Assembly (NCBI GenBank): GCA_965228895.1
Contig: OZ245842.1
Coordinates: forward strand, 800,001 to 864,000
DNA length: 64,000 nt
From: Alphaproteobacteria bacterium
GTDB lineage: Bacteria > Pseudomonadota > Alphaproteobacteria > SP197
Direction of reading: 5' to 3'
Of this stretch, positions 1-64,000 are shown in pieces. Numbering within the stretch: position 1 is the first letter of the stretch; each line of letters starts with the position of its first letter. The translations under genes and the position numbers were made by a program. The notes beneath the pieces were generated by a model. The model made no database searches. It was not told the DNA's origin and worked only from the letters and a program-made list of their open reading frames with translations.

Positions 1-70
1 GCAGCACGGCGCTGTCGGCATCGGCCAGACGCTGAGCGAAGGTCACGAGTTCGGGCGGGACGGTTTCCAT
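1..70 (-). CDS. 5' end of a gene running off the window; possibly inositol monophosphatase/histidinol-phosphatase family
   Basis: Reverse strand from ATG at 70 reads METVPPELVTFAQRLADADSAVL; 'FAxRLADA' resembles IMPase/HisN N-termini. Only 23 codons are visible. Confidence 0.35.
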   Translation of the reverse strand, partial: METVPPELVTFAQRLADADSAVL

Positions 71-183
71 GGCGCGCGGACCATGCCGCCCGCTTGCCGA
101 CTTGGCAACCTTGTGTGGTATATCCGGGTACATCGCGGTATGAGGCCGCTGGTGGAATTCCGGGCCAGAAAGGGGAAGGCGCC

Positions 184-942
184 ATGGCGTTGAAAGCGGT
201 CAGTTTCGACCTTTGGGACACGGTGATTCACGACGATTCCGACGAGCCCAAGCGCGCGGCCATGGGGCTGAAGAGCAAGGTCGACGAGCGCCGTCACCTG
301 GTTGCCGATGCGCTTGAGCGTGCCGGCAACGCGGTCGACCTCAAGGCGGTTTCGGATGCCTATGACAAGGCCGACGAGGCCTTCAACAAGGCGTGGAAGG
401 GCGACCACATCACATGGCCCATACGCCAGCGCCTGGAACTCGTGCTGTCCAATCTTGGCCATTCGCTGACCGACGACCTGATGAACGAGGTCGTGAAGGC
501 GCATGAGCAGATGGAACTCGTCATCAAACCGGACCCCGTGCACGGGGTTGTCGACGCGGTTCGTGATCTCGCCGGGCGCTACCAGCTCTGTGTCGTGTCC
601 GATGCCATCGTTTCGCCGGGAAAGGCGCTGCGCCAAATTTTGCACAGTTATGGCGTCGACCGTTTCTTTGACTCCTATGCCTTCTCAGACGAAATCGGCC
701 ACTCCAAGCCGCACAAGGACATGTTCCAGCATGTCGCCGACGAGTTGGGCGTCACGTTCGAGGAAATGGTGCATGTCGGCGACCGCGACCACAACGATGT
801 CAAAGGGCCGCAGGCGCTCGGTATGAAGGCTATTCTGTTCACCGCGACCCGCGATGCCGACAAGGAGGCGACGTCGGCCGACGCGATCTGCGAACGCCAC
901 GGCGACCTGCCTGGCATCGTGGACCGCCTGGCGGCCGAGTAG
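184..942 (+). CDS. HAD-superfamily hydrolase
   Basis: Motif I FDLWDT, KP (SKPH), motif IV HVGDRDHNDVKG; start taken at ATG 184 after GGGGAAGG. Confidence 0.88.
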   Translation: MALKAVSFDLWDTVIHDDSDEPKRAAMGLKSKVDERRHLVADALERAGNAVDLKAVSDAYDKADEAFNKAWKGDHITWPIRQRLELVLSNLGHSLTDDLMNEVVKAHEQMELVIKPDPVHGVVDAVRDLAGRYQLCVVSDAIVSPGKALRQILHSYGVDRFFDSYAFSDEIGHSKPHKDMFQHVADELGVTFEEMVHVGDRDHNDVKGPQALGMKAILFTATRDADKEATSADAICERHGDLPGIVDRLAAE

Positions 943-951
943 GGGGTGGCC

Positions 952-1812
952 ATGGCCGACGACATTCGATTTCTGGTCATCGACGGCTACGCCAAGGACA
1001 GCCGCGACGAATTGGCCGCCGGTGGTTGCTCGGTGGCCGGCGAACTCTATGCCCGGCTTCTGAAGAAGCACCTGCCGGGCTCCCATGTCGACATCCTCTA
1101 TCCGTCCGACCCCGGCGCCGGCCTGCCCGAGGGCACGGGTCTGGAAGACTATGACGGCATCGCCTGGACCGGATGCAATCTGACGGCCTATGAGGAAGAG
1201 CCGAGGGTCGTCTCGCAGATTGACCTATCAAAACGGATCTTTGAGATCGGCACACCCAGCTTCGGCAGTTGCTGGGCGGCCCAGATCGCCGTGGCGGCGG
1301 CCGGCGGCATCGTGCGCGCCAGTCCCTATGGCCGCGAAATGGGCATCGGGCGGAAGATCAGCCTGACGCCGGAAGGTCGCGGCCACCCGATGTACGCCGG
1401 TAAACCGACCGTGTTCGACGCCTTCATCAGCCATGTCGATGAGGTGACCCATCTGCCGCCCGGCTCCCAGGTGCTGGCCGGCAACAACTTTTCGGCCGTG
1501 CAGTCGGTTTGCGTCACCTACAAGCGCGGCACATTCTGGGCGCCGCAATACCATATCGAATACGACCTGCACGAAATGGCGCGGCTGATCGCGTGTCGCA
1601 AAGACAAGCTCATGAAGCTCGGCTTCTTTCGCGATGGCGATCAATGCGATGCCTATGTCGCCCAGCTCGAAGCGCTGCATCAGGATCCCACGCGGTTCGA
1701 CATCGCCTGGGCGCTCGGCATCGACGACGATGTCATGCGCGAGGAGGTCCGCGAGCGGGAGCTGACCAATTGGATGGAACAACAGGTCTTGCCGAGAGCG
1801 GGTCGTCGTTAA
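952..1812 (+). CDS. Type 1 glutamine amidotransferase (GMP-synthase-like GATase domain)
   Basis: Nucleophile elbow GSCWAAQ and QYHIEY His-x-Glu; directly follows the HAD gene. Confidence 0.85.
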   Translation: MADDIRFLVIDGYAKDSRDELAAGGCSVAGELYARLLKKHLPGSHVDILYPSDPGAGLPEGTGLEDYDGIAWTGCNLTAYEEEPRVVSQIDLSKRIFEIGTPSFGSCWAAQIAVAAAGGIVRASPYGREMGIGRKISLTPEGRGHPMYAGKPTVFDAFISHVDEVTHLPPGSQVLAGNNFSAVQSVCVTYKRGTFWAPQYHIEYDLHEMARLIACRKDKLMKLGFFRDGDQCDAYVAQLEALHQDPTRFDIAWALGIDDDVMREEVRERELTNWMEQQVLPRAGRR

Positions 1813-1857
1813 GTGGAACCGTTTGACGGTTCCACTTAACGACGTGAATCCGCTCTC
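1794..1857. repeat. 64-bp palindromic extragenic element, copy 1 (overlaps the GATase stop codon)
   Basis: GAGAGCGG-GT-[CGTCGTTAAGTGGAACCGT TTG ACGGTTCCACTTAACGACG]-TGAAT-CCGCTCTC; 19-bp perfect inner inverted repeat plus 8-bp terminal inverted repeat. Confidence 0.85.
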
Positions 1858-1867
1858 CAGTTGCAAG

Positions 1868-1931
1868 TAGAGCAGATTCACCTGATATGATGGCATCGCA
1901 ATGCGATACCTTCATATCAGGATCTGCTCTA
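1868..1931. repeat. 64-bp palindromic extragenic element, copy 2 (inverted relative to copy 1)
   Basis: TAGAGCAG-ATTCA-[CCTGATATGATGGCATCGCA A TGCGATACCTTCATATCAGG]-AT-CTGCTCTA; same length and geometry as copy 1. Confidence 0.85.
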
Positions 1932-1941
1932 GGGTGCGCCG

Positions 1942-3177
1942 ATGATGATTCGGCTCGCCGCTCTAGTCTTCTTGCTGGCGGCGCCCGCCGCCGCGCAGAC
2001 GGACCTGTCGGGGCCGAACGAGCCGGTCGGTTACAAGTTTCTGATCACGCCGGAAGACCTGCCGCCTGCTTTTGCGACAGAGAGCTACTCTAACAGTGGC
2101 GAGTTGAACAAGCGGCCCGATCCCCCGGTGTTGAACGTGCCGGACGGTTTTGACGTCAATATCTTCGCCGAAGACCTCGATCACCCGCGTTGGATGACGA
2201 TTGCGCCCAATGGCGACGTCTTCCTGGCGCAGACGCGGCCCGGCAGGATCACGGTGCTGCGCGATACCGACGGCGATGGTACCGCCGATGAAACCTTCAC
2301 CTATCTGCGCGGGCTTGAAGCGCCGACAGGCATGGCCTTCCGCGACGGTTACTTCTATGTCGCCGATCTGGAGGCGGTGTGGCGGGTCCCCTACGAGGAC
2401 GGCGACACCGCGGCGCGCCAGGGGCCGGTGCCGATTACCGGTCAGGGGGCGTTGGGCGACCCCGACGGCCATTGGACGCGGACTTTGGTATTCGAGCCGG
2501 ACAGCGAGACGTTCTACGTTGCCATCGGGTCGCGCGGCAATGTCGGCATAGAACGGCTGCCGCGCGCGACGGTTCAGGTCTTTCGGGAGGGCGCGATGAC
2601 TCCTGAGACGTTCGCGTCCGGTCTCAGAAATCCGGTCGGTATCGACTTTCATCCGGACACCGGCGAGCTCTACGTCGTCGTCAACGAACGCGACGGCTAT
2701 GGCGACGACTTGGTGCCCGATTACTTCACGCGCATCCGCGAGGGCGAGTTCTTTGGCTGGCCTTATGCCTGGGCCAACGGCATTCCCGATCCGAAGTATG
2801 GTCCTGATGCGCCGGACATGGTCGAAAGGACGCTTCTGCCGGATGTCATGTTCCAGTCCCATTCCGCACCCATCGGGATGGTGTTCTATGACGGCACCAT
2901 GTTTCCCGATGCGTACACGGGCGATGCCTTCGTCGCGCTGCGCGGATCGTGGAACCGCTCGACACCCACCGGCTACAAGATCGTTCGCGTGCGCTTCGAA
3001 GACGGCCGGCCGGTGGGTGGTTATGAAAACTTCGCGACCGGCTTTTGGTTCGCTGGTGAAGAAAAGGCCGAGATTATTGGCCGACCGGCGGGGCTCGTTG
3101 TGGCGGCAGATGGCAGCCTCTTGATCGCCGACGACACGGGCAAGGCCGTCTGGCGCATCAGCTATACCGGCAGTTAA
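1942..3177 (+). CDS. Secreted PQQ-dependent sugar/sorbosone dehydrogenase family beta-propeller
   Basis: Signal peptide (AAPAAAQ); motifs GHWTR, GLRNPVG, VVNERD..GDDLVPDY, FGWPY, HSAPIG, RGSWNR, GRP. Confidence 0.85.
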   Translation: MMIRLAALVFLLAAPAAAQTDLSGPNEPVGYKFLITPEDLPPAFATESYSNSGELNKRPDPPVLNVPDGFDVNIFAEDLDHPRWMTIAPNGDVFLAQTRPGRITVLRDTDGDGTADETFTYLRGLEAPTGMAFRDGYFYVADLEAVWRVPYEDGDTAARQGPVPITGQGALGDPDGHWTRTLVFEPDSETFYVAIGSRGNVGIERLPRATVQVFREGAMTPETFASGLRNPVGIDFHPDTGELYVVVNERDGYGDDLVPDYFTRIREGEFFGWPYAWANGIPDPKYGPDAPDMVERTLLPDVMFQSHSAPIGMVFYDGTMFPDAYTGDAFVALRGSWNRSTPTGYKIVRVRFEDGRPVGGYENFATGFWFAGEEKAEIIGRPAGLVVAADGSLLIADDTGKAVWRISYTGS

Positions 3178-3236
3178 TCGACCCTGCTTGAGCCGGGGAT
3201 GCTGATCCGGCGGCTTGGGACTATCATATAAGGGTC

Positions 3237-3794
3237 ATGGCCGACCAAAAACCAGCCGGACCCGTGAATCGCCGCGTACCCGACGGTGACAACCGCGAGC
3301 GCCTGGTGTGCGATGAATGCGGTTTCGTCGCCTATTCGAACCCCAAGGTCATGGTCGGAACCGTCGCGCATTGGCAGGACCGCATCCTGCTCTGCCGCCG
3401 CGAGATCGACCCGCGGGCCGGATTCTGGACCTTGCCGGCCGGTTTCCTGGAGAATGATGAAACCACCGCCGATGGTGCACGGCGCGAGGCGCGCGAGGAA
3501 TCAGGTGCCGATATTGAGCTTGAACACGTGCTTGCGGTGTACAGCATCCCGCGCATCAGTCAGGTTCAGGTGATCTATGCCGGCAAGCTGGTTACCCCGG
3601 ACATCTACGCAGGCGATGAGACACTGGAGGTCGGCCTGTTCGCCTGGAACGACATTCCGTGGGACGATTTGGCGTTCCCGTCCGTGCGCTGGGCGCTCAA
3701 CCATTGGCGTGACGTGCGTGAGACCGGCGATACGGCCGCCCGCTCCAACCCGCCAGGCGAGACCGGCAGCTACGTCGAGGGTTCGTCGATCTAG
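3237..3794 (+). CDS. NUDIX hydrolase with N-terminal ribbon domain
   Basis: PDGDNRERLVCDECGFVAYSNP and Nudix box GFLENDETTADGARREAREESG. Confidence 0.9.
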   Translation: MADQKPAGPVNRRVPDGDNRERLVCDECGFVAYSNPKVMVGTVAHWQDRILLCRREIDPRAGFWTLPAGFLENDETTADGARREAREESGADIELEHVLAVYSIPRISQVQVIYAGKLVTPDIYAGDETLEVGLFAWNDIPWDDLAFPSVRWALNHWRDVRETGDTAARSNPPGETGSYVEGSSI

Positions 3795-3830
3795 GGAGTC
3801 TCAATTGGCCGGCACCGGCCAGCGGTAGAG

Positions 3831-4460
3831 CTAATCGACGTCCTTGGAGCTGTTGATGATGTGGGTGACGACGCCGTACTCCTTGGCTTCATCAGGCCCC
3901 ATCCAGTAATTGCGGTCGGTGTCCTTGGCGACACGCTCGATCGGCTGGCCGGTTTCCTCGGCGATGATCTGGTTAAGACGCTCGCGCATCTTGAGGATTT
4001 CCTTGGCCTCGATATCGATTTCGGTCGCCTTGCCGCCGACACCGCCCATGGGCTGGTGCAGCAGAAAGCGCGTGTTCGGGGTGCAGTAGCGGTTGTCCTT
4101 GGCGGCAGCCAGGAAGATATGCGCGCCGGCGCTGGCGACCCAGCCGGTGCCGATCACCTTCACCGGTGCGCGGACGAACTGGATCATGTCGTGGATGGCG
4201 TCACCGGACTCGACATGCCCGCCGGGCGAACTGATCACCATCTTGATCGGATCGGCGCCTTCTTCGTCCAGGGCCAGCAACTGGGCGACGGTCTCGCGCG
4301 CCATCTTTTCGTTGATCTCGCCGAACAGCAGGATCGTGCGGGCGTCGAACAGGATCTTCTGGACCGCGCGGTTCTTATCTTTCTTGCCCGACGACTTGCC
4401 GCTTTCCTTGTCGTCGTCATCGTCGTCGTCATCGTCGGCGCGGAGGTCAAAATCGATCAT
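3831..4460 (-). CDS. clpP: ATP-dependent Clp protease proteolytic subunit, Ser-His-Asn variant with acidic N-terminus
   Basis: ISSPGG, VASAG (Ser), LLHQP (His), DTDRNYWM, EAKEYG; start at ATG 4460 after GGACAGGA. Confidence 0.9.
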   Translation of the reverse strand: MIDFDLRADDDDDDDDDKESGKSSGKKDKNRAVQKILFDARTILLFGEINEKMARETVAQLLALDEEGADPIKMVISSPGGHVESGDAIHDMIQFVRAPVKVIGTGWVASAGAHIFLAAAKDNRYCTPNTRFLLHQPMGGVGGKATEIDIEAKEILKMRERLNQIIAEETGQPIERVAKDTDRNYWMGPDEAKEYGVVTHIINSSKDVD

Positions 4461-4562
4461 GATATCCTGTCCGTAGGGTAAAGGTCCGCCGGGCCCGGCA
4501 GCGGTCACTGACATAGGCAGCGGCGGCATGGAATGCAAGGCATTGCGCGGTAGAGCCCTCCA

Positions 4563-5486
4563 CTAGCCGAGGCCCATCAGGGACCTGGCAAAGTCGCGGG
4601 CGTCAAAGGGGCGCAGGTCTTCGGCGCTCTCGCCGACGCCGATCGCATGGATCGGCAGGCCGAAGCGGTCGGCCAGGCCGATAACGACACCGCCGCGCGC
4701 CGAACCGTCGAGCTTGGTCACGACCAGACCGCTGACATCGGCCATCTGGCCGAACGTCTCCGCCTGTGAGTGGGCGTTTTGGCCCGTGGTCGCGTCGAGC
4801 ACCAGGATGCGGTCATGGGGTGCATCGGGCACGAGCTTGGCGACGACCCGCAGAATTTTCTGCAGTTCGGCCATCAGCTCGTCCTTGTTATGCAGCCGAC
4901 CGGCGGTATCGATCAGCAGGATATCGGCATTGTGGGCCTGGGCACGTTGCAGAGCCTCATAGGCCAGGCCTGCGGCATCGCCGCCCTGTTTGCCGGAAAC
5001 GACCTCGGCGCCGGTCCGATCGCCCCAGATCTGAAGCTGCTCGATGGCCGCGGCGCGAAACGTGTCGCCTGCCGCCATCACGACCTTCTTGCCATCGTCG
5101 GCGAAGTGTTTGGCGAGCTTGCCGATTGTTGTCGTCTTGCCGGTGCCGTTGACGCCCATGACCAGGATGACGTGAGGACGGTTCGCGGAATCGGGCGCGA
5201 GTGGCTGCGCCAGTGGCTCCAGGATCTCCGCGATGCTGTCGGCGAGATCCTGGCGGACCTCCTCAGGGCTGACTTCCTTGTTGAAGCGTTTCTTGGCGAG
5301 GTCGGCGGTCAGTTTGGCCGAGGTGGCGACGCCGATGTCGGCGGCAATCAGGGCTTCTTCCAGTTCTTCGAGCGCATCGTCGTCAAGCCGCCGCTTGGTG
5401 AAGATCGCGCCGATGCTGTCGGTCAGCCGTCCGGACGAGCGTGACAGGCCGGCCTTCAGCCGGGAAAACCAACCGCCTTCGGCCAT
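4563..5486 (-). CDS. ftsY: Signal recognition particle receptor FtsY
   Basis: GVNGTGKTTT, DTFRAAAIEQL, DTAGRL, TKLDGSARGG. Confidence 0.97.
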   Translation of the reverse strand: MAEGGWFSRLKAGLSRSSGRLTDSIGAIFTKRRLDDDALEELEEALIAADIGVATSAKLTADLAKKRFNKEVSPEEVRQDLADSIAEILEPLAQPLAPDSANRPHVILVMGVNGTGKTTTIGKLAKHFADDGKKVVMAAGDTFRAAAIEQLQIWGDRTGAEVVSGKQGGDAAGLAYEALQRAQAHNADILLIDTAGRLHNKDELMAELQKILRVVAKLVPDAPHDRILVLDATTGQNAHSQAETFGQMADVSGLVVTKLDGSARGGVVIGLADRFGLPIHAIGVGESAEDLRPFDARDFARSLMGLG

Positions 5487-6724
5487 CAGGCGGCCTCGGC
5501 CAACAGGGTTCCGTTGTCGATCCCCGTCAGTCGGGCGGATACCAGATCACCGTCGGGGGCATCGTGGGTCAGTTGGGCTGGCGCAAACTGTTCGGTCCGT
5601 CCGGACGATGCCTGTTCGACCAGGATGGTCGCGCGTTGGCCGACACGGGATCGAAGGAAGGCGTCCTGGGCGGCTTGGCCGGCGTTGCGCAGCCGCGCCG
5701 CACGGGCCTTGCGTTCGGCCTTTTCGACCTGGGGCATCTTGGCCGCCGGCGTGCCGGGTCGCGGTGAATAGGGGAAGACGTGCAGATAGGTCAGATCGCA
5801 ATCGGCAATATGATCCAATGTCGCCTGGAACATCGTCTCGGTCTCGGTCGGGAACCCGGCAATCAGATCGGCGCCGAACACCGCATCGGGACGCAAACGC
5901 CGCACGAGGTCGCAGAACGCGACGGCCTGCTCGGGTTGGTGACGGCGCTTCATGCGCTTCAGGATCATCGGATCGCCGGCCTGGAGTGAGAGATGCAGAT
6001 GCGGCATCAAGCGCGGCTCCTCGGCGATGACCCGGTAGAGGGTCTCGTCGATCTCGGCGACATCCAGCGATGTCAGCCTGAGGCGCGGCAGGTCCGGTAC
6101 CTGATCGAGCAGCGTGCGGACGAGATAACCCAGGCTCGGCTGGCCCGGCAGGTCGCCGCCCCATCCGGTGATGTCGACACCGGTCAGGACGACCTCGCGA
6201 TAGCCGCGTTCGACGAGGGTCCGGACTTCGTTGACGACGCGGCCCGCCGGCACGCTGCGGTTGTTGCCGCGGCCGAACGGGATGATGCAGAACGTGCAGC
6301 GGTGATCACAGCCGTTCTGGATTTCGACAAAGGCGCGCACGCGATCGTTGAAACTGGGCACCAGATGGGCCGCGGTCTCGCGCACGGCCATGATGTCGGT
6401 GACGTGGATGGCCGGGCCGTCGGATTTCGCCCAGGTTTGCGGCTCCAATTTCTCGACGTTGCCGACCACCTGATCGACTTCGGGTAGGTCGGCCCAAGCT
6501 TGCGGATTGATCTGGGCGGCACAGCCGGTAACGACGATCGTGGCGTCCGGGCGTTCGCGCCGCGCCCTTCGGATCTGTTGGCGCGCCTGGCGTTCGGCCT
6601 CCGCCGTGACGGCGCAGGTGTTCACGACGATAAGGTCGTCGCGGCCGGCGGCTTCCGCGTGGCCGCGGATGACACCGGACTCATAGGTGTTCAACCGGCA
6701 GCCGAAGGTCAGGACGTCGGTCAT
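5486..6724 (-). CDS. mtaB: tRNA t6A37 methylthiotransferase MtaB
   Basis: TFGCRLN, NTCAVT, radical SAM CDHRCTFC, HVFPYSPRPGT; conserved dapF-mtaB-ftsY order. Confidence 0.93.
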   Translation of the reverse strand: MTDVLTFGCRLNTYESGVIRGHAEAAGRDDLIVVNTCAVTAEAERQARQQIRRARRERPDATIVVTGCAAQINPQAWADLPEVDQVVGNVEKLEPQTWAKSDGPAIHVTDIMAVRETAAHLVPSFNDRVRAFVEIQNGCDHRCTFCIIPFGRGNNRSVPAGRVVNEVRTLVERGYREVVLTGVDITGWGGDLPGQPSLGYLVRTLLDQVPDLPRLRLTSLDVAEIDETLYRVIAEEPRLMPHLHLSLQAGDPMILKRMKRRHQPEQAVAFCDLVRRLRPDAVFGADLIAGFPTETETMFQATLDHIADCDLTYLHVFPYSPRPGTPAAKMPQVEKAERKARAARLRNAGQAAQDAFLRSRVGQRATILVEQASSGRTEQFAPAQLTHDAPDGDLVSARLTGIDNGTLLAEAA

Positions 6725-6725
6725 C

Positions 6726-7553
6726 TCAGGCCGTCAGATGGGGCGCCATGACGCCGTTGAACGAGAAGGATACGGCGCCTGCCATCAGCACATGGCCGTC
6801 GTCTTCACGCCAGGTGATGGTCAGCGGACCGCCGTCCAACTGGATGGTGGTCTGTCGCCCGGCCAGACCGCGCCGGTTGGCCGCGACCCCTGTCGCGCAG
6901 GCTGCCGAACCGCACGCCCGGGTCTGGCCGGCCGCGCGCTCCCATACCCTGAGGCGGATTTGATCCGTGCCGGTCACTTGGGCGAAGCTGACATTGGCGC
7001 CTTCCGAGAACAGGGGATGGCGCTCCAGCGCCGCGCCGACGGCGGGGACGTCGATCGCCTCGGCGTCATCGACAAAAAAGACCATGTGCGGGTTGCCCAT
7101 GTTGACGGCGCACGCCGGGCCAGGCGCTGGTTCGCCAAGGTCGATGGCCTCGGTCCCGGTTTCGCTGGCGAGCGGTATGTCCTGCCACGACAGGTTCGCC
7201 GGACCCATATCGACGGCGATGCCCGTGTCGGTGATCCGGCATTGCAGGACGCCGGCCACGGTCTCGATCTCGGTGCTGTCGCGCCCGTCCTCATCCATCA
7301 ACAGGTGGGCGACACAGCGCGTGCCGTTACCGCAGGCTTCCGCGTCGCTGCCGTCGGGGTTCCAGATGCGCATGAAGGCGTCGGCCTTGTCGGACGGTTC
7401 GATGCGCAAAAGCTGGTCAAAGCCGATACCGGTATGGCGATCGCCGATACGCTGGATGGCGTCGCGCGACAGCTCGTGGTCATGCTTGCGCGCGTCGACA
7501 ATGACAAAGTCGTTGCCGAGCCCGTGCATCTTGATGAAGTCCACACCGCTCAT
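6726..7553 (-). CDS. dapF: Diaminopimelate epimerase
   Basis: KMHGLGNDF, NPDGS..EACGNGTRC, NMGNPH, ERAAGQTRACGS; start trimmed to ATG 7553. Confidence 0.96.
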   Translation of the reverse strand: MSGVDFIKMHGLGNDFVIVDARKHDHELSRDAIQRIGDRHTGIGFDQLLRIEPSDKADAFMRIWNPDGSDAEACGNGTRCVAHLLMDEDGRDSTEIETVAGVLQCRITDTGIAVDMGPANLSWQDIPLASETGTEAIDLGEPAPGPACAVNMGNPHMVFFVDDAEAIDVPAVGAALERHPLFSEGANVSFAQVTGTDQIRLRVWERAAGQTRACGSAACATGVAANRRGLAGRQTTIQLDGGPLTITWREDDGHVLMAGAVSFSFNGVMAPHLTA

Positions 7554-7656
7554 GGCCGGTATATAGGTGCTAGACGAGGCGAAAGTCCACCAATCGGCGC
7601 TTTTTGGGCCAAACCCGCTATAGTGCCGCCAACCGAGGAAACCAGGGGAAACTGCG

Positions 7657-8136
7657 GTGACAACGTTCGATCGATTGCCGGTTCTGGAACGCCGGCGCAT
7701 TCAAGCCGAGGTCATCAAGCCGATCTTTGAGGCCATGGTGACCCGTATCGGTGAAGATATGGCGCGCGAGATCCTGGGCGGCGCCATCAAAAAGGCCGCT
7801 ATTGACGAGGGCCGTCGGTTCGCCGAGCGCGATGGCGACGATGGTGGCGTGAAGGGCTTTGTTGCCATGCAGCACCTGTGGGAGGCCGATGGCGCGCTGG
7901 AAACCGAAGTCATCGAACAGACCGAGACGACCTATGTCTACAAGGTCAACCGGTGCCGCTACGCGGAGATGTACCGCGACATGGGTATGGCCGATATCGG
8001 CTTCCTCTTGTCATGCAACCGCGACGGCACGTTCTGTGAGGGTTACGACCCCAACCTCAAGCTCACCCGTAAGCAGACATTGATGCAGGGCGACGATCAC
8101 TGCGACTTCCACTATCGGCTTGATGAGGAGCGCTGA
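7657..8136 (+). CDS. L-2-amino-thiazoline-4-carboxylic acid hydrolase (ATC_hydrolase)-like protein
   Basis: RCRYAEMY, LSCNRD, RKQTLMQGDDHCDF cysteine pattern typical of the family. Confidence 0.75.
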   Translation: MTTFDRLPVLERRRIQAEVIKPIFEAMVTRIGEDMAREILGGAIKKAAIDEGRRFAERDGDDGGVKGFVAMQHLWEADGALETEVIEQTETTYVYKVNRCRYAEMYRDMGMADIGFLLSCNRDGTFCEGYDPNLKLTRKQTLMQGDDHCDFHYRLDEER

Positions 8137-8163
8137 GCCTGACGGGCAGCGGAGAACAGACCC

Positions 8164-8364
8164 TTGAACGATCGGCTACCTTTTTGGCAGCGTCTATTGA
8201 TCACTCTCCTGGTGATGCTGCTCAGCAGTTATGTGGCGGGCATCATTTGTCAGCTCATTTTCGGATTCGCCATTCCCAGCTACATCGCCGGCGCCATCGG
8301 CGGTCTGACAAGCCTTCCGACCTGGGATTTCCTCAAGCGAATTCGACCATCCGGCCGGGGATAG
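8164..8364 (+). CDS. Small two-helix membrane protein, function unknown
   Basis: 66 aa, two hydrophobic segments, TTG start with GGAG upstream. Confidence 0.65.
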   Translation: MNDRLPFWQRLLITLLVMLLSSYVAGIICQLIFGFAIPSYIAGAIGGLTSLPTWDFLKRIRPSGRG

Positions 8365-8389
8365 CGCGGTTACGGATAACCGGCGGTGA

Positions 8390-9865
8390 TCAACCGAACA
8401 TCAGTTTGATTGCCCAAGGCAGGTAGAGGCTGATCAGGACGACGGCGGCCAGATTGATCAGGAAACCCGCGCGCGCCATCTGACCGGCGCTCACGGCGCC
8501 GCTGCCATAGACGATGGCGTTGGGCGGGGTCGCCACCGGCAGCATGAAGGCGCAGCTTGCCGCCACCGCGACCGGCGCGGCGAGGTCAATCGGGCTGACG
8601 CCCAAGGTCAGGGCGAGTGCGCCGGCAATTGGGATGAAGGTCGCGGAGGTCGCGGTGTTGCTGGTGATCTCGGTCAAAAAGACGATGATAAGGACCGCCA
8701 TGCCGGTGATGAGCAGAACCGGCCATGTCATGAGGTTCTCAAGCCCATGACCGATCCACTCGGCAAGACCCGACGTCTCGATCGCGTCGGCAAGCGACAG
8801 ACCGCCGCCCAACAGAATCAGCACTCCCCAGGGAACACGCTTGGCGCTCTCCCAGTCGAGCAGACGCGGGCCGTCCGATCCGCCTGACGGCATCACAAAA
8901 AGCAAAACCGCCGCGCCGATGGCGACGCTCGTGTCGCTGACGACGCCAGGACCCAGGACGAGGTCGATAAGGGGACCCGTGATCCACAGAACAGCGGTGA
9001 TGGCAACGACTAGCGCCACGCGAATTTCGCCCGCTGACATGGGTCCCAGTGACCGATGTTGTTCTGCGATAACCGAGGCCGCACCCTCAATCCTGCCACG
9101 CGGCAGGCGGCAGACGATACGGCACAAGATGAACCAGCCTGCGGCCAGCAGCGCGATACTGAGCGGCAGGGCGACGGCCATCCAGGCGGCAAATCCGACA
9201 TGGATGCCAAAACTCTCCGCCATGACGGCGGCGACCAGAGCGTTCGGCGGCGTGCCGATCAAGGTAGCGACGCCGCCTATGCTGGCGGCATAGGCAAGGC
9301 CCAGCAGCAAGGCGATGGGAAAGACGCCGCCGGCTTTTTCCTTGTCGTCGTGCAACAGGGCAATTACCGAGATCACGATTGGTAGCATCATGAGCGTTGT
9401 CGCGGTGTTCGACACCCACATGCTCAGGCCCGCTGCGGTGGCCATGAACCCGCCAACCAGGATGGCGGGCCGTTCCGGCAGGCGCACCAGCATGGCAAGC
9501 GCGATGCGCCGGTGAATCCCCACCCGCTCAACGGCGAGCGCGATCAGGAATCCACCCAAGAACAGGAAGATCAGTTGATTGCCGAAGGGTGCCGTGGCTT
9601 CGACCACCGTGCTGTCACCCGTCGCGGGCAATACGACAACTGGCAACAGCGCGGTGGCCGGCAGCGGCACCGCTTCGCTCATCCACCAGACCGCCATCCA
9701 CAGCGCCAGCCCGGCAACGTGCCAGCCCGTCTCGGGCAGCCCTTGCGGTGGCGCCAGAACGAGTGTCAGAAGGAAAAGCGCCGGGCCCAGGGCCATGCCG
9801 GTGTGCCGCACTAAGGCGGCATGGCGGTGCGGGCGGTCGGGCGTAGCGGTGTCGGGTTCGAACAT
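8390..9865 (-). CDS. DASS/SLC13 family anion (dicarboxylate/sulfate) transporter
   Basis: WVSNTAT, IGTPPN, TEITSNTA, FMLPVATPPNAI; many TM helices; start uncertain (9865 or 9916). Confidence 0.92.
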   Translation of the reverse strand: MFEPDTATPDRPHRHAALVRHTGMALGPALFLLTLVLAPPQGLPETGWHVAGLALWMAVWWMSEAVPLPATALLPVVVLPATGDSTVVEATAPFGNQLIFLFLGGFLIALAVERVGIHRRIALAMLVRLPERPAILVGGFMATAAGLSMWVSNTATTLMMLPIVISVIALLHDDKEKAGGVFPIALLLGLAYAASIGGVATLIGTPPNALVAAVMAESFGIHVGFAAWMAVALPLSIALLAAGWFILCRIVCRLPRGRIEGAASVIAEQHRSLGPMSAGEIRVALVVAITAVLWITGPLIDLVLGPGVVSDTSVAIGAAVLLFVMPSGGSDGPRLLDWESAKRVPWGVLILLGGGLSLADAIETSGLAEWIGHGLENLMTWPVLLITGMAVLIIVFLTEITSNTATSATFIPIAGALALTLGVSPIDLAAPVAVAASCAFMLPVATPPNAIVYGSGAVSAGQMARAGFLINLAAVVLISLYLPWAIKLMFG

Positions 9866-9997
9866 GGCATCGGAGCCTAATGCAACGGGCTGTCCATGGC
9901 CCTTGACCTGAATCATGGGGTCACGCTAAGTCGCGCCGGACTGGCCGGCGCACCATATGCTAGGCTATGTGGATCTTAACACCGGGAAGCACCGCCT

Positions 9998-11419
9998 ATG
10001 TTCGATAGCTTAAGCGGCAGGCTTAACGACATTTTCGACCGCATGCGCCGGCGCGGCGCCCTGCGCGAAGACGATGTCGGCGCGGCGTTGCGCGAGGTGC
10101 GCGTGGCGCTGCTCGAGGCCGACGTCGCGCTGCCGGTTGTCAAGGAGTTCGTCGCTAAGGTCAAGGAACAGGCGATCGGCCAGGAGGTCCTGCGCGGCGT
10201 CAATCCGGGTCAGATGGTGGTCAAGATCGTCCATGACGAGCTGGTCGCTACTCTGGGCTCGGAAGCAAGCGAGCTCAATTTGGCGGGTAACCCGCCGGTC
10301 GCGATCATGATGGTCGGTCTGCAGGGTTCCGGTAAGACGACCTCGACCGCGAAGATCGCACGCCGCCTGCAGGAGCGTGACAAGAAACGCGTCCTGATGG
10401 CCTCGCTCGATACCCGCCGTCCGGCCGCTCAGGAGCAGTTGAAGGTGCTGGGCGAGCAGGCGGGCGTGGTGACGCTGGAAATCGTGCCCGGTCAGGAGCC
10501 GGTCGCCATCGCCAAGCGCGCCATGGACCAGGGCGCCAAGGGCGGTTTCGACGTCGTCATGCTGGATACCGCAGGCCGCCTGCATGTCGACGACGCGTTG
10601 ATGGCCGAAGCCGCCGCCGTCCGTGATGCGACCGGCCCGATCGAGAGCCTGCTGGTGGTCGACGCCATGACCGGTCAGGACGCGGTCAACGTCGCCCAGA
10701 GTTTCAAGGACACGGTCGGTGTGACCGGCATCGTCATGACCCGGGTCGACGGCGACGCGCGCGGGGGTGCCGCGCTCAGCATGCGCCAGGTCACCGGCTG
10801 TCCGATCAAGCTGATCGGTGTCGGCGAGAAACTCGATGCGCTGGAGGCGTTCCATCCCGACCGCATCGCCGGGCGCATCCTGGGCATGGGCGATGTCGTC
10901 AGCCTGGTCGAGAAGGCCGCTGAGACGATTGAGCACGACGAGGCCGAGCGTTTCCGCAAGAAGTTCGAGAAGGGCCAGAAGTTCGATCTGGAAGATATGG
11001 CGAGCCAGCTTAAGCAGCTGCGCAAGATGGGCGGCATGGACGGGCTGATGAGCCTGATGCCGGGCGTCGCCAAGGCCAAGAAACAGATGAAGGCGGCCAA
11101 GATGGACGACAGCCTGTTGGCCCGCCAGGAGGCGATCTTGTCGTCGATGACGCCGAAGGAGCGGCGCGATCCCCGCTTGATCAACGCTTCGCGCAAACGA
11201 CGGATCGCGGCCGGCGCCGGCGTCGCGGTGCCCGACGTCAACAAGATCCTGAAGCAGTATCAGGAAATGAACTCGATGATGAAAAAGGTCCGCAAGATGA
11301 GCAAGAAGGGCCAGCTGCCCGGCGGCCTGCCAGGCATGCCGGGCGGCGGCGAGATGCCGGCGGACCTGCCGGGCGCCATGCCCGACGGCCTGAAACTGCC
11401 GCCGGGCTTCAAGTTCTAG
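9998..11419 (+). CDS. ffh: Signal recognition particle protein Ffh
   Basis: GLQGSGKTT, DTAGRL, DGDARGGAALS, Met-rich M domain. Confidence 0.98.
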   Translation: MFDSLSGRLNDIFDRMRRRGALREDDVGAALREVRVALLEADVALPVVKEFVAKVKEQAIGQEVLRGVNPGQMVVKIVHDELVATLGSEASELNLAGNPPVAIMMVGLQGSGKTTSTAKIARRLQERDKKRVLMASLDTRRPAAQEQLKVLGEQAGVVTLEIVPGQEPVAIAKRAMDQGAKGGFDVVMLDTAGRLHVDDALMAEAAAVRDATGPIESLLVVDAMTGQDAVNVAQSFKDTVGVTGIVMTRVDGDARGGAALSMRQVTGCPIKLIGVGEKLDALEAFHPDRIAGRILGMGDVVSLVEKAAETIEHDEAERFRKKFEKGQKFDLEDMASQLKQLRKMGGMDGLMSLMPGVAKAKKQMKAAKMDDSLLARQEAILSSMTPKERRDPRLINASRKRRIAAGAGVAVPDVNKILKQYQEMNSMMKKVRKMSKKGQLPGGLPGMPGGGEMPADLPGAMPDGLKLPPGFKF

Positions 11420-11449
11420 GTAGATTCGCTTCAGCATTGACCGGTGCCA

Positions 11450-11512
11450 GCCCACTCCCCCTCCCGGCCACCCATGGCAGCATCCTCGGGGTGGCCGGGA
11501 GGGGGAGTGGGC
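11450..11512. repeat. 24-bp perfect inverted repeat (REP-like hairpin) between ffh and rpsP
   Basis: GCCCACTCCCCCTCCCGGCCACCC (11450-11473), 15-nt loop, GGGTGGCCGGGAGGGGGAGTGGGC (11489-11512). Confidence 0.85.
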
Positions 11513-11700
11513 CGGTGATGCGCCGTGTCTGGCCCTTGGCCGGACCACAATCCAACCAAAACCAACACTTGCGATTCCCCTGCAGCGGCTTTATGTAGCC
11601 GCTCCGGTTTCCAGATTTATGAGCAGTTTCTCAGGCGGCATGCTGGGATCGCAGCCGATTTCGGCGGTTTTCGCTTGAGAAACAAGAGGATAGACGACGT

Positions 11701-12207
11701 ATGGCCTTGAAGATTCGCCTTTCCCGCGGTGGCGCCAAGAAGCGCCCGATGTACCGAATCGTGGTCGCCGATTCCAGGCGCGCCCGCGACGGCCGCTTTA
11801 TCGAGCGCCTCGGCCTTTATCAGCCGATGCTGGCCAAGGATGATCCCGAGCGCCTGACCATGGACACGGACCGCATCAAGTATTGGCTCGACAAGGGCGC
11901 GACGCCGACCGACCGGGTCGCGATTTTCCTGGGCTCTGCCGATATCATCCCGATGCGGACCCGCACCAAGGGCAGCGGTAAGCAGAAGATCCGCGAGGAA
12001 GAGGCCGCCAAGGCGGCCGCGGAGGCCGAAGCCGAGGCAAAGGCCGCCGCCGAGGCTGAAGCCGCGAAGGCCGCGGAAGCCAGCGAAGAGGCGTCTGAGG
12101 CGCCTGCCGAGGCCGAGGAAGCACCGGCCGAGGAGGCACCTGCCGAGGCCGAAGCCGCGCCTGCCGAGGAGCCCGCCGAGGATGGCGAGGAGAAGCCGGC
12201 CGGCTGA
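11701..12207 (+). CDS. rpsP: 30S ribosomal protein S16 with long Ala/Glu/Pro-rich C-terminal tail
   Basis: [35 protein letters not shown]. Confidence 0.97.
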
Positions 12208-12751
12208 ATCCCAGGCGCCGTCTGACGACGGTGCCGGCGACTGGGTTTGCATGGCGGTCATCGGTGCGCCCAAAGGCGTCCGTGGCGCTCTCAAGATTAC
12301 CTGTTTCAGCGAAGAGCCCGACAGTGTCGTGGCCTATGGACCGCTCTCCGTGGGACCGGGCGAGCGGACGTTGACACTGCACCTGCTGGAACGCCTCAAA
12401 AACAACCAGATCGTGGTCGCCATCGACGGTATCGAGGATCGTGATGCCGCCGCCGCGCTGACCGGTACCCGGCTCTATCTGCGCCGCGCCGACCTGCCGG
12501 AGCCCGAGGATGACGACGAGTTCTATTTCCACGATCTGATCGGCCTTGCGGTCCAACATGTCGACGGCCATGCGATCGGCCGGGTGACCACGGTTCACGA
12601 TCACGGCGCCGGCGCCTTTCTGGAGGTCTTGCCGGATGGCGCAAACAAGACCGTGATCATCCCCTTTACCCGCGAGGCCGTGCCGGTGGTCGATCTGGAG
12701 CACGGCAAACTGGTGGCCAACCCGCCGGCCGGTCTGATGGATGATGGCTGA
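12182..12751 (+). CDS. rimM: 16S rRNA processing protein RimM
   Basis: [39 protein letters not shown]; operon position; start uncertain. Confidence 0.93.
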
Positions 12752-13466
12752 AAACCGGCAGAAAACCTGGACGGCGACGGTGCTGAGCCTGTTTCCGGAG
12801 ATGTTCCCGGGTCCGTTGGGTGCATCGCTACCGGGCAAGGCGCTGGAATCCGGCCTGTGGGCGCTGGAAACGGTGGACATTCGCGATTTTGCGCGTAATA
12901 AACACCGCTCTGTTGACGACAGCCCCTTCGGCGGCGGGCCAGGCATGGTGATGCGGCCCGACGTTTTGGCCGCAGCGATCGATGCCGTGGCCGGCGAGGG
13001 GGAGGACGAAGCGCTGATCTACCTGACCCCGCGTGGCAAACAGCTAACGCAAGCGCGGGTGAGGGAATTGTCCCGGCTTCGCCGTCTCACCATCGTCTGT
13101 GGCCGTTTCGAGGGCGTGGACGAACGGGTGATCGAGGCGCGGGAGATGGAGGAGATCTCGATCGGTGATTTCGTGCTGTCGGGCGGAGAACCGGCGGCTA
13201 TCGCCTTGATCGATGCCTGTGTGCGTTTGCTGCCAGGCGTCGTCGGTGCGCCGCAAGGATTGGACGAGGAGAGTTTCGAAGGCGGATTGCTGGAGTATCC
13301 GCACTATACGCGCCCCAACCCCTGGGAGGGACGCGACGTGCCGGAGGTTCTGCTGTCGGGTCACCACGAGAAGGTCCGCCAGTGGCGCCAGCAGGAAGCC
13401 GAAAAAATCACGCGCCGGCGTCGACCGGATTTGTGGCAACGCTATAGGCGCGATCACGACACCTGA
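12744..13466 (+). CDS. trmD: tRNA (guanine-N1)-methyltransferase TrmD
   Basis: [47 protein letters not shown]. Confidence 0.97.
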
Positions 13467-13506
13467 TAGGAAACATGCCGGCAGGCCGCGGCTGGAGGAA
13501 TTTGAG

Positions 13507-13896
13507 ATGAACGTTGTCGAAACGATCGAGCAGCAGCAGATCGACAAACTGACCGCCGACAAGGCGATCCCCGAGTTCGCGCCGGGCGACACGGTGCGTG
13601 TCGCCGTGCGCGTCATCGAAGGCACGCGCGAACGTGTCCAGAACTATGAGGGCGTGTGCATCGCGCGTAAGAACCGCGGCCTCAATTCGTCCTTCACGGT
13701 GCGCAAGCTTTCCTACGGTGAAGGCGTGGAGCAGGTCTTCCCGCTTTATTCGCCGCGCATTGCCGGCATCGAGGTGGTGCGCCGCGGCGATGTGCGCCGC
13801 GCCAAGCTTTATTACCTTCGTGGACGTACCGGCAAGGCGGCCCGTATCGCCGAGAAGCGTGAGGACCGTACGAAGAAGACCGATAACGGCGCCTGA
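13507..13896 (+). CDS. rplS: 50S ribosomal protein L19
   Basis: [32 protein letters not shown]; start at ATG 13507 after GGAGG. Confidence 0.97.
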
Positions 13897-13963
13897 CACG
13901 CGCGCCGGGTGCAGCCGGCGACACCGTCGGTCGCCAGAAAAACGACGGAGTTGATCAGACACC

Positions 13964-15373
13964 ATGACCAAACCGCGCACGCTGTTTGACAAGATCTGGG
14001 ACGATCACGTCGTCGCCCATAATGGTGACGGCACACCGGTCATCTATATCGACCGCCACCTCGTGCATGAGGTGACCAGCCCACAGGCGTTTGAAGGTCT
14101 GCGCAATCACGGCCGCCGGGTACGCCGGCCCGCCGCGACGCTGGCCGTTGCCGACCACAACGTCCCGACCCACGACCGCGCACTCGGCATTGACGATGAG
14201 GAGTCGTGCATTCAGGTCGAGACCCTGACGATGAATTGTGAGGCGTTCGGCGTCGAGCTCTTCGGCATGAACGATCCGCGTCAGGGTATCGTGCACATTA
14301 TCGGGCCGGAGCAGGGTTTCATTCAGCCGGGCATGACCGTGGTGTGCGGTGATAGCCACACCTCGACCCACGGCGCATTCGGCGCGCTCGCCTTCGGTAT
14401 CGGTACCAGCGAGGTCGAACACGTCCTGGCGACCCAGACCATGGTCGAGGACAAACCGAAGAACATGTTGGTCAAGGTCGACGGCGATGTGCCGCTCGGC
14501 GTCACCGCCAAAGACGTGGTGCTGGCGATCATCGGTGCCATCGGCACCGCCGGCGGTACCGGCCACGTTATCGAGTTTGCCGGATCTGTCATTCGCGGGC
14601 TTTCCATGGAAGGCCGCATGACGGTTTGCAATATGACGATCGAAGGCGGTGCGCGCGCCGGCCTGATTGCGCCCGACGACACGACCATCGACTACGTCAA
14701 GGGCCGTCCGATGGCGCCGACCGGCGATCACTGGGACCAGGCCGTCGCCTACTGGCGGTCGCTGCCCAGCGACGAGGGCGCGCATTTCGACAAGCAGGTT
14801 TTCCTGGACGCGGCTGACATCGAACCGCAGGTGACGTGGGGGACGAGCCCCGAAAACGTCCTGCCGATCTCCGGCCGCGTGCCCGACCCCGCCGATTGTG
14901 CCGAAGACCATCACCGTGACGCCATGGTGCGCTCATTGAACTACATGGACCTGAAGCCCGGCACGCCGCTGGACGGCATCACGATTGACCGCGTCTTCAT
15001 CGGCAGCTGCACCAACGGCCGCATCGAAGACTTGCGCGCCGTCGCCGAGGTCGCCAAGGGCCGCAAGGTCGCCGATAACGTGAACGCCATGGTGGTGCCC
15101 GGTTCCGGGTTGGTGAAGCAGCAGGCCGAAGAAGAGGGCATCGCGCAGGTGCTGGTCGATGCCGGTTTTGATTGGCGCGAACCCGGCTGTTCCATGTGCC
15201 TGGCGATGAACGCCGACAAGCTTGAGCCCGGCGAACGCTGCGCCTCGACCTCGAACCGCAACTTCGAAGGCCGTCAAGGCCGCGGCGGGCGCACCCATCT
15301 GGTCAGCCCGGCCATGGCGGCGGCGGCCGCGATTGCCGGTACACTGACCGACGTTCGCAAACTGGTTGGCTGA
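13964..15373 (+). CDS. leuC: 3-isopropylmalate dehydratase large subunit
   Basis: [47 protein letters not shown]. Confidence 0.98.
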
Positions 15374-15384
15374 GGGAGACGATT

Positions 15385-15990
15385 ATGGACAAGTTCACCA
15401 CGTTGACCGGGATCGCCGCGCCCTTGCCGATGATCAACGTCGATACCGATATGATCATTCCCAAACAGTACCTGAAGACGATCAAGCGCACGGGCCTTGG
15501 CAAACATTTGTTTGACGAAATGCGTTTCACGCCGGACGGCAAGGAAGTCCCTGAGTTCATCTTGAACCAGGATGCCTACCGCAAGGCCGAGATCCTGATC
15601 GCCGACGAGAACTTCGGCTGTGGCTCCAGCCGTGAACATGCGCCGTGGGCGCTGCTCGATTTCGGCATCCGCTGCGTCATCGCGCCGAGCTTCGCTGACA
15701 TCTTTTTCAACAACTGCGTCAACAACGGCATCCTGTGCATCGAGCTGCCCGACTGGGAAGTTCACCGCTTGCTCGCCGATGCCGGGCTTGGCGCCAACGC
15801 CCGTTTTACAGTTGATCTGGAAGCGCAGACGATAACCCGTCCCGACGGTGAGACGATCGAGTTCGACATCGACGCCGCCCGCAAGCACCGCCTGTTAAAT
15901 GGCCTTGACGAGATCGGCCTGACCATGCAGATGGACGATCAGATCTCCGACTTTGAATCCGAACGCGATAAGAAGCATCCCTGGGTGTGA
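15385..15990 (+). CDS. leuD: 3-isopropylmalate dehydratase small subunit
   Basis: [28 protein letters not shown]. Confidence 0.98.
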
Positions 15991-16354
15991 ACGCCACGCG
16001 CGAACGGCGGACGACTGTGTCGAACCTACGCCGTGGACCGTAAGTCTTCTCTCGACATCGCGACGTCGAGCAGTGCCGTCACCCGCTATGTTGGCATGCG
16101 TGTGGGGCGCATGACGATCAGCGCGCGAGTAGCGCTGAAATTTGCAGCTAGCGTTCAAGGGGCGATGGCCCTCGAACCAACCCTACTTTGAGTGGTGTCG
16201 TCGGCATGTTTGTTGGTTGTCGAAAAACTCCTACCATTCCCCGTGATGCGCTGGTAGGGGATGCGACACGGGCGGCTCTGGGGCAAAGCTGGCGCGTCGC
16301 ATCTGCGTCAAAGATCTACCCGTACATAGACTGTCCTGGTTTGGGGGGAACACA

Positions 16355-17464
16355 ATGACAGCCAACAAGCAGCTGCTGATGCTGCCTGGCGATGGCATCG
16401 GCCGTGAGGTCATGGCCGTGGCGGAACGTGTGGTTGACTGGTATGCCAAACGCCGGTCGCTTCAATTCGATGTCGAACACGATCTGATCGGTGGAATCTC
16501 GTTCGATACGCACGGCACGCCGTTGACGGACTCGGCGCTCGAGCGCGCCAAGCGAGCTGATGCCGTGCTGCTGGGTGCTGTCGGTGGACCCCAATGGGAT
16601 GGTCTGGCGCGTGAGCACAAACCGGAGACCGGCCTCCTGAAGATCCGCAAGGAGATGGGTCTTTTCGCGAACTTGCGCCCGGCCCTCGTTTTCCCAGCTT
16701 TGGCGGAAGCCTCGACCCTCAAGACCGAGCTGGTGTCGGGCCTCGACATCATGGTCGTGCGCGAATTGACCGGCGGTATCTATTTTGGCGAACCGCGTGG
16801 CATCGACGATCTGGGTGGTGGCGAACGCAAGGGCTTCAACACCATGGTCTACACGACCGAAGAGGTGCGGCGCATCGCCCGTGTCGCCTTCGACCTGGCC
16901 AAGAAACGGAGTGGCCGCGTGTGCAGCATCGACAAAGCCAACGTGCTGGATGTTTCCATGCTGTGGCGCGAGGAGGTCATCAAGCTGCACCAGGAAGAAT
17001 ATGCCGACATCGAGCTATCGCACATGTATGTCGACAACGCGGCCATGCAGTTGGTGCGCGATCCCAAGCAGTTCGATGTCATCGTTACCGGCAACATGTT
17101 CGGCGACATTCTTTCGGATGCGGCCGCGATGCTGACCGGTTCGCTCGGCATGTTGCCGTCGGCGTCGTTGGGTGCGGAGGTTGGCGGTCGCATTCCGGCA
17201 CTCTATGAACCCGTCCACGGTTCGGCACCGGACATCGCCGGCAAGGACATAGCGAACCCGCTTGCGACCCTGCAGAGCTTTTCGATGATGCTGCGGTACT
17301 CCTTCGACTTGGGCGAGGAGGCGCAACTGCTGGAGACCGCAATCGAACGTGTGCTGGCCAGCGGTTTGCGAACCGCCGACATCATGCAGGACGGCAAGGC
17401 GCGGGTGTCGACCAGCACCATGGCCGACGCCATCTTGCGCGAGCTCGACAAGGCTGCCGACTAG
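16355..17464 (+). CDS. leuB: 3-isopropylmalate dehydrogenase
   Basis: [43 protein letters not shown]. Confidence 0.98.
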
Positions 17465-17469
17465 TCTCG

Positions 17470-18243
17470 TTAGGGCGTGTTCACCGTCAGGTGCGTGCCT
17501 GAATCGACAACCAGCAACTGGCCGGTGACGCCCGGCGCGCCGCCGGCAAACCAGGCGACTGAATCGGCGACATCCTCGGCGCTCACAAGATGTTTCAGCA
17601 TCGATAGCTCGCGAACCCTGCCACGGAACGTTTCATAGGCAGCCGGCTCCATACGCTGCGCCGACCAGCGGGTGTCGACGTAGCCGGGGCACACCGCGTT
17701 GACCCGAACCTCCGGCGCCAGAATGCGCGCCAACGACATGGTGAGCGTGTTGAGCGCGCCCTTCGAGGCGGCGTAGACGACCGAGCTGCCGTAGCCCGAA
17801 AAACCTGAATGGGATGAGATGTTGACGACGCTGCCGTGCGACGCGCGCAACGCCTGTTCGGCCGCGCGCGCCATCTGAAAGGCGCCCCGGACGTTGACGC
17901 TGATGACCTTCTCGAAGTCCTCGGCGGTCACTTCGTCCATCTGATCAAGCGGTACATAGCGTGTGATCCCCGCATTGTTGACGAGGGCGTCGACCCGACC
18001 CCAACGGCCAAGCGCCGCATCGACCATGGACCGGCATACGGCATCGTCGGTGACGCTGCCTTGCTGAATGAAAAAGTCGGCGCCGGCGTCGCGGCACAAC
18101 CGGGCCGTTTGCTGAGCGTCAGCTTCGCTCCTGGTGAAATTGATGACGACGTTCCATCCGTCTGAGGCCAGACGGCGTGCGCTCGCCGCGCCGATGCCGG
18201 TGGCCGAGCCGGTGACGATGGCGACCTTGCGTTGGCCTGTCAT
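17470..18243 (-). CDS. Short-chain dehydrogenase/reductase
   Basis: TGSATGIG, NNAG, YAASK. Confidence 0.92.
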   Translation of the reverse strand: MTGQRKVAIVTGSATGIGAASARRLASDGWNVVINFTRSEADAQQTARLCRDAGADFFIQQGSVTDDAVCRSMVDAALGRWGRVDALVNNAGITRYVPLDQMDEVTAEDFEKVISVNVRGAFQMARAAEQALRASHGSVVNISSHSGFSGYGSSVVYAASKGALNTLTMSLARILAPEVRVNAVCPGYVDTRWSAQRMEPAAYETFRGRVRELSMLKHLVSAEDVADSVAWFAGGAPGVTGQLLVVDSGTHLTVNTP

Positions 18244-18358
18244 GGATCCTCGTCGCGTCCGTGTCGATATCTGTCGAATGCATCAGGATGGCCCAGGCGA
18301 CGCGCTGGGTCGAGCCTGCGCGCCGGCTTTAGGGCTGGATGGGTAGGTCCTTTGGGCC

Positions 18359-18387
18359 TTGCACATTGGACCGACTGACGCCATATT
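18359..18387 (+). promoter_or_regulatory. Putative sigma70 promoter of the asd leader
   Basis: TTGCAC (18359-64), 17-nt spacer, CATATT (18382-87). Confidence 0.55.
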
Positions 18388-18429
18388 CCGCGCAGCTGAC
18401 AAGCGATTCGAGTGAGTTTGGATTCCGTG

Positions 18430-18528
18430 ATGAACGTTCGTTTCACCTTACCGGTCGATCTGGCCGCCGCCCTTGGCGGTGCCGCCATGACCAAAACCAC
18501 GACCAAAACCCCGGTAGTGAGGCGCTGA
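18430..18528 (+). CDS. Putative asd attenuator leader peptide (32 aa; a 13-aa version from ATG 18487 is also possible)
   Basis: MNVRFTLPVDLAAALGGAAMTKTTTKTPVVRR*; Met/Thr/Lys codon cluster at 18487-18510 just before the RNA hairpins. Confidence 0.75.
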   Translation: MNVRFTLPVDLAAALGGAAMTKTTTKTPVVRR

Positions 18529-18586
18529 CCACCGGCCCGGTCAGCGTGCCATAAGATGAACCAAGGGGCCGGAAGGCCCCTTTTTT
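18523..18586 (+). terminator. Attenuator: pause hairpin, antiterminator and Rho-independent terminator upstream of asd
   Basis: CGCTGACC(18523-30)/GGTCAGCG(18539-46); CCGGCCC(18532-38)/GGGCCGG(18566-72); AAGGGGCC-GGAA-GGCCCC-TTTTTT (18563-86). Confidence 0.82.
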
Positions 18587-18644
18587 GTTGCTTTGATTGT
18601 AGGATAACCGCCCAGGCTGGCTCGGGCGGCGAAAGGAGAGGGTG

Positions 18645-19682
18645 ATGGGTTACAAAATGGCAGTTGCTGGCGCCACGGGCGCGGTCGGCAACGAAATGCT
18701 GCAGATCCTCGCCGAGCGGAACTTCCCGGTCGACGACATGGTGGCACTCGCCTCGTCCAACTCGGTTGGACGCGAAGTGTCGTTTGGCGAAGACCACACG
18801 CTGAAGGTCCAGGACCTCGCCACCTTCGACTTCAAGGGCACCGAGTTGGCGCTCTTCTCGCCGGGCGCGAAGGTATCCGACGAGCACGCGCCGCGCGCCG
18901 CTGCTGCCGATTGCATCGTCATCGATAACACGTCGCGTTTTCGTTACGACGAGGATATCCCGCTCGTCGTGCCGGAAGTGAACGCCGAGGCGCTGGCCGG
19001 GTACGAGAACCGTTACATCATCTCCAACCCCAACTGCTCGACGATCCAGATGCTGGTGGCGCTCAAGCCGCTGCACGATCTGGCGACCGTCAAGCGCGTC
19101 GTCGTCGCGACCTACCAGTCGGTCGGTGGTGCCGGCAAGAAGGGCATGGACGAGCTCTACCTGCAGACCAAGAACAAGTTCTGGAACGAGACGTCGGAGC
19201 CCGACGCTTTCCAGAAGGAGATTGCGTTCAACTGCATTCCCCAGATCGACATCTTCATGGATGACGGTTCGACCAAGGAAGAATGGAAGATGGTGGTCGA
19301 GACGCAGAAGATCCTGGATCCAGCGATCAAGGTGCAGGCCACCTGCGTGCGCGTGCCTGTCTTTGTCGGCCACGCCGAGGCTGTGAACGTGGAGCTTGCT
19401 TCACCGCTGTCGGCCGACGATGCGCGTGAACAGCTCCGGGAATCCGACGGCATCGTGGTCTTGGACGAACGGGTGCCCGGCGGTTACATCACCCCGAAGG
19501 AATGCGCCGGCGAGGACGCGGTCTATGTCAGCCGTATCCGCAACGACCCGACGATCGAGAACGGGCTCTCGATGTGGGTCGTCTCGGATAATCTGCGCAA
19601 GGGCGCCGCACTTAACGCCGTGCAGATTGCCGAAGAGATGGACCGCCGGTTCCTGAAGGGCGCGTTGCCGAAGGCCAGTTGA
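18645..19682 (+). CDS. asd: Aspartate-semialdehyde dehydrogenase
   Basis: GATGAVG, IDNTSRFR, SNPNCSTIQM, CVRVPVFVGH, DNLRKGAALNAVQIAE. Confidence 0.98.
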   Translation: MGYKMAVAGATGAVGNEMLQILAERNFPVDDMVALASSNSVGREVSFGEDHTLKVQDLATFDFKGTELALFSPGAKVSDEHAPRAAAADCIVIDNTSRFRYDEDIPLVVPEVNAEALAGYENRYIISNPNCSTIQMLVALKPLHDLATVKRVVVATYQSVGGAGKKGMDELYLQTKNKFWNETSEPDAFQKEIAFNCIPQIDIFMDDGSTKEEWKMVVETQKILDPAIKVQATCVRVPVFVGHAEAVNVELASPLSADDAREQLRESDGIVVLDERVPGGYITPKECAGEDAVYVSRIRNDPTIENGLSMWVVSDNLRKGAALNAVQIAEEMDRRFLKGALPKAS

Positions 19683-19718
19683 CGACGTCGGCTGCGGACG
19701 GTTGAACGGGTGGGCGCC

Positions 19719-20120
19719 TTAGAAAGCGCCCTTCCATTGCTCCGTGTCGACGAACCAGCGCTCCTCAAAGACCTTGCCGTTGCTGAGCTTGAACAACACC
19801 GCGAGCTGGCTGCCTTCCGGCACCTTCTCGCTTGTCCATTCGATGATGGAGACAACTTCGTCGCTGTCGCCAATCTGACGGATTGAGGAAAACGCGAACC
19901 CGGGCGGCAAGGCGGCACCGATGTTCTCGAGCGCACTGCGAAACCCTGCTTTGCCTTCGATCACATCGTTTTGGCCGGGTATGACAAAAATCATGTCGTC
20001 GGTGTAGTCGGCGATCAGCGTGTCCCAATCGCCTCGTAGAACTGCTTCCCATCCCCGCTTCACGATGTCTGCATCACTTGCCCCGTGATCAACGGAATGC
20101 GACGGTTGTGCGTTGGACAT
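19719..20120 (-). CDS. NTF2/SnoaL-like small protein
   Basis: 133 aa; 'GDWDTLIADYTDD...LFKLSNGKVFEERWFVD' pattern typical of the NTF2 fold. Confidence 0.75.
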   Translation of the reverse strand: MSNAQPSHSVDHGASDADIVKRGWEAVLRGDWDTLIADYTDDMIFVIPGQNDVIEGKAGFRSALENIGAALPPGFAFSSIRQIGDSDEVVSIIEWTSEKVPEGSQLAVLFKLSNGKVFEERWFVDTEQWKGAF

Positions 20121-20291
20121 TTCCTGGCTCCTATCGTTACGACCGATGTGTCAGCGTAGTTCGGCGGTTGGCAGTCGGATATCCGGCCGATGATGTATTT
20201 TGGCTCCATCAAATGCAGTATTCTGCCTACGGCGTCTGCGCTGAATGCGGATCGATGAGCTGGCAGGTCCGACAGAAATCGGGGAGGAAAC

Positions 20292-21728
20292 TTGGAAAAT
20301 CCCACGCCTCCGTATGAGCGGCTAAGCCGCAGGGAGAAGGAGATTGCGACCGCATTCTCTGGCGGGGAGAACCATCACCAGATTGCCGAACGGCTTTGCA
20401 TCGCGCCTTCCACGGTTCGCACGCATCTGGCGTCGATCTACCGAAAGCTTGAGGTCTCGTCGAAGCTGGAGCTTCACAAATCGCTTGAAGGTGGCGGTTC
20501 GAAACGAGTCGGGTCGGATACCGCACTTCCGGTTATCTCGGACAGACCTTCGATTGCCGTTTTGCCGTTCGCCAGCATGTCAGACGATCCCGATCAGGGA
20601 TACTTTGCCGAGGGAATCGCAGAAGACATCATCACCGCGCTGTCGAGGATCAAGTGGTTCTTCGTGACCGCGAAGCTCTCAAGCTTTTCCTACGAGGGCC
20701 GTGCCGTCGACGTGAAGCAAATCGGAAGCGAGCTCGGCGTGCGCTACATCTTGGAGGGTAGCGTTCGCAAATCCGGTCTTCGCGTCCGTGTTACCGCCCA
20801 ACTGGTCGACTCATCGAACGGTGAGCATGTCTGGGCGGAACGGTATGATCGCGAAATCAGCGACATTTTTGACATCCAAGACGAGATAACCCGCAATGTC
20901 GTCGCAAGCACGCAAACCCAAGTTGCGTTAGCCGAAGCGTCCCTGTTCGCAGACTTGGAGAAACCGTCCTTGCCCGTCTGGGCGCTGGTCAATCGATCTT
21001 GGAAGCTCATGTACGACATGACCGCTGACTCCTTGCTGGAAGGTCGGCGTTTGGCTGAAGAAGCCATTGCCATGGATCCAGGCAGTGGCCGCGCCCATCA
21101 GGTTTTGGCAGCCCACTTCTGGCACTGGTATTGGATGGGTTTTGCCGACGACCGAAGAAAGACCCTTGATGAAGGCAGGAAAGCGGCAGAGCGGGCCATT
21201 CGCCTCAACGAGTATGACGAGTATTCCCATTGGCTGCTCGGTCTGCATCAGATGACCGATCATAACTTCGATATGGCGGTGGCGGAGCTAAAGCGCGCTA
21301 TTGAGATCAACTCCAACTGCTCATTGGCCTATGGCAGCCTTGCCACGGTTCTTAACTTTGCGGGGCAACCAGAAGAGGCGATCACCAACAATTTGATTGC
21401 GGTTCGTTCCAATCCTCGCGATCCGAGCATTTTCTATCGGCATACCGGACTGGCGTTGTCGCACTTCTTGCTGAACGACTATGAGGCGGCGATCGGATGG
21501 GCTCGACAGTCGGTTCTATTCAAGCCGGACTGGTTCCAGGGGCATGTCGTACTGATTGCGGCACTCGTTGAATCCAACCAGATCGGGGCCGCTAAGATAG
21601 CCTTTAGCGATTACTTGAGACATTTCCCCAAAGCATCGCGCGACGAGGTCTTGGGCCTGCCTTTTAAAGACCCCGAACCCGGTCTGCGGTTGGTCAAGTC
21701 TCTGGAAAAGGCGGGCTTGCAAGGGTAA
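20292..21728 (+). CDS. LuxR-type HTH + TolB-like + TPR regulator
   Basis: LSRREKEI..IAERLCIAPSTVRTHLASIYRKL; RPSIAVLPF, GVRYILEGSVR, WAERYDR; C-terminal TPR-like helices; TTG start after GGGGAGGA. Confidence 0.85.
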   Translation: MENPTPPYERLSRREKEIATAFSGGENHHQIAERLCIAPSTVRTHLASIYRKLEVSSKLELHKSLEGGGSKRVGSDTALPVISDRPSIAVLPFASMSDDPDQGYFAEGIAEDIITALSRIKWFFVTAKLSSFSYEGRAVDVKQIGSELGVRYILEGSVRKSGLRVRVTAQLVDSSNGEHVWAERYDREISDIFDIQDEITRNVVASTQTQVALAEASLFADLEKPSLPVWALVNRSWKLMYDMTADSLLEGRRLAEEAIAMDPGSGRAHQVLAAHFWHWYWMGFADDRRKTLDEGRKAAERAIRLNEYDEYSHWLLGLHQMTDHNFDMAVAELKRAIEINSNCSLAYGSLATVLNFAGQPEEAITNNLIAVRSNPRDPSIFYRHTGLALSHFLLNDYEAAIGWARQSVLFKPDWFQGHVVLIAALVESNQIGAAKIAFSDYLRHFPKASRDEVLGLPFKDPEPGLRLVKSLEKAGLQG

Positions 21729-21802
21729 TCCTCAATTCGGCCGGGGATCACCTGCTTCTTCAACACGGTCAGGTTCGCAGAAATCTAAGTATGGCGACGG
21801 CC

Positions 21803-22252
21803 TTATGCGTTCACGTCCCCTTGCCACTGAGCCAGCTCGACCGTGACGCCTCCGGGGCCATCCAGGAAGACGAGTTTGCGGTCGTGGTAGTTCAGGATGT
21901 CGCCACGGGTCTTGAAGCCGTTGGCGCGGATCTTCTCGACCAGCGCGTCGACATCGTCGACGGCGTAGCAGACGTGGTTGTAGCCGAGCTTGGCGAGATT
22001 GCGGATTTCCGGATCGACTACCGCATCGGGGTGCTGGTAGTGGACGAGCTGCACATCGAAACGCGGCGATGACCCCGGCATAAGCATAGTGACGTGGTTG
22101 GCCTCGATGCCGTCGACGCCCATGTAATCGGCGAACGTCTTGCCTTTGATGACGGAGTTGTGCTCGACCTCGAAACCGAGAACGCTGAAGAACGCCTTGG
22201 CGCGGTCCAGATCGTTCACCACGATCGAGACGTGGTCCATGCTGCGGATCAT
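21803..22252 (-). CDS. VOC/glyoxalase family protein
   Basis: MDHVSIVVNDL, GYNHVCYAVDD, GPGGVTVEL. Confidence 0.88.
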   Translation of the reverse strand: MIRSMDHVSIVVNDLDRAKAFFSVLGFEVEHNSVIKGKTFADYMGVDGIEANHVTMLMPGSSPRFDVQLVHYQHPDAVVDPEIRNLAKLGYNHVCYAVDDVDALVEKIRANGFKTRGDILNYHDRKLVFLDGPGGVTVELAQWQGDVNA

Positions 22253-22317
22253 CACGTGCTCCCTATCGTCGGCTGGGGTCATGAGAATAGTGCCGCGGGT
22301 CCTTCACGGCAACGCGC

Positions 22318-23163
22318 TCAAGCCATGGCGGTGACGGGTACGCGGGCCGATGGCGAGACGATTTCGTTGCGGGCGGCGACCAAGGCAATCTCCGGCAGGC
22401 CGAGCTCAACGGTCTTGCGCAACACGCCGTGGGTCGATGCCAGCGCGTGGGCCAGGCAATCTTCGGTCGGTTCGCCGTTGAGCGCCGCAGCTGTATAGAT
22501 TGCGGCGAACAGATCGCCGGCGCCATCAACCGGCACGTCCAGGCGGGCGACTTCGGCCTGCCAGGCGCCCCTGCCGTCGACCACGACCACGGGGATCGTA
22601 TCGGGGAAGTCGGCGCGTGCCTCAAGCGAGGTGACGATGACGGCTTCGGGGCCCATCGCGCGAATCTCCTGGGCGGCCTCACGAGCCTCGGCGATGGTGC
22701 CAATCGGCCGTCCGACCAGAAATTCGAGCTCCATGTGATTGGGATACAGGATATCGGCGCGCGGCACGATGTGGTCGCGCAGGTATTCCGGCACCTTCGG
22801 CGCGACAAAAAAGCCGTCCTCGTTGCCCATGACGGGGTCGCAGGCATAGATCGCCTTGGGATTTTGCGCCCGTAGCGTGTCGAGTGCGTGCAGCACCACT
22901 TTGCCCAGTTCCGGACCGCCGATAAAGCCGGTCAGAAGCGCCCCGCAGTCGCTCAGGCCGCGCTCGGCGACGCCGTCGACCAGATCGTGAACCCAGTTGT
23001 GGTCCAGCGGCTTACCTTTGAACGTATCCCATCCCAGGTGGTTCGAAAACACGACGGTTGGCACCGCGTCGACCTCGAAACCAAGGAGCTGGAGAGGTAA
23101 GACGGCGGCATTGAGACCGACATGCCCCCGGGCCACCAGGGACTGGATTGTGAGAACGTCCAT
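22318..23163 (-). CDS. pdxY: Pyridoxal kinase (PdxY/PdxK family)
   Basis: IQSLVARGHVG, FSNH, CDPVMG, PNHMEL, GAGDLF. Confidence 0.88.
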   Translation of the reverse strand: MDVLTIQSLVARGHVGLNAAVLPLQLLGFEVDAVPTVVFSNHLGWDTFKGKPLDHNWVHDLVDGVAERGLSDCGALLTGFIGGPELGKVVLHALDTLRAQNPKAIYACDPVMGNEDGFFVAPKVPEYLRDHIVPRADILYPNHMELEFLVGRPIGTIAEAREAAQEIRAMGPEAVIVTSLEARADFPDTIPVVVVDGRGAWQAEVARLDVPVDGAGDLFAAIYTAAALNGEPTEDCLAHALASTHGVLRKTVELGLPEIALVAARNEIVSPSARVPVTAMA

Positions 23164-23241
23164 GAATTTGCAATGCCCGGGCGGTTGTCCGGAGAAGACC
23201 CATCACTATAGTAGCGCGCGGTTCAGTTCAGGAGGCAAGAC

Positions 23242-24126
23242 ATGCCGCGTACAGTAAGACCGCGTCGAAGCGTACTCTACATGCCGGGATCTAATCCCCG
23301 CGCGCTCGAAAAGGCAAGAGATCTCGCTGCCGACACGCTGATTTTGGACCTGGAGGATGCTGTCGCTCCCGACGCCAAGGAGAAAGCGCGCGTCCTCGTC
23401 TGTAGCGCGCTGACCGAAGGCGGGTTCGGCAAGCGCGAGCTGGTGGTGCGGATCAACGGTCTGGCGACGCCCTGGGGTCGCGACGACATCATCGCGGTGT
23501 CGCGCTGCCGTCCCCATGCGCTGTTGCTGCCAAAGGTCGAGGGCGCCGGGTACATCCGCGAGGTCCTGTCGATCATGGACGTCGCCGGTGCTCCGCCAGA
23601 GACCGCCATCTGGTGCATGATGGAGACGCCGCTGGGCATCTTGCACGCCGAGCGTATCGCTTCGGCCAGCCCGCGTATCGGAAGCTTCGTCATGGGCACG
23701 TCCGATCTGACGAAGGACCTGCAGGCCCAGCACACCCGCAGCCGTGTGCCGATGCTGACGGGCTTGAGCCTGTGTCTGCTGGCCGCGCGCGCCTTCGACA
23801 TCAGCATTATCGACGGCGTTCATCTGGCGCTCGATGACATGGAGAGTTTCGAAGCCGCGTGCGAGCAGGGCCACGAGATGGGCTTCGACGGCAAGACCTT
23901 GATTCACCCCAAGCAGATCGATATCGCCAATCGCGTGTTCGGTCCCAGCGACGAAGAAGTTGCCTGGGCGCAGCGCATTATCGAGGCCCACGAAGAGGCC
24001 TCGGAGACCGGCAAGGGTGTTGTCGTGCTTGATGGCAGACTGATCGAGAACCTGCATGTTCAGGATGCGCAACGCACCATCGCGTTGGCGAAGGCGATTG
24101 CCGAGCGGGAGGCTCCCGCCGCATGA
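23242..24126 (+). CDS. mcl2: CitE-family CoA ester lyase/thioesterase, (3S)-malyl-CoA thioesterase-like
   Basis: RSVLYMPGS, DLEDAV, MMET, MGFDGKTLIHP, IENLH; recalled similarity to Rhodobacter Mcl2; adjacent to mch. Confidence 0.75.
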   Translation: MPRTVRPRRSVLYMPGSNPRALEKARDLAADTLILDLEDAVAPDAKEKARVLVCSALTEGGFGKRELVVRINGLATPWGRDDIIAVSRCRPHALLLPKVEGAGYIREVLSIMDVAGAPPETAIWCMMETPLGILHAERIASASPRIGSFVMGTSDLTKDLQAQHTRSRVPMLTGLSLCLLAARAFDISIIDGVHLALDDMESFEAACEQGHEMGFDGKTLIHPKQIDIANRVFGPSDEEVAWAQRIIEAHEEASETGKGVVVLDGRLIENLHVQDAQRTIALAKAIAEREAPAA

Positions 24127-25178
24127 GTTGGACGCCGGAAGGGAACTTTTTCGAGGATTTCGTGCCCGGCACCGTGCTGAAGCACGCCACGCCGCGCACG
24201 GTGACGACGGGCGACGTCGCGCTCTACACGGCGCTGACCGGGTCGCGTTTCGCGATCAACTCGGCCGATACCTTCGCCCAGCAACTGGGCCTTCTGGGCA
24301 GTCCGCTGGACGATATCCTCGTGTTCAACATCGTCTTCGGCAAGACGGTGCCGGATATCTCGCTCAATGCGATCGCCAATCTGGGTTATGCGTCAGGCCG
24401 TTTCGGCAAGCCGGTCTATCCCGGCGACACGCTGAAGACGGAAAGCCGCGTCATCGGCCGCCGCGAGCTCTCCAACGGCAAGGCGGGCATCGTGTGGGTG
24501 CGTTCGATCGGCACCAACCAGTTCAAGAAGAAGGTTCTGGACTATGTGCGATGGGTCATGGTCAACAAAAAGGACCCGGAGAGCCCCGCGCCTGAGTCCG
24601 AAGTGCCCGATCTGCCGCAGGCCGTCGGTGGGCAGGACCTCACCGTGCCCAAGGGGCTTGATCTGGCGGCTTACGATACGGTCGCCGCTGGCGACGATCG
24701 GCTATGGGACGATTTCAACGTTGGCGACCGCATCGACCACGTCGACGGCATGACCCTGGAGGAGGCCGAGCACCAGATGGCGACGCGGCTCTACCAGAAC
24801 ACCGCCAAAGTCCACTTCAACCAGCATCAGGCCCACGACACCCGCTTCGGTCGGCGCATCGTCTATGGCGGCCACGTGATCAGCCTGGCCCGCGCACTCA
24901 GCTTCAACGGTCTGGCGAACGCGTTTCGCGTTGCCGCCATCAATGGCGGGCGCCATGTCGCGCCGTTTTTCGCCGGTGACACGCTTTATGCCTGGTCCCA
25001 GGTGCTGGACAAGGCCGAGATCGAGGGCCGGCAGGACGTCGGTGCGCTCAGGATCCGTATGATTGGCGTCAAGGACCATTTAAGTGGTGATTATCCCGAT
25101 AAGGATGGCGATGACGAAGACCATCCCGGCGTTGTCCTGGATTTCGACATGTGGGTCCTGATGCCACGCGCCGTGTGA
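24123..25178 (+). CDS. mch: Mesaconyl-CoA hydratase (double MaoC)
   Basis: GNFFEDF, FGKTVPDISLNAIANLGY, RLYQNTAKVHF, YGGHVISLARALSFNGL. Confidence 0.88.
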   Translation: MSWTPEGNFFEDFVPGTVLKHATPRTVTTGDVALYTALTGSRFAINSADTFAQQLGLLGSPLDDILVFNIVFGKTVPDISLNAIANLGYASGRFGKPVYPGDTLKTESRVIGRRELSNGKAGIVWVRSIGTNQFKKKVLDYVRWVMVNKKDPESPAPESEVPDLPQAVGGQDLTVPKGLDLAAYDTVAAGDDRLWDDFNVGDRIDHVDGMTLEEAEHQMATRLYQNTAKVHFNQHQAHDTRFGRRIVYGGHVISLARALSFNGLANAFRVAAINGGRHVAPFFAGDTLYAWSQVLDKAEIEGRQDVGALRIRMIGVKDHLSGDYPDKDGDDEDHPGVVLDFDMWVLMPRAV

Positions 25179-25305
25179 CCGGCTTTGGCCGCGCCTGGTT
25201 CGTTGACGCTTCCAGGGACCGGACCTAAAGTCGTAGCGTTATTTTGCAGTGCAGCATGACGAGAATCGCCGTCGGCTGTCGAAAAGGAATGTGAACGGAC
25301 GACCC

Positions 25306-25704
25306 ATGGCAGAAACACCTGAACGGCCGTTATCGCCGCATTTTCAGATCTACCGGCCGCAGATTACGTCGGTCTTGTCGATTACCCATCGAATCACGGG
25401 GCTGATTCTGTCCCTGGGCGCGCTGTTTCTGGTCATTTGGCTCGTGCTCGCGGCATCCGGTGAGGTCGCGTTCCGGGCCGGCCAGGCTATTGCGGGATCA
25501 TGGCTGGGTTACGCCTTCCTGATCCTGTTCTCCTTGTGTCTGTTTTATCATCTGTTGAACGGCATCCGGCATCTGTTCTGGGACATGGGCCACGGCTTTG
25601 AACTGCCGACCGTGACGCGCACCGGATGGGCCGTTGTCATCGGCACGTTTATCTTGACCGCCATCGCCTGGTTCTTCGGTCTGACCGCCATGGGGGCCTT
25701 GTGA
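25306..25704 (+). CDS. sdhC: Succinate dehydrogenase cytochrome b556 subunit
   Basis: RPLSPH, SITHRITG, HLLNGIRHLFWD. Confidence 0.96.
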   Translation: MAETPERPLSPHFQIYRPQITSVLSITHRITGLILSLGALFLVIWLVLAASGEVAFRAGQAIAGSWLGYAFLILFSLCLFYHLLNGIRHLFWDMGHGFELPTVTRTGWAVVIGTFILTAIAWFFGLTAMGAL

Positions 25705-26066
25705 TGGATAGCCGTCATCTAAGACGTATGGGTTCGGCGAAGTCTGGTATGCGCCATTGGTGGTACCAGCGGCTGACCGCGATTGCGATGATCCCGTTGG
25801 TCATCTTCTTCGTCGGCCTGCTGCCTCAGTTGGCAGACGCCAGCTACAACGAATTCCGGGCCCTGGTCGGCTACCCGGTTGTCGCGGTGTTGTTCGCGCT
25901 GATCGTCGGTGTCGGCTTGTGGCACATGAAGCTGGGCGTCCAGGTGGTGATCGAGGACTACATTCATCACGAAGCCTGGAAGATGGCGCTTCAAATTTTG
26001 CTCACGCTCGGAACCGGCCTGTTGTTGGTTGCTGGCATCATGTCGATCGTTCTGATCGCCGTCTAA
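25704..26066 (+). CDS. sdhD: Succinate dehydrogenase membrane anchor
   Basis: GSAKSG..HWWYQRLTA, HMKLGVQVVIEDY. Confidence 0.96.
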   Translation: MDSRHLRRMGSAKSGMRHWWYQRLTAIAMIPLVIFFVGLLPQLADASYNEFRALVGYPVVAVLFALIVGVGLWHMKLGVQVVIEDYIHHEAWKMALQILLTLGTGLLLVAGIMSIVLIAV

Positions 26067-26084
26067 GACAGGAAAGGTCTCAGC

Positions 26085-27884
26085 ATGGCGGAAGCCTCGC
26101 CCAGCTATACGATTGTCGACCATACCTATGACGTTATTGTCGTCGGCGCCGGCGGTGCCGGCTTGCGCGCGACATTGGGGCTTGCCGAGGCGGGTCTGCA
26201 CACCGCCTGCCTCACCAAGGTGTTCCCGACCCGCAGTCACACGGTTGCCGCGCAAGGCGGCATCTCGGCAGCGCTCGGCAACATGGGCCGCGACGACTGG
26301 CGGTTCCACATGTACGACACGGTCAAGGGCTCGGACTGGCTGGGCGACCAGGACGCGATCGAGTACATGTGCCGCGAGGCGCCTGCCGCCGTCATCGAGC
26401 TGGAGCACTATGGCGTCCCGTTCTCGCGCACGCCCGAAGGCAAGATTTACCAACGCGCCTTTGGCGGCATGACGACTGATTATGGCGAGGGCACCGCGCA
26501 ACGCACCTGCGCCGCTGCCGATCGCACCGGTCATGCCATCCTGCACACGCTTTACCAGCAATCGCTGCGTTATCAGGCCCAGTTCTTCCTGGAGTACTTC
26601 GCGCTCGATCTCATTATGGATGACGACGGCGCGTGCCGAGGCGTCATGGCCTGGTGCCTGGAAGACGGCACGCTGCACCGCTTCAATGCCGAACTGACTA
26701 TCCTGGCGACCGGCGGATACGGCCGCTGCTACTTCTCTTGCACCTCTGCCCATACCTGTACCGGCGACGGTGGCGGCATGGTGTTGCGCGCCGGCCTGCC
26801 GATCCAGGATCCGGAGTTCGTGCAGTTTCACCCGACCGGCATCTATGGCGCCGGCGTGCTGATCACCGAAGGCGTACGCGGCGAGGGCGGTTACCTCGTC
26901 AATTCCGAAGGCGAGCGTTTTATGGAACGCCACGCGCCGCATGCCAAAGACTTGGCGAGCCGCGATGTGGTCAGCCGTGCGATGACCATCGAGATTCGTG
27001 AGGGCCGCGGGGTCGGGGAGGAGAACGACCACGTGCTCCTGAAGCTCGATCACCTGGACCCGGCGATCATTCACCAGCGCCTGCCGGGCATCTCGGAAAG
27101 CGCGCGGGTCTTCTCCGGCGTCGATGTGACGAAGGAACCGATCCCGGTGCTGCCGACCGTGCATTACAACATGGGCGGCATCCCGACCAACTTCCACGGC
27201 GAGGTCTTGACCATTCGCGACGGCGATCCCAATGCCGTGGTGCCCGGCCTGATGGCGGCGGGCGAGGCGGCTTGCGTTTCCGTCCACGGCGCCAACCGGC
27301 TGGGGTCGAACTCGTTGCTTGACCTCGTTGTCTTCGGCCGTGCTACCGCCCAGCGTGCCGCCGAGCTGGTCGAGCCGCATGCCACCAAGCGCGAGCTGCC
27401 GGCTGATGCGGGCCAGGCGACACTCGACCGCTTTGACCGGATGCGCCACGCCAAGGGCGGCACGCCGACAGCGGCGATCCGCGATGCCATGCAGCGGACC
27501 ATGCAGAAAGATGCTGCCGTCTTCCGTACCCAGGAAACGCTTGAGCAGGGCGTGCAGAACATCGGCGAGGTCTATAACAGCTTCGACGACCTCCACGTCT
27601 CCGATCAGTCGATGATCTGGAACACCGATCTGATGGAGACCTGGGAACTCGACAACCTGTTGCGTCACGCAGTCATCACCATGAACTGCGCGGAGAACCG
27701 CAAGGAAAGCCGCGGCGCCCACGCGCGCGAGGACTTCCCCGACCGCGACGACGACAACTGGATGAAACACACGGTGGTGTGGCTCGGCGATGACGGCAAA
27801 CCGGTCATCGACTACCGCCCGGTCCACATGAACACGCTGACAAACGACGTGCAGAGTTTCCCGCCGAAGGCGCGGGTCTACTGA
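26085..27884 (+). CDS. sdhA: Succinate dehydrogenase flavoprotein
   Basis: [48 protein letters not shown]. Confidence 0.99.
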
Positions 27885-27911
27885 GCGGCGGCGACACAGG
27901 AGACAGATCCC

Positions 27912-28694
27912 ATGGCCGAGTTTCGACTGCCGCGCAATTCGCGATGGAGCGACGGCAAGACCCATAAAGCGCCGGATGGTGCCACCGACGTCAAGTCGTT
28001 CCGCGTCTACCGTTACGACCCCGACAGTGGCGACAACCCGACGGTCGACACGTTCGAGGTGGACTTGAACAAATGCGGGCCGATGGTTCTGGACGCGCTG
28101 ATCAAGATCAAAAACGAGACAGACGCTTCGCTGACGTTCCGCCGCTCATGCCGCGAAGGCATCTGCGGTTCCTGCGCCATGAACATCGACGGCACTAACA
28201 CACTGGCTTGTCTGAAGCCGATCGACGACGTCAAGGACGACGTCAAGATCTTTCCGCTGCCGCACATGGCGGTGGTCAAGGACCTGGTGCCCGACCTCAA
28301 CCACATGTACGAGCAGTTGGCGTCGATCAAGCCGTGGATGCGCAACGACACGCCGGCCTCGCCGGATAAGGAGCGGCTGCAGTCCCCGGAAGAGCGTGCG
28401 CAGCTCGACGGCCTCTATGAATGCATTCTCTGCTTCTGTTGCCAGACCAGTTGCCCGAGCTACTGGTGGAACTCCGACCGCTACCTCGGCCCCGCGGTTC
28501 TGTTGCAGGCCTATCGCTGGCTGGCCGATAGCCGCGATGAGGCAACCGGTGAGCGGCTCGATGAGCTGGAAGATCCGTTCAAGCTCTACCGCTGCCACAC
28601 CATCATGAACTGCGCCAAGGCCTGTCCGAAACATCTGAACCCGGCCAAGGCGATCGCCGAGACCAAAAAGATGATGGTCGAGCGGCAGGGATAG
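27912..28694 (+). CDS. sdhB: Succinate dehydrogenase iron-sulfur subunit
   Basis: [36 protein letters not shown]. Confidence 0.99.
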
Positions 28695-28753
28695 CCGAGG
28701 CTCGTCAAACGGCGCCGAGGTCCAAAGAACGGCCTCAACTCAGCAATGACGCG

Positions 28754-28781
28754 TTCCGGCTCGCGCTTCGCTTGGCCGGGG
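28754..28781. repeat. Short GC hairpin between convergent sdhB and cyclase genes (possible REP half-element or terminator)
   Basis: TTCCGGCTCGCGCTTCGCTTGGCCGGGG can fold into a stem-loop; no U-tract. Confidence 0.3.
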
Positions 28782-28806
28782 TGCGGGTGCAGTTTGTGGT
28801 TGGGCG

Positions 28807-30036
28807 TTAGCCGCCGTCTGAAGGCGGCGCGAAGACGTCGACCGGGTTGGGAATGCCCTTCAAGACGTGGCTTCCCAGATCTTCCCATGGCACGTCCAAG
28901 ACCCCGGCGAATTCGGCGCTTGCCAAGAGCGGCCGGTCGAGTGTCTTGGTCAGGGCTTCGATGCGTGCGACCTGATTGGCCGCCGGTCCGACGACCGTGA
29001 ACTGAAGGCGTTGCGGCACGCCGATATTGCCATAGGTCAGATCGCCGATATGAAGCGCCAGGCCGCAGGTCAGGCGGCTTTCGCCGGCTTCGTGACGGAC
29101 GACGTTGATCTCGTCCATGCGTTCGCCAGCCTCCTTGGCGGCGGCCAGCGCCTTGGTCGCGGCAGCCTTGTCGCCGGCTTCGGCGGTCGGGAAGATGGCA
29201 AGGACGGCGTCGCCGATCAGCAGCAGGACCTGTCCGCCATGATCCAGCACGGCGCCCGCCGTGCACTCGAAGTAGCTGTTGAGTGCGGCCAGATAATCGG
29301 CCGGTGACAGCAGCTCGGCCAGGCGTGTCGAGTTTCTGAGATCCGAATACCAGATGACCGCGTGGATCGACTCGCCGTCGCCGCGCTTGATGCGGCCGTC
29401 CAAAACGCGGCGGCCCGGATCGGGGCCCAGATAGGTGGTGACGATGTTCTGGGTTACCTCGGTCCTGATCCTGACCTTGCAGGCGACGGCGAGCCGCTTC
29501 TGGATGCGCCGAAGCGAGCGGATGTCGGTTTCGCTGAAGCCGCCCGGCCGGTCGGTGGTCCAGGAGACGAAGATGCCGTCGCCGCTGGCCTCCATGGTCG
29601 AGGAGGGGCCGAACGGCACATTGCCGGCCAGATAGTCGGTGGCCCCTTGTTCGGTCAGATCCTCGAGCACGGGAAAGTCGAGCAGGGTGTCATTGCCTTC
29701 GAGCTTGCGGCGCAGATACGGCACGCCGCTATCGAGCATGTGAAAGAAGGGACTCTTGCGGAACACCTCGTTGCCGACCTGGCCGTGTGGCATTTCGTAC
29801 GTGCCCATGCCATGGCCGCGATGCCAGGTCAGCCATATCGCGCCAAACAGCGGGTGTAGCGTGCGATAGCTCACCATGGCGCGCGACAGCGGCACGCCGG
29901 CCGCGTGCAGGCGCTGGCAACAGCCCTTGACCAGTTCGGTCATGGTCGTGTCGGCCAGGGCCTCATCCATCAGCCAGTCGGCCACGACGTCGATAAAGGC
30001 GAGGTCGAGGCCCGGTTCATCCAGGGGTTTTGACAT
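28807..30036 (-). CDS. Class III adenylate/guanylate cyclase with N-terminal GAF-like region
   Basis: IWYSDLRNST, IGDAVLA, GNIG..RLQFTVVGPAANQVARIE; start uncertain (30036 or 30054). Confidence 0.9.
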   Translation of the reverse strand: MSKPLDEPGLDLAFIDVVADWLMDEALADTTMTELVKGCCQRLHAAGVPLSRAMVSYRTLHPLFGAIWLTWHRGHGMGTYEMPHGQVGNEVFRKSPFFHMLDSGVPYLRRKLEGNDTLLDFPVLEDLTEQGATDYLAGNVPFGPSSTMEASGDGIFVSWTTDRPGGFSETDIRSLRRIQKRLAVACKVRIRTEVTQNIVTTYLGPDPGRRVLDGRIKRGDGESIHAVIWYSDLRNSTRLAELLSPADYLAALNSYFECTAGAVLDHGGQVLLLIGDAVLAIFPTAEAGDKAAATKALAAAKEAGERMDEINVVRHEAGESRLTCGLALHIGDLTYGNIGVPQRLQFTVVGPAANQVARIEALTKTLDRPLLASAEFAGVLDVPWEDLGSHVLKGIPNPVDVFAPPSDGG

Positions 30037-30107
30037 GGCTGAGATATAGACCATTAAGCGCGCGATACCAGTCAGACTTGGTTGAACCAGGATCGCGTCA
30101 GCAGCTC

Positions 30108-30140
30108 TTGACATATTTTGATATTTCCATAATTATCAAA
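30108..30140 (+). promoter_or_regulatory. arsR promoter with putative ArsR operator
   Basis: TTGACA at 30108-13; AT-rich inverted repeat TTTGATA(30117-23)/TATCAAA(30134-40) ends 2 nt before the ATG; no Shine-Dalgarno, so possibly leaderless. Confidence 0.6.
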
Positions 30141-30142
30141 GT

Positions 30143-30499
30143 ATGAAGGCAACGGAAACCATCGAGGCGTTGCAGGCGCTTGCCCAGGAACATCGGTTGG
30201 CGGCGTTTCGTCTGCTGGTCGAAGCCGGTCCGCCAGGCCTGGCGGCTGGCGAGATCGCGCGCAATTTGAGTGTCGCGCCGGCCACCCTTTCGTTCCATTT
30301 GAACCAGTTGGCCCAGGCCGGGCTGGTTGGTTCACGCCGGGACGGGCGCTCGATCATTTATGCCGCGAACTTCGAGGCGATGGAGGATCTGGTCGGTTTC
30401 CTGACCGAGAACTGCTGCCGGGGATCCGGCGACATCTGCGCGCCGCCCTTGACCCTATCGAAAGCCAAGGATCTCTTGCTTGAGGAGAACGAGCCATGA
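30143..30499 (+). CDS. arsR: ArsR family repressor (C-terminal CC type)
   Basis: ALAQEHRL, TLSFHL..L..AGLV, FLTENCC. Confidence 0.92.
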   Translation: MKATETIEALQALAQEHRLAAFRLLVEAGPPGLAAGEIARNLSVAPATLSFHLNQLAQAGLVGSRRDGRSIIYAANFEAMEDLVGFLTENCCRGSGDICAPPLTLSKAKDLLLEENEP

Positions 30500-30957
30500 A
30501 ACGGCTGCACGTCAGCGTCAACGTCGAGGACCTGGACCAGGCCATCACGTTTTACTCCGCCCTGTTCGGTGCTGAGCCGGACGTGGTGAAGGACGACTAC
30601 GCCCGCTGGCGCCTGGACGAGCCTTGCGTCAACTTCGCGACGACCTCGCGCGATCGCAAACCCGGTGTCGACCACCTGGGTATCGATGTCGACGACCGCG
30701 CAGAATTGGACGAGGTGACCGATCGCCTTAAGGCCGCCGGTCAGGCGACCAGTAACCTGAGCGAAGGCGCGTGCTGTTATCACCAGTCGGCGAAGTCGTG
30801 GACGGTCGATCCCGGCGGCGTCGCCTGGGAGACGTTCCATACCTACGGCAAATCGGTCACCTACGGCACCGACACCCTGGACGAGACCAACATCGCGCAG
30901 ATGGCGGCCGAGAACGATGCCCCACATGAATCGAAGGTGCGGGGCTCTTGTTGCTGA
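30496..30957 (+). CDS. arsI: ArsI/CadI family metalloenzyme (C-As lyase-like)
   Basis: MKRLHVS, vicinal CC in GACCYHQS.K.W..DP.G..WETF, terminal CC; overlaps arsR by ATGA. Confidence 0.82.
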   Translation: MKRLHVSVNVEDLDQAITFYSALFGAEPDVVKDDYARWRLDEPCVNFATTSRDRKPGVDHLGIDVDDRAELDEVTDRLKAAGQATSNLSEGACCYHQSAKSWTVDPGGVAWETFHTYGKSVTYGTDTLDETNIAQMAAENDAPHESKVRGSCC

Positions 30958-31051
30958 ACGGTCCGCGCCGAGGCGGATTTCCGCGACGACACAAATGTGA
31001 CATCGAAGGGGGCTAGTATGCCACGGCGTATGGCAGTGGGGAGGTCGGGGC

Positions 31052-31567
31052 ATGGGCGACACGACGAACAAACCCTTCAATGTACTTTTTTTGTGCACCG
31101 GCAATTCGGCGCGCAGCATCATGGCCGAGGCCATTTTGGGGCTTTGGGGCCAGAAGAAGTTCAGCGCCTACAGCGCGGGCAGCCACCCGACCGGCACGGT
31201 GAACCCGCACGCCATCGCGTTGTTGGAAAAACGCAATTTGCTGACGGCCGATCTCCGGTCAAAGTCGTGGGACGAGTTCGCGCAAGAGGGCGCGCCGGCG
31301 CTCGACTTCGTCTTCACGGTCTGCGATCAGGCTGCCGCAGAGGTGTGTCCGGTATGGCCGGGTCAGCCGATCTCAGCGCATTGGGGGGTGCCCGATCCGG
31401 CTGTCGAGATCGACGAGGCGAAGATCGACAAGGCGTTCTTGAACGCCTTCCTGACGCTCGAAGCGCGTATCAAGCTCTTCACGGCGCTGCCCATCACGTC
31501 TCTCGACAAACTGGCGCTCCAGGAGCGTGTCGACAGCATCGGCCGGGACCAGGACAGAGCTTCCTAG
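31052..31567 (+). CDS. arsC: Arsenate reductase, LMW-PTP/thioredoxin type
   Basis: LFLCTGNSARS, TVCDQAAAEVCP, HWGVPDP. Confidence 0.93.
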   Translation: MGDTTNKPFNVLFLCTGNSARSIMAEAILGLWGQKKFSAYSAGSHPTGTVNPHAIALLEKRNLLTADLRSKSWDEFAQEGAPALDFVFTVCDQAAAEVCPVWPGQPISAHWGVPDPAVEIDEAKIDKAFLNAFLTLEARIKLFTALPITSLDKLALQERVDSIGRDQDRAS

Positions 31568-31622
31568 ACCCCCGCGTTCGCCGGAGGGTTTCACTCCGTT
31601 CACGACTTCTGTGTGAGACATC

Positions 31623-32300
31623 ATGACATTTGATTTGGCGCGCCGTCTGGCGGCGGAGGCCCTGGGCACGGCGTTTTTGCTGGCGACCGTGGTCGGCTCC
31701 GGCATCATGGCCGAGTCGCTGGCCGGCGGTAACGTGGCGCTGGCGTTGCTCGGCAACACGATCCCGACCGGCGCCATCCTGATCGTGCTGATCATCATGT
31801 TCGGGCCGATCTCCGGCGCCCATTTCAACCCGGCGGTGACGCTCGCCTTCGCGCTCAAACGCCAGATCAGCCTGCGCGACGGCGGCCTCTACGTCGTCGT
31901 CCAGATCATCGGCGGCCTGATTGGCGTCATCGCCGCCCACATCATGTTCGACGTCGCCATGATCCAGGAATCGGTCAAGGCGCGCGCCGGGCCCGCCCAA
32001 TGGTTCGCCGAGATCGTCGCGACCTTCGGCCTCGTCTCAACCATTCTGATGACGCTGCGCTGGCGCCCGGATGCCGTGCCCTATGCGGTCGGCCTCTTCA
32101 TCACCGCGGCCTACTGGTTCACGGCCTCGACTTCGTTCGCCAACCCGGCGGTCACCATCGCGCGCTCCTTCACCGACAGCTTCAGCGGCATCGCGCCCGA
32201 CCACGTGCCCGCCTTCGTCATCTCCCAGTGCATCGGCGCGGCCATCGCCGTTGCGCTCGCCGCCTGGCTGCTACGCCCGGCGCGGGAGGAGGGTGAATAG
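31623..32300 (+). CDS. aqpS: MIP-family aquaglyceroporin, AqpS-like arsenite channel
   Basis: GAHFNPAVT and SFANPAVT NPA motifs; located inside an ars cluster. Confidence 0.85.
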   Translation: MTFDLARRLAAEALGTAFLLATVVGSGIMAESLAGGNVALALLGNTIPTGAILIVLIIMFGPISGAHFNPAVTLAFALKRQISLRDGGLYVVVQIIGGLIGVIAAHIMFDVAMIQESVKARAGPAQWFAEIVATFGLVSTILMTLRWRPDAVPYAVGLFITAAYWFTASTSFANPAVTIARSFTDSFSGIAPDHVPAFVISQCIGAAIAVALAAWLLRPAREEGE

Positions 32301-32313
32301 TGTGCCGATTGTT

Positions 32314-33321
32314 CTACTGAGGACAGCCCAGAGCGCGCGCTTCGGTAAGAAGGTCCTCTCTCTTGTAGTAGACTTGGTGATCGTAAGCCTCACCATTCCA
32401 ACGCAGAAGCATTTTGCTGCTGCATAGACTGACGTAGCCATCCACGGTCTCATTGATTACATGAAGGCTACTGCCTGGCATAAGGTAGGCCTCCTCCTCT
32501 CCGTCCGCATCCAAAATCGGATCGAGAAAGCTCAGTTCCCCGATCTTGCGCCAAGCCGGTGGCTCGCCGTCCTCCGGGGGCTCCACTTCCAGAATGGCTC
32601 CACGACAAGCAAAGCTGTCGCAGATCGGCAAGGAGATGATGTAGATGAATACCTCGTCACGGCCATCGCCGTTGACATCATAGGTTCCGACGCGAATGTC
32701 ACTCAGCACCGTATCGAAAGGGACGATGTACGTGTCGTATTCCCAGCGAAAATACTCCGTCCACTCGGCGCCATTAAAACGGCAACCCCAAAAAGGCCAA
32801 GGTATGTTTGTCATGGTGACGGACTGTTCGGCGCTGGTGATGAACCGCTCGTAGAGGGATGTCGTAAATGTCGTCCGTGTCTTTTCAACAAGACTCCAAT
32901 CACACGGCGCGTCCATACTTCGATCTTTGACCACCGGCGAGAAGACGAAGAGGTCGCACAAATCGCCGTCGCATGTCGTGTCGTGATCGACAAGAACCAG
33001 CAAATCCTTGATCTCGTCACCATCAACGTCGGCAAATCCGGCAAAGAAGCTCTTTGCCGTCAAGTCTGGGTTGTTAAAGTGGCGCCCTTCCGGTGACGTT
33101 TGTAGAAACGCCTCGACCAGCGAGAAGTGCTCGCCGAGAAAGGGCACGATCAATATTTCATGGGCCTGATTGTCGTCATCGGCGGCCACGGGATGAGCCA
33201 CCGGAATCAAGGCCGACAAGATCACAAAAGCGACCACACGACGAATGGCCGAACCCCGCCCGACTACGACATCAGTGCCGCCAACGCTGGCCCAAGCGAA
33301 AGAAGATCTTAGTTCGGGCAA
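32314..33321 (-). CDS. Secreted DxDGDG/Cys-pair repeat protein, array copy 5 (putative immunity protein)
   Basis: Hydrophobic leader (VAHPVAA-D); FADVDGD..DH..C....CD, GTYDVNGDGRDEVFIY..C....C.GAILE, WNGEAY, LGCPQ; true start probably downstream of 33321. Confidence 0.8.
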   Translation of the reverse strand: MPELRSSFAWASVGGTDVVVGRGSAIRRVVAFVILSALIPVAHPVAADDDNQAHEILIVPFLGEHFSLVEAFLQTSPEGRHFNNPDLTAKSFFAGFADVDGDEIKDLLVLVDHDTTCDGDLCDLFVFSPVVKDRSMDAPCDWSLVEKTRTTFTTSLYERFITSAEQSVTMTNIPWPFWGCRFNGAEWTEYFRWEYDTYIVPFDTVLSDIRVGTYDVNGDGRDEVFIYIISLPICDSFACRGAILEVEPPEDGEPPAWRKIGELSFLDPILDADGEEEAYLMPGSSLHVINETVDGYVSLCSSKMLLRWNGEAYDHQVYYKREDLLTEARALGCPQ

Positions 33322-34229
33322 CCGAGCTGCTCCGCCTCGTAATCGGGCACATAGAAGCGGATGTTATACGTCTCGCCGTTCCACCGCAGATAAGAGCCGC
33401 GGCTGCAGAGGCTGGCGTACCCATCTACCGTCTCGTCAATGACCAGCATGGTACGTCCCGGCCAAACATACGCCTCGTTCTCCAGAACGATGTGCATGGC
33501 CGGATCGAGGGAGTTGAGCTCGCCGATCCAGCGCCACGCGGGTTTCGATCCGTCTTCCGACGGCGACAGCTCCAGAATGGCGCCGCCACACTCATCCCGT
33601 CCGCAGATCGGTGGCGACACGACATAGATGAATATCTCGTCTTGGCCGTCGCCGTTAAGGTCGTACGTGCCGATGCGGACGTGGCTGAGCAAGATTTCGT
33701 CCGATTCGAATGTCGTATCGTAAAGTCGCTCGAAGTAGTTGCTCCAGTCCTCGCCCTCAATCTTGGCGGCCAACGCTGAAGGCCAACCCTTCAGCGTAAC
33801 CGTCTGCCCATTTGCGACGACGAAGCGCTCGTAGAGCGATCGTTTGACATCGCTCCGTGATGAGCTGACAAACAACCAATTGCACGGACTGTTGACGGTC
33901 GGGTTTTGCACGTCGGCCGAGAAGACAAAGACGTCACAGCGCTGATCCGTACAGACTGCCTCGTGATCAACCAGAAACACCAGGTTGTCGAGACCATCGC
34001 CGTCGACGTCGCCAAACCCGGCGTAGATGTCGCGTGAGGTCAGGGCGTCGGTTTCGAAGTACTGGCCGAACCACGCTGTCGCCATGTACTCCTCAACAAG
34101 CCAAAGGTACTCGCCGATGTCCGGCATCAGAAGCACCTCCTTGGGAAGCCTGTCGCCTCGCGCATTTGTGGTCTGGGCGAACGCAATCGAGAGGGCGATG
34201 ACGGCAAGCGACGATCTGAGCACGTTCAC
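33309..34229 (-). CDS. Secreted DxDGDG/Cys-pair repeat protein, array copy 4 (putative immunity protein)
   Basis: Signal peptide; FGDVDGDG, GTYDLNGDGQDEIFIY, CGRDECGGAILE, WNGETY, LGCPN. Confidence 0.85.
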   Translation of the reverse strand: MNVLRSSLAVIALSIAFAQTTNARGDRLPKEVLLMPDIGEYLWLVEEYMATAWFGQYFETDALTSRDIYAGFGDVDGDGLDNLVFLVDHEAVCTDQRCDVFVFSADVQNPTVNSPCNWLFVSSSRSDVKRSLYERFVVANGQTVTLKGWPSALAAKIEGEDWSNYFERLYDTTFESDEILLSHVRIGTYDLNGDGQDEIFIYVVSPPICGRDECGGAILELSPSEDGSKPAWRWIGELNSLDPAMHIVLENEAYVWPGRTMLVIDETVDGYASLCSRGSYLRWNGETYNIRFYVPDYEAEQLGCPN

Positions 34230-34292
34230 TCTGCCGTCTCCGTCTGGTTTGGTGGTGCCATGTCATCCGTTGCGTAGGGGCAAGCACAAGAG

Positions 34293-35276
34293 CTAGGGCA
34301 GGGCACAGCCATGATCCGAGAGGTCATAGGTCTCGCCGTTCCAGCTCAAGTGAAATTGCCGCGTGCACAGGCTAGGGTAACCATCGATCACTTTGTTCAG
34401 CACCTTGATGCGGCGCGCTGGATGAGACGAGATGTCGTCGCCGATAATAAGGTTGTCGGCGACGTAAAGGCCGAGCAGGTCGCCGATCCAGCGCCAGCCG
34501 GGTCTCCCGCCTTCCTCGACGGGCAACAGCTCCAGGATCGCGCCGCCGCACTCGTCGAACCCGCACATGGAAGGCGACACCGCATAAATGAAAACTTCGT
34601 CGCGGCCGTCGCCGTTGAGGTCGTAGGTGCCGACGCGAATGTCGCTCAGGCGTATCTCGTCACGCTCGACGGGCGTATCGTAGATCGCCGCGAAGTACTC
34701 TTTCCAGCGCTGCCCATCGAACCGGCCGTCAAAGGCGCCGATCGACAGGTGATGGTAGGGCTGGGTTATGTTGGTCAGGACGACCGTGTGTTCGGCGGTT
34801 TCCACGAACCGCTCAAACATCGATCGTTTGATCGGTGTCCGGGTCCGTTCGGCAGGCAGCCAGTTGCACGGGGCGGCCAGGCTCTGCCTCTGCCCATCGA
34901 CCTTGAAGGTGAAGACGTCGCACATGTCCTCGTCACATGCGATGGGGTGATCGACGGCGATCAGCAACTCGTCGACGCCGTCGCCGTCAAGGTCTGCGAA
35001 GCCGCCAAAGAAGTCCACTTCGATCAACGCACCGGTAGCGAACTCGTCACCGTAGGACGATGTCGGCATGTACTCTTCGACAAGCCAAAGATGCTCGCCG
35101 ATGTCTGGGGTCAGGTAGATGTAGTCGGCCGCGTTCAGATCTCGAGCAAGACCAAGAAGAGCCCATGTGCCGATCATCGCTGCCAGGCTGTGCCTTGCGG
35201 CCTGCCCCAATCGTTCGATGTTACGGCAGTGTCGGCGCCAAGGGGGTCCAGGCGCGTGTTGCTCTACGTGCGGCAT
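34293..35276 (-). CDS. Secreted DxDGDG/Cys-pair repeat protein, array copy 3 (putative immunity protein)
   Basis: PDIGEHLWLVEEY, FADLDGDGVDE, GTYDLNGDGRDEVFIY, CGFDECGGAILE, WNGETYD; start uncertain. Confidence 0.82.
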   Translation of the reverse strand: MPHVEQHAPGPPWRRHCRNIERLGQAARHSLAAMIGTWALLGLARDLNAADYIYLTPDIGEHLWLVEEYMPTSSYGDEFATGALIEVDFFGGFADLDGDGVDELLIAVDHPIACDEDMCDVFTFKVDGQRQSLAAPCNWLPAERTRTPIKRSMFERFVETAEHTVVLTNITQPYHHLSIGAFDGRFDGQRWKEYFAAIYDTPVERDEIRLSDIRVGTYDLNGDGRDEVFIYAVSPSMCGFDECGGAILELLPVEEGGRPGWRWIGDLLGLYVADNLIIGDDISSHPARRIKVLNKVIDGYPSLCTRQFHLSWNGETYDLSDHGCALP

Positions 35277-35281
35277 GGAGC

Positions 35282-35755
35282 CTACTCCGGGTCAGGCAGG
35301 ACGTTCTTGTACTTAAAATGAAAGTAATCGGGCCATTTGCGGCGATGCAGCGTGCACGCCATGTCCTCTTGCGGCGTCCCCAAGTGCTCATAGGGCAAGC
35401 GTTCAAGCCGAACGGTTTGCCCGCCGATGGTTACGGAGTTTTCGTCGAACGTCTGTCTGAACGGCCTGCGTTGCTCGTCGTAGAGCCGCCAGTCACAGGG
35501 ATAGTCGATATGTCGGTTCTCGACGACCAGCTCAAACAAGAAGACATCGCAGACGTCTCCATCACAAATCTCGTCGTGATCAAGCAGAATCACAAGATCG
35601 TCGCGTCCATCTTCGTTCGCGTCGACGAAGCCCCCATAAAACTCGAAACCGTCGGGAACGAGAAAGAAGCTCAAAGTGGTTGCCTCTCCACCGTGTACCG
35701 GTATGCCCGCGAGCAGCAGGCTCGCGGTCGCTAGGCGTTGCAGGTGACGGATCAT
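35282..35755 (-). CDS. Truncated array copy 2 (N-terminal module only; possible pseudogene)
   Basis: Signal peptide, FVDANEDGRDDL..DHDEICDGDVCDVF, PCDW; stops where the second module starts in the paralogues. Confidence 0.7.
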   Translation of the reverse strand: MIRHLQRLATASLLLAGIPVHGGEATTLSFFLVPDGFEFYGGFVDANEDGRDDLVILLDHDEICDGDVCDVFLFELVVENRHIDYPCDWRLYDEQRRPFRQTFDENSVTIGGQTVRLERLPYEHLGTPQEDMACTLHRRKWPDYFHFKYKNVLPDPE

Positions 35756-35794
35756 ATCAGCAAGCTTGGGTCATTGAGTGGCGGAGTCCACGTA

Positions 35795-35839
35795 TTAGCT
35801 CCGCAAGCCCGGGTCGTAGGTCTCGCCGTTCCAGCGCAT
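35795..35839 (-). pseudogene. Remnant C-terminus of a deleted array copy
   Basis: Reads MRWNGETYDPGLRS*, matching the WNGE(T/A/N)Y C-terminal motif of the intact copies. Confidence 0.7.
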
Positions 35840-35942
35840 ATGTGGGCTGGGAAGCGCAGCGATTTTCGACAACGGCACATGGCTTCTTCTTCAACGCCAA
35901 TCGTGCTCGGCTACACGTTGCCGAGCCCACGGCGGATCATTG

Positions 35943-36893
35943 TCAATCATGAGAGTACACGTCGGCGAACGACAAGAACGGACACCCTAAGAGTTTCGCA
36001 TCTTCCTCGCGAACGTGCTCGACGGCATAATTCTCGCCGTTCCAACGCATGATGTTTGTTGCGGCGCACATTGTGACATGTCCGTCGATTGTCTCTTCTG
36101 TGGCAACCAGTAACCTGGCGGGATAGGTCTCCGACAGATCATCGAAAACAAACCTCAAGTTCGGCACGAGGCGCGGCAGTTGGCCAATCGGTCGCCATGT
36201 CGGCAAGGATCCGTCATCGCTGGCGCGTACCTCCAAGATCGCACCGCCGCAATCACCGCGGTGGCAGGTGTCGGGCGAGTCGACATAGACGAAGACCTCC
36301 TCACTGCCGTCGCCGTTAACGTCGAATGCCCCGACACGCACGTCACGCAGGTCGATACGGCCACCGGCAGCGGGTCTTCCGTAAACCTGTTCGACATATG
36401 CGAGTTTGCCGCCGTCGCCTTCCGTCCAAGCCGGAAGGTCGGGCTTGCGCAGTAGAAGACGGTAGACTTTGCCGTCGACAAAGGCGAAACGCTCGAACAT
36501 CGCACGTTCAATGGGAACGCGTAGGCGTTCGACGAACATCCAATCGGTCCGGTTGTCGGCGGGAGTGTCCGTCTCGTCTGAAGCGAAGACGAAGAGGTCG
36601 CAATGGTCGCCATCGCACGCGGCCTCGTGATCGACGACCCAGATCAGGTCTTCTGTGCCGTCCTCACCGAAATCGGCGAACGCCCCGAAGATGTCCGCCC
36701 CCGTCACCGCACCGGTCTTATAGTTCCCGGAGAATCGCGATGACCGCAGGTAGTCGTCCACCAGCAGGTAATGATCGCCTATATACGGCAGCAGGTTGAT
36801 CTCTTGCGGCAGATTGTCGCTATGCGCAGTTGGCATCCGGACGGTCGCCGCCAGGAAGACAAGTGCCAGGCAGACAAGCGTACGGCTGATCAT
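35943..36893 (-). CDS. Secreted DxDGDG/Cys-pair repeat protein, array copy 1 (putative cognate immunity protein)
   Basis: Signal peptide; FADFGEDG, GAFDVNGDGSEEVFVY, CHRGDCGGAILE, WNGENY, LGCP; ATGA overlap with the upstream gene. Confidence 0.85.
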   Translation of the reverse strand: MISRTLVCLALVFLAATVRMPTAHSDNLPQEINLLPYIGDHYLLVDDYLRSSRFSGNYKTGAVTGADIFGAFADFGEDGTEDLIWVVDHEAACDGDHCDLFVFASDETDTPADNRTDWMFVERLRVPIERAMFERFAFVDGKVYRLLLRKPDLPAWTEGDGGKLAYVEQVYGRPAAGGRIDLRDVRVGAFDVNGDGSEEVFVYVDSPDTCHRGDCGGAILEVRASDDGSLPTWRPIGQLPRLVPNLRFVFDDLSETYPARLLVATEETIDGHVTMCAATNIMRWNGENYAVEHVREEDAKLLGCPFLSFADVYSHD

Positions 36894-37870
36894 TCAGATG
36901 GTTCCGTCTCGTTGAGGGCCGGCACGTCATCGCTGGCATAGAGGGGAATGTTCTCGAATCCGATTAGCCGCTCTTCGACTTGTTCAAAAGCCTCTTTCTT
37001 TGTCCGGTCACCTGGAATGTCGTCAATGGGGAATGTCTCTGGGTCAGAAACCCATTCGTCGGCCTCAAGATGCTCGAAGTACTGCTTGACCCGTCCTTGA
37101 CCTTCGCGATGTGCTGCTGCGAGCAGTCCGGCCTCGGTCACTTCGAACGTAACGTCTCCTGCTTCGATCTCTTGTCCGACATATCGCGTCAATCCGTCCC
37201 CTTCAACGTAACCCCACATCTTTGTCAGATATGCCGCGAAGGCGAGGTTCTGAAGTTCGGGGTCTTGGAGAAACTCGTCGCCATCAGGGAAGGGGTGGCC
37301 GTGCCACTGCTCGTCGGCGGTCATGAGCCCGATGTCGAACAACGATCTCGGTAGAAGTTGATATCGTCCTGCGGCGCGTGACGAAGGATTCACCAAGTGC
37401 CATCTGTCGAACGACTTTTCGAAGATGTCGATGGTATCAGCGAACTCGCGCGAAACCGGGAAGAGTTCGTCGGCGCTCCAAATCTCGTTGATCTGCAGTT
37501 TCTGCGGTGTCGGCTTCGTTTGAGGAATGGGTGGTTCTATGTCGGTAGCCGCCTGCTCCGGCTTTCTTGCCGGAATCGGCGGTGTCGCCGCCGCATCGGC
37601 ATCCGCCCTCGCCGCGCGCCGCGTCGTCGCATCCGAGGTCGGAAAGATCCGCCGCGCCTGTCTGGCGAGCGGCGTTTCGCTGTCCGACGCGGCCTCGCGC
37701 TTCAGTTCGTCGGCGAAGGCGAACGCGATGTGTTCGCGCGATCCCATCGGGAACGGGTTGGCCTCGCCGCTGGCGACCATCCGGGTGATGGCGCCGGCGT
37801 CGGCGGCGATGGGGTTACGCGTGGTCTCGGTTTTGCGGTGTTGGCGTCGTGATGTCCGGCGTCGATTCAT
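36890..37870 (-). CDS. Lysozyme-like (lytic transglycosylase/muramidase fold) protein, putative toxin
   Basis: FEKS (candidate catalytic Glu), VNPSSRAAGRYQL, EFLQDPELQ, TEAGLLAAAH.EG.G; Pro-rich linker; no signal peptide. Confidence 0.72.
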   Translation of the reverse strand: MNRRRTSRRQHRKTETTRNPIAADAGAITRMVASGEANPFPMGSREHIAFAFADELKREAASDSETPLARQARRIFPTSDATTRRAARADADAAATPPIPARKPEQAATDIEPPIPQTKPTPQKLQINEIWSADELFPVSREFADTIDIFEKSFDRWHLVNPSSRAAGRYQLLPRSLFDIGLMTADEQWHGHPFPDGDEFLQDPELQNLAFAAYLTKMWGYVEGDGLTRYVGQEIEAGDVTFEVTEAGLLAAAHREGQGRVKQYFEHLEADEWVSDPETFPIDDIPGDRTKKEAFEQVEERLIGFENIPLYASDDVPALNETEPSE

Positions 37871-37916
37871 GATCGTGGGAACTCCCAGCTAAGGTTGGTT
37901 CCACCTCCCGTCCGTG

Positions 37917-37946
37917 AAACGTAGCACGAACAAACTGCGCAACCAA
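37917..37946 (-). promoter_or_regulatory. Putative sigma70 promoter of the toxin cassette with degenerate LexA-like box
   Basis: Minus strand TTGGTT, 17-nt spacer, (GC)TACGTT; GTTC-N7-GTTT overlaps the -10. Confidence 0.35.
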
Positions 37947-38152
37947 GGGTTTAATGTCTTGCCTTGAATTCGCCTGAATTCAGAGTTCGAGCGGCAACAC
38001 CCGCGGGCGCTGCGCTTGGGCCCGGTCAGCTATGCTGCAGTGCAAGAATCCCCTTGCGAATCGGCATGGGTGCTGGTTGTTTAGCGCCGACAGCCGCAGC
38101 TTCCCCAATTCAGCGTTGCGGGCCCCTTGAGGGGACCCGGAGGAGACCACCC

Positions 38153-40634
<2,482 letters not shown>

Positions 40635-40646
40635 AAAGACCGAACC

Positions 40647-41117
40647 ATGACCCGCCTCGCGACTGTCTTTGCACTCATGTTGGTTTGGACGCCATCGGTC
40701 CAAGCCGATGAACCCGAGCGCGGCACGGCGGAGGAGGCGCAGGCGATGGTGGAACGCGCCATCGCGCTCTACGACCAGGCCGGCATGGGTGATGCGTTTC
40801 GCCAGATCACCTTGTCGCCGGACCCCGGCTTTCGCGACCGCGACCTCTATCTCTTCGTCATCGATCAGGCCGGTTTCATGGCCGCCCACGCGCTCTATCC
40901 TGAGAGTGTTGGGACCAACGGCATCAACGCCGTGGATTCAGCGGGCACACGTTATGTCCGCGACATCGTCACGCATGCCAGTCCGGAAGGCGCCTGGGTC
41001 GACTATGTGTTCATCGATCCGTTGACCGGCGTTCCCGCGCCAAAGTCGACCTGGGTCGTCCTTCACGACAGGTTCATTTTTGCCTGCGGCATCTATGCCG
41101 GGGAGGTTGGGATATGA
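40647..41117 (+). CDS. Stand-alone secreted single-Cache domain protein A
   Basis: Signal peptide; GT..EA..MV..A, DLYLFV, AAH, WVDY, PK, GIY. Confidence 0.82.
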   Translation: MTRLATVFALMLVWTPSVQADEPERGTAEEAQAMVERAIALYDQAGMGDAFRQITLSPDPGFRDRDLYLFVIDQAGFMAAHALYPESVGTNGINAVDSAGTRYVRDIVTHASPEGAWVDYVFIDPLTGVPAPKSTWVVLHDRFIFACGIYAGEVGI

Positions 41118-41581
41118 CGTATGGAGCCCTTAGCGGACTCGTGCTTTGCCTCCTGATTGGGAGCACCGCTACCGCTGCGGCCGACGATAACCAGCGCGGT
41201 ACGGCCCGTGATGCCCAGGACATGGTTGAGCACGGCATCCTACTGTTCGAGGACGAGGGCGCAGCCAACGCCTTTGCCGCCATCAACTTGGGGACGCCCC
41301 AGTTCCGACATCACGACCTCTACCTCTTTGTGCTCGATGCGCAGGACGGCCTTGTCGTGGCCGACGCGCTGCACCCTGATCGGGTCGGCGTCGACGCGCT
41401 GGCGTTGAAGGACGTCAACGGGACGACCTTCGGACGCAACATGATCGAACAAGCGACCAAGCACGGTGTGTGGGTAGACTACGCGTTCGAAAATCCGATG
41501 ACGGGTCAGGTCGAGCCGAAATCAAGCTGGGTCGTTCTCCACGACGGCTACGTGTTCGGCTGCGGTATCTACAACCCCTGA
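41114..41581 (+). CDS. Stand-alone secreted single-Cache domain protein B
   Basis: Paralogue of A (DLYLFV, KD.NG, WVDY, EPKSSW, CGIY); ATGA overlap with A. Confidence 0.82.
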   Translation: MTYGALSGLVLCLLIGSTATAAADDNQRGTARDAQDMVEHGILLFEDEGAANAFAAINLGTPQFRHHDLYLFVLDAQDGLVVADALHPDRVGVDALALKDVNGTTFGRNMIEQATKHGVWVDYAFENPMTGQVEPKSSWVVLHDGYVFGCGIYNP

Positions 41582-41713
41582 CGTTCGGCAAGTTGGCATC
41601 ACATCGACTTGATGAACGGCTGTGATGATGATCACCATCAAGTAAATCCGCGAAACTTAATCCAGAAAGCCCGTATCGATGCCACTGATGACTGTTGTCA
41701 TGGGAATCCGTGA

Positions 41714-41732
41714 TGTTAAAGTGCCTTTAACA
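41714..41732. promoter_or_regulatory. Palindrome matching the CtrA consensus upstream of sucC
   Basis: TGTTAAAG-TGC-CTTTAACA, containing TTAA-N7-TTAAC (41716-31). Confidence 0.45.
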
Positions 41733-41779
41733 CGCCAACAGCCGGCTGTTTCGATGATTATTGCCCCCAGGGCGCCCCA

Positions 41780-42946
41780 ATGAATTTGCATGAGTTCCAG
41801 GCCAAGGAGGTCTTGGCCGCGTACGGGGTTGCGATCCCGCACGGCAAGGTGGCGCGCAGCGGTGACGAAGCCGAACAGGCGGCGCAGGAATTAGGCGGCG
41901 ACCTCTGGGTCGTCAAAGCCCAGGTCCACGCCGGCGGGCGCGGCAAGGCAGGTGGTATCAAGGTCTGCCGGACCGGTGACGAGGTCCGCCAGGCCGCCGA
42001 CGCGCTGATCGGCACCAGCCTCAAGACCCATCAGACGGGACCCGAAGGCAAGCCAATCCATTCCGTCTATGTTGAAGAAGGCTCGTCGATTGCGCGCGAG
42101 CTTTATCTGGCGATGTTGGTTGACCGTGGCGCCGGCCGCATCGCGGTGATTGCCTCGACAGAAGGCGGCATGGATATCGAGGAGGTCGCAGCCAAGACCC
42201 CGGAAAAGATCCTGACGATCACGATCGATCCGGCGACCGGCTTGCAGGCCCATCATGGCCGGCGCATCGCGTTCGCACTGGGACTCGAAGGCGACCAGGT
42301 GAAGAAGGCAGGAAAGTTTGTTGCCGGTCTTTACAAAGCGCTCAACGAAACCGATGCGAGCCTATTGGAAATCAATCCGCTGGTCGTGACCGAGGACGGT
42401 GACCTTCTGGCGCTGGACTGCAAGTACAACCTGGACGACAACGCGCTCTTCCGCCACGCCGACCTCGCTGCCATGCGCGATGACGCGCAGGAGGATCCGA
42501 CTGAGCTGGAAGCAGCCGAAGTCGGCCTCAACTACGTCAAGCTGGACGGCAATATCGGTTGCATGGTGAACGGTGCCGGGCTTGCGATGGCGACCATGGA
42601 TATCTGCAAGCTGGCTGGTGGCGAACCGGCGAACTTTCTGGACGTCGGTGGCGGCGCGACCAAGGAACAGGTTGCCAGCGCCTTCAAGATCATCGTCTCC
42701 GACCCCAATGTGAAGGCCATTCTGGTGAACATCTTCGGCGGCATCATGCGCTGTGATGTCATCGCCGACGGCATTGTCGCGGCGGCCAAGGAACTGAACC
42801 TTGAGGTTCCCGTTGTCGTTCGGCTGGAAGGCACCAATGTCGACCAGGGCAAGGCGATCCTGGATCAATCGGGCCTGCAGATTACCTCGGCCGACGATCT
42901 GTCGGATGCCGCCGCCAAGGCGGTCGCCGCGATTGGAGCCGCCTGA
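41780..42946 (+). CDS. sucC: Succinyl-CoA synthetase beta subunit
   Basis: [42 protein letters not shown]. Confidence 0.98.
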
Positions 42947-43821
42947 TGGCCGTCCTCGTCGATAACAACACCAAGCTGCTGGTCCAGGGTTTCACAGGCA
43001 AGACGGCGACCTTCCACACCGAACAGGCGATTGCCTACGGCACCGACGTGGTCGGCGGTGTAACGCCGGGCAAGGGCGGTGGCATGCACCTGGATCTGCC
43101 GATCTTCGATACGGTGCAGGACTGCGTCGACAAGACCGGCGCGAATGCCTCCGTCATCTATGTGCCGCCTCCATTCGCGGCCGACGCCATCCTGGAATCC
43201 ATCGATGCGGGCGTGCCGCTGGTGGTCGCCATCACCGAGGGCATTCCGGTGCTCGACATGGTGCGGGTCAAACGCGCGCTTGACGGTTCTTCGACACGGT
43301 TGATCGGGCCCAATTGCCCGGGCGTCATTACGCCGGGTGAGTGCAAGATCGGCATCATGCCCGGCCACATCCACATGCGCGGCAAGATCGGTATTGTTTC
43401 GCGCTCGGGAACGCTTACCTATGAAGGCGTGCACCAGACGACCGCCGCCGGCCTCGGTCAAACGACCTGTATCGGCATAGGCGGCGACCCGGTCAACGGC
43501 ACTGACTTCATCGACTGCCTGGAAATGTTCCTGGCCGACGATGAGACCGAAGGCATCATTATGATTGGCGAGATCGGCGGCAGCGCCGAGGAAGACGCCG
43601 CGGACTTTATCAAGCACGAAAAACGCAAAAAACCGATTACAGGCTTCATTGCCGGTGTCACCGCGCCGCCAGGCCGCCGTATGGGCCATGCCGGCGCGAT
43701 CGTCTCCGGCGGCAAGGGTAAGGCCGAAGATAAAATAGCGGCCATGCAGGGCGCCGGTTTCCACATTGCGGATTCACCGGCCAGCCTGGGCACGACCATG
43801 CTGAAAGCCATGGGGGGATAA
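42946..43821 (+). CDS. sucD: Succinyl-CoA synthetase alpha subunit
   Basis: [26 protein letters not shown]. Confidence 0.98.
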
Positions 43822-43866
43822 CGTCGAATGCAACTACGGACGCCTGGAGCGCCGAGGTAAAGGTCC

Positions 43867-46782
43867 ATGGGACAAACCGCCGACCAACTATCCTTTCTCT
43901 ACGGAACCAACAGCAGCTACATCGAAGAGCTGTACGCTCGCTACCTGAACGACCCCAACGCGGTCGACGAGAGCTGGCGGTCGTTTTTCGCCGAACTCAA
44001 CGATGACGAACGATCGGTGCTGGACGAACTTCAGCCGAGCCGCGATGCGCGCAAGATCGCCGATATCGAGTATGGCGATGACCACGATGAATGCCAGGCA
44101 GCACCGCAACCGCAACGGGGCGGTAATGGCGCAGCGGCCGTTCCGTCATGGGCGCCGGCGCCTGTAACCACCGATCCGGGCGTCTCCCACTATGCGGTCG
44201 CGCGCGACAGTATTCGTATCTTGATGATGATCCGCGCCTATCGTGTGCGCGGCCACCTGGCCGCCAACCTCGATCCGCTGGGTCTGGAAGGCGAGCGTCA
44301 TCACCCTGAGCTTGATCCCAAGAGCTACGGCTTTACCGATGACGATCTCGATCGTGAGTTCTTCGTCGACGGTGTGCTGGGTTTCCAGACGGCGACCTTG
44401 CGCGAAATTCTCAATGCGGTGCGCGAGACCTATTGCGGCACCATCGGCGTCGAGTTCATGCATATCCAGAGCCCGCAGGAAAAGGCCTGGATTCAGCGCA
44501 AGTTCGAGGGATCGAGAAGCCGGCCCGAACTGAGCGCCGAGGTCAAGCAGCGGACTCTCAACGAGCTCTATCACTCCGAGGGTTTCGAGAAGTTTCTCAG
44601 TATCAAGTATCCGGGCGCCAAGCGCTTTTCGCTGGAGGGCGCGGAAAGCACGATCCCGGCGATGGAAGCGATCATCCACACCGCCGCCAATCTTGGCGTC
44701 GACGATGTGGTGCTCGGCATGCCCCATCGCGGCCGCCTGAACGTTCTGACCACGGTCATGCGCAAGTCCTACATGGCGGTGTTCTCGGAGTTCCAGGGCG
44801 AGGCCGGCCATCCCGACGCGGTGCAGGGTTCGGGCGACGTCAAGTATCACCTCGGTACCTCGGCTGACCGCGAGCTTGAGAACGGCCGTATGGTGCATTT
44901 GAGCCTGACCGCCAACCCGTCGCATTTGGAGGCGGTCAACCCGGTGGTCGAGGGCAAGGTGCGCGCGAAACAGACGCTCCGTCCGCTCGAAGAACGCAAA
45001 TGCGTCCTGGGTATCCTGCTGCATGGCGACGCCTCGTTTGCCGGGCAGGGCTTGGTTGCCGAGACACTCGGCATGTCGGAGCTGCGCGGCTATCGGACCG
45101 GTGGCACGATCCATATCATCGTGAACAACCAGATCGGTTTTACGACCAGCCCCAGCTTCTCGCGGTCGTCACCCTATCCCTCTGATGTCGCCAAGATGGT
45201 GGCGGCGCCTATCTTCCATGTGAACGGCGATGATCCCGAAGCCGTCATCCATGTTGCGAAACTCGCTGCCGAGTTTCGTCAGGAATTCGGCCGTGATGTC
45301 GTGATCGACATCTTCTGCTATCGCCGCCATGGCCATAACGAGGGCGACGAGCCGGCGTTCACCCAACCGATCATGTACCGCACCATTGCTCAGCACCCGA
45401 CGACCCGTCAGCTTTATACCGAGCGACTGATCACCGAAGGCGCGATGACCGCCAAGCAGGCCGATCAGATGATCCAGGACTTCAACAAGCAGTTGGAGGA
45501 GGATCTGGAGGGGTCCAAGAGCTACAAACCCAACAAGGTCGACTGGCTCGAAGGCGCGTGGTCGGGCATGGAAGTGGCCGAGCGTGACGGTGCACGCCGC
45601 GGCAACACCGCGGTCAAGAAGGAGGAGTTGACGACGGTCGGCATGGCGATCTCGACGCCGCCGGAAGACTTCAACACCAATCGCAAACTGCTACGCATCA
45701 TGGGCCAGCGCCAGAAGATGATCGAGACCGGCGAGGGCATCGATTGGGCTATGGCCGAGGCGCTTGCCTTCGGCACCTTGCTCTATGAAGGCGCCAGTGT
45801 CCGTCTGTCCGGCCAAGACTGCGGGCGCGGCACGTTCAGTCAGCGCCATTCCGTGCTGATCGATCAGATTAACGAGGAGCGCTACATCCCGCTCAACCAC
45901 ATCAGCGACGATCAGGGCCGCTATGAGGTGATCGACAGCATGTTGTCGGAGGCGGGCATCTTGGGTTTCGAGTACGGCTACAGCCTGACCGATCCGAAGT
46001 GCCTGGTGTTGTGGGAGGCGCAGTTCGGCGATTTCTCGAACGGCGCCCAAGTCATCATTGATCAGTTCCTGGCCGCAGGCGAAAGCAAGTGGTTCCGCAT
46101 GTCAGGCCTGGTCATGCTGCTGCCCCACGGTTACGAAGGCCAGGGCCCCGAGCACAGCTCGGCGCGACCGGAACGCTATCTGCAGCTTGCCGCTGAGGAC
46201 AATCTTCAGATTGTCAACTGCACGACGCCGGCGTCCTACTTCCATGTGCTGCGGCGCCAGATGAAACGGAACTTCCGCAAGCCGCTGATCGTCATGACGC
46301 CGAAGTCGTTGTTACGGCACAAGCGTTGCGTTTCGTCGATCGAAGACTTCACGGGCGATACCCAGTTCCACCGCACCCTGTGGGAGCTGGATGACGCGAA
46401 ACGCGGCAAGGACATGAAGCGTGTCGTCATGTGCACGGGCAAGGTCTACTACGACCTCTTGGAGAAACGTGAGGAACTCGGCCTTGACGACGTCACCTTC
46501 ATTCGCCTGGAACAATTGGCGCCGTTCCCGATTGGCGCACTGAAGGAGGCCGTTGACTACTATCCGAACGCGCAGTTCATCTGGTGTCAGGAGGAACCAC
46601 GCAATATGGGCGCGTGGACTTATGTTTCCGACCAGATCGAACAGGAAATGGATGCCCACAAGTCGACCGCCAAGTACCCGCGCTATGTCGGGCGTCCCGA
46701 TGCTGCATCGCCGGCTACCGGTTTCATCAAGGTACACCAGCGCGAACAGGAAGCGCTCGTTATGGAAGCGCTGACCGGATGA
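43867..46782 (+). CDS. sucA: 2-oxoglutarate dehydrogenase E1
   Basis: [47 protein letters not shown]. Confidence 0.99.
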
Positions 46783-46819
46783 CGGTGGGCGTCCGCTTTA
46801 TCGCCAGAGGACAGGCACG

Positions 46820-48121
46820 ATGACAGTCGACATCACGGTTCCACAGCTTGGTGAGTCGGTGACGGAGGCGACGGTCGCCAACTGGTTCAAGAAGCAGGGT
46901 GACGCCGTCAAGATGGACGAAGCCTTGGTGGAATTGGAGACCGACAAGGTCACCATGGAGGTCTATGCGCCGGCCGACGGCGTGCTGGCCGAAGTCGTTG
47001 CCGATGAAGGCGCCGATGTCGAGGTGGGTGCTTTGTTGGCGCGACTCAACGAGGGTGCGGCAGGTGCCGCGTCAGCAGAAGAAGCGCCGGCTGACGCGCC
47101 TGCTGCGGAGGAGCCTGCCGCCGCGCCAGCCGCGGCCGAACCGGCGGTTGAGGAGAGCAAGGCCAATGGCGCCGACCTGCCGTTGTCACCGGCGGTCAGC
47201 AAGCTGATCGAAGAGAACAACCTTGATCCCAGCGCCATAAAGGGTACCGGCAAGGACGGTCGCCTGCTGAAAGGCGATGTGCTGGCGTTCATGGAGACCA
47301 AGGAAAGCGCGCCGGCAACGGCGCCGAAGGCCGATGAAGCAGCGCCTGCGGCAGCCGCGCCGGCAGCCGCCGCACCGCAAAAGACGAAGACGGTCGTACC
47401 GCCGACGCCGGCTGACCCCGAAGGCCGGGAAAAGCGCGTCAAGATGACGCGGCTGCGCCGCAGCATCGCCGAGCGCCTGAAGGCTGCTCAGGACAACGCG
47501 GCCATGCTGACGACCTTTAACGAGGTCGACATGTCAGCCGTGATGGCGGCGCGCAAGGAATACCGCGACCGCTTCGAAAAGAAGCACGGCGTGCGCCTGG
47601 GCTTCATGTCGTTTTTTGTTAAAGCTGCGGTCCAGGCACTGAAGGACATTCCCGCGGTCAACGGCGAGATCGCGGGCGATGAGATCGTCTACAAATACTA
47701 CTACAATATTGGCGTTGCCGTGAGTTCGCCGCAGGGCCTGATCGTGCCGGTGCTGCGCGATGCCGACCAGATGTCGTTTGCCGGCGTCGAACAGACGATC
47801 AATGAGATGGGCCGCAAGGCGCGCGAGGGGGAGCTGACGACGAACGATTTGATCGGCGGTACGTTCACCATATCAAACGGCGGCATCTTCGGTTCCATGA
47901 TGTCGACGCCGATCCTCAATCCTCCTCAGTCGGCTATTCTGGGTATGCACAAGATCCAGGAACGCCCCATGGTGGTGGATGGTGCCATCGAAGCGCGCCC
48001 GATGATGTATCTGGCGCTGAGCTACGATCACCGCATCATCGATGGCCGCGAAGCCGTCACCTTCCTGGTGCGCATCAAAGACGCGATTGAAGATCCCCAG
48101 CGCCTGCTGCTGGACATCTGA
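46820..48121 (+). CDS. sucB: 2-oxoglutarate dehydrogenase E2 (dihydrolipoyl succinyltransferase)
   Basis: Lipoyl motif ETDKV, E3-binding [16 protein letters not shown]. Confidence 0.98.
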
Positions 48122-48298
48122 CCGACCGCAAAGCCGCCCAAACACGTGGCAATGCGCGGATTCCGCGCACAATGCCGATCATGGCCAATAACCGCTTCCG
48201 CTCTGGTCTGCCGGCAATCGCCACGTGTCGGCTCTGGTGTGGATCATGGCGCCAAGGCCGGGTATGACTCGACAGAAGACGCGGAGGGATGAAGTGCC

Positions 48299-49705
48299 AT
48301 GAGCGAACAAGAGTTCGACGTCGTTGTCGTTGGTGCCGGACCGGCTGGTTATGTCGGCGCCATTCGTTGCGCGCAGTTGGGCCTGAAGACGGCGGTGGTC
48401 GAAAAGCGCAAGACGCTAGGCGGCACATGCCTGAATGTAGGCTGCATTCCTTCCAAGGCCCTTCTGCAGTCGTCCGAGCTCTATGAGCAGACAGCCGCGC
48501 ATCTGGGACACCACGGCATTGCCGTGAAAGGCGTCGACCTTGACCTCGCGACCATGATGAAGCGCAAGGACAAGGTCGTGGATACGCTGACCAAAGGTGT
48601 CGCGGGCCTGTTCAAGAAGAACAAGATCACGACGTTCTACGGCGCGGCAAGCCTGACCGGCAAGCAGACGGTCGCGGTTGCCGATGACGGCGAAAGCCAT
48701 ACCTTGAAGGCCAAGAACATCATCATCGCGACGGGATCGGAACCGGTCAGCCTGCCGGGTATCGAGATCGACGAAGAACGCGTCGTGTCGTCGACCGGTG
48801 CGCTGGCGCTCAATCACGTGCCCAAGCACATGATCGTCATCGGCGCCGGCTACATTGGTCTGGAAATGGGCTCGGTCTGGCGGCGCCTGGGTAGCGACGT
48901 CACCGTCATCGAGTTTCTCGATCGCATCACGCCGACCATGGATGGCGATGTCGCCAAGGAGTTCCAGAAACTCCTGAAGCGCCAGGGCATGACGTTCCGT
49001 CTTGGCACCAAGGTTACCGGTGTCGAGGCAACGAAGAATGGGTTGAAGGTTCAGGTCGAACCGGCCGATGGCGGCACCGGCGAAACCGTCGAATGCGACG
49101 TGGTTCTGGTTGCCGTCGGCCGTCGCGCCTATACGGCCGGCCTTGGTCTTGAAGACGTTGGCGTTGTGCTCGACAGCCGCGGCATGGTCGAAATCGATGA
49201 TCACTTCCGGACCAATATCGATGGCATCTACGCGATCGGCGATTGTGTGCGCGGGCCCATGTTGGCGCACAAAGGCGAGGACGAAGGCGTCGCCGTCGCC
49301 GAGATCGTTGCCGGCCAGGCGGGCCACGTGAACTACAACGTCATTCCCGGCGTGGTCTATACCGACCCGGAAGCCGCCGGTGTCGGCAAGACCGAGGAAG
49401 AGCTGAAGGCCGATGGTGTCGACTACGTCGCCGGCATGTTCCCGTTCCTGGCCAACAGCCGGGCGCGTACCTATGACCAGACAGCGGGCTTCGTTAAGAT
49501 ACTTGCCGATGCCAAGACCGACCGGGTGCTTGGTGTGCACATCATCGGCGCCAACGCCGGCGAGCTGATCGCCGAGGCGGCGGTGGCGATGGAGTTCGGC
49601 GGTTCAGCCGAAGACATCGCGCGCACCTGCCATGCACACCCGACGTTCTCCGAAGCGGTCAAGGAAGCTGCCTTGGCGGTCGGCAAACGCGCTATTCACA
49701 TTTAA
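48299..49705 (+). CDS. lpdA: Dihydrolipoyl dehydrogenase
   Basis: GAGPAG, GGTCLNVGCIPSK, HAHPTFSE. Confidence 0.98.
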   Translation: MSEQEFDVVVVGAGPAGYVGAIRCAQLGLKTAVVEKRKTLGGTCLNVGCIPSKALLQSSELYEQTAAHLGHHGIAVKGVDLDLATMMKRKDKVVDTLTKGVAGLFKKNKITTFYGAASLTGKQTVAVADDGESHTLKAKNIIIATGSEPVSLPGIEIDEERVVSSTGALALNHVPKHMIVIGAGYIGLEMGSVWRRLGSDVTVIEFLDRITPTMDGDVAKEFQKLLKRQGMTFRLGTKVTGVEATKNGLKVQVEPADGGTGETVECDVVLVAVGRRAYTAGLGLEDVGVVLDSRGMVEIDDHFRTNIDGIYAIGDCVRGPMLAHKGEDEGVAVAEIVAGQAGHVNYNVIPGVVYTDPEAAGVGKTEEELKADGVDYVAGMFPFLANSRARTYDQTAGFVKILADAKTDRVLGVHIIGANAGELIAEAAVAMEFGGSAEDIARTCHAHPTFSEAVKEAALAVGKRAIHI

Positions 49706-49722
49706 TGTCTTAGGAGGCGGTC

Positions 49723-51729
49723 ATGCGCCTGAAAACCATACTTATCGCCCTTGTTGGCCTGGTCGTCGCGGTTGTCGTCGGCCTCGTCATCGCGGTAGCC
49801 ACGGTCGATCCCAACGACTATCGCGAGGATATTCAACAAGCCGTTCATGACGCGACGGGGCGCCAGCTTACCCTTGGCGGTGATCTGGAACTTGGGATCT
49901 CGCTCTCCCCGACCATCGTCGCCAAGCAGATTGCCCTGTCGAATGCCGACTGGGGTACCGAGCCCGAGATGATGAAGGCCAAGGAGCTCGACATCAAAGT
50001 CGCGCTTTTGCCGTTGATCAGCGGCGACATCCACATCGTGAGTTTTATGCTTGATGGCGCCGAGATCCTGCTGGAGACCAACAGCGACGGGGTCGGCAAC
50101 TGGCAGTTCGGTGCGCAAGAGGCCGACGACGAGGTGGCGACCGACAAGATGCTGCTGCCGCGCATCGACAGCCTCACGATCAGCGATGCGAAGTTCACCT
50201 ACCTCGATGGCGAAACCGGTGAGAAGCGTAGTGTCGACGTTGAGACCATCCAGCTGAGCACGGACTCGCCCTCGGGTCCCCTCAACGTCGATGTCAAGGC
50301 GACCTCGGATGACGAGGGGCTGACGGTCAGCGGTGTCGCGGGCAGCCTGGACGCGCTGATGGGTAACGACTCAGCGCCCGTCGATCTGTCTATCGCTGCC
50401 TACGGCGTGACAATGACGCTCAAGGGCACGGTGGCCGACGTGTCGTCGGCGCCCCAGCTCGACCTTGATCTAGACGTCGCCAGCGACGATCCGTCCAAGG
50501 CGGCGGATGTGGCCGGCATCACCCTGCCTTTCGATGGTGCCATCAAAGTTGTGGGCCATATCAAGGGAACACCCGAAACCTTCGACCTGACGGGGTTAAC
50601 GGCCGATGCCGCCGGTATCAAGGCAACGGGCGATATCTCGGTCGATCAGTCCGGCGACCGCCCGTCTGTCAGCGGCAAACTGGCGATCGATACGCTCGAC
50701 GTCTCGGCGTTTGGTGGCGCTGACGGAGAAGCATCGTCCGGATCGTCGGACAAGGTCTTCCCGTCCGACCCGTTGCCCGTCGATGGTCTGAAGGCGGTTG
50801 ACGCGGATATCGAGGTAACGATCACGACGCTCAAGACGCCGGTCATGGTCGCCAGCAATGTCGTGGTGCCGATCAAGCTTGCTTCCGGCGACCTCAAGAT
50901 CGACGGCATGACGGCGACGGTTGCCGAAAGCAGTGTTTCATCGTCGCTCGACCTCAATGCCAGTTCGTCGACACCCGCCATGGTGCTGAAACTGGACGCC
51001 TCAAACTTGAACGTCGGCAAGATGCTGAAAGAGGCCGACGTCACCGAAATGTTGTCGGGTACCGGAGACCTCAAGGTCGAGGTCAACGGTCAGGGCGAGT
51101 CGATCGCGGCGATCATGGCGTCACTCGGTGGTGATGCCTCGCTCCTCATGGAAGGCGGTTCCCTGGACGCCGGCAGTCTGTCGCTTCTGATGGGTGGCAC
51201 CAACGCGCTGGTCGGCACCATGTTCGCCAGCGGTTCAGAAGCGGCATCGCTCAACTGTCTTGCGATCGATTACGACATCAAGGACGGCATAGCCGAGCAG
51301 AAGGTTTTCCTGGTCGACACCCAGTTTTCGACTTTGGTGGGTGAAGGGTCAATCGACCTGGGCAAGGAAACGATTGACCTCCTGATTACGCCGAAATCAA
51401 AGGGCGTGTCGCTCAGCGTCGCCGTACCGGTTCGGGTCGGCGGAACGTTGGCATCGCCAAGCTTTACGCCTGACGAAGCGGCCCTGGCGCTCAAGGTCGG
51501 TGGTCTGCTGGGCGCGACACTGTTTCCACCTGCGCTCCTGCTCAGCCTTGGCGATCTCGGCGGCGGCGACCACGGCTGCGTCACCGCCAACGCCAATACA
51601 GACGGCTCGGGCGACAGCGGTGGCGGCGTCGCCGGTGAGGCCGGTGAGGTGGTCGACGATGCGGCCGGCGCCGTCGGCGATGCGGTTGACGACATCGGCA
51701 ACGAGATCGATAGCCTGTTCGGCGACTGA
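49723..51729 (+). CDS. AsmA family protein
   Basis: N-terminal TM helix, DPNDYR..I..V..ATGR, GNWQF, beta-rich body, GTLASPSF C-terminus. Confidence 0.88.
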   Translation: MRLKTILIALVGLVVAVVVGLVIAVATVDPNDYREDIQQAVHDATGRQLTLGGDLELGISLSPTIVAKQIALSNADWGTEPEMMKAKELDIKVALLPLISGDIHIVSFMLDGAEILLETNSDGVGNWQFGAQEADDEVATDKMLLPRIDSLTISDAKFTYLDGETGEKRSVDVETIQLSTDSPSGPLNVDVKATSDDEGLTVSGVAGSLDALMGNDSAPVDLSIAAYGVTMTLKGTVADVSSAPQLDLDLDVASDDPSKAADVAGITLPFDGAIKVVGHIKGTPETFDLTGLTADAAGIKATGDISVDQSGDRPSVSGKLAIDTLDVSAFGGADGEASSGSSDKVFPSDPLPVDGLKAVDADIEVTITTLKTPVMVASNVVVPIKLASGDLKIDGMTATVAESSVSSSLDLNASSSTPAMVLKLDASNLNVGKMLKEADVTEMLSGTGDLKVEVNGQGESIAAIMASLGGDASLLMEGGSLDAGSLSLLMGGTNALVGTMFASGSEAASLNCLAIDYDIKDGIAEQKVFLVDTQFSTLVGEGSIDLGKETIDLLITPKSKGVSLSVAVPVRVGGTLASPSFTPDEAALALKVGGLLGATLFPPALLLSLGDLGGGDHGCVTANANTDGSGDSGGGVAGEAGEVVDDAAGAVGDAVDDIGNEIDSLFGD

Positions 51730-51743
51730 CAGCCGGGCACGTC

Positions 51744-52961
51744 ATGTTCCGAAATCTGCGGCCGGTAACACTGGTCGCGGTCATGTGTGTCATCCAGGTG
51801 CTCGGCATGACGGGCTTTGCGACCTACTGGTCGCTTCAGCCGATCCTGCAACCGGCCTGGGCGCTTTCCAACGAACAAGCCGGGTGGATTAGCGGGACTC
51901 TGTTCGCCGGCTACATGGTGGCGGTGCCGCTGTTGGCCGCGATCACCGACCGCGTCGACGCCCGGCTGATCGTTCTGATCGGCATGGCTTTCGCCGCGCT
52001 GGGCCTGATCGGCTTCGGATTGTTCGCCGAAGGTTTCTGGGGTGCGATCCTGTGGCGTTTTGTCGCCGGCATTGGCCTGGCCGGTACCTACATGCCCGGC
52101 CTGCGCGCCCTTACCGATCGCATCAGCGATCGGCTGCAGGCACGTGCGGTTGCTTTCTATACGTCGTCGTTCAGCATCGGGTCGGCGGTGTCATACATGC
52201 TTGCCGGTTATGCGTTGGAGCTGGCGGGCTGGCGCATGGCTTTTTTGATCGCAGCCTTGGGACCGATCATCGGCGGCGCGCTGCTGTGGCTCTGCCTGGC
52301 GCCGCGAAGCATCGAGATGACGGCGAAACCGGCAACCCATCTGCTCGACTTTCGCCCGGTCTTCGCGGACCGGCATGTGATGGGTTATGTCCTTGCCTAT
52401 GCCGGTCACACGGCGGAACTGTTCGCCATGCGCTCCTGGCTGGTGCCGTTCCTGGTCTTCAGCGCAGCGATAGGGCCGACGATCGGCCGCTCGGACGTCG
52501 ACGCGACCGTGATGGCGACGTTGGTTTCGTTGATCGCGGTCGTTTCCAGTGTCGGCGGCAACGAAATCGCCATGCGTGTCGGACGCCGCCGCTTCGTGTT
52601 GGCGGCACTCGGGATTTCGTTTGTCGTCAGTTTGGTCGTCGGGTTTTCCGCGGCGCTGCCGTTCTGGGTCGCTGTCGTCGCGTGCATGGTCTATGCCCTG
52701 ACCATCCAGGCGGACTCAGCGTCGATTACTGCCGGTGCGGTCGCCGCGGCGCCACCGGGTTATCGGGGCGCGACGCTGGCGGTGCACTCGACATTCGGCT
52801 TCGGTGCCGCCTTCCTGTCGCCGACCTTGGTCGGCGTGGTCCTGGACAGTGCCGGTGGTGCTATCACGGTCACCACCTGGGCGTTCGCCTTTGCCACCAT
52901 GGGCGCCATGGGTTTGGTTGGTTTGGCCGCGCTTCTGCTTCTGGGCCGGCGCAGAACTTAG
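51744..52961 (+). CDS. MFS transporter
   Basis: About 12 hydrophobic segments; TDRVDAR and MRVGRR loop motifs. Confidence 0.9.
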   Translation: MFRNLRPVTLVAVMCVIQVLGMTGFATYWSLQPILQPAWALSNEQAGWISGTLFAGYMVAVPLLAAITDRVDARLIVLIGMAFAALGLIGFGLFAEGFWGAILWRFVAGIGLAGTYMPGLRALTDRISDRLQARAVAFYTSSFSIGSAVSYMLAGYALELAGWRMAFLIAALGPIIGGALLWLCLAPRSIEMTAKPATHLLDFRPVFADRHVMGYVLAYAGHTAELFAMRSWLVPFLVFSAAIGPTIGRSDVDATVMATLVSLIAVVSSVGGNEIAMRVGRRRFVLAALGISFVVSLVVGFSAALPFWVAVVACMVYALTIQADSASITAGAVAAAPPGYRGATLAVHSTFGFGAAFLSPTLVGVVLDSAGGAITVTTWAFAFATMGAMGLVGLAALLLLGRRRT

Positions 52962-53848
52962 GCGCGCGGGTGCGCGTTGCGGTAAATTTTCATTAGGTTG
53001 TCGGCGTCGACATCGGTGTAGCGCTGCGTCGTCGAAAGGCTGGCATGGCCCAGCAGTTCCTGGATCGTGCGCAGATCGGCGCCGCCCCCCAGCAGATGGG
53101 TCGCGAAACTGTGCCGCATCGCATGCGGTGTCGCGGTGGCGGGTAATCCTAGCGCGGCGCGCAAGTGGCGGAACCGTCGTTGCACAACACCGGCCTGCAG
53201 GCACTTTCCGCGAACGCCGACGAACAGCGGCTGGGCCTTGTCGCCGGCAAACGGGCGGCGTTCCAGGTAGTCGTCCAGCGCCTCGCGGACCACAGGCAGC
53301 AAGGGCACCAACCGTTCCTTATCGCCCTTGCCGCGAACGACCAGGATATCCCGGCCGTCATTCACCTGGCCGATGGTGAGGCCCAGAACCTCACCGATGC
53401 GCATGCCGCAGCCATACATCAACAGCATGATCGCGACATCGCGGGCGGCGACCCAGGGTTCATCGGTCAGTGTCTCGGCCAGCTCGACCATCTCGCCGGC
53501 TTCCGCTTCGTTAAGCGGGCGCGGCACTTGGCGGGGCAGGCGGGGCGAGCGCACCGCGCCAATCGCAGCGTTCGCGACCAGGCCTTCGCGCTCAAGAAAA
53601 CGGAAGAAGCCGCGCACGGTCGACAGCGCCCGCGCCGTCGACGTCTTGGCGCGCCCATCCCGGCTGCGCTTGGCGAGCCAGGCGCGGAAATCGGCCGGAC
53701 TGAGCATCGCCAACGTGGCAAAATCGGGCTCGGCGCCTTGGTGCTCGATCAGGAAGGCGAGGAACTGGGTGAGATCGGTTTGGTAGGCCTGGACCGTGTG
53801 GTCTGACGCGCGGCGTTCGTCGTTCAGACGATCGCGCCACAGGCGCAC
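52958..53848 (-). CDS. xerC: Tyrosine recombinase XerC
   Basis: GMRIGE, KGDKER, HAMRHSFATH, LGHASLSTTQRY; downstream of DUF484; start uncertain. Confidence 0.92.
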   Translation of the reverse strand: MRLWRDRLNDERRASDHTVQAYQTDLTQFLAFLIEHQGAEPDFATLAMLSPADFRAWLAKRSRDGRAKTSTARALSTVRGFFRFLEREGLVANAAIGAVRSPRLPRQVPRPLNEAEAGEMVELAETLTDEPWVAARDVAIMLLMYGCGMRIGEVLGLTIGQVNDGRDILVVRGKGDKERLVPLLPVVREALDDYLERRPFAGDKAQPLFVGVRGKCLQAGVVQRRFRHLRAALGLPATATPHAMRHSFATHLLGGGADLRTIQELLGHASLSTTQRYTDVDADNLMKIYRNAHPRA

Positions 53849-53877
53849 CGCCTCGTCCAGATCGTGGGGCCGCCCGG

Positions 53878-54597
53878 TCAGATGCGCAGGCCCAGTTTCT
53901 TGCGCAGGCAGCGGTCGAGCATCATGGCCAGGAAACGGTAAAGCTCGACCGGGTCGCCGGCACAGAAGTGATCGTCACGCCGCGAGCCCAACGCCAGAAT
54001 GCCGTTGGGCAGGTCGGCTTCGCCGCCGAAGCGCGCGAGCGCCTCGGACCGAACGAGTGGCGCGGCGCCCGCAAAAAGACGCTCATCAGCATCGTCGGTC
54101 GTGCGCAGGATGACGTCGCGATCGTCTTGCATGATGTCCATCACCGTGCCCGGTGTCAGACAGCGCACACCGGCCGTCATCCTGGCGGCGCCGTGAATGG
54201 CTTCGGTTTCGACACACAGATTGACAACATCGACGCCGAGCAGGATCGAAACATCGGCGTTGACGATCTCGACCAGGTGATCCAGATCGACCGCGCTCAT
54301 CAATGTCAGCGATGCCGCGTGGACGCGGTCTTGCAGGGAGCGGTGCCGGCGCGTGCGCTCGACCAGGGCACCTTGCGCTTCACGCATGTCGTCCTTGTCG
54401 GCCTTCAACCGGTCGATCAGGAAGACCTGCCAGTCGGCGACGTTGTCGCCGAGGTCGCGCGACGGCGCGGCGATCTGACGCAGCAACTCAGGCCGTTGTG
54501 CCAGGAAGTCAGGATGATCGCGAAGAAACCGTTCGACACGTTCCGGCGTCACGTCGTCCGCTTCGTTGAGCCTGGCGCTATCCGGTTTTGTGTCCAT
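53878..54597 (-). CDS. DUF484 (YigA-like) protein
   Basis: V..FL..HPDFL, LALGS C-terminal motif; conserved linkage to xerC. Confidence 0.85.
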   Translation of the reverse strand: MDTKPDSARLNEADDVTPERVERFLRDHPDFLAQRPELLRQIAAPSRDLGDNVADWQVFLIDRLKADKDDMREAQGALVERTRRHRSLQDRVHAASLTLMSAVDLDHLVEIVNADVSILLGVDVVNLCVETEAIHGAARMTAGVRCLTPGTVMDIMQDDRDVILRTTDDADERLFAGAAPLVRSEALARFGGEADLPNGILALGSRRDDHFCAGDPVELYRFLAMMLDRCLRKKLGLRI

Positions 54598-54613
54598 GGT
54601 CCCTTCCTGTGAC

Positions 54614-55270
54614 CTATAAAATCGCCTGACCTGTCTTCTGCCAGTCAGCCAAGAAGGCTGCGAGGCCCTTGTCGGTCAGGGTGTGACCGGCCAACTTCCG
54701 CAACACGTCCGGCGGAACGGTCGCGACGTCGGCACCGATCATGGCCGCCTGTTTGACATGCATCGGTGACCGGATTGAGGCGACCAGGATCTCCGTATCG
54801 ATATGGGCATAGTTGTCGTAGATCGTTTTGATCTCGGCGATCAACTCCATGCCGTCATGGCCGATGTCGTCCAGGCGGCCGACAAAGGGCGAGATGAAAC
54901 TGGCCCCGGCCTTGGCTGCCAGGAGTGCCTGGTTGGCGGAGAAACAAAGTGTCACGTTGACCTTGGTGCCATGCTGCGAAATTGCCCGGCAGGCCTTCAG
55001 GCCGTCCCAGGTCAACGGCACCTTGATGGTGACGTTCTCGGCGACCTTGGCAAGTTTCTTGCCCTCCGCGATCATACCATCGGCATCGGTCGCGGTGACT
55101 TCCGCACTGACCGGCCCGGCGACGACCGAACAGATTTCTTTTAAGACCTCCATGAAATCGCCGCCCGATTTGGCGATAAGCGACGGGTTGGTGGTCACAC
55201 CGTCCAGGAGTCCGGTATCGGCGAGATCGCGGATCTCCGCCACATCGGCTGTATCAACAAAGAACTTCAT
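54614..55270 (-). CDS. fsa: Fructose-6-phosphate aldolase/small transaldolase
   Basis: [36 protein letters not shown]. Confidence 0.93.
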
Positions 55271-55335
55271 GGGCTTTTATAGCACTCCCTTCCGGGCTGG
55301 ACGAATGAACGGCATTTGATGTCAAAGTGTAGCGG

Positions 55336-57537
55336 ATGCACGCCGGTGACGCCATAACACCCCAGGATGAGGCTAGCAGCGAAAGTGTCAGCGTGCTGCT
55401 GCCGCTGCCCATACACGCGCTCTATGACTATTTGGTGCCCGAAGACGTTGATGTTGTAGCGGGCAGCTACGTCATGGTGCCGCTCGGTGGGCGCAGCGTG
55501 CTCGGTGTTGTCTGGGGCGCGCCGTTGGGCGATGTGGCGCCCGAAAAGATGAAGCCGATCCTGGAGGCCAAAGCGGCGCCGCCGCTGTCGCCGGTCATGC
55601 GCGACTTCGTCGATTGGGTTGCCCGCTACACGGTCAATCAACCCGGCGCCGTCTTGCGTATGGTGTTGCGTGTCAGTGAAGCGCTGGACCCGCCGCGCCC
55701 GCGCCTGGCCTATCGGCGCGGCGGTGACCTGCCGCCGCGCATGACGCCGGCGCGACAACGTGTCGTCGGTTTGCTGAGCGACGGGCCGCCGCTGGAAAGA
55801 GCGGACATCGTGCGCGAAGCCGGTGTCGGCGCGTCTGTCGTCAAAGGATTGGTTGAAGCCGGCACGGTCGAGATCGTCGAGCTTCCCGCCGCGCCGCGTA
55901 TACCGCGGCCTGATCCGTCGGCCCAGGGCCCGGTGTTGTCGGACGATCAATCGGTTGCGGCCGACGCCCTGATCGGCCAAGTCAAGGCGGGCGGATTTGC
56001 AACGACGCTTCTGGAGGGCGTGACCGGTTCGGGCAAGACCGAGGTCTATTTCGAGGCGGTTGCCGAAGCACTGCGTCATGATAGGCAGGTTCTTGTGCTG
56101 CTGCCGGAGATCGCCTTGTCGGCGCAGTTCCTGCGCCGCTTCGCCGAACGGTTTGGCGCCGAACCTGTGGTCTGGCATTCCGATGTGCCGCGAAAGAAGC
56201 GGCGCGATGCCTGGCGCGCCGTCACCGACGGCACCGCCCGGGTTGTTGTCGGCGCCCGTTCAGCGCTGTTCCTGCCGTTTGCCAAGCTCGGCCTGATCGT
56301 GGTTGACGAGGAACACGACGGCTCGTTCAAGCAGGAAGACGGCGTCTGCTACAACGCGCGCGACATGGCGGTTGTCAGAGGCCGGTTAGAGGACCTTCCG
56401 GTCGTTCTGTGCTCGGCGACGCCGTCTATGGAGACCTTGGTCAATGTCGAACAGGGCCGGTACCGCGGCTTGGCGCTTGCCGAGCGCCATGGCGGTGCGG
56501 CTCTGCCGGATGTCGCGGCGGTCGATATGCGCAGCGCGGGAACCGAACGCGGGCACTGGCTGTCGCCACCTATGGTCGAAGCCTTCCAGACCGCGCTTGA
56601 AGCCGGTGAGCAGGGGTTGTTGTTCCTCAACCGTCGGGGCTATGCGCCGCTCACCCTGTGCCGCACCTGCGGGCATCGCTTTGCTTGTCCCAATTGTTCG
56701 GCCTGGCTTGTCGAGCACCGTCATTTCGGACGGCTGCAATGCCATCACTGCGGTTTCAGCGGTTCGGTTCCCGAGAGCTGCCCGACATGTTCGAACACCG
56801 ATAGCCTGGTTGCCTGTGGGCCAGGCGTCGAACGGCTTCTGGAGGAGGTCGAGCAACGCTTTCCCGATTGTCGCACCGAGGTCATGTCGTCGGATACGCT
56901 TGCCGGGCCCGACGCCGCCCAGGAACTGATCGCCCGGTTCGAGGCGCGCGAGATCGATCTCCTGATCGGCACGCAGGTCGCGGCCAAGGGCCATCACTTC
57001 CCCATGCTGACGGTGGTCGGCGTGGTCGACGCGGATCTGGGTTTGGAAGGCGGCGATCTCAGGGCCATGGAGCGGACCTGGCAACTGCTTCATCAGGTCT
57101 CCGGACGAGCAGGGCGGGCCGAGCACCCGGGCCGGGTGCTGCTGCAGACCTATGACCCTGAGAACCCGGTGCTCGCCGCACTGGTTTCCGGCGATCGCGA
57201 GGGTTTCCTGCGTTATCTGAAGGAACAGCGCCGTGCCGCCGGCATGCCGCCCTTTGGCCGGCTCGCCGGCATCATCCTGTCGGGAACCCGCGAGGCAGAC
57301 GTCCGACACCTGGCCCGCGAGCTCGCCCGCCACGGGCCGCGCGGCGACGGTATCCAGACTTTGGGACCGGCGCCGGCGCCGCTCGCCCTGCTCAGGGGGC
57401 GCTACCGGTGGCGGCTCCTGGTTCACGCCCGCCGGGACGTTGACCTGCAGGGCGCCATCCGGACCTGGCTCAAACCGGTCAAGCTGCGCGGCACCATGCG
57501 GCTGCAGGTCGACATCGATCCCTACAGCTTCTTATAG
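55336..57537 (+). CDS. priA: Primosomal protein N'
   Basis: GVTGSGKTEVY, DEEH, four CxxC motifs, QVSGRAGR, DIDPYSFL. Confidence 0.98.
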   Translation: MHAGDAITPQDEASSESVSVLLPLPIHALYDYLVPEDVDVVAGSYVMVPLGGRSVLGVVWGAPLGDVAPEKMKPILEAKAAPPLSPVMRDFVDWVARYTVNQPGAVLRMVLRVSEALDPPRPRLAYRRGGDLPPRMTPARQRVVGLLSDGPPLERADIVREAGVGASVVKGLVEAGTVEIVELPAAPRIPRPDPSAQGPVLSDDQSVAADALIGQVKAGGFATTLLEGVTGSGKTEVYFEAVAEALRHDRQVLVLLPEIALSAQFLRRFAERFGAEPVVWHSDVPRKKRRDAWRAVTDGTARVVVGARSALFLPFAKLGLIVVDEEHDGSFKQEDGVCYNARDMAVVRGRLEDLPVVLCSATPSMETLVNVEQGRYRGLALAERHGGAALPDVAAVDMRSAGTERGHWLSPPMVEAFQTALEAGEQGLLFLNRRGYAPLTLCRTCGHRFACPNCSAWLVEHRHFGRLQCHHCGFSGSVPESCPTCSNTDSLVACGPGVERLLEEVEQRFPDCRTEVMSSDTLAGPDAAQELIARFEAREIDLLIGTQVAAKGHHFPMLTVVGVVDADLGLEGGDLRAMERTWQLLHQVSGRAGRAEHPGRVLLQTYDPENPVLAALVSGDREGFLRYLKEQRRAAGMPPFGRLAGIILSGTREADVRHLARELARHGPRGDGIQTLGPAPAPLALLRGRYRWRLLVHARRDVDLQGAIRTWLKPVKLRGTMRLQVDIDPYSFL

Positions 57538-57708
57538 GCGTTTCCGATGGATACGCAGGGGGAGTCTTGTTGCAACGCGAAAGGGCCTGTGCTAGCTACA
57601 GCCTGCCCTTCGCCAGGGCATCTGAGGACCCTTTTCGGGGGGGTTCCTTGGATACAAAAAATCCAATGCAAACAGTAACTTAGAAGGCGACAGCGAGGAC
57701 AGTCTCTG

Positions 57709-58268
57709 GTGGCCACCGACGACAGTGTTGTAACCGGCCTTTCGGGCCGCTACGCGACCGCTTTGTTCGACCTTGCCGACGAGAGCAAGGTGCTGGACGA
57801 GGTCGCCGGCGACTTGCGTACGCTGCAGGCCGCACTGGATGAATCCGACGATCTGGCGCGCCTCGTTCGCAGCCCGATCGTCTCCCGCGACGAGCAGGGC
57901 CGCGCCATGGCGGCGGTTGTCGAGGCCATGGGCCTGGGCGAACTCACGCGCCGGACCGTTGGCCTTCTGGCGCAGAAACGCCGGCTGTTCGCCATCAGCG
58001 ACATTATTCGTGACTACACCAAGCTTCTGGCCGCCCATCGCGGCGAGACGACCGCCGAGGTGACTTCGGCGCGTGCCCTGTCTGAGGGCGAACTGAACAA
58101 ACTCACCGCTACCCTGAAGAACGTGGTCGGGCGCGATGTCGCGGTCGAGCCCCGCGTCGATCCCGACCTTCTGGGTGGTCTGGTGGTTCGAATTGGCTCG
58201 CGGATGTTGGACAGCTCCATCCGCACCAAACTGCAACGGCTTGAAATTGCAATGAAGGGGGCTGGCTG

Positions 58269-58269
<1 letters not shown>
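57709..58269 (+). CDS. atpH: ATP synthase delta subunit
   Basis: [26 protein letters not shown]; GTG start. Confidence 0.96.
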
Positions 58270-59801
<1,532 letters not shown>

Positions 59802-59836
59802 TCGCGGTGACCGGAACGGCAGGTCGGATTTAGTCG

Positions 59837-60733
59837 ATGGCGAATCTCAAAGCACTGCGTATGCGGATCAACTCGGTCCGCTCGACACGCAAGATCACCA
59901 GCGCCATGAAGATGGTCGCGGCAGCCAAGCTGCGCCGCGCCCAGGAAGGCGCCGAAGCAGCGCGTCCTTACGCCGAGCGTATGGAACGCATGATGGCGTC
60001 CCTGGCGTCGGGCTTTGTCGGACGCGAGGACGCGCCCAAACTGTTGGCGGGGTCGGGCAGCGACAACGTTCACCTGATTGTTGTTGTGTCATCCGACCGC
60101 GGCCTGTGCGGCGGCTTCAACACCAACATCGCGCGTGCCGTGCGGCGCCGGATCGACGAACTGCGTCAGGACGGCAAACAGATCAAACTGCTGTGCGTCG
60201 GCCGCAAGGGCCGCGATGCTCTGCGCCGCGATTACGGCGACATGATCGTCGACTCGATCGAGGGTATCGACAAAGGTGGCCTCGGTTTCGACAAGGCGAC
60301 TGAGCTTTCCGAGCGCATCGTCACCATGTACGAGGCCGGCGAGTTCGATGTCTGTACTGTCATCTATAACCGCTTCAAGTCGGTTATTGCCCAGATCGTG
60401 ACCTGGCAGCAGTTGGTGCCGTTTGGTGGTGATGAAGATGAGAGTGACGAGGTTGATGTCAGCGACGACATGGGCGGCGCCGTCTATGACTTCGAGCCCG
60501 ATGAGGCAGAGATGCTCGAAGTTCTGATGCCCCAGAACATGGGCGTGCAGATGTACCGCTCGTTGCTGGAGAGCCAGGCATCGGAGCATGCCGCGCGCAT
60601 GACCGCCATGGACAACGCGACCCGCAACGCGGGCGATATGATCGAGCGCCTGAATCTGGTGTACAACCGTACCCGTCAGGCCGCGATTACCAGGGAAATT
60701 ATCGAAATCGTGTCGGGCGCCGAAGCGCTCTAG
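59837..60733 (+). CDS. atpG: ATP synthase gamma subunit
   Basis: KITSAMKMVAAAK, DRGLCG, RQAAITREI. Confidence 0.99.
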   Translation: MANLKALRMRINSVRSTRKITSAMKMVAAAKLRRAQEGAEAARPYAERMERMMASLASGFVGREDAPKLLAGSGSDNVHLIVVVSSDRGLCGGFNTNIARAVRRRIDELRQDGKQIKLLCVGRKGRDALRRDYGDMIVDSIEGIDKGGLGFDKATELSERIVTMYEAGEFDVCTVIYNRFKSVIAQIVTWQQLVPFGGDEDESDEVDVSDDMGGAVYDFEPDEAEMLEVLMPQNMGVQMYRSLLESQASEHAARMTAMDNATRNAGDMIERLNLVYNRTRQAAITREIIEIVSGAEAL

Positions 60734-62182
<1,449 letters not shown>

Positions 62183-62197
62183 GGAGTTTCGTTGACC

Positions 62198-62602
62198 ATG
62201 GCCGACGACAAGGTCAATTTCGAACTGGTCAGCCCGGAGCGTCTCTTGGTCTCCGAGGCCTTCGACATGGTCGTCGTGCCGGGCAGCGAGGGCGATTTCG
62301 GCGTCTTGCCCGGCCACTCGCCCTTCATCTCAACCGTTCGCCCCGGCGTCATCGACATTCATGAGGGTGGCAAGATTGCCCACCGCGTCTTTGTCGGTGG
62401 CGGCTTTGCCGAGGTGACCCCGGACCGCTGCACGGTCTTGGCCGAAGATGCCGCCATGATAGAGGATATCGATACCGCCGATGTCGACCGGCGTATCCAA
62501 GACGTCGAACTTGATCTGAGAGACGCGGAAAGCGACAGCGAACGAGCCCGCGCTGAAGCCCGATTGGTGGTTCTGCGGGCTATGCGGGAAGCTGCCGCCT
62601 AG
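62198..62602 (+). CDS. atpC: ATP synthase epsilon subunit
   Basis: FELVSPER, GDFGVLPGH, GGFAEV. Confidence 0.97.
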   Translation: MADDKVNFELVSPERLLVSEAFDMVVVPGSEGDFGVLPGHSPFISTVRPGVIDIHEGGKIAHRVFVGGGFAEVTPDRCTVLAEDAAMIEDIDTADVDRRIQDVELDLRDAESDSERARAEARLVVLRAMREAAA

Positions 62603-62824
62603 GACCCCTACCTCGACGCCATCGCGAAGCGATTGTGGCAAGACGAGATCTGCTCCAGGGCGGTTTCTTTCCACAGGATTGAGATTTCTATCGTCCGGCT
62701 CAACTATAGGACGTTGAATTCGGTCGCCTCAATCTTGTCCAAGGCTATCGGTTAGACTACATAGTAAGGCGAAGGGGTGTAGGCAGCCGTTCGTTGGCTG
62801 AAGCGCGAGGAGCGGGGACTCAAA

Positions 62825-63646
62825 ATGCGACACTGGACCCTTGATGATATCAATTGGGGTGCGTTTGACAGGTCGAAGACCGATGAAGACACGGTCCGGA
62901 TCGTCAAGGCCGCGAGTCTGGTCGAATTCAATGGCAACGACTACGCGCGTTACCTTGAGAGCGTGTTTGCCGGTGATGCCGAGTTTATCAAGGCCGCCTG
63001 GGACTGGGCCGAGGAGGAAGTGCAGCACGGCGAGGCCTTGCGTCGCTGGGCTGAACTGGCCGATCCCGAATGGGATTTCCATGACGCCTTCAAACGCTTT
63101 ACCGAAGGATTCAGCTTGCCGTTTGATGCCGACGCGTCGGTGCGCGGTTCGCGTTGTGGCGAGTTGATCGCGCGCTGCGTGGTCGAGGTCGGCACGTCGT
63201 CTTACTACAGCGCGCTGCGTGATTCGACGGATGAACCGGTCCTCAAGAAGATCTGCGCCAACATCGCCGCCGACGAGTTCCGGCACTACAAGCTCTTCTT
63301 TGATCACATGAAACGCTACCGCCAGGCGGAAAAACCTTGGCTGGTGCAGCGCATGAAGGTTGCGGTTGGACGCCTGATCGAAGGCGAAGACGACGAGCTC
63401 GCCTATGCCTATTACACGGCCAACAAGATCCAGGGTCCCTATGACCGCAAAGCTTGTATTGCAGCCTACGGCAGCCGTGCCTTGCCGCACTATGAGCGCG
63501 GCCATATCAAGCTGGCGACCAACATGGTTATCAAAGCGGTCGGTTTGAGACCGCAAAGCCGGGTCGGCCAGTTCTCCAACCGTCTGGCGTGGCGCGTCTT
63601 CGACCGCCGTCGACGCCAGATGCAGGAGGCTGCGCCGGGCTTTTAG
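62825..63646 (+). CDS. Ferritin-like diiron protein (acyl-ACP desaturase-like fold)
   Basis: EEVQHG and DEFRHY ExxH motifs, VEVGTSSYY. Confidence 0.78.
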   Translation: MRHWTLDDINWGAFDRSKTDEDTVRIVKAASLVEFNGNDYARYLESVFAGDAEFIKAAWDWAEEEVQHGEALRRWAELADPEWDFHDAFKRFTEGFSLPFDADASVRGSRCGELIARCVVEVGTSSYYSALRDSTDEPVLKKICANIAADEFRHYKLFFDHMKRYRQAEKPWLVQRMKVAVGRLIEGEDDELAYAYYTANKIQGPYDRKACIAAYGSRALPHYERGHIKLATNMVIKAVGLRPQSRVGQFSNRLAWRVFDRRRRQMQEAAPGF

Positions 63647-63661
63647 GCGCCTGTTTTCGGA

Positions 63662-64000
63662 TTAGGTCAGCAGACCTCTGAACTCATTGAAGACCTGCCG
63701 ATAGACATCGCGCTTGAACGCGATGATTTGCTCGGCCAGATCGTCCGCGCGCATCCATGACCAGCCGCCGAATTCGGGATGGTCAACGCCCTGGACGTCG
63801 ATGTCGTCGTCAGTGCCGGCGAACCGCATGGCGAACCATTTCTGCGTCTGCCCGCGGTAGCGGCCCTTCAACGCCTTGCCGATGAGTTCGTCGGGCAGGT
63901 CATAGGTTAGCCAGTCGGCGGTCTCGGCGACGATGTCGCCCTTGTTGGTGCCGATTTCCTCGGCCAGCTCGCGCAACGCGGCATCGCGCGGCGTCTCGCC
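63662..64000 (-). CDS. rppH: RNA pyrophosphohydrolase, 3' part (5' end outside the window)
   Basis: Nudix box GETPRDAALRELAEEIG, WLTYDLP, YRGQTQKWF, HPEF. Confidence 0.93.
   Translation of the reverse strand, partial: GETPRDAALRELAEEIGTNKGDIVAETADWLTYDLPDELIGKALKGRYRGQTQKWFAMRFAGTDDDIDVQGVDHPEFGGWSWMRADDLAEQIIAFKRDVYRQVFNEFRGLLT

Follow-up and report, generated by a model that had tools for sequence, protein, structure and literature searches.

The question raised by this locus is what a short open reading frame, followed at once by a hairpin and a terminator, is doing immediately upstream of asd, the gene of aspartate-semialdehyde dehydrogenase. Asd yields the last intermediate shared by the routes to lysine, threonine, methionine, isoleucine and diaminopimelate, threonine and lysine being the two branches fed by aspartate semialdehyde, and to our knowledge the control of this enzyme has been little studied in alphaproteobacteria. 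We have examined the gene and its upstream region within the window, that is, the whole stretch of 64,000 nucleotides of alphaproteobacterial DNA analyzed here (the features are collected in Table 1). The element is probably an attenuator of asd transcription, of the ribosome-mediated leader-peptide type, that senses how much charged tRNA-Thr and tRNA-Lys is available, and asd expression is most likely raised when Thr/Lys are scarce.

Table 1. Features of the asd upstream region, with positions counted from the first nucleotide of the window
Feature	Position	Strand	Details
Promoter-like element (putative, weak)	18359..18387	+	TTGCAC 18359-18364, N17, CATATT 18382-18387
In-frame alternative starts of the leader ORF	18427, 18412	+	both GTG; the ORF listing begins at GTG 18412
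Leader ORF, 32 codons (translation predicted)	18430..18528	+	MNVRFTLPVDLAAALGGAAMTKTTTKTPVVRR (stop); ATG 18430, TGA 18526-18528
Regulatory codons (putative)	18487..18510	+	ATG ACC AAA ACC ACG ACC AAA ACC (M T K T T T K T)
Stop-codon hairpin H1	18523..18546	+	CGCTGACC 18523-18530, loop ACCGGCCC, GGTCAGCG 18539-18546
Antiterminator strand in the H1 loop	18532..18538	+	CCGGCCC, complement of GGGCCGG 18566-18572
Intrinsic terminator	18563..18582, T6 18581-86	+	AAGGGGCC-GGAA-GGCCCCTT; terminator scan: 8 pairs, 6 of them G-C
Hairpin just 5' of the asd Shine-Dalgarno sequence	18608..18629	+	
asd, aspartate-semialdehyde dehydrogenase	18645..19682	+	Pfam Semialdhyde_dh 1.2e-31, Semialdhyde_dhC 1.5e-53

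The leader ORF is found exactly where the first-pass annotation of this DNA had placed it, on the same strand as asd and with 116 nt between its stop and the asd start. It has a poor Shine-Dalgarno sequence (GGA, 7 nt 5' of the ATG), and the C-terminal end of its peptide is MTKTTTKTPVVRR. The most conspicuous component of this ORF is a run in which seven out of eight consecutive codons are for Thr or Lys, Thr alone accounting for five, in a genome where the overall codon usage is 5.4% for Thr and 2.7% for Lys; AAA is the minor Lys codon there (26% of Lys codons). A genome-wide scan for combinations of short ORFs and terminators (634 in total) gave this leader as its top match, with the strongest single-residue run (five Thr in eight codons). 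The structures previously described around the stop codon, namely the hairpin over the TGA, the 7-bp alternative pairing and the terminator with its T6, are likewise all at their expected positions, and the asd ATG follows 58 nt past the T tract with its own Shine-Dalgarno sequence (AAGGAG, 18633-38). Since CGCTGACC pairs with GGTCAGCG, the TGA lies within the 5' arm of H1, a hairpin that folds in isolation at -16.7 kcal/mol. The CCGGCCC strand in its loop sits at +4 to +10 nt past the leader stop codon, and the duplex that it can form with the 5' arm of the terminator has a predicted energy of -17.6 kcal/mol, the terminator itself (located between the ORF and asd) folding at -16.4 kcal/mol. 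The start of the Asd protein (ATGGGTTAC) is kept among relatives.

The region that would drive transcription of the leader is less clear-cut. Both hexamers of the promoter suggested by the first-pass annotation are present with the 17-nt spacer, and they would place the transcription start near 18394, but a sigma-70 promoter scan of 17900-19900 called no site, because TTGCAC agrees with TTGACA at only 3/6 positions. What speaks for a promoter is that the two hexamers are invariant in three genomes of the genus, with a spacer that varies in one of them (G001). At the other end of the leader, a hairpin ending 1-6 nt 5' of the GGAG is found in 10/10 relatives; its single-sequence z-scores (-1.9 to +0.7) do not stand out, and RNAalifold gave no consensus for it among these relatives.

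Conservation of the element was assessed with a covariance model (R1), which found one copy in the genome (104.8 bits, the next match having an E of ~0.8). Within the order, strong R1 matches (E <= 6e-16) appeared in 13 of 33 genomes, in every case (13/13) directly 5' of asd, and 19 of the 33 had no R1 match at all. In nine loci examined asd begins 2-5 nt past the stop of the preceding ORF which, together with the 19 genomes without a match, indicates that the device is dispensable. The genus of the study genome has an opposite-strand SDR gene between leuB and asd, and the element stays with asd. The weak R1 matches (E from about 1e-3 to 0.9) comprise two sites in the own genome plus one each in two other genomes (G022:C26 and G001:C402); the latter two are ordinary terminators that follow other genes, and neither asd nor a Thr/Lys ORF lies in their vicinity.

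All 13 related leaders contain a short ORF whose stop is this hairpin-embedded TGA (within GCTGACC). Their peptides diverge throughout, the Thr/Lys run being the only conserved part. It is kept in 12 leaders, with 4-6 Thr and 1-3 Lys among the last 14 codons and at least one AAA codon in each, and the remaining one (G012) has retained the hairpin and the terminator and lost the run. The main block, AAA-ACC-ACC-ACC, is located 16-27 nt 5' of the stop in most relatives, and in G002 and G001 an ATG is aligned with GTG 18427. At the RNA level, an alignment of 10 sequences from related genomes (A2) had 88.8% of its cells paired for H1, 96.3% for the terminator and 92.5% for both together, and 95.6% for the antiterminator, versus at most 63% when the partner was slid. 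Covariation is scant in these related genomes, with most pairs invariant and one compensatory pair per tested structure (for the antiterminator, GC in eight sequences and CG in two). The upstream alignment of related genomes bears out the Thr/Lys run and the stems that had been anticipated, and it lacks the Met run and the ample covariation. The idea that a single leader reads tRNA-Thr, tRNA-Lys and possibly tRNA-Met is sustained for the first two by the conserved run, and any role of Met would probably be weak, as judged from the leaders themselves: Met codons have no fixed position, the 13 leaders of these related genomes having 10 of them altogether within their final 14 codons.

The attenuator that we favor would operate in the following way. 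Transcription would begin ~35 nt 5' of the leader ORF, which is predicted to be translated. With Thr and Lys plentiful, the ribosome would reach the TGA at 18526, unwind H1 and cover the next ~10 nt, i.e., CCGGCCC; with this strand covered the terminator would fold and transcription would stop near 18586. Under Thr/Lys hunger the ribosome would be held at the ACC/ACG/AAA run (18490-18510) leaving CCGGCCC free, and the free strand would capture the emerging 5' arm of the terminator, allowing the RNA polymerase to continue into asd. During such a stall CCGGCCC would be in the loop of an intact H1, so the pairing would have to occur from the loop, which would give an H-type pseudoknot whose first loop is 1 nt and whose second stem has 7 bp, without a junction base. 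A broader version of this proposal is that the switch is not a textbook one, the whole loop of H1 (one free A plus 7 nt) pairing with the terminator 5' arm as a pseudoknot, with read-through as the default and termination brought about only by a ribosome that reaches the stop, and that numerous alphaproteobacterial families came upon this logic, or reassembled it, using unrelated sequences. Taken jointly, we regard these statements as a tentative possibility on which we would not insist. If true, asd would be a widespread and hitherto undescribed checkpoint that senses lysine via leader codons and not via a riboswitch. The lysine riboswitch RF00168 had no matches in the whole genome, in a search whose control detected it in four well-known genomes.

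The fold expected at each ribosome position was predicted with a pseudoknot-free model in which the ribosome masks 12 nt beyond the A-site codon. In this masked folding, stalls at all seven Thr/Lys codons let H1 keep 7-8 of its 8 pairs and the antiterminator none of its seven (0/7). The antiterminator forms only with stalls at GTA, GTG or AGG (18514-18522). When the ribosome sits at the stop, the antiterminator strand is masked and the terminator forms. For the full transcript at equilibrium, H1 plus the terminator are always favored. Since the Thr/Lys stalls leave the antiterminator unformed in these nested folds, the link between such a stall and read-through needs a pseudoknot or kinetic effects. 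The trp/thr/ilv-type layout recognized by the first-pass annotation is present as far as its components go (ORF, antiterminator and terminator are conserved at asd), but it is not simply that of trp or thr, as nested folding does not deliver the antiterminator upon Thr/Lys stalls. Similarly, H1, the terminator and the antiterminator are all attainable as the alternative folds that had been put forward, but the last one only for the narrow range of stalls just mentioned.

Leaders of comparable composition are found elsewhere in the class. ORFs with at least six Thr/Lys in the eight tail codons are present 5' of asd in 10/107 family representatives, versus 0/107 for the reverse complement; another Thr/Lys match (L085, at -308) falls in a region without a terminator and was not counted. 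In one family (that of G154) a Thr/Lys-rich ORF is located 93-108 nt 5' of asd in 10 of 30 loci, such ORFs being found in two genera and two of them ending in TTTTKKLGKTTR with six Thr and three Lys. The four leaders inspected in this family lack a T-tract terminator, and since their downstream folds extend to the Shine-Dalgarno sequence of asd, translation may be what they control. Several other lineages (G025, G059, G106, G118 and L090/L094) have Thr/Lys-rich ORFs whose sequences differ from the asd leader studied here, and in them a strand ~1-9 nt past the ORF stop is complementary to the 5' arm of a terminator-like hairpin further on. In all of these lineages the antiterminator strand would thus be shielded by a ribosome terminating at the stop.

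The stalls at which the antiterminator does form in nested folds, with the A-site at 18514-18522, are those expected of a classical four-segment attenuator, in which H1 would serve solely as an anti-antiterminator or a pause hairpin, and a stall would count only if it occurred 2-4 codons before the stop. Here these pre-stop codons are Val, Val and Arg, and the Thr/Lys run would then be a relic or a mere way of slowing the ribosome. This geometry would work in nine of the 13 related leaders, where the codon at -12 and/or -9 nt from the stop belongs to the aspartate family (Thr, Lys, Met or Ile). However, the three genomes of the study genus (3/3) have Val-Val or Val-Gly at these positions and yet conserve the Thr/Lys run upstream, the AAA-ACC-ACC-ACC block is well away from the stop in most relatives, and the lineages without H1 also have an upstream Thr/Lys run with the antiterminator strand immediately after the stop. 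We consider the classical arrangement unlikely. The closed antiterminator under Thr/Lys stalls would also suit a real attenuator devoid of amino-acid-specific stalling, either a general sensor of translation-transcription coupling or an H1/loop that binds a protein or small ligand, and the stronger conservation of the H1 loop and stems than of any peptide position points the same way. Nevertheless, Thr/Lys runs recur 5' of asd in unrelated backgrounds (the families counted above and that of G154), which a ligand or protein sensor leaves unexplained, and none of the Rfam families attained its gathering score at the element, making this reading very improbable in our view.

Other readings detach the element from asd. 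It could be an independent small gene, for a small protein or for an sRNA equipped with its own terminator, lying beside asd by coincidence, or the leader RNA could also act in trans like rnTrpL of Sinorhizobium meliloti. Termination would yield a discrete RNA of ~190 nt, an attenuator-derived trans RNA and a functional leader peptide have a precedent in an alphaproteobacterium (PMC6614838, PMC7968998), and SEP5, a peptide of S. meliloti, was detected as a stable tagged product (PMC10117765). But the peptide is unconserved beyond the Thr/Lys run, the element is always on the same strand and directly 5' of asd, and the conserved antiterminator pairing would be superfluous for an independent gene; a trans role would supplement attenuation in cis, not supplant it. 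This we hold to be quite improbable. Finally, the ORF might be there by chance, beside an ordinary terminator or an insulator between divergent or neighboring genes, given that 30-codon open frames are frequent at 62% G+C and that in relatives the element is just 3' of leuB, where it could pass as the leuB terminator. The explanation is disfavored and we give it hardly any credit: in the study genus the SDR gene parts leuB from the element, which is still beside asd, the Thr/Lys enrichment far exceeds the codon frequencies, and 13/13 leaders have their stop codon at a fixed place within the hairpin. Attenuation by Thr and Lys codons is the reading that we retain.

We have also compared the asd leader with known regulatory RNAs. 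A cmscan of 17900-19000 against 4227 Rfam families (E <= 10) found no match to the known cis-regulators of this kind (amino-acid leader, lysine riboswitch, T-box or asd RNA motif). The sole plus-strand match with E < 0.01 was the Rhizobiales sRNA Atu_C8 (RF02502; 26.5 bits, 18492-18597). This identity was rejected, the score being below the gathering score of 50 and the aligned part being essentially the GC-rich terminator. A true Atu_C8 member (98.8 bits, in G154, from 151 genomes searched) is located between LysR-type and MFS transporter genes, with no asd within 1.5 kb; the two RNAs are unrelated, the match being one of terminator similarity. Among established attenuators, thrL of E. coli (Thr_leader in Rfam) has a run of Thr codons plus Ile codons, a terminator and an antiterminator, and provides multivalent attenuation of the aspartate-family pathway, its regulatory codons lying within segment 1. 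The asd leader shares with it the Thr run combined with codons for a second end product, the terminator and the antiterminator, but differs in the regulated gene, in the codon mix, where Lys replaces Ile, in sequence and in having its regulatory codons 5' of the first hairpin and not inside segment 1. As described in PMC6614838, trpL/rnTrpL of S. meliloti is likewise an alphaproteobacterial ribosome-dependent attenuator before a single biosynthetic gene, whose terminated leader is a discrete small RNA; it differs by its Trp codons, its leaderless ORF of 14 aa and its documented trans functions.

A close published counterpart is SEP5 of S. meliloti (Hadjeras et al., 2023, Microlife, PMC10117765). 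According to that paper, this sORF carries six Thr and three Lys codons, clustered near its 3' end, and belongs to the 5'-UTR of a gene named "aspartate dehydrogenase"; Ribo-seq and Western blot showed its translation in S. meliloti, its conservation is confined to Sinorhizobium, and the authors suggest a possible leader peptide. Like the asd leader, SEP5 is a short ORF with Thr/Lys codons 5' of an aspartate-pathway gene, though without sequence similarity to it, and two asd-linked ORFs of the G154 family fit its description (six Thr, three Lys). Our search of the literature, whose coverage did not extend to Vitreschak et al. (2004, FEMS Microbiol Lett 234:357), found no description of an asd attenuator beyond this remark. 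In PMC4117421 and PMC13285730 "asd" stands for the anti-Shine-Dalgarno sequence and not for the gene, and in PMC12612679 asd appears only as a target of SgrS. The first-pass annotation knew of no described asd attenuator in Alphaproteobacteria, and this claim to novelty is weakened, since a translated Thr/Lys sORF with a suggested leader role was reported in S. meliloti in 2023 (PMC10117765).

What we describe is a well-known type of control at a gene where it had barely been described before and, given the classical mechanism class and the one published hint, the gain is in breadth and detail and not in a new principle. The data suggest one leader reading both the Thr and the Lys branches at the branch-point enzyme, with comparable Thr/Lys leaders scattered over about one tenth of the sampled alphaproteobacterial families. 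The well-conserved version found in this order would qualify as a clean new RNA family (Rfam 15 has none), and the asd leader would be a compact model for testing the presentation of an antiterminator from a hairpin loop.

Regarding the remaining candidates of the genome-wide scan for leaders, one was rejected as the 3' end of a longer gene (2150560) and two for lack of a convincing downstream gene (3055898 and 1495445). The sole other candidate kept was metG, which is preceded in this genome by a Met-rich leader and a terminator, and on this basis the organism seems to employ leader-peptide attenuation at other genes too.

Every element that the first-pass annotation had listed 5' of asd (the promoter-like hexamers, the short leader ORF, the hairpin over its stop codon, the alternative pairing, the terminator and the spacing to asd) was found where it had been placed. 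The product of asd carries both semialdehyde dehydrogenase domains (Pfam). The gene order is leuC, leuD and leuB (+), a short-chain dehydrogenase (SDR) gene (-), the leader and asd (+) and a SnoaL-like gene (-). Since opposite-strand genes flank them, the leader and asd are a separate unit.

Features of the asd leader and of the neighboring SDR gene in the window
Feature	Position	Strand	Basis or remark
SDR gene	17470-18243	-	between leuB and asd leader
Promoter-like TTGCAC / N17 / CATATT	18359-64 / 17 nt / 18382-87	+	sequence
Leader ORF MNVRFTLPVDLAAALGGAAMTKTTTKTPVVRR	ATG 18430 to TGA 18526-28	+	ORF listing
Hairpin H1, CGCTGACC / GGTCAGCG	18523-30 / 18539-46	+	stop codon inside 5' arm
Antiterminator strand CCGGCCC	18532-38	+	complement of GGGCCGG 18566-72
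Terminator and T6	18563-82	+	terminator scan
asd	ATG 18645	+	58 nt 3' of T tract

A further hairpin (18608-18629) stops 5 nt 5' of the asd Shine-Dalgarno core. All ten relatives have a hairpin at the matching position with a different sequence; its stability does not exceed that of shuffled sequence, and RNAalifold gave no consensus.

We scanned the entire 5.5-Mb genome for perfect-stem terminators with a short ORF 5' of them. The run of the asd leader was the strongest among the 634 combinations, with Thr at five of eight codons and Thr or Lys at seven of eight (codon shares in the genome are 5.4% for Thr and 2.7% for Lys). AAA, the less used of the two Lys codons in this genome (26%), encodes both Lys residues of the run.

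Asd is present in all 41 related genomes, and in the 29 upstream regions that were readable a short ORF with a terminal Thr/Lys run appeared in eight, with a degenerate ninth in genome G012. A covariance model (R1) derived from an alignment of ten leaders (A2) found a single copy in the window's own genome (104.8 bits, the next match having E ~0.8). The order consists of one family, and 13 of its 33 genomes gave strong R1 matches (E <= 6e-16). Counted by genus, own genome included, these are 3/3 in that of the window (g1), 3/3 in g2, 7/23 in g4, 0/3 in g3 and 0/1 in g5; g4 has one further, eighth match that is weak. All 13 strong matches lie directly 5' of asd. Two weak matches that we inspected were ordinary terminators at other sites. 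The leader directly follows leuB, within ~20 nt, in g2 and g4, and in all three genomes of g1 the opposite-strand SDR gene parts it from leuB yet leaves it beside asd; the element thus travels with asd and is linked to this gene rather than to leuB. The attenuator can be absent, because 19 of the 33 lack any R1 match and in nine loci (L010-L016, L018, L019) the asd ATG comes 2-5 nt past the stop of an upstream ORF, whose C-terminus is LeuB-like by eye, with no leader. Attenuator-bearing and attenuator-less genomes alternate within the single genus g4.

Aligning the asd upstream regions, as had been proposed in search of a conserved codon run and covarying stems, bore out the conservation of both the Thr/Lys run and the stems but gave scarcely any covariation. 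The pairs of hairpin and terminator are kept in 92.5% of A2 cells (at most 60.6% with the partner slid) and those of the antiterminator in 95.6% (at most 63.2%). Covariation in these conserved stems is slight: one pair is changed on both sides in hairpin plus terminator and one in the antiterminator (columns 53-97, G-C in eight and C-G in two, those of the window's genus), most A2 pairs being invariant and the genomes related. The peptides of the 13 leaders diverge at almost all positions (tails such as AAMTKTTTKTPVVRR, AATKTTTVTRGG, AKKTTTRTTAG, CTKTTTATIKAG, AMKTTTTLMKAG and AAKTTTTKIIAG), and all 13 ORFs end with a TGA within GCTGACC. Regarding the Met/Thr/Lys content claimed for the leader peptide, Thr and Lys hold up, 12 of the 13 leaders having four to six Thr and one to three Lys among their final 14 codons, but Met is weak: these codons pooled over all 13 leaders contain ten Met and four Ile, neither at a fixed position, a suggestive but weak hint at other aspartate-family end products. 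In G012 (L009 / L045 / L136) the run has decayed to TTAALAATAG and the stop-codon hairpin, antiterminator strand and terminator are all retained (80.2 bits); this leader may be an attenuator stripped of its amino-acid input.

A way to relate the codons to the alternative folds is to place a ribosome on the leader. Its footprint was represented by bases barred from pairing, reaching from 15 nt 5' to 12 nt 3' of the first A-site base, a reach known from the toeprint and footprint literature. In masked folding, a ribosome at the TGA covers 18532-38, leaving the antiterminator 0/7 pairs and the terminator 8/8. A stall at GTA, GTG or AGG (18514-22) melts H1 and gives 6-7 of the 7 antiterminator pairs, on a transcript ending before the terminator 3' arm. 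A stall at any of the seven Thr/Lys codons (18490-18510) keeps 7-8 of the 8 H1 pairs intact, with 0/7 for the antiterminator, and therefore a simple trp-like scheme fails to connect the Thr/Lys codons of the window with the antiterminator. The trp-like layout proposed by the first-pass annotation stands as regards the terminator and the alternative pairing, but Thr/Lys stalls do not open the antiterminator in this pseudoknot-free folding. The energies are -16.7 kcal/mol for H1, -16.4 for the terminator, -15.0 for the antiterminator alone and -17.6 for the two-strand duplex.

There are two possible ways out. H1 could stay folded while its loop pairs with the emerging terminator arm in an H-type pseudoknot; the loop consists of one free A and the seven complementary bases, which directly adjoin the 3' arm, a geometry that looks feasible and would be compatible with lineages without H1. 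Alternatively, the effective codons would be those two to four positions ahead of the stop. Nine of the 13 related leaders have a Thr, Lys, Met or Ile codon at -12, at -9 or at both (nt from the stop); the window's genus has Val-Val or Val-Gly there.

Beyond the order, we drew one genome from every one of 150 further alphaproteobacterial families, and 133 of the 151 genomes of this family sample yielded asd. The 450 nt 5' of asd were examined in 107 genomes (100 plus 7 from earlier loci, G063 left out) for an upstream ORF with at least six Thr/Lys in eight inside its last 18 codons. Such ORFs, of 14-86 codons counted from the first ATG, occur in 10/107 (G000, the window's own genome, and G005, G025, G059, G087, G106, G112, G118, G150 and G173) versus 0/107 when these regions were read as their reverse complement. 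Those of G059 and G173 extend beyond the stretch examined, and that of G118 resembles a small lipoprotein and may have another identity. In G025, G059, G106, G118 and two MAG loci (L090, L094) the complement of the 5' arm of a terminator-like hairpin lies ~1-9 nt past the stop; the window obeys the same rule, with its antiterminator strand at +4 to +10 nt. A terminator is present in G173; no clear T-tract terminator precedes asd in G087, G112 or G150. In the family of genome G154 a Thr/Lys ORF lies 93-108 nt 5' of asd in 10 of 30 loci (L254-L256, L259, L260, L263, L264, L267-L269), namely 5/5 of genus g170 and 5/5 of g155, and ends in AFATPKTTTKTTG or, in the g155 type with six Thr and three Lys, in TTTTKKLGKTTR. 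In the four leaders of this family that we inspected the T tract is absent and the folds extend to the asd Shine-Dalgarno. Those of g155 have a CCTCC soon after the stop, able to pair with the asd Shine-Dalgarno region. The leaders of this family may represent a translational form of Thr/Lys control.

No Rfam family reached threshold on the element; the sole match, Atu_C8 (26.5 bits versus 50), reflects terminator similarity. The lysine riboswitch gave no match in the own genome, and the control search was positive in E. coli, B. subtilis, T. maritima and L. lactis. The main survey of proteobacterial attenuators is that of Vitreschak et al. (2004). A full-text literature search for an asd attenuator turned up only one paper of relevance, that of Hadjeras et al. 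(2023; PMC10117765). According to this paper, translation of SEP5, an S. meliloti sORF with six Thr and three Lys codons in the 5'-UTR of an 'aspartate dehydrogenase' gene, was shown by Ribo-seq and Western blot; the authors call it 'possibly a leader peptide' and report its conservation as Sinorhizobium only. Because the g155 ORFs 5' of asd (six Thr, three Lys) fit this description, we infer that SEP5 is probably an asd leader of the G154-family type. The mechanism class is classical and, as to the novelty suggested by the first-pass annotation, the same device has already been hinted at in print for one rhizobium. The interpretation of the first-pass annotation appears right in substance, the sequence comparisons arguing for a conserved, asd-linked leader-peptide attenuator built on Thr and Lys codons. 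What is new is a well-conserved terminator-type family in the order, the breadth of Thr/Lys leaders over alphaproteobacterial families, a rule by which a ribosome terminating at the leader stop would cover the antiterminator strand, and a leader geometry that, in the folding model, would point to a loop-presented antiterminator.

Elsewhere in the window, the ORF at 20292-21728 (+), which has no relation to the asd leader, carries a LuxR/GerE helix-turn-helix at its N-terminus and TPR repeats at its C-terminus. Outside the window, the same genome holds a second candidate leader-peptide attenuator (L120, G000:C1 ~3195007-3195150, +), with an ORF MVNLTNLSAAMMKPHMMHGAASFVMS in which Met takes four of eight codons, a GC-rich hairpin and T5 ~35 nt past the ORF, and a methionyl-tRNA synthetase gene ~100 nt beyond the hairpin (Pfam tRNA-synt_1g, 2.3e-94).

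Follow-up and report, generated by a model that had tools for sequence, protein, structure and literature searches.

Among the inhibitors of bacterial cell-wall enzymes, PliI, Tsi1 and X-Tfi are grouped in PMC10933484 as loop-inserting peptidoglycan hydrolase inhibitors that have a common topology. The X-Tfe effector XAC2609 is reported there to enter the periplasm of its producer without its secretion system, and the immunity protein to protect against this entry. Within the window studied here, a 64,000-nucleotide stretch of an alphaproteobacterial contig, we found a locus resembling T6SS and T4SS effectors in its toxin-immunity logic, whereas the marker genes of both systems are absent. We read it, with a probability of roughly 0.65, as a polymorphic toxin-immunity locus acting on the cell wall.

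The locus is a single minus-strand unit (32314-37870) consisting of a toxin-candidate gene, four intact, secreted and Cys-rich paralogues of ~300 aa, a short form and a 3′ remnant (Table 1). All elements lie where the first-pass annotation had placed them, including the ATGA at 36890-36893, where direct reading of the sequence shows the toxin stop codon overlapping the start of copy 1. The listed TTG start of copy 5 overlaps copy 4, and the true start is probably located further in. Part of the remnant (35812-35838) is 93% identical in DNA to a stretch of copy 3 (34322-34348), and DNA repeat families show start-to-start spacings of 960-983 nt.

Table 1. Features of the candidate toxin-immunity locus (positions within the window)
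Feature	Position	Strand	Description
Candidate toxin gene	36890..37870	-	ORF, 326 aa, 0 Cys, without leader
N-terminal ~95 residues	37586..37870	-	Arg-rich start, then conserved block AITxMVAxGxANPFPxGSREHIAF
Pro-rich linker	37469..37585	-	TPPIPARKPEQ...PPIPQTKPTPQK; from alignment
C-terminal ~190-residue lysozyme-like candidate domain	36893..37468	-	From conservation and profile matches
Copy 1	35943..36893	-	ORF, 316 aa; secreted two-module paralogue; candidate cognate inhibitor
Remnant, 3′ end of a further paralogue	35795..35842	-	Inside the 35756-35942 gap; encodes ...MRWNGETYDPGLRS and stop
Short form	35282..35755	-	157 aa, intact; leader and first module only
Copy 3	34293..35276	-	ORF, 327 aa; two-module; candidate orphan immunity gene
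Copy 4	33309..34229	-	ORF, 306 aa; two-module; candidate orphan immunity gene
Copy 5	32314..33321	-	ORF, up to 335 aa; two-module; candidate orphan immunity gene

The candidate toxin, which contains the motifs FEKS, AAGRYQL, FLQDPELQ and TEAGLLAAAH, is built from three parts: a conserved N-terminal region, a Pro-rich linker and a variable, enzyme-like C-terminal domain. Its reported lack of a signal peptide was borne out, as the best 12-residue Kyte-Doolittle mean within residues 1-70 is just 1.10, i.e., there is no hydrophobic leader. The whole protein, for which 12 close relatives were found, matched nothing in Pfam or NCBIfam at E<=1, and the C-terminal domain matched nothing in Pfam, NCBIfam or the PDB sequences. 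A profile of this domain (match positions 144-317) recruited ~1,220 relatives in proteins of 170-724 aa. Near-invariant positions among 104 aligned sequences were E151, G168, Y170, Q171, W189, F200, Q207, G248, A251, A252, H254, R255, G257, E299, R301, L302 and F305.

The motif pattern of the domain, E...GRYQ...AAHRxG, is SLT-like. An hhalign comparison against 28 SLT domains scored 22.5 (P 0.008, probability 5%, 102 columns; 2 of 60 block shuffles reached this score) and paired ES with ES, GRYQ with GLMQ, and AAHRxG with AAYNAG. The motif order thus appears only weakly closer to the SLT/GH23-like pattern than to lambda R. The first-pass annotation had taken AGRYQ as the signature of a lambda-R-like enzyme; the GRYQ motif, spanning 11 columns, is indeed common to both, but kinship specifically with lambda R beyond these columns was not supported (hhalign probability 1.6%). 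PG_binding_1 occurs in 6 of the 10 long relatives of the domain and in 7 of the 104 aligned ones. Judged from these similarities, the domain most likely cleaves the glycan strands of peptidoglycan in a lysozyme-like manner, with E151 as the probable catalytic acid.

Some relatives of the domain are found in phages: one lies within a protein that bears the annotation baseplate hub and tail lysozyme, and another forms the N-terminal part of an N4-like virion RNA polymerase. The Atlas clusters closest to the domain are in part viral. These matches would suit an anti-phage shield in which the paralogues, as an array covering several phage types, inhibit the wall-cutting entry enzymes of virions and the leading gene is a captured phage lysin that serves in regulation or as a decoy; a diversified inhibitor array would also fit an arms race with phages. 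We consider this very unlikely, because translational coupling ties the first inhibitor gene to a chromosomal enzyme gene, with whose variable domain it changes, and this points to a resident rather than a phage target. Moreover, tblastn with the window's own C-terminal domain matched no phage record, PADLOC models matched 0 of 6 proteins, and no phage genes were found in the flanks of the locus.

The paralogues have diverged from each other to 35-49% identity, as had been noticed at first pass, and the hydrophobic leaders, conserved Cys pairs and DxDGDG loops recognised then were found again by hydrophobicity, inspection and alignment. Each full copy contains 7-8 Cys and the short form 4; CxxxxC pairs and DxDGDG or DxNGDG loops are conserved. 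Leaders were called by hydrophobicity and inspection: all four full copies carry N-terminal hydrophobic segments (Kyte-Doolittle 1.7-2.8; residues 30-41 in copy 5), and the leader of the short form is, judged by eye, weaker. No further members of the family were found elsewhere in the 5.53-Mb genome; copy 4 has 15 relatives, and the contigs on which these lie match in length those that carry relatives of the toxin. We regard the paralogues as putative Sec-exported, disulfide-rich periplasmic proteins that would be built from one or two FG-GAP/PliI-like calcium-loop modules.

The FG-GAP and PliI comparisons proposed earlier both returned matches. A single-module profile hit FG-GAP propellers in the PDB (E 3.7e-7), and copy 3 exceeded the cut-off of the FG-GAP Pfam model (23.8 vs 22.1 bits). 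The paralogue alignment scored 30.4 by hhalign against three PliI sequences, compared with a maximum of 19.4 in 60 block shuffles and 11-14 in cross-controls, although the five-column shuffles break the FG-GAP calcium-loop motif and so flatter the real score. The match spans only 31 columns, part of which is the generic FG-GAP calcium loop. Against one PliI homologue, which itself matches the solved PliI-Ah (3OD9/4PJ2), the probability was 67.7% (E 4.9e-5). The window's own copies gave 0 matches to the PliI Pfam model, and one distant relative of the paralogues matched it below the cut-off (E 0.01). Altogether, this suggests a weak but controlled resemblance to the lysozyme inhibitor PliI. The first CxxxxC loop, between the invariant H89, C93 and C98, has a column entropy of 1.68-3.04, compared with a mean of 1.59. 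Copy 1 may, in analogy to PliI, Tsi1 and X-Tfi, plug the active-site cleft of the toxin by an exposed loop, for which this hypervariable loop is the candidate.

Comparison with two strains of the same genus revealed a sharp break inside the toxin gene. Between the intergenic region and ~37600 (codon ~90), DNA identity to the window is 85-100%; over the remainder of the gene it is 40-65%, and sliding identity drops from 85-87% (37650-37591) to 60-62% (37620-37579), which places the recombination break at the 5′ edge of the Pro-rich linker. At the protein level, the strains share 83-86% identity in the N-terminal part and 41-57% in the C-terminal domain, compared with 90-96% in the neighbouring aldehyde dehydrogenase, malate dehydrogenase, aquaporin and ArsC. 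Conversely, the toxins of one of these strains (G002) and of the metagenome contig L109 are 63% identical in the C-terminal domain and just 51% in the N-terminal part, so the two parts of the toxin differ in history.

The gene directly 3′ of the toxin is different in each strain. In the window, the toxin is followed by copy 1, the remnant, the short form and copies 3, 4 and 5; in the other strain (G001) by a new copy, a copy 1 orthologue (89%), the short form and copies 3, 4 and 5; and in G002 by the short form and copy 3. The short form had been described as a half copy. It is not a decayed fragment but an intact gene with a dN/dS of 0.17-0.41 among the three strains, and in G002 it is joined to the toxin gene by an ATGA overlap of start and stop. 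L109 likewise carries a 42-44% identical short form in the ATGA-coupled position directly after a G002-like toxin. Toxin subtype and partner type co-vary in few independent cases, two of them for the short form. In the window, the short form was probably orphaned when the toxin subtype that it partnered was displaced. Overall, toxin stop and downstream start codon overlap at 8 of the 12 junctions examined. Copy 3 orthologues in two strains are 91-93% identical and the copy 5 orthologue of G001 78-79%. With dN/dS values of 0.16-0.41 across the copies, the short form among them (copy 3, 0.27-0.40; copy 4, 0.16; copy 5, 0.22) vs 0.03-0.14 for the flanks, the older partners downstream have been retained under purifying selection. 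In the sister genus, the paralogue is intact in all three genomes and the toxin in one; the toxin gene has a frameshift in G003 and an internal deletion in G007.

Among 61 related genomes, each family occurs in 6, which are identical for the two, and in every case both lie on the same contig; the toxin domain is present in 16 of 401 alphaproteobacterial genomes. The window's genome itself has a second, distant homologue, whose repeat-rich architecture is characteristic of type I substrates. We also surveyed the neighbourhoods of distant homologues (14 loci, 2,082 ORFs, 186.6 kb). An HMM of the window's paralogue family detected 12 ORFs in 9 of the 14 loci, all within 1.6 kb of a toxin-domain ORF, and a single-module HMM added a tenth, so that, with the looser definition, paralogues stand beside the toxin domain in 10 of 14. 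Arrays of 2-4 paralogue copies also occur among these loci, which lie amid housekeeping genes. Comparative genomics thus supports the earlier proposal of a toxin, its putative cognate inhibitor in copy 1 and an array of candidate orphan immunity genes.

The first-pass annotation had noted the absence of secretion genes from the window, which is correct and extends well beyond it: TssC, Hcp, VirB4 and a phage-type sheath were not found in the whole 5.53-Mb genome, nor TssC and VirB4 in five other carrier genomes. The T6SS and T4SS analogies therefore describe logic, not route. The missing delivery system, the leaderless enzyme, the housekeeping surroundings of the distant loci and the self-entry of XAC2609 countered by its immunity protein (as reported in PMC10933484) would all agree with a self-directed autolysin, serving for example regulated lysis, vesicle release or wall remodelling, with the paralogues merely averting or tuning damage to the producer (protection in cis) and no killing of others. 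We find this unlikely, as it leaves unexplained the swap of the enzyme domain at a sharp break between strains and the purifying selection on partners of vanished toxins; nor does it sit well with the decay of the toxin in G003 and G007 while the inhibitor persists, or with the rare and patchy distribution of the pair.

The N-terminal ~95 residues are a candidate export or import module. In a word-based, insensitive search, the conserved block was found in the toxin family only (5 matches), and no junction of the region with another toxin domain was seen, so it does not behave as a shared trafficking domain; all 5 genomes searched contain it exactly once. Its conservation across two genera, the near-invariance of the C-terminal ETRLRxF tail over 104 relatives, the two secretins of the genome and the type I substrate-like homologue could indicate an effector of an unrecognised secretion system, type I or novel, with its signal in either end of the protein. 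This appears unlikely: no apparatus genes adjoin the inspected loci, and the tail is more simply taken as part of the enzyme fold. It would in any case be a variant of the toxin-immunity explanation, from which it differs in route alone.

For the toxin-immunity locus that we favour, our best guess at the route is that the toxin is released and then taken up through a receptor, as in pesticin or colicin M, with an uncharacterised export path as the alternative. New pairs of toxin tail and inhibitor would arrive through recombination within the toxin gene's conserved 5′ portion, each incoming pair displacing the old, exchangeable tail and leaving the old inhibitor in place, from which the array of short form and copies 3, 4 and 5 would have grown. 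The cognate inhibitor would be the product of whichever gene is coupled to the toxin's stop codon, and the array may shield its bearer against killing by relatives that still carry older toxins. In a genome without a known launcher, the locus would thus represent a weapon-and-shield set from as yet uncatalogued families.

The minus-strand unit at 32314-37870 comprises six ORFs in series, and its sequence features support a candidate toxin–immunity cassette that is well delimited, of a known general kind and built from two uncatalogued families. The candidate toxin lacks cysteine and a hydrophobic leader and consists of about 95 N-terminal residues, a Pro-rich linker and a C-terminal domain of about 190 residues (C-domain). 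It is followed by an array of paralogues, with copy 1 as candidate cognate inhibitor and the later copies as candidate orphan immunity genes. Read from the sequence, ATGA is common to the toxin stop and the copy 1 start. Copy 1 and the short form are separated by a 187-nt gap, in which the 3′ end of one further copy remains (ending in ...MRWNGETYDPGLRS and a stop codon). The ORFs, the overlap and the remnant in the gap confirm every detail of the first-pass annotation, which had described a minus-strand unit with an ATGA overlap, paralogues and a remnant.

Coordinates of the candidate toxin gene and the paralogues downstream of it
Feature	Position in the window	Strand	Product
Toxin	36890-37870	-	326 aa
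Copy 1	35943-36893	-	316 aa
Short form	35282-35755	-	157 aa
Copy 3	34293-35276	-	327 aa
Copy 4	33309-34229	-	306 aa
Copy 5	32314-33321	-	up to 335 aa

The copies form DNA repeat families with a spacing of 960–983 nt, their pairwise identity is 35–49%, and no further copies were found elsewhere in the 5.53-Mb single-contig genome. They carry two CxxxxC pairs, two DxDGDG-type loops and N-terminal hydrophobic segments, which we take as export leaders on the basis of hydrophobicity and inspection. Together with the cysteines (7–8 in the full copies, 4 in the short form), these segments give the full copies the export signal and periplasmic-type features of PliI, X-Tfi and Tsi1-like inhibitors. None of the six cassette proteins was matched by PADLOC, Rfam had no match within the window, and a promoter scan returned 0 promoters, with 2 terminator-like sites vs 5.0 expected. 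Three long ORFs lie antisense to the paralogues, at 34311-35321, 32461-33096 and 33093-33779 on the plus strand (the longest of 336 aa); we do not regard them as genes, since G+C-rich coding sequence commonly gives rise to such ORFs.

One flank contains genes for an ArsR-type regulator, a glyoxalase-fold protein, an ArsC-type low-molecular-weight phosphatase and an MIP channel, the other those for aldehyde dehydrogenase, malate dehydrogenase and succinyl-CoA ligase. A 435-aa ORF adjoining the ArsR-type gene (28807-30114, minus strand) has no Pfam match at E<=1e-5. The G+C content is 57–61% over the cassette (32000-38000) vs 62–66% in the flanking core genes, which fits acquisition from elsewhere. 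In the close strain X2, a single contig spans the entire locus and differs at 213 positions across about 6 kb.

The toxin domain matched nothing in Pfam, NCBIfam or PHROG, nor any PDB sequence, in keeping with the earlier failure to recognise a named family, and PDB sequence searches with the toxin and the family alignments A4, A3 and A7 gave chance-level matches only. No published description of the toxin–inhibitor pair was found in open-access text, supplements lying outside this scope. The hints available all point toward peptidoglycan: 6 of 10 long relatives and 7 of 104 aligned relatives carry PG_binding_1, two relatives hit a PHROG whose annotation reads baseplate hub and tail lysozyme, two weak matches link to a Transglycosylase-like Pfam family, and in one neighbouring Atlas cluster 34% of the members carry SLT. 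Across the 104 relatives, E151, G168, Y170, Q171, A251, A252, H254, R255 and G257 are near-invariant, as are E299, R301, L302 and F305 in the C-terminal part; the window's toxin has E-K-S vs E-S in the wider family.

For the window's toxin there was no Phage_lysozyme or SLT Pfam match at E<=1, and the SLT profile (PF01464) likewise hit 0 of the 104 relatives at E<=0.1. In a profile–profile comparison (hhalign) with 28 SLT domains from related genomes, 102 columns aligned with a score of 22.5 (P 0.008), pairing ES with ES, GRYQ with GLMQ and AAHRxG with AAYNAG. Block shuffles scored 15.2 +/- 2.7, with 2 of 60 reaching the real score, and the reversed alignment scored 11.8, so that kinship with SLT is suggestive only. 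As a yardstick, comparing SLT in this way with Phage_lysozyme, a family of the same Pfam clan, gives a score of 22.0 with only 13 columns aligned, which shows that profile comparison is nearly blind at such a distance. The first-pass annotation had seen a lambda-R-like signature in the toxin; lambda R does carry GAGRYQ, but beyond this motif nothing else aligned (hhalign, 11 columns, probability 1.6%). Kinship with Phage_lysozyme (PF00959) was rejected as well, as there was no Pfam match and the comparison with 28 such domains scored 18.3 over 21 columns with the motifs out of register; G[RK]YQ is present in 0 of these 28. From the weak SLT alignment and the failed alignments with lambda R and Phage_lysozyme, we read the domain as a lysozyme-like candidate with SLT-type motif order, filed in no family. 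It may resemble SLT/GH23 in how three motifs are ordered and spaced, namely the putative catalytic Glu (part of ES in most of the family), G-x-x-Q and A-x-x-x-G, and differs from both SLT and lambda R in an extra conserved C-terminal part (WxSD...ETRLRxF).

Relatives of the domain also occur in phages. A tblastn search of phage records with the window's own C-domain gave no match, and the relative P0053 matched 7 records, among them a protein annotated as baseplate hub/tail lysozyme and the N-terminus of an N4-like virion RNA polymerase. In Pseudoalteromonas phage pYD6-A (locus L098, 5917-6345), the toxin-domain relative lies at the extreme N-terminus of a gene annotated as virion RNA polymerase. 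N4-like phages inject their virion RNA polymerase into the host, and in pYD6-A the domain would be a wall-cutting module on an injected protein. Several long relatives (P0041, P0046 and P0148) combine an N-terminal PG_binding_1 with a GRNGDT.LAHI.P.EA.LL..ITDGGS.NP.TGL.EF motif and long low-complexity linkers; two records of uncultured phages match in this motif only (52.7% and 62.5% identity across 8% of the query).

The toxin family is present in 6 of 61 related genomes, and the paralogue family in the same 6, always on the toxin's contig. Similarly, a collection of 5.8 billion proteins yielded 12 close relatives of the toxin and 15 of the paralogues, on size-matched contigs, and a metagenome scan recovered only 2 loci. 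The C-domain itself is far more widespread: a profile search of 1.84 billion representatives (50% clustering) at E<=0.001 returned 1,220 relatives. Among the 150 matches listed, all but about 10 share only the toxin's C-terminal ~170 residues, which form the C-terminal end of proteins of 170–724 aa. The C-domain was detected in 16 of 401 sampled alphaproteobacterial genomes, and at E<=1e-15 in 2 of 401 genomes of the phylum-wide sample.

For distant loci, we surveyed 14 outside the window's own family (2,082 ORFs, 186.6 kb) with an HMM derived solely from the paralogue family of the window. It found 12 ORFs in 9 of the 14, all at most 1.6 kb from the toxin-domain ORF, and a single-module HMM added a tenth locus. 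The pairing proposed from the window thus recurs, with paralogue-like genes beside the toxin domain in 10 of 14 distant loci, some in arrays of 4, 3 and 2 copies. These relatives are single modules of about 170–190 aa with Sec-type or lipobox-like leaders (judged by eye). The start of the downstream gene overlaps the toxin stop in 8 of 12 junctions, and the remaining neighbours are unrelated housekeeping genes. In genome G080, two loci (L050 and L057) encode toxins with a near-identical N-terminal part of about 220 residues, within which the contigs end, and different C-terminal domains. Downstream lie 4 and 3 secreted copies of the single-module type, which differ between the loci, an independent instance of both tail swapping and array building.

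The window's own genome encodes one more, distantly related version of the toxin domain (C1:4227936-4230176, minus strand; locus L059, 7936-10176; E 1.6e-10). Its 747-aa ORF has the domain at the N-terminus, then four repeats of about 100 residues split by GDPGT runs, and is without a leader, an adjacent paralogue-like gene or a Pfam match at E<=1e-5. Its sequence resembles that of a secreted protein rich in repeats.

Two other genomes of the same genus (G001 and G002) carry the unit at the same site, and the comparison of the three strains revealed where it varies. The flanking proteins are 90–96% identical vs only 57–62% for the toxin. Sliding DNA identity is 85–100% from the intergenic region to about position 37600 (codon ~90) and 40–65% beyond it; correspondingly, the proteins share 83–86% of their N-terminal 95 residues and 41–57% of their C-terminal 190. 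As in polymorphic toxins, a recombination break thus separates a conserved N-terminal region from a variable C-terminal domain. The first downstream gene differs in each of the three strains, as for the immunity genes of polymorphic toxins, although the cases are few. In G001, the toxin is followed by a new copy and only then by the orthologue (89%) of copy 1 from the window. In G002, the short form directly follows the toxin with an ATGA overlap, and copy 3 comes next. A metagenome contig (L109) has the order toxin, short form, full copy, so that the short form stands behind the same toxin subtype in both. Between L109 and G002, the toxins are 63% identical in the C-domain and only 51% in the N-terminal part; the two parts have incongruent histories. 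From the gene orders in these four loci, it follows that the variable tail moves together with whichever gene directly follows the toxin, leaving older partners behind.

The copies left behind are maintained. All copies, including the short form, have dN/dS of 0.16–0.41 vs 0.03–0.14 for the flanks, i.e., they are less constrained than the flanks yet not decaying. Of three sister-genus genomes, one has an intact toxin, one a frameshifted version and one a version with an internal deletion; all three have an intact paralogue. The frameshift (G003, locus L015) falls right after ...AYAFTEQL, with the downstream paralogue intact, and could be an assembly error. The deletion (G007, locus L016) leaves the start and the last ~65 codons of the toxin upstream of an intact paralogue.

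Arrays of immunity genes are typical of polymorphic toxins, and here copy 1 is followed by four further copies and a remnant, with 2–4 copies in the distant arrays; no orphan toxin tails were seen. For the T6SS clusters of V. cholerae, a model was described in which successively added effector–immunity pairs replace the old effector and keep its immunity gene, recombination giving rise to mosaic clusters (PMC5361080). The nested gene orders of our three same-genus strains fit such sequential displacement. Unlike the V. cholerae arrays, which sit downstream of secretion-system structural genes, the cassette is isolated between core metabolic genes and an arsenic-resistance-type cluster. Strings of non-identical immunity paralogues have also been reported for T7SS toxins (PMC9484751).

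The main rival explanation is a purely self-directed role of the enzyme in the producer. It draws on the pair XAC2609/XAC2610 (X-Tfe/X-Tfi) of Xanthomonas citri, described as a peptidoglycan hydrolase that serves a bactericidal type IV system as effector and the periplasmic protein that confers immunity to it; XAC2609 reaches the producer's own periplasm without an obvious signal (PMC10933484). Since a leaderless hydrolase can do so, immunity can serve against self-intoxication alone. Tail swapping between strains, the retention of orphan copies and the loss of the toxin with its inhibitor kept all speak against this role. As a toxin–immunity cassette, the locus resembles the Xanthomonas pair in combining, bicistronically, a leaderless candidate hydrolase with an exported candidate inhibitor, and some relatives of the toxin share PG_binding_1 with X-Tfe. 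It differs in the lack of VirB4 from this genome and 5 other carriers, in an enzyme domain with SLT-like motif order and in the prominence of arrays and tail swapping.

What the candidate inhibitors are is indicated in part by their loops. Pfam returned FG-GAP-type matches only (PF01839/PF13517), with copy 3 at 23.8 bits against a cut-off of 22.1 and the remaining copies below it. Against the PDB, a single-module profile found FG-GAP propellers (CRTAC1 at E 3.7e-7). Since each protein has only one or two calcium-type loops, these are not ordinary seven-bladed propellers. The PliI family (PF16743) did not match the window's copies, and one distant paralogue relative reached E 0.01 (16 bits vs a cut-off of 27). 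We therefore compared profiles using PliI sequences gathered from genomes (4 of 401 carry PliI), one of which matches the solved PliI-Ah (3OD9/4PJ2) at E 3.2e-7. The paralogue stretch FETGALTxRD...ADvDgDGxdeLl aligned with FETGAIFSRDG...ADINNDGAKELIV of PliI. The hhalign score was 30.4 (P 9.4e-4), with a maximum of 19.4 in 60 shuffles and 11–14 in cross-controls; against one PliI homologue, the probability was 67.7% (E 4.9e-5) over 31 columns. As the aligned stretch is short and partly a generic calcium loop, kinship of the paralogues with PliI is likely rather than established.

By register, the PliI loop corresponds to DH-xxx-C-xxxx-C in the paralogues. The loop keeps H89, C93 and C98 without exception, and variability in the region peaks at the four residues enclosed by the two cysteines (entropy 1.68–3.04 vs a mean of 1.59). 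From this comes the guess that a disulfide-stapled loop might act like the active-site-inserting loop of PliI. Common to both are export, the aligned stretch FETGA..RD...aDxnxDGxxELiv and a functional setting with a glycan-cleaving enzyme (a candidate here). PliI is a single module of about 120 residues that protects against foreign (animal) lysozymes, and we know of no pairing of PliI with a toxin gene. In contrast, the window's full copies are two-module, Cys-rich and arrayed, and the PliI loop is SGSGxY where the copies have the stapled loop, an equivalence that comes from alignment register only. Three profile searches of the PDB (E<=10) brought up no sequence match to the solved X-Tfi chain. 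X-Tfi has been described as sharing a beta-propeller-like topology with PliI-Ah and Tsi1, with a loop predicted to enter the active site (PMC10933484).

How such a toxin would leave the cell was addressed at the genome level. Secretion-system genes had been noted as missing from the window, and this extends to the complete genome, which encodes no TssC, Hcp, VirB4 or phage-type sheath (Phage_sheath_1); two secretins are present. Five other carriers, 97–100% complete, have TssC in 0 of 5 and VirB4 in 0 of 5. The N-terminal part of the toxin has no Pfam domain, and 0 of 10 long relatives carry a known trafficking domain. The possibility that this N-terminal part is a trafficking domain common to other toxins was dropped, as a word-based search returned 5 matches, all from its own family, and each genome searched has a single copy. 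Accordingly, neither a recognised trafficking domain nor a linked secretion system (T5/T6/T7, T4SS XVIPCD and similar), as known from polymorphic toxins, accompanies the cassette.

Type VI and type IV systems are well known to deliver peptidoglycan-degrading toxins that have periplasmic immunity proteins, and one bacteriocin, pesticin, also belongs here. Pesticin is the nearest working model without an injector. The Yersinia pestis protein was described as leaderless and flexible in one segment, its N-terminal part serving uptake and its C-terminal activity domain being lysozyme-like and active in the periplasm; the immunity protein Pim, encoded with it, is periplasmic, with specificity for the activity domain; pesticin must unfold to be imported, which engineered disulfides prevent (PMC3390615). 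A Cys-free toxin with a Pro-rich linker fits this unfolding–import logic, as does the finding of no injection system. The resemblance to pesticin or the colicin M type is one of overall logic only. Since the toxin is without any Pfam match, it does not match a pesticin-type domain, and an activity domain, TonB box and receptor-binding domain of the pesticin kind were not recovered. No receptor-binding domain is recognisable in the 326 aa, and the conserved AITxMVA stretch as a TonB box is only a guess. Unlike pesticin, the locus is chromosomal and has an immunity array.

We tentatively propose, with a probability of roughly 0.3 for the reading as a whole, that these small leaderless lysozyme-like toxins represent an undescribed class of diffusible pesticin-like bacteriocins. 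After its release, the toxin would enter the periplasm of related bacteria by means of its conserved N-terminal 95 residues and the Pro-rich linker, independently of an injection machine; alternatively, an export route not yet described would be used. PliI-like proteins would be the ancestral stock of both anti-lysozyme defence and toxin immunity, and the hypervariable, disulfide-stapled loop would be the specificity element.

Several aspects of the cassette would be new. Its enzyme domain, although it has about 1,220 relatives (50% clustering), belongs to no curated family, and its candidate immunity family is likely linked to PliI inhibitors by sequence, not only by fold. The three strains provide a clean natural series in which effector displacement can be followed step by step. 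As TssC and VirB4 are absent from all six carriers checked, the route of a leaderless toxin to the periplasm becomes directly testable. Finally, the array offers a ready panel of natural candidate enzyme–inhibitor pairs, in which specificity may reside in a small disulfide-constrained loop.
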